Assembly (NCBI GenBank): GCA_008632985.1 | Contig: QPGO01000032.1 | Location: forward strand, 617,330-639,577 | Source: Psammoneis japonica | Taxonomy: Eukaryota | DNA length: 22,248 bases | Direction of reading: 5' to 3' | In this document: positions 1 through 22,248 of the stretch, in pieces | How positions within the stretch are numbered: position 1 is the stretch's first letter | Layout of the letters: every line of letters begins with the position of its first letter | Made by a program: the position numbers and the translations under genes | The notes under the pieces: generated by a model | What the model was told of the DNA's origin: nothing | The model's input: the letters and a program-made list of their open reading frames with translations, nothing else | Databases searched by the model: none

Positions 1-276
1 TCGTACGACTGCAATCAGTAATTGCCCAACGAGTCACTGGTGTCGGAAAACGACAGTATACTTATTGCCCGTACTAAGTATGACAACCACTTCGGTCACA
101 ATAAATGTTGTGTGATCACTTATCAAGCGACAATTCGAGAGGTTTTTGGAGACCTCTACTAACCCCGTTGCATTATTTCGTCGAAGCACTTCTCTCACAA
201 AAAATAACCAAAATCATCGCAAAGAGAGAACACTACTTTCGAGAAACCAAAACATTGATACTTCATAAAGAGAACC

Positions 277-1585
277 ATGCGTTTCCTTACCCTTGCTTTC
301 CTGTTGGCTGCTTGTGCCATGGACGTCAGTGGATCGGTCTCTGAGGACAACAATGCCTCAGTAAGTGCTGCAAAAACCGCAGTCATTCTCATTGAATTAT
401 ACCCGTTCTCATTCGAGTTCCTTGCTCGTCTATCAGGTGCAGCTTGAAGACCAACCTGAAGGTGGTCCTGATGTCGAAGAAGAACAAGGTGGTGCTGTCG
501 TCTTGGAAGGAGAAGAGCAAGAACATCGTTATTTACGACGTACGCGCCCGGGACTACCCCCAGGCGTCACATTGATAACGGGTCTCGGGGGCAAGAACAC
601 CTTAATCATGACTGTTTACGTCTGGTACTGGCTGGGGGCGAAAGATTTGTGCATCAATCCTATCGAGTGGTGCAACACTCAAGTTAACGAAAAGTTTGAA
701 TACGCAAAATTGTACCGAGACGAACCTGATAAGAGTGCGGTCTACGCAATGGTGGAAGCTGGAGCCACCTGCTGGGCCCAAGCTAAGGCCCTCACAAGGA
801 TGAATGCCGTGGTTCATGGAAAAGCCGAACTCACCGTCAGGCAAATAGGACGTATCGGGCCAATCCCCGAAGTCAGTTTCAGATCGAGTTTAAGCACGTG
901 TACACTGTCTGTGGCATTCGCTCGAAGTGAGTCCGAAGCTGCAGCTTTTTCTCAAGGGACAGCTGGTGCATCGGTTAGACCGAATGAAATGTGCGAAAGC
1001 CTGCCGCGTAATCACAGGTTTATCGAACATCGTATGTGTACCACTGCAGAGGGAGAAGTGGAAGCTACTGGCGAGGCTGATGCTGTTAGCACCGCTTCCT
1101 CTTTCTCAAGGGCGCTTGCAGAGTCCAGAAATACTCAGTTGGTAAGCGTGATAGCCAAAGGCAGGAGTCTCGATTTCTTTGATGCTGTAGTGATTGGAGG
1201 AGCGTCGAGCTTCACTGCGGTAAAAAGTAAATCGATTACTTCTGCCCTCACCGATGTCGTCGCCTACGCAGATGGTTACACTTGGATTCAAAACTGCATA
1301 GAGTGGTTGGTGGATTACTGTGGTAGCCTCCACTTCCCTTGGTGCGAGCCAGTTAAAATCGGCGAGTATTGTAGAGAAGTAGAAGCAGAGGCCTCTTCCA
1401 GGGTCGGCGCCAATGCCCACGCTTTTTCCAAGGCTGTTGCGAACTCATTCGGGAATCTCGAAATCTCAGTTGCATTTAATGCATACTTGAGACGCGACAG
1501 CTTGACGGGATTTATCGATATGGGCTTGAACACGAATTCTGGCTTTTCTGCAGGAGCCGTTACCACCTGTAAATCTAAGACCTAG
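277..1585 (+). CDS. Secreted hypothetical protein, ~410 aa, 2 exons (277-360, 437-1585); signal peptide, acidic pro-region, RYL motif, Ala/Ser-rich Cys-containing body
   Basis: ATG at 277 opens MRFLTLAFLLAACAMDVSG (signal-peptide-like). GTAAGT donor at 361, pyrimidine-rich tract and TATCAG acceptor at 436. The phase-0 join is in frame with the 365..1585 ORF (VQLEDQ...). Confidence 0.85.
361..436 (+). other. Spliceosomal intron (76 nt, GT-AG)
   Basis: GTAAGT...TATCAG; removal fuses the signal-peptide exon in frame to the long ORF. Confidence 0.85.
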
Positions 1586-2216
1586 AAGGAACGATGGAAT
1601 GTCCTGAGCGATTAGGGGCCATGAGCTCGTCTTTTCGCTGGGTGTTGGATGATTGTTTGGAAGTGCATAGTGCATGTTTAGTGGAGATCAGCAGCATTAG
1701 ATGGATTAGATGGAAGTTACTGAAACGGTCTCATCATGAGTGACACAAGTTCAGAGGAGAAGACGGGCTGAAGCTTGTCTCGCAAATAGATAATACTTAC
1801 CATAGTTAGAAAGCCTTTGTATGTGATTTTCACGTACTTTGTCTTTGTTCACAGACCATTGGATATTGGATCACGCGACGGGATCGCGATGAATTGCGGT
1901 GCGCGGTGCCCAATAAGCAGTTTCTCTTGTTCGTGCTGTACGAGCTAATCACGGAGAAATTGGAGAAGATCGGATTCTTAGTAGGCTGTCGGTACGCTGT
2001 TAGAGGCCAACTCCATCTCCAGCTATTGCGTTCGCTACGAAATGTCACCGAAGTAGGAACCTCAACAGCGCATTGATAAACGTTTGAACTTGATTGTGAG
2101 CATAGTCCCGATCCGCCGACCGCTACCAATCCAACAGGGACGATGATGGTGTTTTAGACTCTCTACTCTCTAGCCCTATTCACACAAAGAGATTCACCCT
2201 CTATTTTGAGAGTTAC

Positions 2217-2257
2217 TAATTCCTCACCACGGAAATCCTCACCAAATCCTCACCACG
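2217..2257 (+). repeat. Left terminal inverted repeat (3x TCCTCACCA subrepeat)
   Basis: TAATTCCTCACCACGGAAATCCTCACCAAATCCTCACCACG is the reverse complement of 15712-15752 with 2 mismatches. Confidence 0.92.
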
Positions 2258-4921
2258 CCTGTCGGCCATCCGTTCTCACGAATCCTTCCCACCGCTCCCG
2301 TACAATTTGTACTGAGCATTGCGTACAACAAATCATTTAACCCGATTTCTTTTCAGTCATTGTCTTTTATGCCATAGCCTAAATAATGCTCGCACATAGT
2401 GCTCCAAATTATTACGAGAGTCGCTAAGAAATGACCTTATTGAATGACATCCCATTCCTCTTCCTGGTATAAACCAACGTAGAAATCACGTAGCTACCTC
2501 CATTAGGACTTCACGAATTTTCCTACTCGAATCATCTGCTGCCGCGTATACACACCGTACAATGAATGCACCGCCGCGAAGTGCATGTCTCCATTGCTGT
2601 CGATGCTGCATGATTGTTGTTACAAGCCAAAACCTCCATTACCCGACAACAGCAGTCGATCTGGGATATGTCACGATGCGCTTGATTCAATGATGATGCT
2701 GGATTTGTGGTGTGTTGTCGACTTTGACCAATGGTGTGTGGCCGATTCGTGATGGCATGCGTGTTTCCTTTGCACACTCGACCGCATTGTTGCTTTCTGA
2801 ATTGCTTCTTCGACCTTCTTCTCTACATCATTCTATATATCACGGATCATTTCTACTCTTACAGACCTTGGCATGTTTGCCAATGATCCAGATGTGTTCT
2901 CCAGGAAACAATTTTTTGGTTTTGTGTTTGGCTGGAAACAACAAACAATGGACGATTGGGTTCCGTCGTTGGCATGTTAGATCATTTTAAACTTGGTGGG
3001 GTGTTGCATCATCTGTCACTGAATTGGCCTGTCCAGTGAATTCCCATGGAATGCCGAATGTCCCAAAAGGCGCTTGGATGGAATGCTGAGTGAGTCCCGA
3101 GTCCGAGACGGCAGGCTGGCTCAGTTGCAGCGGCAATGGAACAAGTCTTGCTGCGGATTCTGCCTTCATTTCGCATGTGACATGGTTGGTTTTGCTTTTT
3201 GATGCAAAAGTGACGATGGCAGTGGTGGCAAACAAAGCATTGGTAAAATCTTCGTCTGGCTCTGCGCGCGTTCCTAGAAATGTGCACTCGAGACAGGTGT
3301 CTTGAGCGTCTTCGGTGCAATGGAGCGATCGATGGATGACAACACCACTCATGTTTTTGGGCATTGATTGAGAAATAAGTTGCTCATCCGATTGAGCTCT
3401 TGGGATTGCAGGGAACACTTGAGGATTCAGAAGCTGGGCCTGCAACGTTTCGCGTTCTGGTCGTGATCCGGGTGCCAGTGGTGGTCTCTTGCACTTGTGG
3501 AGACTTGGGCAAGTGCGAATGGTGTGCTTTGGTTTTGCACAAGCACTGCATGCATTCTTCCTTTTCTTTGGCGGTTGAAGACATTCACCATCGTTGGAAG
3601 ATCTTGTGGAGCAACGGTTGCTCGGTGCACCGTGGTGTCGGTTGGAGCCATTTGATGCATGCATCGCGTCACGCCGGAGTTCTTGCCGGGACCTCTTGCG
3701 TCTTTGGCGGCTTGCTTGTGGCATTGCTTGCAGGATGCCAGGCAGTGGAGCAGCTGCTGGATTTTCAACAACTTCTGACATTGCAGTGTCGAAGGTGGCG
3801 TGGATGCTCATCCCGCGTCTCGCCCTGTCCGCCATTGTTTGGAGCAATGAGGAAAGAGCGGCCATGTTAGATTGGTCGCCTTGAACTAACCCAATGAGGT
3901 TGGATGCTTGGAATGTCAAATCTTGGCAGGTGTGAGATGCGGTGTTAGTTCCTCTTTGTTGCAGTCGTCTCCCGCCAAATCACCTGACACAGTTCTGTCA
4001 TCATCTTCGTCTGAGGTGATGTCCCGGTCGTCATCCAAGGTCGGCGAACTGTGTTGTTGGGTCTCTTTGCGGTCGTACAACAAATCTCCATCATTGGAAT
4101 CGCCATTGTTCAATGTCGTCTCATTGTTCTCATGATTTGGCATTGCGACTGAGTGTGCTTGCTCCGACAGCCATCGATTTGACCATTTGGATGTGTCGAG
4201 CTTGCCGTCGGCTTTGAGTTCGTGTCCGCATTGATGGCCAAAGGCCACTCTCTCATGACATGGGCATCGCATTCCTTGTTGGATCAACACAGATTCTTTG
4301 CAGGTTGACTCTTTCCCACAAGGCCAAACGTTCATTGCGTTGTTTTCTGCCATCACTGCTTGCAGCTTCCTGCTCTTGTTCATCGCAGCGATGTGCAAGT
4401 TCTTGCATGCACACCTGGAGAACGTGCTCTTCGCCAACTCATCATCCACACCAGCTTGACCTTGGTGGCTGGACTTGCACCTTGAGGAAACCACATGAAG
4501 ATTGTCCTCCTCTTTTCTCCGCTTGCGGGTGAGCATTTCCTGGCGCTCTGGCAGGTGCTTCAGGTGCTCGGCGACAGACCAGCTGGCGCCCGCACCAAGG
4601 TGAGCAACAATGCTTGCATGATTTTGTTCTGCAGCAACAGAACCCTCAAGATTTAGATTCATTTCCTGTTGCCGCAGATGACACCCGGCGCAATGCTCAG
4701 GCTTGTCATGAATGGAACAAAGCAGTTGCAGTTTTGCAGCATCGGCCTTCATGACCTCCTTGGCAGCATGGTGCGCAGCATCCCACTCCTCTTGTGTTTT
4801 GGATTGGAGCATTGCACAGAGTTGATTCCGGATTTGCATGCAGCACACCAATCCAAAGCCTTCGTCACTCGGGAATGCTTCCTCTGGCAAGTGACAGTGG
4901 TCTCCTTGTAGAATGATTTGA

Positions 4922-5267
4922 GGGACAATGGGAATCATTTGAAAATGTTGCAAGAGTCACAATTGGCATTTTACACAGGGAAAAACACCAAATCGTGCAG
5001 AAATGCGCACAATGTCATGCGAGAGGGTGACCAGTGCTGCCAACTTTTCGGGAACTCAATTGAAATGTCATCTGACCAAGGGCATTTTGATTTAGATGGT
5101 GAAGAGCAACACCCTTGGTCAGACAACATTTCAATTGATTTCCCGAGGAGTTGATGTTCGAATGTGGAAGGGTTGACAGACTGATGACAAACATTTCTGG
5201 TGCTCTCCTGCACAATTTCTACGTGATGACTCTGAGAGCCGAATGATTCCTGTTGGGCGTTGGTCCC
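4922..5267. mobile_element. Non-autonomous MITE-like insertion (346 bp) inside the transposase gene
   Basis: Ends GGGAC..GGAATCATT / AATGATTCC..GTCCC are inverted and flanked by TTTGA direct repeats (4917-4921, 5268-5272). Excision restores the frame ...FIDALQAQ|IILQGDHCH.... Confidence 0.85.
5041..5153. repeat. Internal 46-bp inverted repeat (5041-5086 / 5108-5153) with 21-nt spacer
   Basis: CAACTTTTCGGGAACTCAATTGAAATGTCATCTGACCAAGGGCATT pairs with AACACCCTTGGTCAGACAACATTTCAATTGATTTCCCGAGGAGTTG. Confidence 0.9.
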
Positions 5268-6303
5268 TTTGAGCTTGAAGTGCATCAATGAAGCATTGCG
5301 TCATGTGCTGGTCCGCAAATGTCATTCTCATGCTGTCAAAGCTCCAGCGTGGCTCCATTTCGGAAGCAGAAAGCAGCACCCAGCAATGGCACTTGTGTGC
5401 TTCTTCGATGCAAACACACTCTGTCACACATCGAACTTTCATTTCGCAGTCCTTTGCAGCGGGCCCAATGTGCGGCCATCCTTGATTGTTGCACTGCCTT
5501 TTCTGGCTGTCCAGGAACAGGATGTCACCACACCGAATCAAATTGCATCGCATTTCTGCTGTCATGTGGCAAACAGCTTCAGGGCGGCCGGTCGCATCAT
5601 GCTTCAAGCGGAAGTCAAAACCGATCAGTGTTTTCTTCAAATCTTGTAAATGGCAAAGCGCATCCCATGTCGAGCCGTCTTCTTGCATTGTCTTCTTTGG
5701 CATGTTTCTCAGATTGACTCTGGTCAAAGAGCTGTCAGCCACAACCAGCTCATTAGCCGCAATTGGTTTCTTGGATGCAAGTCGCTTTAAATCATCAAAG
5801 GACACTTCTTCGTCTTCCTCATTGTTCAGAATCCAGGTGGCTACATGGCTTCGGAAGTTGCTGATGCATTTTGCATCGGCATCAACATGCAAAGGCAAAC
5901 ACTTCATCAGTTTTGGGCGGAGGTCTTCTGCTTTCATGGATGGCTTGATTCGGAGATCCTCTACAATGCTTTGGAGCCCTGCCAAGCTAGGTTGAGTTCC
6001 GCCGCTTGCTTGTTTTGCCTTGCGATGGAACACTGTGTTCAGCTCGCACGTGTGCTGATGCACTGCTGCTGTCATCTTCACTTTGTAGAAAATGTCAGGT
6101 CTCAATTTGTTTGTGAAAGGATCCTTCTTCTTTTCCACAAAGCCATGCATGACACCAAACGGGCGTTTGCACTGGCTTTTCATGGTTGGGCCGACTTTTT
6201 GTTGATTTGATCGGTCAACAAGTGGCACAAGCTTCTTTTTCTTCTTGGATTCAGAGAAGTGGCAACCAGTGGTCTTGCGCTCATGCACGCCCATGGCCCC
6301 CCA

Positions 6304-6579
6304 AGACAGGATTTGAACAGGATTTAGGTGCGCGCGAAATGTCGCGCGCTGTTCAGTTTACCGCGCACAGTTTTGTGTGCTTCAGTTCCGCGCGTTCGCG
6401 CGCGATGCAGTTTGCTTTCGAGCCACAAGGCTCACAAGAACAATGACAGCAGCCCGATCACACCGACTCACACGTCTTTCGGCTCCTGTGACGGTCTCTG
6501 AGCGGAGACTCATCTGCCATTTAGACAGCAGCAAGGAGTCATTGTTTGAATTCTTGCCATTTGCCTTCAATTTCTGTCA
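6304..6579 (+). repeat. 5' LTR (276 bp, AGACAG...CTGTCA)
   Basis: Gap-free alignment with 13087-13362, 21 mismatches by manual count. Confidence 0.96.
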
Positions 6580-6590
6580 GATTAACAGTC
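6580..6590 (+). promoter_or_regulatory. Putative primer-binding site GATTAACAGTC, complementary to a tRNA-Asn(GTT) anticodon arm
   Basis: Directly follows the LTR-terminal CA. Reverse complement GA-CT-GTT-AA-TC has anticodon-loop geometry. Confidence 0.6.
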
Positions 6591-7518
6591 TTGCTCATTG
6601 TCAACCCATTGAGCAACCGCCATCGTCGTCGTTGATTTACCAACGACGCCATTTCAATTCCACGTGGACCTCCGTGTGTGTTCTACATACATCGGCAAGT
6701 CTGCGCACATTCAATGCCAGGGCATCGGCAGGAAGTTAACGTCACCGTCAAGTCTCCTCACCGCTGGACATCTGGATTGATTGTGCTGCCTTTGATCGCT
6801 GAAGACATGCATTCAACGGTCATGTCCAAGTCTATCCTTGATCCTCATCCCTTGATGTGCCTGTTCATCGGTTGACGGTCAAGAACCCCACATGTTCAAG
6901 GATCTTCGTCGCTGAAGACACACACATGTGTGCATGTCTTCACGGCCAAGAACCTGCACCCACTCTTCGGACTGCGGTTTTGCTGCCACTCTACAAGCAC
7001 ACCGAGTCCATTGCACCTGATCTGCCCCGGACTGCTGGTGCTCCACAGTTCTGCCAGGTCCACAAGGATGACTGTGAGAGCAAGCAGCCATGATTGCAGC
7101 CTGCGTTGGGGCGAGGGTGCTTTCCCGCGTTTGTTCGTTCGTCCACAGCGCCTGACGCCTGTGTCAACTGGCCAGCCTGATCGGGAAATCCAACCGACAT
7201 AAAACAAGAACGGTTCGGGGGTCTTGTCCACCTCCAGTCAGCTCACCTGCAGGGGTTTACAACCCGCTGCTCCGCTCGCAAGCAACCCAAAGCACCACTG
7301 GCTGCGGGTTCGGACGTGCCGGCACAACTCTACGGACCGGACAGGAAGTTTAGCACTTGACAACGAACGGGATGGCAAAGCCCGGCGACTTCTGATTTTA
7401 AGATAGATCAAGATTTCAAGTCAAGTCTGTTTCAAGTCAAGTCCATTCTCACCCAAGCTTCAAGCCCACCTTTGCTTCCCAACAAGAATTGCTTGTCCTG
7501 ACACCACTTTTGTCTGCC

Positions 7519-10500
7519 ATGGTTCTCACTCGTCAGCAACAAACCGATGGTTTCGAGCACGTTGTTGGAACCGTGCTTGCCCAAGGTGCTGGGAGCCCTC
7601 TCCATTTGGCTTTGGCACAAGACGGCACGGACTCACATCAAGAACTGTTCACGTTCACACCGTCCCAAATCGACTCGCTTGAGTGCGACAACGGCACCAA
7701 TGTGATCCCTTTGCCCTGTGGTTATAAGAACATGTCAGCAGCTCTGGTTGGTCTGCACATTGTCAAAGCACACAAAGGTCTTGACGTTGCCAATGACTCC
7801 TCGTTGTTCACGCATGACGAGTTCCTTGCCTGCCGCCTCAGCCCCGACTGCATGTCTTCTGTGTCCATCGGCAGCTCACCCCTCGCACCTCCGCATGTCA
7901 CCAACCCGACCAAGGCACGCGACCCGGTGCGGGACTTCAAGCGAGGCATCAAGCGTGATCCCACTGCTTTCACGGCTCTCAAATCTGACAAGCAGTGGCA
8001 CACTTGGCACACCTCACTTGTGGCACAAGCCCGTGCCCAAGACGTCGAGTGCATTCTAGACTCGTCGTACAAACCGACCAGCCCCGAAGACAAACTGCTC
8101 TTTGCTGAACAGCAAAAGCACATGTTCGCCGTCTTCGAATGCATCCTTCTCACCGACAAGGGCAAGGCTCTCATCCGCGAAAATGTGGGGTCTTCTGACG
8201 CACAGACCGTCTGCCGTGCCTTGTCTGAGTGCACGCTCGCCTCCACCCGTGCATCTGTCGAGTCCTCCACCCTGCCAATGTGCCTTGCCACCGCACGTGT
8301 TGGTGATGGCACTTGGAAAGGTCCGACCCACGGGTTCATCCTTCATTGGCAAGATCAGTTGCGCAAGTGCGAGGCACTCATCCCAGCCAGTGACCACTTC
8401 TCTGAAGGACAGAAGCGCGTCATGCTCGAGAATGCCGTGCACCCTGTCGAGGAACTCCGTGCTGTCAAGAACCAAGCTGATCAGCATCGTGCGCAGAGTG
8501 GCAAGAGCCTCACATGCGATCAACACTGTGGCTTGCTCCTCTCCGTGGCAGCCCAATGCGACAGTGCGTTTCAACCCAAGACGACACCTCAAGCTCCCCG
8601 CCGCGCCACATGCGCACACGACGTCTGCTCCGAGGAACCGTCCGACGATGTGTTCTACGACATTGACAGTGACATTGACATCCTTCAGGCCAATGCTGCC
8701 TGCACCCGTGGTCCCAGCCTCACCGGTGACCAATGGAAACGTCTCCCTCCCGACCACCAACGGATTTGGGATTCGTTGCCCCATTCCTCCAAGGCGATCA
8801 TCCTTGAGCATTCTCGTCCGCCTCCCCGTAACCCGCGAGACAGCAACTGCCATGAGTCCATTACGGCCAACCTTCACGACCAACGCCTTGGGAGTGACGG
8901 TGATGTCAACTTGTCCAACACGACTCCTGCTGACTCTGGTGACTCCGCTCCAAATGTGGGTGCCACTTCGGATGATCCCATCCTGGCGCACCTCACCAAG
9001 CGCAAGCCACTGCACCGTCTGTTGTCTCCTAACCAAGCCCCCAATGCCAGTCGACTGGGGCCATCCGCCGCTCCCTCTGCCCCGCCAGCTTCTGCCGATG
9101 ACATGGAACTTAACGGCCGCACTTGCCGCCGCGTCAACAACCACAATGTCATTTGCTCTGCCTCTGCTCATCGCTCCACATGCACTGGCGCTCTAGTCGA
9201 TCGTGGGGCCAACGGCGGCATTGCTGGCAACGACGTTCGCGTCATTGCACGCACCTCTCGCCAAGTCGACGTTCAGGGCATTGACGACCATCAATTGGTG
9301 GACATCCCCATTGTCACTGCTGGTGCCGTCATTGAGACCCAGCGTGGTCCCGTCATCGCCATCCTCCATCAGTGCGCATGCACGGGCAAGGGCAAGACCA
9401 TCCACTCCTGCGGCCAGCTCGAATGGCACAAACAGGATGTCAACGATCGCTCTGTCAAGGTGCCCAACGGCTTGCAATGTGTTGCCACTCCTGATGGCCA
9501 TGTCATCCCCATTGACATCAAGGCCGGCCTGCCTCATGTTGCCATGCGACCTTGCACTGACGCCGAATGGGACACCCTGCCCCATGTCATCCTCACCGGT
9601 GATGACACATGGGATCCTTCCGTCCTCGATCACTCTGTCGCTGATGATGACCAGTGGTGCGACGCGATCTCTGACCTGCAGGACGATCCCACTGCCAACC
9701 TGTTTGACGAATGCGGCAACTGCCGTCATCATGTCGTTGTCAACGAGACCATCATGTCTGCTTCCTTGTCTGCCGATCACGCGTCCACCCTCGATGATCA
9801 CCTCATTCCGAACGACGACGTGTTCTGCGAGTGTCATCCACACGCGATTGACCCCAAGGACGACGACGTCCCGCCCCCGGAGCGCACTGCACAGCCCAAG
9901 GACCCGCCCTTCGAGTCTCTTCGGCCTTGCTTTGGCTTCCCACCTGCCGACACGGTCCGTCATGCTTTTGACTGCACCACGCAGTGCGCCCGCATGCCCA
10001 CCGGTGCACACCTTAGGAAGGCCTGCAAATCACCCAACCCCACCCTCAATGTGCACCGCCGCAACGAGCCTGTTGCCACTGACACCGTTTGTGCCGACAC
10101 CCCGGCCGTCGACTCTGGTTGCACCAGTGCCCAACTGTTTGTTGGCACCGAGTCTACCGTCACTGACGTCTGCGGCACCAAGACGGACAAAGAGTTTGTC
10201 AACACACTCGAGGATCAGATCCGTGAGCGTGGTGCCCCATCCAAACTCATTGGCGACCGCGCTCAAGTTGAGATCAGCAACAAAGTGCTCGGGATCCTGT
10301 GGGCCCTCTTCATCTCCAGCTGGCAAAGTGAGCCTCACCAGCAACACCAAAACTTTGCCGAGCGTCGACACCAGACCGTGAAGCGCATGGCGAACACTGT
10401 CATGGATCGTTTTGGTTCGCCCGCCCACACATGGCTGCTGGTGCTCATGCATGTGTGCTTCACACTCAACCACACAGCATCCCCACGTCTCCACTGGCAC

Positions 10501-13040
10501 ACGCCCCTCGAGACTCTCACTGGCTCCACCCCGGACATCAGCCCATTGCTTCGCTTTCACTGGTGGGAACCCGTGTGCTTCCACCTCGATGACTCCGATT
10601 GGCCGCCCGAATCCCGTGAGTTGCGTGGACGCTTCGTTGGCATTGCTGAGCACGTCGGCCACCAGATGACCTTCAAGATTCTCTCTAACGAGACTCAGAA
10701 GATCCTCTGCCGGTCCAACGTCCACTCCGCTGCCACCGATCCTGCCGTTCGAAACCTGCGTCTTGATCCTCCTGATGGGGAGCCACCTGAACCCATCATC
10801 AAATCTCGCCATGATGACAACCCCGTCGATTCTCCTGATGGGGAGATCAGGACACCCAAGATGCCAGTTTTTGATCCGCAAGACATCATTGGACGCACCT
10901 TCCTCATGCAGCCACAAGAGGACGGACAACGCCACAGAGCTCGCATCGTCAAGGCCGTCGAAGACCACGAATGGAAAGTGAACGGCAATCCCGAGCTCAC
11001 TAAGTTCGTCTGCTCTGTCAACAATGACGAACACGAGGAAGTCCTTGCCTGCAATGACATCATGAATCACATTGAGCAAGAAGACGAAGACACTGCCATT
11101 TGGAAATTTCGATGCATCGTGTCACACGAAGGACCTCTGAAGCCTCACGACCCAACCTGGAAAGGCTCAAGCTACAACATCATGCTTGAATGGGAAAGTG
11201 GGGAGATCACGTCCGAGCCTCTTGCCATCATCGCCAAGGACGACCCCATCACCTGCGCCATCTGTGCATGAGAGAACGGGCTCCTCGACACGGATGGCTG
11301 GAAGCGGTTCCGCACCATCGCGAGGCGCCAAAAGAAGCTGTTTCGCATGGCCAACCAAGCCAAGCTTCGCTCCTTCCGCACTGCACCTCACTGCAAGTGT
11401 GGATGCGAAGTTCCCCGGAACTGCAAACACGCCATGTCACTAGATGAATGCAACGGCAACCGCAAATGGGGAGACGCAACTAATCTCGAGATGGACCAAC
11501 TCGACGAATACAAAGTCTTCCATGACTGCGGGCCCTTTGAGTCTTCCACTCCTCCTGCGGGACACAAGAAGATCCGAGTGCACCTGGTGTACGACGTGAC
11601 GACGGACACCTCACGGATGCACCCATCGACAGTGTCTGCTCCGGAGCAGTCTCCCTCCATGGCCTTCGGCTGATGATTTTCCTGGCCGAACTCAACGAGT
11701 TGGAGACATGGGCCACCGACATTGGCAATGCCTGCCTTGAAGCCACCACCAAGGAGAAGCTTTACATTGCAGCCAGACCCGAATTTGGCAAACTCGAAGG
11801 ACACATCCTTGTCATCCACAAGGCCCTGTGTGGACTGCGCAGCTCCGGTCTCCGCTGGCATGAGCGCTTCGCCGACTGCCTGCGAGCTGAAGGCTTCTTC
11901 CCCTGCCGCGCCGAACCCGACATTTGGATGTGCAGGAACGGCGACCACTGTGAATGCATTGCCGTTTATGTGGATGACCTCGCCATTGCCATGAAGGACC
12001 CTCAATCTTTCGTCGACACTCTCACGGAAAAGTGCAAGTTCAAGCTCAAGGGTGCGGGACCCATTGAATTCCATCTGGGTTGCGACTTTTCCCGGGATCC
12101 CGACGGAACCTTGTGCCTGTCTCCGCGCAAGTACATCGAGCGCATGGTCGACAGCTGCGCCCGACTGTTTGGGGAGAAACCTGCCACCAACGCCCTGTCA
12201 CCTCTGGAGAAGGGTGACCACCCCGAACTGGACACTTCCGAACTGCTGGGACCCGATGGCATTCACAAGTTCCAGTCTCTTGTTGGTTCACTCCAATGGG
12301 CAGTGTCCCTTGGTCGAATTGACATCACCATGGCCGTCATGTCACTCTCTAGCTTCTGAGCTGCGCCCCGTCAAGGCCACTTGGATCGTGCCAAACGCGT
12401 CTGTGGGCACCTCTCCAAGATGCGACACGGTGCTCTCCGCGTTCGCACGGAAGAGCCCGACTGTTCGGATCTCCCTGCTCCGGCCTGTGAATGGATGCAT
12501 TCCGTGTGCGGCGAAGCAGAAGAGATGATCCCGAAGGACGCTCCACCGCCCCTTGGCAAGTTCGTCACTGCCACCCACTGTGTCGATGCAAACTTGCACC
12601 ATTGCATGCTCACCGGACGCTCTGTCATGGGAATGCTCCACTTCCTCAACAAATTCCCGGCTGATTGGTTCTCTAAGAAGCAAGCCACCGTGGAGACTGC
12701 AACCTGCGGGTCTGAATTTGTTGCCGCAAGGACTTGTGTCGAGCAGATTGTTGACCTGCGCATCACCCTGCGCTGCCTTGGCGTCCCGATCCGCAATGTC
12801 AGTTGCATGTTCGGTGACAACAAGTCGGTTGTAGACAGTGCCACCATCCCGCACTCCAAGTTGCACAAGCGACACACCGCACTGTCGTTCCACCGTGTGC
12901 GTGAGGCAATTGCCTCTGGTTGCCTTGAGCTCCACTTCATCGAAGGCTCCCGCAACCCTGCTGACATCCTCAGCAAGCATTGGGGTTGCTCCCAAATCTG
13001 GGACCTTCTCCGCCCCCTCATGTTCTGGAACTTCATTTCA
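7519..13040 (+). pseudogene. gag-pol polyprotein pseudogene (Gag, protease, integrase, chromo-like segment, RT, RNase H); 3' end approximate
   Basis: ATG 7519; Gag DFKRGIKRD; PR LVDRGANGG (~9190); IN VATDT / GDRAQVE / QNFAERR (~10070-10370); RT KALCGL and YVDD (11967-11978); RH VDANL, GSEFVAA, GDNKSV, NPADILSK. Lesions: TGA 11269-11271, frameshifting deletion at 11599/11600, TGA 12357-12359. Confidence 0.95.
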
Positions 13041-13080
13041 TCCGAAGTCGAATCTGTTTCTGTGACTCCTCAAGCAAACT

Positions 13081-13086
13081 GGGGAG
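13081..13086 (+). promoter_or_regulatory. Short polypurine tract (GGGGAG)
   Basis: Abuts the TG start of the 3' LTR. Confidence 0.65.
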
Positions 13087-13362
13087 TGACAGGATTTGAA
13101 CAGGATTTGGGTGCGCGCGAAATGTCGCGCGCTGTTTAGTTCACCGCACACAGTTTTGTGTGCTTTAGTTCCGCGCGTTCGCGCGCGATGCAGTTTGCTT
13201 TCGAGCCACAAGGCTCACAAGAACAACAACAGTGGCCCGATTGTGCCGACTTGCACGTCTTTCGGCTCCTGTGATGGTCTCTGAGCGGAGACTCATCTGC
13301 TGTTTAGACAGCAGCAAGGAGTTGTTGTTTGAATTCTTGCCATTTGCCTTCAATTTCTGTCA
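13087..13362 (+). repeat. 3' LTR (276 bp, TGACAG...CTGTCA)
   Basis: Canonical TG...CA ends with a 6-bp terminal inverted repeat, followed by TSD CCCCA. Confidence 0.96.
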
Positions 13363-13679
13363 CCCCACATGTCCAGAAATTCCTTTGCGGCCTGCACAAG
13401 CTGCGTGTGACTGGCAAACTGTCGGCCGATGGGGAACAGCAGAGCAGCCTTTTGCTCGAAAGCTGTTTTGCAACGCTCGTTGTCTCTGTCACGACTCATC
13501 TCCCCATTGGAAGGAGCGTGATTTCGCATCTCATCCTCCAAGCCAGTGGTGACCCAGTTTTTGCCTTGCAGTTCCTTGCTTTGTAGCTTGAGCTCGTCAT
13601 GCGACGTGGTGTCCGCACCGCATTGATCGAGCCAGCAAGGCTCGTACAACGTTTTGCTCGTCCCAGCAACACCACTCAT
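13363..13679 (-). pseudogene. MULE transposase, N-terminal part
   Basis: ATG at 13679 (MSGVAG...FPIGRQFAS..LVQAAKEFLDMWG). Removing the copia plus one TSD gives atg tgg ggg gcc atg ggc gtg (MWGAMGV), in frame with ORF 5131..6294. Confidence 0.85.
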
Positions 13680-13938
13680 TGTTGTGTTGGTTGGCAAGCA
13701 AAGCTTGCAGCAACAAGAAAAACAAGAGTGAGACAGTGCCTTGTCCATCGTGACAAAATGTGGCCGATCTCAAAACTCACCAACACCTTTTCATTGTTGT
13801 TGGATTCAGTGCTCACTTGTGTGGTGACGGCAGGGACCATGTCCTTCACGGCTGGAGGGGAGAATGTCTTGATGATGCAAGCAAGCACAGGGGGAGTAAA
13901 TTGTGAGATTGCTTTTTACAAAACAAAACTAAGTCTGG

Positions 13939-14818
13939 TCAAGCACAACAACACACCTTTCCTTTTGCACTTGATGGACTTAAATGTTCACAATGGCCGC
14001 CACCGTCATGGGTTGTGGTGATGGAATTGGCTGGAGGAGACAGCCAAGTGTCTCTTACAAATGACAACTGCACTTTTCCATTGGAACAATGGCATGTGGC
14101 CGTGTTTTTGTTGCTTCCCATTCCACAGCAGACAATCAATCGCTCATGCTTGAGAGCGACAATGGTGCTGCACACGTTTGCATCACACCAATGACGTTTG
14201 CCACAACCAGAATTGAAGTCAACCCCGAGCAAGCAGTTTTAGAAATCGAGCTTTCCGGCTTGCACCAGTGTCATGCTCGTTCCTGTGGTCGACAACAAAT
14301 TCCGCGATGACTTTCCCGTCACATGCAACCGCCAAGAGACCTCTGTCCTCACCTGCACCATCATCCAAGGGCAGACCGCACAAGCCCTCAAAGTTCTGTG
14401 CAGCAAAACCATGTGTGTGTTTTCGGAAACCAGTCATGTCCTTGTTGTGGGTGCCTTTTTTGATTGAGCTGGCCTCCTCCAGTCCCTTCAGCACAGCGCA
14501 GTGTCCCCAGTTGCCGTCAGCAGGGACAGCAACAGAGCGACCGATTTTTGCCAGGTCGGCAACATGCTCAAGGCCAAGCGTGGACGTCAGAGAAAAGTCA
14601 GGTGTTTTTTCAAGAGTGATGACAACAGAGTCATCATCCAGTGAGCAGCAGCCGGGTTCGACTTTGGCCTGCTTGCGGTCGGCATCGTCATCCAATGAGC
14701 AGCCGGGTTCGGCGTTGTCATCGACGACAGCCAACGCCTTCATGTTGCTCTCATAAAACACTTCATGATGAGGGCTCACGTGAATCTTGTGAGGGTCGTG
14801 AAGGAGCCGCATGGTCAT
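13939..14818 (-). pseudogene. OTU-like cysteine protease (deubiquitinase-like) pseudogene carried by the MULE; frameshift near 14225
   Basis: VAVPADGNWGHCAV resembles the OTU Cys box (VxxDGNCxYxA) with C->W. Downstream, in a shifted frame, HW.DAN and HDGGGHCEHL resemble the Trp motif and His box (GHYxxL). Start and end are uncertain. Confidence 0.6.
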
Positions 14819-14836
14819 GGTGTGGTGCTGAGCTGC

Positions 14837-14874
14837 CTTGAGGGTCGTCTTGAGGGTCGTCTTGAGGGTCGTCT
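14837..14874. repeat. 3 x 12-bp tandem repeat CTTGAGGGTCGT
   Basis: Three exact copies. Confidence 0.95.
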
Positions 14875-14994
14875 GACAGAGCAGAAATGTGTTGCTGTGC
14901 TGCCAGCATGGGCAAGAGACACTGCAATCTACCAGCAGAATCTCAGGGCACGAACAAAATGGCAAAGCACCGCCACACAACAGCGCAACCAATG

Positions 14995-15499
14995 CACTCG
15001 TTGATGCCAGCGGATTTGAGTCTTCAGCAAGTGACTCTCGCATCGTCGACGCCTCGTCGCCACAAAGTGTGGTCTTCTGACGACAACCCCAAATTGTCAA
15101 GGTGCAAGTCGTTCCCGACAACGACCCAAAATTGTTCAGGTCGTGTCTCAAACCGCCTTTGCAGATTAGAAGGCAACTCAACTAGAGTCAAAAACAAGAC
15201 TGCACCGTGGACGACTCGAGAGACTCCAGCGCAAATCAGCTGAAATGCTCGTTGACGCCAGCAGATTTGAGTCTTTGGCAAGTGACTCTCGCATCGTTGA
15301 TGCCTCGTTGCCACAAAGTGTGGTCTTCTGACGACAACCCCAAATTGTCAAGGTGCAAGTCGCTCCCGACAACGACCCAAAATTGTTCAGGTCGTGTCTC
15401 AAACCGCCTTTGCAGATCAGAAGGCAACTCAACTGGAGCCACCAAAAACAAGACAACACCGTGGACGACTCGAGAGACTGCAACGCAAATCAATTGAAA
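14995..15499. repeat. Head-to-tail ~250-bp tandem duplication (14995-15245, 15246-15499)
   Basis: Copies align end to end with mostly transition differences and one 3-bp indel. Confidence 0.95.
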
Positions 15500-15711
15500 C
15501 AAAAAGTGTGACAATCGTGAGGTGCCGCCGTAAAGCGGCGCGCCACAGAGGACGACGGTTGAAGACAGTCGAAGATGCAGACGTCACATGCAGACAATGA
15601 CCGGGGCTGAGGTGTTCACTCAAGTGATGGACTTTGTTCCAGTGCTCGGACAGCCGTTGATGTTGTGATGTGGCAGTTCGCATGTGACGCCAAGACATTT
15701 AACGAAATTTC

Positions 15712-15752
15712 CGTGGTGAGGATTTGGTGAGGATCTCTGTGGTGAGGAATTA
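15712..15752 (-). repeat. Right terminal inverted repeat
   Basis: CGTGGTGAGGATTTGGTGAGGATCTCTGTGGTGAGGAATTA. Confidence 0.92.
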
Positions 15753-16230
15753 CAGGCCTCGCTGATCCAATCGGCAGCGCGCAGCTCACACATCTATGTA
15801 GTGTTTATTGTTTCACTTAATACTTTCGGCAGTTTGTAATGTTCACGAATGGTAATAATATTATTTGGTACAATTGACCGTAAATGTAGTGTTTATTATT
15901 TTCATAAATAAAATCCTTAAGACATGTAGACACGTTGGATATTTTACTACATAGGTTGCTGACATCAAATTTTCAAGACGATACGTAGAAAGACAGTATG
16001 ATGTATCAAGAAAGACATATATGACGTCAATGATGACGTAAGTTCAACAAACACTAAATGTTCGAATAAAAGTTACGAAAAATGCGTTTGTCACAAATCT
16101 TCGCCGATAATGTCTAACGGATAAGTAATCGTAGCAACAATAAATACTAAACACTAGATCGGCGACCCCTGTATGTAGTAACTCTCTCTATTTTGCTGTC
16201 GTCGGCATCGTCTCGGCAACGATGTGAAAA

Positions 16231-17094
16231 ATGCGTGGAATGCGTTCAATGTACGCGACGAATCAATCTGCTCGTGCGACAACAGACGATTTTCAAAATA
16301 GCAGCGCGCTACGGTATGCCGCAGAGGACACCATGGCCAATAGGGCCCTACACACAATGGCGTCATCAAGCGACGACAATCACGAAAAGAGCCATGAAAC
16401 AAAGGTATCTGATGCTCAAAAGGCCTTGTGGACGGTTCTCAAAGATGGCTCAGTAAATGTCATGAAAGAAGCGCGAACCGCATGGAAAGGAACCGAGAAA
16501 GATGACTACAAGTACGAACAAGCCGCAATTCGTCTGGCTTACCAACCCATCATGTGGGGAGTTGGGTGCGCCTTTCTTTCGTTCTTTAGCTTTCGTTTGG
16601 GTAGTAGCAAGTGGATGCAGCGATATCGACAAACTGGCTCATTTCTTGGGAGCACACGATCCAGTTATCCAGGAACGCCTGCTCAAACAGCACAGAAGAA
16701 TCCGGGTCAGTTTCAGAGTTTCTTAGAGAAGAAACAGAAAGCACAAAGAGAAGCTCTAAACCAAGCGCTATCGATTCCCACCGACTTGTTACTAAGTATC
16801 TTGATTGGAACGTCGGTAGGAATATTTTTGACTGATCAACAAGAGCTAAAACAAAATGTAGAGCGGATTCCTCTACTGCCAGGAAAGAGCCTTGTATCAA
16901 AGCACGTTTGCCGACCCCTCATTGCAGAGTATGAAAAGTTGGAGCCAGATATTGAATCTGATCCTTCCCTAGCTATGTTTACCGGGCTGGTCCGCAACTG
17001 TCGCAAACGACAAGAATACGAATCAAGACTGGCGCAATCATCATCATATGATGTGGATCAGGTTTCGATTCCTTTTCCTGGTGTACCAAGCTGA
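16231..17094 (+). CDS. Hypothetical membrane protein (two hydrophobic segments); the true start may be a downstream Met
   Basis: 287-aa ORF of normal composition; TM-like IMWGVGCAFLSFFSF and LLLSILIGTSVGIFL. Confidence 0.75.
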   Translation: MRGMRSMYATNQSARATTDDFQNSSALRYAAEDTMANRALHTMASSSDDNHEKSHETKVSDAQKALWTVLKDGSVNVMKEARTAWKGTEKDDYKYEQAAIRLAYQPIMWGVGCAFLSFFSFRLGSSKWMQRYRQTGSFLGSTRSSYPGTPAQTAQKNPGQFQSFLEKKQKAQREALNQALSIPTDLLLSILIGTSVGIFLTDQQELKQNVERIPLLPGKSLVSKHVCRPLIAEYEKLEPDIESDPSLAMFTGLVRNCRKRQEYESRLAQSSSYDVDQVSIPFPGVPS

Positions 17095-17486
17095 TGCAGC
17101 CACACTAGAAAGAGTTTCTCTATGTTTAACGTCCGTTTGCTGTGTTATCTTGCAAAGCAGCGCCAGAATACTGCTTAATGACCTACTCTCTTTTTGTTTC
17201 AGTCCTGTGCTTTTCATCCAGAGTTCATACTAAGGGAGAACGACTTTTTCTAACCGGTAGCTAGAGTACGATAGCCACCGTTTCATACAGCTTACCATAC
17301 GACGTAGAAAGCCAGAAGATTGGTCGGCATGATACTAGATCAAACTCGACTTGCAAAGAAGAAAGCGAAGCTGAAGTAAGCCGTCGGCATTTCAAAATGG
17401 TCAAAGCTACCCACGAAGCGTTCACCTCATCCACATGCTAGCAATGGCAATGACTTGTTCCCAAGAGAGTGTCGTGAAAGCAAGTA

Positions 17487-18809
17487 TCACTTTTGACATT
17501 GAGGACTCAATTTCCCAACAATATCCTTTCCGTGGACAAGACCCTCCTTGTCTGCTTCTTGTATAGCATCCCACAATTTGAAATCCATCCAATATGCTTG
17601 TCTCACCTGCTCCATCAGTTCTGGGGTGTAGTACTCGTCCATTTTCTTTTGAGAGTCTTTGTGATGACTATAAGTATCCATTCCTCCCTCGAGTTGTTGA
17701 AATCCTGGCGCTTCGCCCGCTAACCAAGAATTCAAATCCGGAGGCGGAATTGCAGCATTGGATCGAAGTCTACTATCGTGCGATACGCGATAGTGCTTCC
17801 CGAACGACTCCCACATGCTTACATTTTGTAGCAACGCTTTTGTATGATGAGCCGCACGATCAAGGATACCAATGTATTCAAATTGGGGCATAAATTCAGA
17901 TAGTCCACAAGACCACGCTTGAGGCCTCCAATGGGGGTCGGTGTACCAAGTGAGACCGCTACCCTTGTCGTTTTCATTTCGATTAGACACATATGCTACA
18001 AACTCTGCAAATGTTGCATTCTTTCCCTTCATCTTTCTTGGTTTGTTCTTTATCTTGTCCAGATATGCCGACAGTAAACGTTCCGCAGGATTTCGAATAA
18101 AGACAGCCTTGGTCCAGTTTTGCCATACTTGCTCCTGCAAGATTCGAGTAGTGCGGTCAAAGAATAATCGGCCAGTATCAGGCTTTTGATGTGGAAACGA
18201 TTGATAGTCTTTGGATCCAATTGTAAAGCGTAGAAACTGTAGCCATTGGGTAAAGCCGGCCTTTGGTATACCGCAAAAGGCCAGCTTGCCTTGGGGAAAC
18301 AAAATCATGCGGTCAAACCGCCCAGAGCCTCCTTCCATCGTATACAAACTACATCCCAATGGAAACGATTCAAGTAGGACGCTGAAATTGGATCCATCCG
18401 CTTGACACCAATTTACAGAAGGAGTTAGAGCAGCATTGGCGATTGTACAGCTCTCTTTGTGATGATTCAGTTCCTCTCGCGTTTGCGGCCTCCAGTAAGC
18501 AAACGTGGCAGCCTCTTGCTCCGAAGAGAATGGATAGATGGAATTGTTGCACCCCTTTTCTGTAAAGCAAGTACTGAAGAATGATGCTTTTTTGCCATCA
18601 CAGCAGCCGTAAAACGTGACAGGCTTCAGAGCATCCGGAAGATCTCGCGGAGCACTGAACGTTCCTATGGAGTGAAGGAAACCGTGATGATTGGAGTTCG
18701 TCTGTGAGTTCAGAAGAATCCACTGGCCGACGCATGATAACGCTATCAGTGTAAATAAAATACAACGCCATGAGGCGAACGGGGAATTCGTCTCCCGTCG
18801 TGGCGCCAT
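17487..18809 (-). CDS. Golgi-type carbohydrate sulfotransferase (Sulfotransfer_2 / HNK-1ST-CHST8-14-like)
   Basis: N-terminal anchor; 5'-PSB motif FCGIPKAGFTQW; 3'-PB motif FIRNPAERLLSAYLDK; DPHWRPQ; C-terminal YWMDFKLW. Confidence 0.92.
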   Translation of the reverse strand: MAPRRETNSPFASWRCILFTLIALSCVGQWILLNSQTNSNHHGFLHSIGTFSAPRDLPDALKPVTFYGCCDGKKASFFSTCFTEKGCNNSIYPFSSEQEAATFAYWRPQTREELNHHKESCTIANAALTPSVNWCQADGSNFSVLLESFPLGCSLYTMEGGSGRFDRMILFPQGKLAFCGIPKAGFTQWLQFLRFTIGSKDYQSFPHQKPDTGRLFFDRTTRILQEQVWQNWTKAVFIRNPAERLLSAYLDKIKNKPRKMKGKNATFAEFVAYVSNRNENDKGSGLTWYTDPHWRPQAWSCGLSEFMPQFEYIGILDRAAHHTKALLQNVSMWESFGKHYRVSHDSRLRSNAAIPPPDLNSWLAGEAPGFQQLEGGMDTYSHHKDSQKKMDEYYTPELMEQVRQAYWMDFKLWDAIQEADKEGLVHGKDIVGKLSPQCQK

Positions 18810-19867
18810 GGCCTCATACGCAGCGATGGAGAATAATTATGGCATCTGGCATCTCATCACTTTGCAAACCCGGCAAAACTTCAGAAAAATCCAACGGACA
18901 TTTTTTTCCTCACGCCTGGCTGTACGTAGTACGTTTGGTACGGCGTCACACGTAAAGCACGAGCTCGAATTTAATGTTTTAGTAACCCGGAACGTTGCAA
19001 TCGCTGCAATCGTTGCATTTGCACTTTTTTCCCCGTGTAAATAACACGTGTTTTTGTCAGGAGGTGGGGACATCGGGGGACATTTGGGGACACACCACCA
19101 CGAGCTCTTTCGTGTAGAGCAGTACTGAGTTCTACACGTGCACGACATTCGGCATTTTTCTTTTCACTGCCACCATGACATTGGTTGATTTGCAACGCCG
19201 CTCTGCTTGTCTAACGGCAGAGTGGGTGCTTCGACACCTACCCGTTTCGAAGATAAAATGTAAATAGCCGTAGCTTCCACTGCAGCACACTGCGTTGCAA
19301 ACCACAGCAGATGCGTGGTGCGGTTTGAACGATATGGAATCCTTTCAACGAATTCTAGAGCATACGACGCTGAAGCGTACAAGACAAAACAAGAAGAAAA
19401 ACGAACGAACTACTGTTGGAGCTTGTTTCAGCGCAAGCCTCTGTTTTGGCATAGCTGGAGTGTTCCGAATCAATTACGTCCTGTGATTTCTCGGGAAGAT
19501 CGGCAAAAGCGACGTTGCCCCTGCAAGAACGGCCCTCGTGCCTGTGCCACAGGTGCTTCACGTTATACTACAGAAACGCAACTATCGAGGGAGAAAGACG
19601 ATTGCTCGTCGAGAGGGTAGAAACTAGAGTAGGCGAGGATTGATCTCATGCAAGATAGATGCGTGCCGTCACCATACAGTACGCACATCTATCGCGAAAA
19701 GGCGAAGGGAAGGAAACGCACTTCAGTAGCTAGATTTTCACGGCGACGCTTTGTCAAAGGGGAAGGGGTTTGCACTCTACAACTAGAAACGCAGCATTTA
19801 AACCCTCAGTATTACAATACGAAGACGATTTTTCAATTCAGAAGCAATCATCGGGCCTCACTATTTA

Positions 19868-20932
19868 CTATTGTATTCCTGCGTGCTTCATCAAAAAGTC
19901 GAGGACTTGTGAAGCATGCTCTGCTGTCATCTCGTGCATTCCATAGGCAACAGCAATTTCTTCTTCTACAGCAGCACGAAGTCGCGAATTCCCCCGCATA
20001 TCGGTATTTGGTTGCTCTTGCTTCTCAAGGATGTCGTTCAGTCTCATGACATCGTCCAACACATAATCCCAGTGTCCAGTTGTATAGCTCTGCAGCACAA
20101 CACCAGTTTCTCTCAAGAGTTTCCCATCTGCATTCGAGTGGGCCGCTTGCAGCAATAGTTTGCATTTCTGTTTACCAAGTTCAGGAATACGTTGATCGCA
20201 AAGCTCTTTGGTAAACGCGTGAGGTTTCACAGAAAGTTCCAACACGGGGACACTTGCTTCCTGAAGAGCTTTTACTTGTTGTTTGACCCTTCCAGCTGTT
20301 GTGGCATCACGTGACATGTGAACAAAAACTGTTGGAACGGCGTCCTTCATATTCTCGTAAGGCTTAGCCATGATGTAAGAGGCAACAGCACGTAACTCAA
20401 GTGCCTTGCTAGCAATCACCACCATTGCGCCTCCACTGGAAGCGCCCATTCCGATTCGTGGGAGATTCGGATCTAGTCCTTTGGACTCGATCCATTTATC
20501 TATAGCGTGACTCTTTTGAAGTGCCGTCAAGTCGACATGCTTGGACCAGCATCCCGATTCTCGATTATGCGAGGTCAGCGAAAGCACCGCCAAATCACGT
20601 GATAGCGCCAAGTACGCGACGACCCTATCCTCCGGTAGCTCAAACATGTCTTCACCGGAATGCTGACACCCATGAAAAAAGATTAATATGCCCTTTGGTG
20701 AGGCAGGAATCATGTAATGAAATGAATGGTCTTGGAATATCTCCGCTTTGTACTTGAGTGGCGTTATCCGAATGCTTTCGATTGGCAAACTGCTAAGGTT
20801 GTTGACAGAGCTAATAGTGCGTGGGCCCAGAACTAAGCTGACCACCCATAAGCAAACCACGGCTATTACCACACGAACAAACCATGCTGTTGATGATGAT
20901 CTGTTGGAGGGTGACATTGCGACGTTCACCAT
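19868..20932 (-). CDS. Membrane-anchored or secreted alpha/beta-hydrolase fold protein
   Basis: 354-aa ORF; N-terminal TM; IFFHGC oxyanion-type motif; GMGASSGGA nucleophile elbow; C-terminal HEMT. Confidence 0.8.
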   Translation of the reverse strand: MVNVAMSPSNRSSSTAWFVRVVIAVVCLWVVSLVLGPRTISSVNNLSSLPIESIRITPLKYKAEIFQDHSFHYMIPASPKGILIFFHGCQHSGEDMFELPEDRVVAYLALSRDLAVLSLTSHNRESGCWSKHVDLTALQKSHAIDKWIESKGLDPNLPRIGMGASSGGAMVVIASKALELRAVASYIMAKPYENMKDAVPTVFVHMSRDATTAGRVKQQVKALQEASVPVLELSVKPHAFTKELCDQRIPELGKQKCKLLLQAAHSNADGKLLRETGVVLQSYTTGHWDYVLDDVMRLNDILEKQEQPNTDMRGNSRLRAAVEEEIAVAYGMHEMTAEHASQVLDFLMKHAGIQ

Positions 20933-21461
20933 GGTGCATTGCGTTTTTGCGGAGAAATAACAAGCATCAATACATAAAGTTCAAAGTGCATGAAGCGCGC
21001 GGGAAATACAGTACTGTATGCTGTCATCATGATGTCATTATCACGTCATCAGAAATCTTTCCCTGGTCCTTATTGCACCACTCAAGACTGATGCTATCTC
21101 ATGATAAACTCTCTCAATGTGTCGAGTCTAGCACCTATAGTAGCATAGAAGACATTGTACCCAACTAGAAGAAACTCAAACTCTATTGGTTTCGTATAGG
21201 CGGCATCGAAAAGCTTTTGCGGTTGCTCTCCCAGGATCTTCGGGAAGCGATGGCATGTTCTGAAAGTCACGATCTATCCATGAAAAAGAACAAAGATCTT
21301 GGTTTGTTGTACGTAGTTTATGCGCGTTTATACTTGGACGGCGTTGAGATCGCACTCTGATGATTCTACAACATGCAAACGAATTACGGAACGCGATCTG
21401 TACGACTAGAAGTTGGTATAGGTCAACCGCGTGCCATTGGTACTTAGAGAGTTTGACTGTG

Positions 21462-22248
21462 CTATGAACATTGTGGGATACAGCATCCATTTTTCATACA
21501 GCCCATTTCAGTTCGACATGGAATCCAAAACGTGGTCAAAGAAAAGTCACGGAGCTCGCAAATTTCTTTTACAGATCCTCTCATATCCGTGCCATCAATC
21601 TTGAGCGTTCGGAGGTGGCTCAAGTTCCTAATCGTGGAAGGCAAAGTCCCACTCATTCGCGTTCGACCAACATCAATAACACGAAGAGATGCGCAACGAC
21701 CAATTTCGGATGGAAGACTGCCCGATAGATTGTTCGCTGCAAGAATTAAGCTTTCAAGTAAAGCCAAACTCCCAATCTCGGAGGGGATGTTCCTTCTAGC
21801 CCTCCAGTCAGGATGGCAAAGTGAGATAATTTGTCCAACTTGCCTATCTCCGTTGGGATTGTTCCCCGTAGTTGGTGGCCATCGGCGACCAAATACTCCA
21901 AGGAACTGATGTCTGCCAACGTAGTGGGGATCGTTCCTTTTATGTTGGTATAAGAGAAATCCAAGATTCGAAGCTTGGAAAGGCTTCCTAGTTCAGACGG
22001 CAAAGTTCCATCGAAGGAATTGGAACGCAGCTCAACAGCTTCAATTTCCGGCCAATGAAGAACCTTGTCAAATACAGGCCCCTCAAAGTTATTTCCATCC
22101 AAAAGAAACCACTTGATACGATTCATAGAGGACATTGACTCGGGTAGAGTACCTGTGAACATGTTTTGTTCTATCCCAAGCACCCGCAGATTTGCCAGAG
22201 ATCCTATTCTGTCGCTGAGAGTACCTTCAAGCCTATTCGTCCACAGAT
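21462..22248 (-). CDS. Plant-type LRR protein, C-terminal part (starts beyond the window), with a 1-nt frameshift near 21789
   Basis: Repeated LxxLxLxxNxxxGxxPxxxG units in ORFs 21746..22183 and 21462..21767. The frame stays open to the window edge (LWTNRLEGTLSDRIGSLANLRV). Cys-rich C-cap (CRTEMGCMKNGCCIPQCS). Confidence 0.8.

Follow-up and report, generated by a model that had tools for sequence, protein, structure and literature searches.

A TpA-depleted transposon nest in a diatom points to a transposon-directed mutator with a RIP-like effect and the opposite chemistry

Nested transposons beside a host gene

We analysed a window of 22,248 nucleotides from the diatom Psammoneis japonica (contig QPGO01000032.1, positions 617,330 to 639,577), in which a DNA transposon hosts a copia-type retrotransposon and a small MITE-like insert (Table 1). 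The inverted repeats of the Mutator-like element (MULE) are 41 nt long and 95% complementary between the two ends; the arms share no sequence past them, and no target-site duplication (TSD) was recognised at the ends. The window's transposase protein itself has no Pfam match. A phmmer search against 1.84 billion representatives returned 530 matches to it (best 7.9e-83), and ZSWIM1-3_RNaseH-like was found in three of six scanned relatives, once above and twice below the curated cut-off. By eye, the transposase also appears to carry a SWIM-like Cys/His motif. The bounds of the MITE-like insert are marked by contigs that jump from 4925 to 5256 and from 4962 to 5170, and summed contig depth reaches 3445 in the bin over the insert versus ~140-280 in adjoining bins.

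The copia element is flanked by a 5-nt TSD, CCCCA (6299-6303 and 13363-13367), and its empty-site joint (6298 to 13363) is present in two contigs. It matches the RVT_2 profile at 9.6e-19, and its 609 relatives, the best of them 60% identical, reveal kinship to diatom copia elements. With two frame changes, it is a dead copy. A first-pass annotation, made from the letters alone, had described a 1260-aa gag-pol ORF here. The ORF (7489-11271) was recovered with its 4 Tyr, alongside 45 Cys and 63 His; it encodes gag, protease and integrase, and holds no reverse transcriptase (RT) or RNase H. The five Tyr-replaced motifs quoted in that annotation were located at 11820, 11949, 12693, 12768 and 12585, within RT/RNase H, in a frame other than that of the long ORF. 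Named matches of the neighbouring sulfotransferase-family protein come from Thalassiosira, Cyclotella, Skeletonema, Nitzschia and Pseudo-nitzschia (32-42% identity), placing the host among the diatoms.

Table 1. Features of the window (positions counted from its first letter)
Feature	Position	Strand	Remarks	Basis
Mutator-like (MULE/ZSWIM-type) DNA transposon	2217..15752	-	host of the nest	terminal inverted repeats, transposase relatives
Left terminal inverted repeat of MULE	2217..2257	+		inverted-repeat search
Right terminal inverted repeat of MULE	15712..15752	-	TpA-poor domain ends here	inverted-repeat search
TpA-depleted, TpG/CpA-enriched domain	2670..15752	.	core 2990-15752	dinucleotide o/e
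Transition zone	2670-2990		includes surviving 6-TA island 2824-2860	
Decayed MULE-type transposase	2990..6357	-	three open pieces: 5134-6357, 3919-4956, 2990-3979	
MITE-like small insert	4926..5255	.	hairpin arms 5041-5082 and 5112-5153; 3 TA	
Ty1/copia-type LTR retrotransposon	6304..13362	+		LTRs, TSD, RVT_2
5' LTR of copia	6304..6579	+		repeat comparison
Gag-protease-integrase open frame	7402..11268	+	1289 codons stop to stop	
RT and C-terminal pol	11541..13136	+	RT 11541-12356, C-terminal pol 12360-13136; shifted frames	RVT_2, 40-relative alignment
3' LTR of copia	13087..13362	+		repeat comparison
Tandem repeat of ~251 nt	14994..15499	.	two copies; MULE subterminal part	
Host gene, Sulfotransfer_2-family protein	17490..18836	-	normal TpA	profile match 4.2e-27

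Loss of TpA and its direction

Throughout the nest (~2670/2990 to 15752), the observed/expected ratio (o/e) of TpA is 0.11, the flanks having 0.68. TG and CA stand at 1.52 and 1.50 versus 1.12 and 1.15, and CG falls slightly (0.79 versus 0.98). The other 12 dinucleotides are essentially flat at 0.90-1.08 of their flank values, with AA, AT and GA unchanged; G+C is 53.8% inside and 46.2% outside. Every 500-nt window from 3001 to 15750 has a TpA o/e of 0.00-0.28, whereas flank windows range from 0.49 to 0.94, and 2990-15752 contains 78 TA against 462 expected from the flank o/e (Poisson P = 1.5e-108). Within the domain, one TpA-free gap measures 820 nt; the longest outside it is 99 nt. Arithmetic on the dinucleotide counts closes the mass balance, with ~400 TA and ~175 CG lost for ~590 TG and CA gained, and TA->CA is overall as common as TA->TG. 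On both strands of the domain together, TAA and TAG number 58 and 55 versus 554 TGA; the abundance of long ORFs in every frame of the six is a by-product of TA loss.

The TA counts of the first-pass annotation were reproduced (18 in bases 1-300, none in 9195-10013, 25 in 7489-13136), and at this locus the depletion is indeed limited to the transposon nest, neighbouring genes being normal. Position 2990, given there as the start, does open the core of the domain but is no sharp left edge. That edge is gradual, with zero TA in 2668-2823 and the next six clustered at 2824-2860. The right edge is sharp and coincides with the end of the terminal inverted repeat at 15752. The MULE end at 2217-2670 has normal TpA although it belongs to the same transposon as the depleted domain.

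We polarised the change with 40 intact copia relatives, taking as Tyr columns those with Tyr in at least 80% of them. At the 40 such columns the window copia has Tyr 4, Cys 26, His 5 and Phe 5 times, while 617 of 710 conserved columns are retained and every non-Tyr residue type is kept at 73-100% (Tyr versus the rest, Fisher P = 1e-30). In pol, 43 of 75 Cys align to majority-Tyr columns. Tyr makes up 0.38% of residues in this copy, whereas the median across 120 relatives is 3.86%. A->G at codon positions outside TA affects ~10 of 298 conserved residues, versus 26 of 40 for Tyr->Cys; Lys (AAR) became Arg at 3 of 38 conserved columns and Asn (AAY) became Ser at 0 of 19. The MULE transposase has likewise 0.18% Tyr versus 3.24% in relatives, and none of its six columns with at least 60% Tyr is retained (His 4, Cys 1, Phe 1). 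Thus the conserved Tyr of the 40 relatives and the sister copies described below together establish that TA turned into TG/CA, as proposed, and not the other way round. It was also correctly seen that the DNA transposon and the MITE-like insert are affected like the LTR retrotransposon, as judged by dinucleotides, Tyr loss from the MULE and the few TA in the insert.

Survival of TA depends on context, being 0.04 in RTAY, 0.10 in mixed contexts and 0.35 in YTAR. The corresponding values of -ln survival (3.22, 2.30 and 1.05) fit two additive strand rates, with TAY favoured over TAR ~3-fold per strand. Since TpA reads the same on both strands, an A->G change in it on one strand amounts to T->C on the opposite one; action on both strands, as originally claimed, is borne out. 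Across copia, Tyr->Cys outnumbers Tyr->His 40 to 8, made up of 25 to 2 where TAY lies on the sense strand only and 15 to 6 in symmetric RTAY.

Hypermutation of chromosomal DNA after integration

Comparison of the 5' and 3' LTRs over 275 positions shows 20 differences, all of them transitions within YR dinucleotides, including seven TG-versus-CA swaps, four of TA versus TG/CA and two of CG versus TG/CA. They share 20 intact CpGs but a single TA, ~18 of an estimated 19 TA sites having been hit. CpG origin predicts 0.03 TG/CA swaps for this pair (P = 4e-15). Seven swaps with 20 CpGs intact therefore mean that TA was lost independently in each LTR, and zero differences outside YR dinucleotides place the TA rate far above background; by arithmetic, the per-site load on TA is ~40 times that on CpG within the same LTRs. 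Hence the hypermutation occurred in DNA, after integration, and TA loss greatly outpaced both CpG decay and background change. Hits are coherent by strand, with 8 CA and 1 TG in the 5' LTR and 2 CA and 7 TG in the 3' LTR (Fisher P = 0.015).

Other copies were compared with the window in contigs from one sample that may be the assembly's own source; of the 33 differences listed, the window has TG/CA for TA elsewhere in 24 and the reverse in two. At 6650-7069, all 26 listed differences fit loss of TA (24) or of CpG (2). Between the MULE and the X1 contigs, two of four listed differences fall on rare remaining TA (3245 and 5963), and agreement in the low-copy MULE part is close (3 differences per 704 nt at 2720-3423). 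Window-specific bases of copia are partly contig-backed (79% of sampled words are present in X1), the window letter being absent from every contig at 8233, 9640 and 10260 in this high-copy element. If the assembly is mosaic inside copia, the LTR comparison and strand patterns are weaker.

TpA depletion recurred in two of 80 related metagenome loci, one (L052) with 1 TA per 1388 nt and the other (L002) with normal TpA to about 750 and ~0.1 thereafter; confinement to repeats is thus documented at one locus and two metagenome contigs. In L002, silent and non-coding sites are poor in TpA, and 16 of the 19 remaining TA are in-frame Tyr codons, so that selection too shapes TpA content in some lineages. 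The first-pass annotation had held that intact copies should not be equally poor in TpA and Tyr: the 40 relatives keep their Tyr, and L002 is TpA-poor with about half its Tyr codons retained. CpG decay is dominant in many of these related metagenome copies, several of the 80 loci having a CG o/e of 0.05-0.25. TpA is normal in bases 1-2000 of the window even though several related contigs match there, so that being repeated may not suffice as a trigger.

Possible origins of the TpA loss

We consider it probable that a transposon-confined, post-integration process turns 5'-TA-3' into TG or CA in chromosomal DNA. It would cause A:T->G:C transitions on either strand of the palindromic TpA, hitting ~85-90% of sites with other positions near-unchanged, in a class II MULE, its MITE-like insert and a very high-copy class I copia, and would stop at the element end. 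TAY is preferred over TAR, the two strands add up, and runs of sites tend to the same strand. Irreversible inactivation would result, nearly all Tyr codons becoming Cys or His. The process may be enzymatic and serve in defence, its chemistry being perhaps the conversion of DNA adenine to hypoxanthine by deamination. As agent we tentatively suggest, at less than even confidence, a TadA/ADAT-like or toxin-derived DNA adenine deaminase that would be drawn to silenced or repeated sequences. The natural site of TadA, UACG, resembles the TAY preference of the nest, and engineered TadA base editors demonstrate that the fold is capable of DNA adenine deamination; we know of no natural eukaryotic DNA adenine deaminase.

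A literature search found no description of TpA-destroying transposon hypermutation. The nearest parallel is RIP, the RID/DIM-2-dependent process of Neurospora and other Ascomycota, which like the events in the nest loads integrated, chromosomal transposon copies with transitions; both are dinucleotide-specific, on both strands in same-strand runs, with a sharp element edge, near-saturation, nearby genes spared and ORFs killed. RIP, however, changes C to T at CpA, creating TpA and lowering G+C, whereas the A:T->G:C change in this diatom, which as the first-pass annotation had pointed out runs the other way, destroys TpA, yields TG and CA, and raises G+C. RID-related DNMT4 genes with no assigned function are present in diatoms (PMC9998398); a C5-methyltransferase fold does not predict adenine chemistry. 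Deamination of 5-methylcytosine (5mC) at CpG in methylated transposons shares the palindromic YR target and the TG and CA products, and such decay is also present in the nest at a lower level (the reduced CG o/e; 2 of the 20 LTR differences), but its substrate is CG, whereas that of the nest is TA, with 20 CpGs intact in both LTRs. Retroelement editing by APOBEC3/AID and TCG-context transposon hypermutation in basidiomycetes likewise leave short-context footprints of host deaminases, and the loss of target motifs over the long term from lineages that survive resembles L002; unlike in the nest, their chemistry is on cytosine (C->T / G->A).

The damaged base might instead be the T of TpA, modified to 5hmU or 5fU by a TET/JBP-type dioxygenase or otherwise, and mispairing with G to give T->C. 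All our data fit A->G at T-A-Y and T->C at R-T-A equally well, 5-formyluracil induces T->C mutations, and in dinoflagellates 5hmU takes the place of T, with a preference for TpA. To our knowledge no such T modification has been reported for diatoms, and a strict need for 5'-T typifies tRNA A34 deaminases, whose substrates invariably present U33-A34; we regard damage to T as unlikely. Less likely still is an analogue of CpG decay, in which symmetric N6-methyladenine (6mA) at transposon TpA, maintained like 5mC, would undergo steadily raised deamination without bursts. The palindromic target, the additive hits on both strands, the coexisting CpG decay and the MULE differences at 3245 and 5963, as expected if decay continues, accord with it; the opposed strand ratios of the LTRs (8:1 versus 2:7) suggest processive one-strand events, the ~40-fold excess over CpG also speaks against it, and 6mA is not known to us from diatom TpA.

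Transposon transcripts might also have undergone A-to-I editing by an ADAR- or ADAT-like enzyme with a 5'-U preference, fixed in the genome via reverse transcription. Such editing would account for the bias towards the sense strand seen across the coding part of copia, and ADAR hyper-editing of retroelement RNA and fungal ADAT2/ADAT3 mRNA editing do yield clustered A->G changes that favour a 5' U or T. These enzymes act on RNA, whereas the MULE and its insert are equally depleted without any RNA intermediate, the two LTRs, which were the same at integration, lost TA independently of each other and on opposite strands, and TA->CA matches TA->TG overall. Editing of RNA is thus very improbable as the source, and would at best supplement events in DNA.

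Slightly less credible still is the absence of any mutational event, through assembly or base-calling artefacts at modified bases or an intrinsically TpA-poor family (UpA selection, foreign origin), for which one might cite the single-sample contigs, the copia letters without contig support and the Tyr-keeping L002 lineage. Contigs match the low-copy MULE part, miscalls on both strands would have created CG too whereas CG is lowered, the 1289-codon frame implies accurate assembly, and two contigs from other assemblies share the pattern; intrinsic composition is excluded for the window copy by its conserved Tyr turned Cys or His, the divergence of its LTRs and the sister copies that carry TA. 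Patch repair in heterochromatin by the error-prone Pol eta, a candidate of the first-pass annotation since A->G at TA belongs to its WA motif, is the least likely of all: the AA half of WA is untouched (AA o/e 1.16 inside versus 1.10 outside, AG 0.93 versus 1.03), Lys and Asn codons rarely or never turned into Arg and Ser (3 of 38 and 0 of 19), and near-saturated sites without other substitutions are unlike polymerase error.

In conclusion, this ~13-kb transposon nest points to a transposon-directed mutator in this diatom, with an effect like that of RIP and the opposite chemistry.

TpA depletion and the architecture of the nest

A nest of mobile elements spans about 2217-15752, and over its positions 2990-15752 TpA was depleted six-fold. 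In these 12,763 nt we counted 78 TA sites, an observed/expected ratio (o/e) of 0.11, as against 427 sites and a ratio of 0.68 in 8,712 nt of flanks (Poisson P = 1.5e-108), and the longest TA-free gap measured 820 nt in the nest versus 99 nt outside. The TA and tyrosine counts of the first-pass annotation were all correct on recount. In the nest TG stood at 1.52 (flanks 1.12), CA at 1.50 (1.15) and CG at 0.79 (0.98), while the remaining 12 dinucleotides stayed at 0.90-1.08 of their flank values. By arithmetic the shifts balance, with about 400 TA and about 175 CG gone and about 590 TG and CA gained; over the whole nest the gains of TG and of CA are equal. Because TAA and TAG are nearly gone (58 and 55 on both strands, with TGA at 554), long open reading frames (ORFs) occur in all six frames; these are by-products, not genes.

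On the right, depletion ends where the inverted repeat of the outer, putatively Mutator-like transposon (MULE) ends. The very AT-rich spacer directly outside, 15753-16250, has 37% G+C, a TpA o/e of 0.94 and a CpG o/e of 1.65, a contrast reached within about 45 nt. The left edge is ragged: 2217-2667 has normal TpA, 2668-2823 has no TA, 2824-2860 keeps six, and depletion then sets in. Thus the MULE end at 2217-2670 was spared, though part of the inverted-repeat element. The six-TA island may have been inserted later, may belong to a segment that is not shared, or may be a protected site.

Features of the window and the evidence for each
Feature	Positions	Strand	Basis
MULE terminal inverted repeats, 41 nt, 95% complementary	2217-2257 and 15712-15752		repeat search
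Decayed MULE transposase, three open pieces	2990-6357	-	relatives by phmmer
Small hairpin-bearing MITE-like insert	~4926-5255		contigs skip the stretch; summed depth raised there
Ty1/copia LTR retrotransposon	6304-13362		276-nt LTRs, target-site duplication CCCCA
Gag-protease-integrase open frame, 1289 codons	7402-11268		
RT and C-terminal pol in shifted frames	11541-13136		
Sulfotransfer_2 flanking gene	17490-18836	-	Pfam family match

Mutator-like elements are marked by a MULE/SWIM-type transposase, terminal inverted repeats and a target-site duplication of 9-11 bp. The transposase pieces had no Pfam match of their own; phmmer returned 530 relatives (best 7.9e-83), and three of the six scanned carry ZSWIM1-3_RNaseH-like, one above the curated cut-off and two below it. 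No target-site duplication was found at the element ends, nothing could be aligned between left and right arms past the 41-nt repeat, and a purine/pyrimidine-collapsed repeat search of the MULE gave no additional internal homology. The copia element has LTRs, a 5-bp target-site duplication, the order gag-PR-INT-RT-RH and an RVT_2 match (9.6e-19), as expected of Ty1/copia; its integrase and protease domains were seen by alignment to relatives and not by Pfam. Its protein has 609 relatives, the best 60% identical, and its empty-site joint (6298 to 13363) is present in two contigs. Among long ORFs of the transposon region, Pfam matched 1 of 12 and 1 of 27 frames, with RVT_2 only, since decay hides the missing domains.

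In the flanks, the Sulfotransfer_2 gene has 208 relatives. The best unnamed ones reach 50-54% identity; those with names, at 32-42%, belong to Thalassiosira, Cyclotella, Skeletonema, Nitzschia and Pseudo-nitzschia, which marks the window as diatom DNA. An ORF of 406 aa (365-1585, + strand) has no family match in Pfam, relaxed thresholds included, or in the protein atlas. Positions 1-2000 look multi-copy because several related contigs map there at 85-93% likeness, yet their TpA is normal (o/e 0.57-0.80). An open-ended leucine-rich-repeat ORF (21749-22246, - strand; LRR_1 3e-13, LRR_8 7.9e-12) lies at the right edge of the window.

Direction and timing of TA loss

The first-pass annotation had proposed that TA was changed to TG or CA, and this direction was borne out by conserved tyrosines, by the dinucleotide shifts and by differences between the LTRs. 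As reference for the four copia frame pieces we took 40 intact polyproteins (1750-1950 aa), picked from 80 of that length among the 120 relatives listed. In the alignment, 723 columns agree to at least 80%; the window covered 710 of them and kept the consensus residue in 617 (87%). At the 40 tyrosine columns, only four tyrosines were kept; 26 had become Cys (20 TGC, 6 TGT), five His and five Phe. Other residue types were kept at 73-100% (tyrosine versus the rest, Fisher P = 1e-30). Lowering the threshold to 50% gave 64 tyrosine columns, now reading Cys (40), His (8), Tyr (8), Phe (6), Leu (1) and Trp (1). Conversely, 43 of the 75 copia cysteines align to majority-tyrosine columns, and the element has 0.38% Tyr and 3.85% Cys as against a median of 3.86% Tyr and 0.9% Cys in the 120 listed relatives. 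At codon positions lacking a preceding T, A-to-G change was rare (Lys to Arg 3/38, Asn to Ser or Asp 0/19, Gln to Arg 0/21, His to Arg 0/25). That the DNA transposon is affected too, as the same annotation held, agrees with a MULE tyrosine content of 0.18% versus 3.24% in 23 relatives, and with none of six conserved tyrosines being kept (four His, one Cys, one Phe).

The two LTRs of the single copia insertion differ at 20 of 275 positions, without any transversion and always within pyrimidine-purine dinucleotides; no position outside such dinucleotides changed. The differences comprise seven swaps (TG in one LTR, CA in the other), four cases of TA versus TG or CA and two of CG versus TG or CA; 18 positions are TA-derived. 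A swap requires two changes on a TA or CG ancestor. Twenty CpGs are intact in both LTRs and only two changed; from CpG ancestors one would thus expect 0.03 swaps (P = 4e-15). If the ancestors were TA instead and each LTR lost about 84% of them, the counts come out as observed: one shared TA, four single and seven visible double losses. Therefore TA was lost independently in each LTR after integration, at which the two were identical, and the loss acts at the DNA level. Per site, the TA load exceeds the CpG load about 40-fold by arithmetic. The LTRs are also strand-coherent in opposite directions (CA:TG 8:1 versus 2:7, P = 0.015). This comparison would be weaker if the assembly were a mosaic within a very high-copy element; flank anchoring, the target-site duplication and the empty-site contig argue against a mosaic. 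The copies of a 251-nt tandem repeat were uninformative, because their differences are mixed (two swaps, two TA-type, seven CpG-type) and the two copies fall out of register past about 197 nt.

Other copies were sought among contigs from four sequencing runs (X1-X4) of one sample, placed at 80% likeness. X1 placed 15,539 contigs on the window, X2 contigs cover the flanks and not most of the nest, and those of X3 and X4 cover copia only; stretches left uncovered carry no weight as evidence. Summed contig depth, which does not equal copy number, was 60,000-160,000 over copia versus about 60 over the sulfotransferase gene. Among the 33 best-supported differences, beyond which 1444 more exist, 24 have TG or CA in the window and TA in other copies, and two have TA in the window and TG elsewhere; three restore CG, and four are other G>A or C>T changes, three of them at CpG. 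Within 6650-7069, all 26 listed differences are losses of TA (24) or CpG (2). The 24 TA-loss sites read TA throughout in one X3 contig, and in one or two X4 contigs except at 7053, which has the window's letter. Since other copies carry TA, the ancestor of the copia family was TpA-normal and its copies were altered independently. In the low-copy MULE part, two of the four listed differences from X1 fall at rare surviving TA sites (3245 and 5963), which hints that TA loss is still going on.

A (CA)n stretch followed by (TG)n at 6900-6945 is a former TA microsatellite, as other copies hold T and A at alternate positions; conversion took place on opposite strands in its left and right halves.

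Target context and candidate mechanisms

At this locus the change is confined to transposons, is specific to TpA, turns A:T into G:C on both strands, prefers TAY and comes in same-strand runs. Relative to the flanks, TA survived least in RTAY (0.04) and most in YTAR (0.35), with mixed contexts between them (0.10). The corresponding -ln values (3.22, 2.30 and 1.05, from RTAY through mixed contexts to YTAR) fit a model in which each strand is hit independently, at a rate of about 1.6 for TAY and of about 0.5 for TAR, which makes 5'-T-A-Y the preferred target. In the copia ORF, Tyr to Cys outnumbered Tyr to His 25:2 where the sense strand alone offers TAY, and 15:6 in symmetric contexts (P = 0.08), a modest extra sense-strand bias. 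The MULE tyrosine sites gave no clear strand bias. Same-strand runs among 48 Tyr sites, with two adjacent His pairs, were not clearly non-random, and TG-versus-CA skew along the nest was set aside, being confounded by coding composition.

The process would be enzymatic and directed at transposons; its trigger may be duplication, heterochromatin or small RNA. Adenine deamination in DNA is our leading, though tentative, candidate for its chemistry. As far as is known, tRNA A34 deaminases invariably meet their target in the form U33-A34; TadA has the site UACG, and its evolved forms accept DNA. Modification of thymine at TpA in place of adenine fits the data equally well, because TpA is palindromic. 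The first-pass annotation had also put forward error-prone synthesis by Pol eta, whose WA signature is A-to-G change at both TA and AA. The TA changes alone would suit it; AA and AG dinucleotides are unchanged, however, and AAR and AAY codons are kept, so this candidate is disfavoured. An assembly or base-calling artefact is unlikely: contigs agree over the MULE, reading frames have stayed intact, no CG was created, and the pattern recurs in two other assemblies.

Editing of RNA by an ADAR/ADAT-type enzyme, fixed by retrotransposition, would match the observed A-to-G change with its 5'-U preference. Such editing needs an RNA intermediate, and hence leaves sense-strand changes only, identical in both LTRs. 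Here the MULE is equally affected, the LTRs differ at TA-derived positions and CA gains equal TG gains; depletion in the MULE and LTR divergence exclude RNA editing alone. Decay of methylated CpG is present in the nest as a minor second process (CG o/e 0.79 versus 0.98; 2 of 20 LTR differences), but can explain neither the TA loss nor the seven swaps (P = 4e-15). GC-biased gene conversion is rejected, since no change is seen at A or T in the contexts AA, AT, GA and TT.

Related elements, fungal RIP and implications

Scanning metagenome contigs with the integrase-region alignment yielded 80 loci related to the copia, with TpA o/e mostly at 0.45-0.89 and many strongly CpG-depleted. Many of these loci combine CG o/e of 0.05-0.25 and TG/CA of about 1.5-1.8 with normal TpA; diatom copia loci therefore show two different mutational fates within one element superfamily. 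The TpA signature occurred in 2 of the 80. One (L052) has a single TA in 1388 nt and keeps 1 of 18 aligned tyrosines. The other (L002) has normal TpA to about position 750 and then about 0.1 over 2.7 kb. Over 707 codons its in-frame TAs number 16 at codon positions 1-2, none at 2-3 and three at 3-1, whereas intact relatives have dozens in each class; it keeps 14 of 29 tyrosines, and silent TA is almost gone. To judge from this pattern, L002 looks like a lineage that kept replicating under TpA-loss pressure, shedding dispensable TpA. In a further locus (L008), positions 1-750 are TA-poor, with 44-58 TG versus 18-23 CA per 300 nt, and adjoin an AT-rich block and a CpG-depleted copia. This is possibly a one-strand version of the process or simple sequence; as the stretch may be of low complexity, we did not count it as a third case.

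Fungal RIP makes C:G to T:A transitions, mostly at CpA/TpG, and so enriches TpA; it is confined to duplicated DNA, acts after integration with sharp ends, requires RID/DIM-2 and is premeiotic. The change seen here followed integration and is confined at this locus to transposons; both families have other copies, and 2217-2670 of the MULE was spared. In contrast to RIP, it runs from TA to TG or CA and depletes TpA. We class it as a transposon-directed hypermutation that resembles RIP in how it operates and departs from it in the chemistry by which RIP is defined. To our knowledge, permanent silencing of transposons by mutation has been described almost only in fungi, where it is based on cytosine. 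We found no description of TA to TG/CA or A-to-G hypermutation of transposon DNA in the literature searched, subscription-only papers being outside its scope. Term searches of PMC2806351 and PMC3145265 gave nothing relevant on RIP, hypermutation, deamination or transitions, and PMC9258296 proved to have no bearing on the matter. The nearest relevant passage found, in PMC9998398, concerns RID-related DNMT4 genes of diatoms, whose function is unknown.

It is conceivable, if doubtful, that some diatoms have a deaminase of their own for adenine in DNA, or another TpA-directed modifier to the same effect, which is recruited to transposons and changes TA to TG or CA. It would have evolved independently of fungal RIP, as its counterpart with the opposite chemistry, and would drive surviving lineages, such as L002, to purge silent-site TpA. 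The search for this enzyme would have concrete handles in the preference of TAY over TAR and in the strand-run behaviour, and could turn up adenine deamination of DNA in nature, an activity so far confined, as far as we know, to laboratory-evolved TadA base editors. If true, the process would account for G+C-rich, tyrosine-less, stop-poor 'ORF-rich' repeats that mislead gene prediction. It would also affect the dating of LTR elements, since TA sites saturate while other sites stay unchanged. Furthermore, mutational defence would be a strategy that evolved more than once, with different chemistry.

What the first reader, a model, noticed from the sequence alone, without database searches (positions are those of the whole stretch)
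6304..13362. LTR pair as internal control: mutations are post-insertion, on both strands, and start from TpA
LTRs are identical at integration. Of 21 mismatches in 276 bp, 14 come from 7 sites reading CA in one LTR and TG in the other (e.g. gatCACAccg vs gatTGTGccg, implying ancestral TATA). Four are TA vs TG/CA, two are CG vs CA/TG, and one is a transversion. CA/TG pairs could also come from CpG, but the CGCGCG tracts are intact in both LTRs and the TA intermediates are visible, so TA is the parsimonious ancestor. Both outcomes occur within one LTR, which argues against strand-biased RNA editing or RT error. LTR-divergence dating (~7.6%) would overestimate the age of this insertion.
Basis: partly seen in the sequence, partly recalled or inferred. 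Interest (0 to 1): 0.8.

Follow-up and report, generated by a model that had tools for sequence, protein, structure and literature searches.

The report
TpA-targeted hypermutation of diatom transposons
Two nested transposons in a diatom genome have had about four fifths of their TA dinucleotides converted to TG or CA after they inserted, a repeat-directed mutation process that runs opposite to fungal RIP and makes LTR-based dating unreliable.

Summary
The two 276-bp LTRs (6304-6579, 13087-13362; target duplication CCCCA) differ at 21 positions: 7 CA/TG dinucleotide sites, 4 TA-vs-CA/TG, 2 CG-vs-CA/TG and 1 transversion.

The TpA-ancestor reading is supported.
- A uniform TA-decay model fits the LTR counts (p=0.84 per site per LTR). 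A CpG model is rejected (P=1e-8): 20 CpGs stay intact in both LTRs.
- Of 55 codons where 60 related Copia proteins have Tyr (TAY), this copy has Cys 35, His 7, Tyr 7.
- Where shown, other genomic copies mostly read T or A at this copy's CA/TG sites. The seven LTR sites themselves were only partly checked.

The process covers a sharply bounded block (about 2990-15752, TpA obs/exp about 0.1 against 0.7 in the flanks). The block also holds the Mutator-like DNA transposon that the Copia inserted into, so the process acts on DNA.

New details: strand-coordinated patches, a TAY preference, and minor CpG decay.

The closest precedent is a 2026 preprint on Bigelowiella natans. My paper searches found no diatom report. 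The enzyme is unknown; adenine deamination is an inference.

The parts
2990..15752 (.). TpA-depleted domain. TpA obs/exp is 0.09-0.13, CA and TG 1.4-1.8, CpG 0.65-0.86. The flanks have TpA 0.67-0.70.
   Evidence: The right edge is sharp at 15752: 2 TA per 250 bp, then 27. The left edge is patchy between 2668 and 2990.
2217..2257 (+). Left 41-nt terminal inverted repeat of the outer (Mutator-like) element.
   Evidence: 95% complementary to 15712-15752. No target duplication was found.
15712..15752 (-). Right terminal inverted repeat. Its outer end coincides with the edge of the TpA-depleted domain.
3059..6303 (-). Decayed Mutator-like (MULE) transposase coding region, interrupted by the Copia insertion.
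   Evidence: 530 homologues of ORF 5131-6357(-), best E=8e-83. ZSWIM1-3 RNaseH-like domain in 3 of 9 homologues; tblastn matches span 3059-13712 on the minus strand. Tyr is 0.18% against 3.35% in homologues.
13368..13712 (-). Continuation of the MULE-like coding region on the far side of the Copia insertion.
   Evidence: tblastn extents reach 13712.
6299..6303 (.). Target-site duplication CCCCA, left copy.
13363..13367 (.). Target-site duplication CCCCA, right copy.
6304..6579 (+). 5' LTR, 276 bp. Its TA-class changes are CA 8 : TG 1.
13087..13362 (+). 3' LTR, 276 bp. Its TA-class changes are TG 7 : CA 2.
6444..6541 (.). Span holding the seven CA/TG sites in the 5' LTR: 6444/45, 6450/51, 6459/60, 6461/62, 6469/70, 6518/19, 6540/41. 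The partner sites in the 3' LTR lie 6783 bases further on.
6580..13086 (+). Internal region of a Ty1/Copia-type retrotransposon. Gag-protease-integrase ORF at 7402-11271; reverse transcriptase and RNase H in a shifted frame from about 11600.
   Evidence: ORF; RVT_2, E=1e-18; 609 homologues, best 60% identity; frames.
11599..11600 (+). Place where other copies carry 34 extra letters. It is a private deletion that shifts the reading frame of this copy.
   Evidence: tables 5c and 7; the frame changes between 11563 and 11637.
14997..15499 (+). Two tandem copies of about 252 bp inside the outer element.

Best explanation
After insertion, a DNA-level mutation process converted TpA to TpG or CpA (A:T to G:C transitions at the A of TpA, on either strand). 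It acted across one transposon domain: a Mutator-like DNA transposon with a Copia retrotransposon nested in it. It stopped at the element's right end and left the neighbouring host genes alone. About 80% of the TA sites in each copy were hit, so at many sites the two LTRs were hit independently and now read CA against TG. Hits come in short same-strand patches and favour TA followed by a pyrimidine. Shown here: the direction, the context, the domain limits, the action on DNA and the patchiness. Inferred: that the chemistry is enzymatic deamination of adenine to hypoxanthine on transiently single-stranded DNA, that silencing marks or repeat recognition guide it to the domain, and that it serves as a genome defence. 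I put about 0.8 on the shown part and about 0.45 on the deaminase mechanism.
For: LTR pair: 18 of 21 mismatched bases are TA-class. A uniform TA-decay model fits (p=0.84, chi-square 0.79, P=0.37), while a CpG model fails (chi-square 32, P=1.4e-8).

Outgroup direction test in the Copia: of 55 codons where at least 60% of the aligned homologues (60 used; at least 20 aligned at each codon) have Tyr, the window has Cys 35, His 7, Phe 5, Trp 1, Tyr 7. At the stricter 80% threshold, 13 columns give Cys 8, His 2, Phe 2, Tyr 1. Tyr is 0.31% of the window protein against 3.88% in homologues. Of 170 conserved codons that differ, 55 are single TA>TG/CA steps, 17-19 are CpG-type and about 16 are other transitions.

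DNA transposon: the MULE-like ORFs have Tyr 0.18% against 3.35%. Of 22 Tyr-plurality codons, the window has His 9, Cys 6, Phe 4, Tyr 1, other 2.

Domain: TpA obs/exp is 0.09-0.13 inside and 0.67-0.70 outside, with the edge at the inverted-repeat end. The flanking sulfotransferase ORF has a normal Tyr content of 3.3%.

Other copies: of the 35 variant places shown inside the element, 27 are window CA/TG where other copies read T or A.

Context: surviving TAs are YTAR in 35 of 77 cases against 68 of 427 in the flanks (P=4e-9).

Patchiness: 32 runs against 44 expected among 101 inferred events (P=0.004). The two LTRs are skewed in opposite directions (Fisher P=0.015).

Precedent: mutation-accumulation lines of Bigelowiella natans show hypermutation only at TpA, giving TpG or CpA, in integrated viral DNA (preprint 10.64898/2026.01.13.699255; abstract, Results and Discussion read).
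Against: - The family state at the seven LTR sites was seen only for 6459 and 6461, and without the neighbouring base. The output showed 40 of 891 variant places, so CG at those sites is not directly excluded.
- CpG-type decay is also present: 2 of 21 LTR mismatches, 17-19 coding changes, and 5 sites in the tandem repeat.
- Nine A>G coding changes lie outside TpA. At 9640 and 10260 the window has CG where all other copies shown have CA/TG.
- The left edge of the depleted block lies 450-770 bp inside the left inverted repeat, and no target duplication flanks the outer element.
- At Tyr codons in the Copia body, sense-strand A>G outnumbers T>C by 35:7. The TAY preference explains only part of this, so a contribution from RNA-level editing before integration is not excluded for the body.
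- None of 79 related Copia loci from metagenomes shows this depletion (TpA obs/exp 0.49-1.02), so it is not general among diatom Copia elements.
- No enzyme, base modification or whole-genome data could be examined (no genome is held for this window).
Confidence: 0.8

Rival explanations
1. The seven CA/TG sites descend from methylated CpG. Each LTR lost the CpG by 5-methylcytosine deamination on a different strand.
For: CG to TG and CG to CA each take one step. CpG-type changes do occur in this domain: 2 LTR sites, 17-19 coding changes, and CpG obs/exp of 0.65-0.86 against about 1.0 in the flanks. A subset of related elements in metagenomes shows classic CpG decay.
Against: Twenty CpGs are intact in both LTRs, including 6 isolated ones lying among the CA/TG sites, and only 2 are single-hit. 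The uniform model is rejected at P=1.4e-8. This reading does not explain the 4 TA-vs-CA/TG sites, the TpA obs/exp of about 0.1, or the Tyr to Cys/His changes.
Confidence: 0.04
2. The changes arose before integration, by editing of the retrotransposon RNA (ADAR-like, A to I next to U) or by reverse-transcription errors, and were then copied into DNA.
For: At Tyr codons of the Copia body, sense-strand A>G dominates 35:7. A 5' U is the known ADAR preference (stated in the preprint's Discussion).
Against: Both LTRs derive from one template, so their differences must come after integration. The 5' LTR is hit mainly on the opposite strand. The host DNA transposon, which has no RNA intermediate, is depleted equally. 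The depleted block ends at the outer element's end, not at the Copia ends.
Confidence: 0.03
3. The LTRs differ because one of them was overwritten by ectopic gene conversion from another, differently mutated copy of this abundant family. The pair would then not be a clean post-insertion clock.
For: The family has many copies: 14,528 contigs of one run lay on the stretch, and other copies vary at the same sites.
Against: The strand skew of each LTR continues into its neighbourhood: the body next to the 3' LTR is also TG-dominated. The identical target duplication excludes inter-element recombination, though not conversion. Even under this rival, TA>CA/TG mutation of DNA copies is still required.
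Confidence: 0.08
4. Sequencing or assembly artefact, such as systematic miscalls at a modified base.
For: Modified adenines can cause systematic A>G miscalls in some long-read base callers (recalled, not tested here).
Against: Contigs of public runs reproduce the depleted sequence. One example is a 704-letter contig over 2720-3423 with 3 differences, and the 3' LTR variant also appears in these contigs. Those runs may come from the same sample as the window. The changes behave like inherited, copy-specific variants.
Confidence: 0.03
5. TpA avoidance is an intrinsic, selected property of these elements, for example to escape an RNA-level restriction factor.
For: UpA suppression exists in many RNAs (paper PMC3829696; search listing only).
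Against: This copy is dead: it has a 34-bp frameshifting deletion, and conserved Tyr codons have been replaced. The LTR differences arose after insertion. Related elements have TpA obs/exp of 0.49-1.02.
Confidence: 0.02

Closest known systems
TpA hypermutation of integrated viral DNA in Bigelowiella natans (bioRxiv 10.64898/2026.01.13.699255)
   Same: Almost only A:T to G:C transitions. They occur only at TpA and give TpG or CpA depending on the strand. [quoted passage not shown] An adenine deaminase is proposed there but not shown.
   Different: That case is a chlorarachniophyte; this is a diatom. There the measured targets are giant-virus and virophage insertions with TpA only about halved. 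Here the targets are a DNA transposon and a nested LTR retrotransposon near saturation (obs/exp about 0.1). Rates there were measured in mutation-accumulation lines; here they are inferred from an LTR pair and outgroups. The sections I read (abstract, Results, Discussion) do not report the TAY preference or the same-strand patches.
[quoted passage not shown]
   Same: A transition-only process with a dinucleotide context. It acts on DNA, is limited to repeated or transposon sequence, and ruins coding capacity.
   Different: The direction is opposite. RIP turns CpA/TpG into TpA, lowers GC and creates stop codons. Here TpA is destroyed, GC rises (0.56 against 0.46) and TAA/TAG almost vanish.
Methylated-CpG deamination decay of silenced transposons
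   Same: A palindromic dinucleotide is lost to TG/CA on either strand, and only in the silenced element.
   Different: The dinucleotide lost here is TpA, not CpG. CpG is only mildly reduced.
APOBEC or ADAR editing of retroelements before integration
   Same: Clustered, strand-coordinated transitions with a neighbouring-base preference, proposed to come from a deaminase.
   Different: Those act on cDNA or RNA before integration and leave the two LTRs alike or one strand only. Here the LTRs diverged after integration, both strands are hit, and a DNA transposon is affected.

Membership tests
TpA>TpG/CpA hypermutation of foreign DNA (B. natans type) | The changes are almost exclusively A:T to G:C transitions. 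| tested here: met
   18 of 21 mismatched LTR bases. 55 of about 91 coding changes explained by a single transition, the largest class.
TpA>TpG/CpA hypermutation of foreign DNA (B. natans type) | The changes are restricted to the TpA dinucleotide. | tested here: met
   Tyr codons changed to Cys or His in 42 of 55 cases. TpA obs/exp is about 0.1. There are 9 A>G coding changes outside TpA.
TpA>TpG/CpA hypermutation of foreign DNA (B. natans type) | The process is confined to a block of foreign or mobile DNA, with a normal rate in the flanks. | tested here: met
   The right edge lies at the inverted-repeat end; the left edge is less exact.
TpA>TpG/CpA hypermutation of foreign DNA (B. natans type) | A raised de novo rate measured across generations. 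| not testable with these tools
   This needs mutation-accumulation or pedigree data. The only hint is that the window has TA at 3245 and 5963 where a run's contig has TG.
Ty1/Copia LTR retrotransposon | Paired LTRs ending TG...CA, a 5-bp target duplication, an RVT_2 reverse transcriptase, and integrase placed before reverse transcriptase. | tested here: met
Mutator-like (MULE) DNA transposon | A MULE-type RNase H-like transposase, terminal inverted repeats and a 9-11 bp target duplication. | tested here: inconclusive
   There are transposase homologues. The ZSWIM1-3 RNaseH-like domain appears in 3 of 9 homologues, only one above Pfam's cut-off. A 41-nt inverted repeat is present. No target duplication was found. 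The window's own ORFs have no Pfam hit.
Fungal RIP | C to T at CpA, producing a TpA excess and a fall in GC. | tested here: not met
   The direction is opposite.
CpG methylation decay as the main cause | Strong CpG depletion that matches the TG/CA excess, with TpA unaffected. | tested here: not met
   CpG obs/exp is 0.86 in the Copia, 20 CpGs are intact in both LTRs, and TpA is 0.13.

The most novel reading that the evidence does not exclude
Diatoms, or at least this lineage, have a RIP-like genome defence that runs in reverse. A targeted DNA adenine deaminase, or a deamination-prone adenine modification at palindromic TpA, erases TpA (preferring TAY) in short single-strand patches across silenced transposon domains. 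It destroys Tyr codons while removing stop codons. Its presence in both a stramenopile and a rhizarian would point to an old, shared system within the SAR supergroup.
Probability: 0.35. Interest if true: 0.85.

Novelty: new member of a known kind. Interest (0 to 1): 0.74.

Why it matters
- It would be a second, independent lineage with TpA-specific A:T to G:C hypermutation of invading DNA. Here the targets are ordinary transposons rather than viral insertions, which suggests a widespread eukaryotic defence or mutational mode that has gone unnoticed.
- LTR-divergence dating in this genome would be inflated about seven-fold (7.6% against 1.1%).
- Affected transposons become GC-richer and lose their stop codons. 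That produces long false ORFs, disturbs gene prediction and hides the elements from homology searches.
- The TAY preference and the same-strand patches give concrete signatures for finding the enzyme.

Tried and rejected
- **Whole genome.** None is held for this window, so other LTR copies could not be collected directly.
- **Metagenome scan.** An exact scan of metagenome contigs with a 22-nt LTR stretch found nothing.
- **Public runs.** Laying public runs showed only 40 of 891 variant places and no phased neighbours. The family state at the seven LTR sites therefore remains incompletely tested.
- **Pfam on the outer element.** Searches on 23 outer-element ORFs gave no hit above cut-off. A word-based protein search with ORF 3916-4956(-) found nothing. 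Only the exhaustive HMMER search identified the outer element.
- **Small inversions.** CA and TG are reverse complements, so 2-4 bp inversions were considered. This is rejected because it does not explain the TA-vs-CA/TG sites or the Tyr codon changes.
- **GC-biased gene conversion.** Rejected: it is not TpA-specific and would not saturate a sharply bounded block.
- **Transcription-based account of the opposite LTR skews.** The idea was that the non-template strand is hit and U3 of the 5' LTR is untranscribed. It does not fit the two hits in the downstream part of the LTR, beyond a TATA-like motif whose promoter role I only guessed, so it is left as speculation.
- **Tandem repeat as a second control.** The repeat at 14997-15499 is not clean, because its duplication time is unknown and its differences are mixed.
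- **Literature.** Six searches found no report of this process in diatoms. Subscription journals are largely outside that library.
Full report
**What is there**

The window is nuclear DNA of a diatom. A flanking sulfotransferase ORF (17487-18836, minus strand) has its best matches, at 36-54% identity, among diatom and unnamed marine proteins.

Positions 6304-13362 are a Ty1/Copia-type LTR retrotransposon.
- It has two ungapped 276-bp LTRs with TG(A)...CA ends, flanked by the 5-bp target duplication CCCCA.
- It has a 1289-codon gag-protease-integrase ORF and an RVT_2 reverse transcriptase in a shifted frame.
- The search returned 609 homologues at up to 60% identity.
- This copy is dead. Other copies carry 34 extra letters at 11599/11600, exactly where the reading frame changes.

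**The observation**

There are 21 mismatches in 276 bp:
- seven sites reading CA in one LTR and TG in the other;
- four sites reading TA against CA or TG;
- two sites reading CG against CA or TG;
- one transversion, at the first LTR base.

Twenty CpGs are intact in both LTRs, and six of them are isolated CpGs lying among the CA/TG sites. In 100,000 simulations of 20 random transitions, the number of CA/TG sites never exceeded 3.

**Which ancestor**

I treated each candidate ancestral dinucleotide as decaying independently in each LTR with probability p and an equal chance of either direction.
- The TA model fits. Observed counts for intact-in-both, one-hit and hit-in-different-directions are 1, 4 and 7. 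Expected counts are 0.5, 5.0 and 6.5 at p=0.84 (P=0.37).
- The CpG model fails. Observed counts are 20, 2 and 7 against expected 14.5, 13.1 and 1.5 (P=1.4e-8).

An independent test of direction uses outgroups. I aligned 60 related Copia polyproteins to the internal region with tblastn and took the 55 codons where at least 60% of the aligned homologues (at least 20 aligned at each codon) have Tyr (TAY). At those codons the window reads Cys (TGY) 35, His (CAY) 7, Phe 5, Trp 1 and Tyr 7. By contrast, 57 of 67 Arg-consensus codons are kept and 8 show CpG-type change.

With an 80% threshold on a MAFFT alignment of 50 homologues, 13 Tyr columns give Cys 8, His 2, Phe 2 and Tyr 1. Tyr makes up 0.31% of the window protein against 3.88% in the homologues.

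Of 170 conserved codons that differ from the homologue majority:
- 55 are single TA>TG/CA steps (44 TG, 11 CA);
- 17-19 are CpG-type;
- about 16 are other transitions;
- 45 are transversions and 34 need two or more changes, which I take to be ordinary family divergence.

So TA is the ancestor in this element, and CpG decay is a real but minor second process.

**Other copies**

No genome is held for this window. One public run holds 59% of the element's sampled words. When it was laid at 80% likeness or more, 14,528 of its contigs fell on the stretch, almost all of them inside the Copia. The family therefore has many copies, although depth is not a copy number.

Of the 35 variant places shown inside the element:
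- 27 are places where the window has CA or TG and other copies read T (for C) or A (for G), in 13-95% of depth;
- 6 have window CA/TG against CG in other copies;
- 2 have window CG against CA/TG in other copies.

Two of the seven LTR sites appear in that table. At 6459 and 6461, T makes up 48% and 37% of depth. The table shows only 40 of 891 places and does not phase neighbouring bases, so TA cannot be told from TG at those two places.

Some loose ends of contigs do show TA where the window has CA, for example in the stretch behind 6640, which covers the window's CA sites at 6650 and 6661, and just before 6411.

**Beyond the LTRs**

The LTR pair is part of a larger picture.
- TpA obs/exp is 0.09-0.13 from about 2990 to 15752 and 0.67-0.70 in both flanks.
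- CA and TG are at 1.4-1.8 inside the block, and GC is raised.
- TAA and TAG are about six-fold rarer inside the block. This is why long spurious ORFs appear in all frames.

The right edge is abrupt and coincides with the outer end of a 41-nt terminal inverted repeat (2217-2257 and 15712-15752).

The sequence around the Copia is a decayed Mutator-like transposase on the minus strand.
- It has 530 homologues, best E=8e-83.
- A ZSWIM1-3 RNaseH-like domain is found in 3 of 9 homologues tested.
- Matches run from 3059 across the insertion to 13712.
- Its ORFs have Tyr 0.18% against 3.35% in homologues.
- Of 22 Tyr-plurality codons, the window has His 9, Cys 6, Phe 4, Tyr 1 and other 2.

A DNA transposon has no RNA intermediate, so the process acts on DNA. 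The flanking host ORF has a normal Tyr content of 3.3%.

**New details**

1. Strand patches. The 5' LTR changed mostly T>C (8:1) and the 3' LTR mostly A>G (7:2), at the same sites and in the same sequence contexts (Fisher P=0.015). Over 101 inferred events there are 32 runs against 44 expected (P=0.004). A former (TA)n tract at 6920-6936 now reads CA repeats on its left and TG repeats on its right.
2. Extended motif. Surviving TAs are enriched for pyrimidine-TA-purine (35 of 77 against 68 of 427 in the flanks) and depleted for purine-TA-pyrimidine (7 of 77 against 120 of 427) (P=4e-9). TAT is almost eliminated. The target is therefore best described as T-A-pyrimidine on the strand of the mutated A. 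This partly explains the 35:7 excess of Cys over His at Tyr codons.
3. Scope. 0 of 79 related Copia loci from metagenomes have TpA obs/exp below 0.49. Some of them show classic CpG decay instead. The process is therefore not general for this element group.

**Mechanism**

Shown here:
- The changes arose after insertion.
- They occur on DNA.
- They go from TpA (favouring TAY) to TpG or CpA.
- They are limited to the transposon domain.
- They fall in same-strand patches.
- The LTR pair gives a per-site hit probability of about 0.84 at TA, against about 0.6% at all other positions (3 changes in about 530 site-copies).

Inferred: enzymatic deamination of adenine to hypoxanthine on transiently single-stranded DNA, guided by silencing marks or repeat recognition. 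The mild CpG loss suggests that the domain is also cytosine-methylated. An alternative chemistry is a deamination-prone adenine modification at the palindromic TpA. None of this could be tested here.

**Comparison with what is known**

The closest precedent is a 2026 preprint on Bigelowiella natans (10.64898/2026.01.13.699255; I read the abstract, Results and Discussion). In its mutation-accumulation lines, 230 of 231 mutations in two integrated viral regions were A>G or T>C, and all of these fell on TpA. The preprint does not mention diatoms.

Six searches of the paper library found no report of this process in diatoms. Fungal RIP is the mirror image of this process. CpG decay and pre-integration editing fail the tests above.

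**Verdict**

LTR dating would be inflated from 1.1% to 7.6%.

I class the finding as a new member of a very recently described kind, in a new lineage and on transposons, with added anatomy (the motif, the patches and the domain edge).

Open points:
- the phased family state at the seven sites;
- the left edge of the depleted block, which lies 450-770 bp inside the inverted repeat;
- the missing target duplication of the outer element;
- the enzyme.

Noticed in passing
window 11599-11600: Other copies of the Copia family carry 34 extra letters here. This copy therefore has a private 34-bp deletion, which accounts for the frame change between integrase and reverse transcriptase.
   Followed up: partly
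window 2217-2989: The first 450 bp inside the left inverted repeat are not TpA-depleted (26 TA, obs/exp 0.78). An island of six TAs survives at 2824-2860, around a TATATA motif, inside sequence that is otherwise depleted. The left edge of the mutated block therefore does not match the element end.
   Followed up: partly
window 6920-6936: A tract that other copies appear to read as alternating T and A is CA repeats on its left and TG repeats on its right in this copy. This is a switch of the mutated strand within 16 bases.
   Followed up: partly
window 5041-5153: A 42-nt inverted repeat pair with a 29-nt spacer lies where the summed contig depth jumps about 20-fold above its surroundings (5711 against about 250-560). 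It may be a small, separately repeated (MITE-like) insert.
   Followed up: no
window 3245 and 5963: The window reads TA where the only contig of the public run reads TG. A further difference at 2393 is CA against TA. These may be allelic or strain differences of the same TA class, which hints that the process is recent.
   Followed up: no
window 14997-15499: Two tandem copies of about 252 bp inside the outer element differ at 5 CG-vs-TG/CA sites, one CA/TG site, two TA-vs-CA/TG sites and about 8 other columns. CpG-type change is relatively more common here than in the LTR pair.
   Followed up: partly
L027, L015, L019, L059, L067 (metagenome loci): Some related Copia elements from other organisms have CpG obs/exp of 0.22-0.25 with CA+TG at 1.4-1.6 and near-normal TpA. 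This is classic methylation decay, in contrast with the window's copy.
   Followed up: no
window 9640 and 10260: The window has CG where all other copies shown have CA or TG. These are A>G changes outside the TpA context, or else subfamily differences.
   Followed up: no
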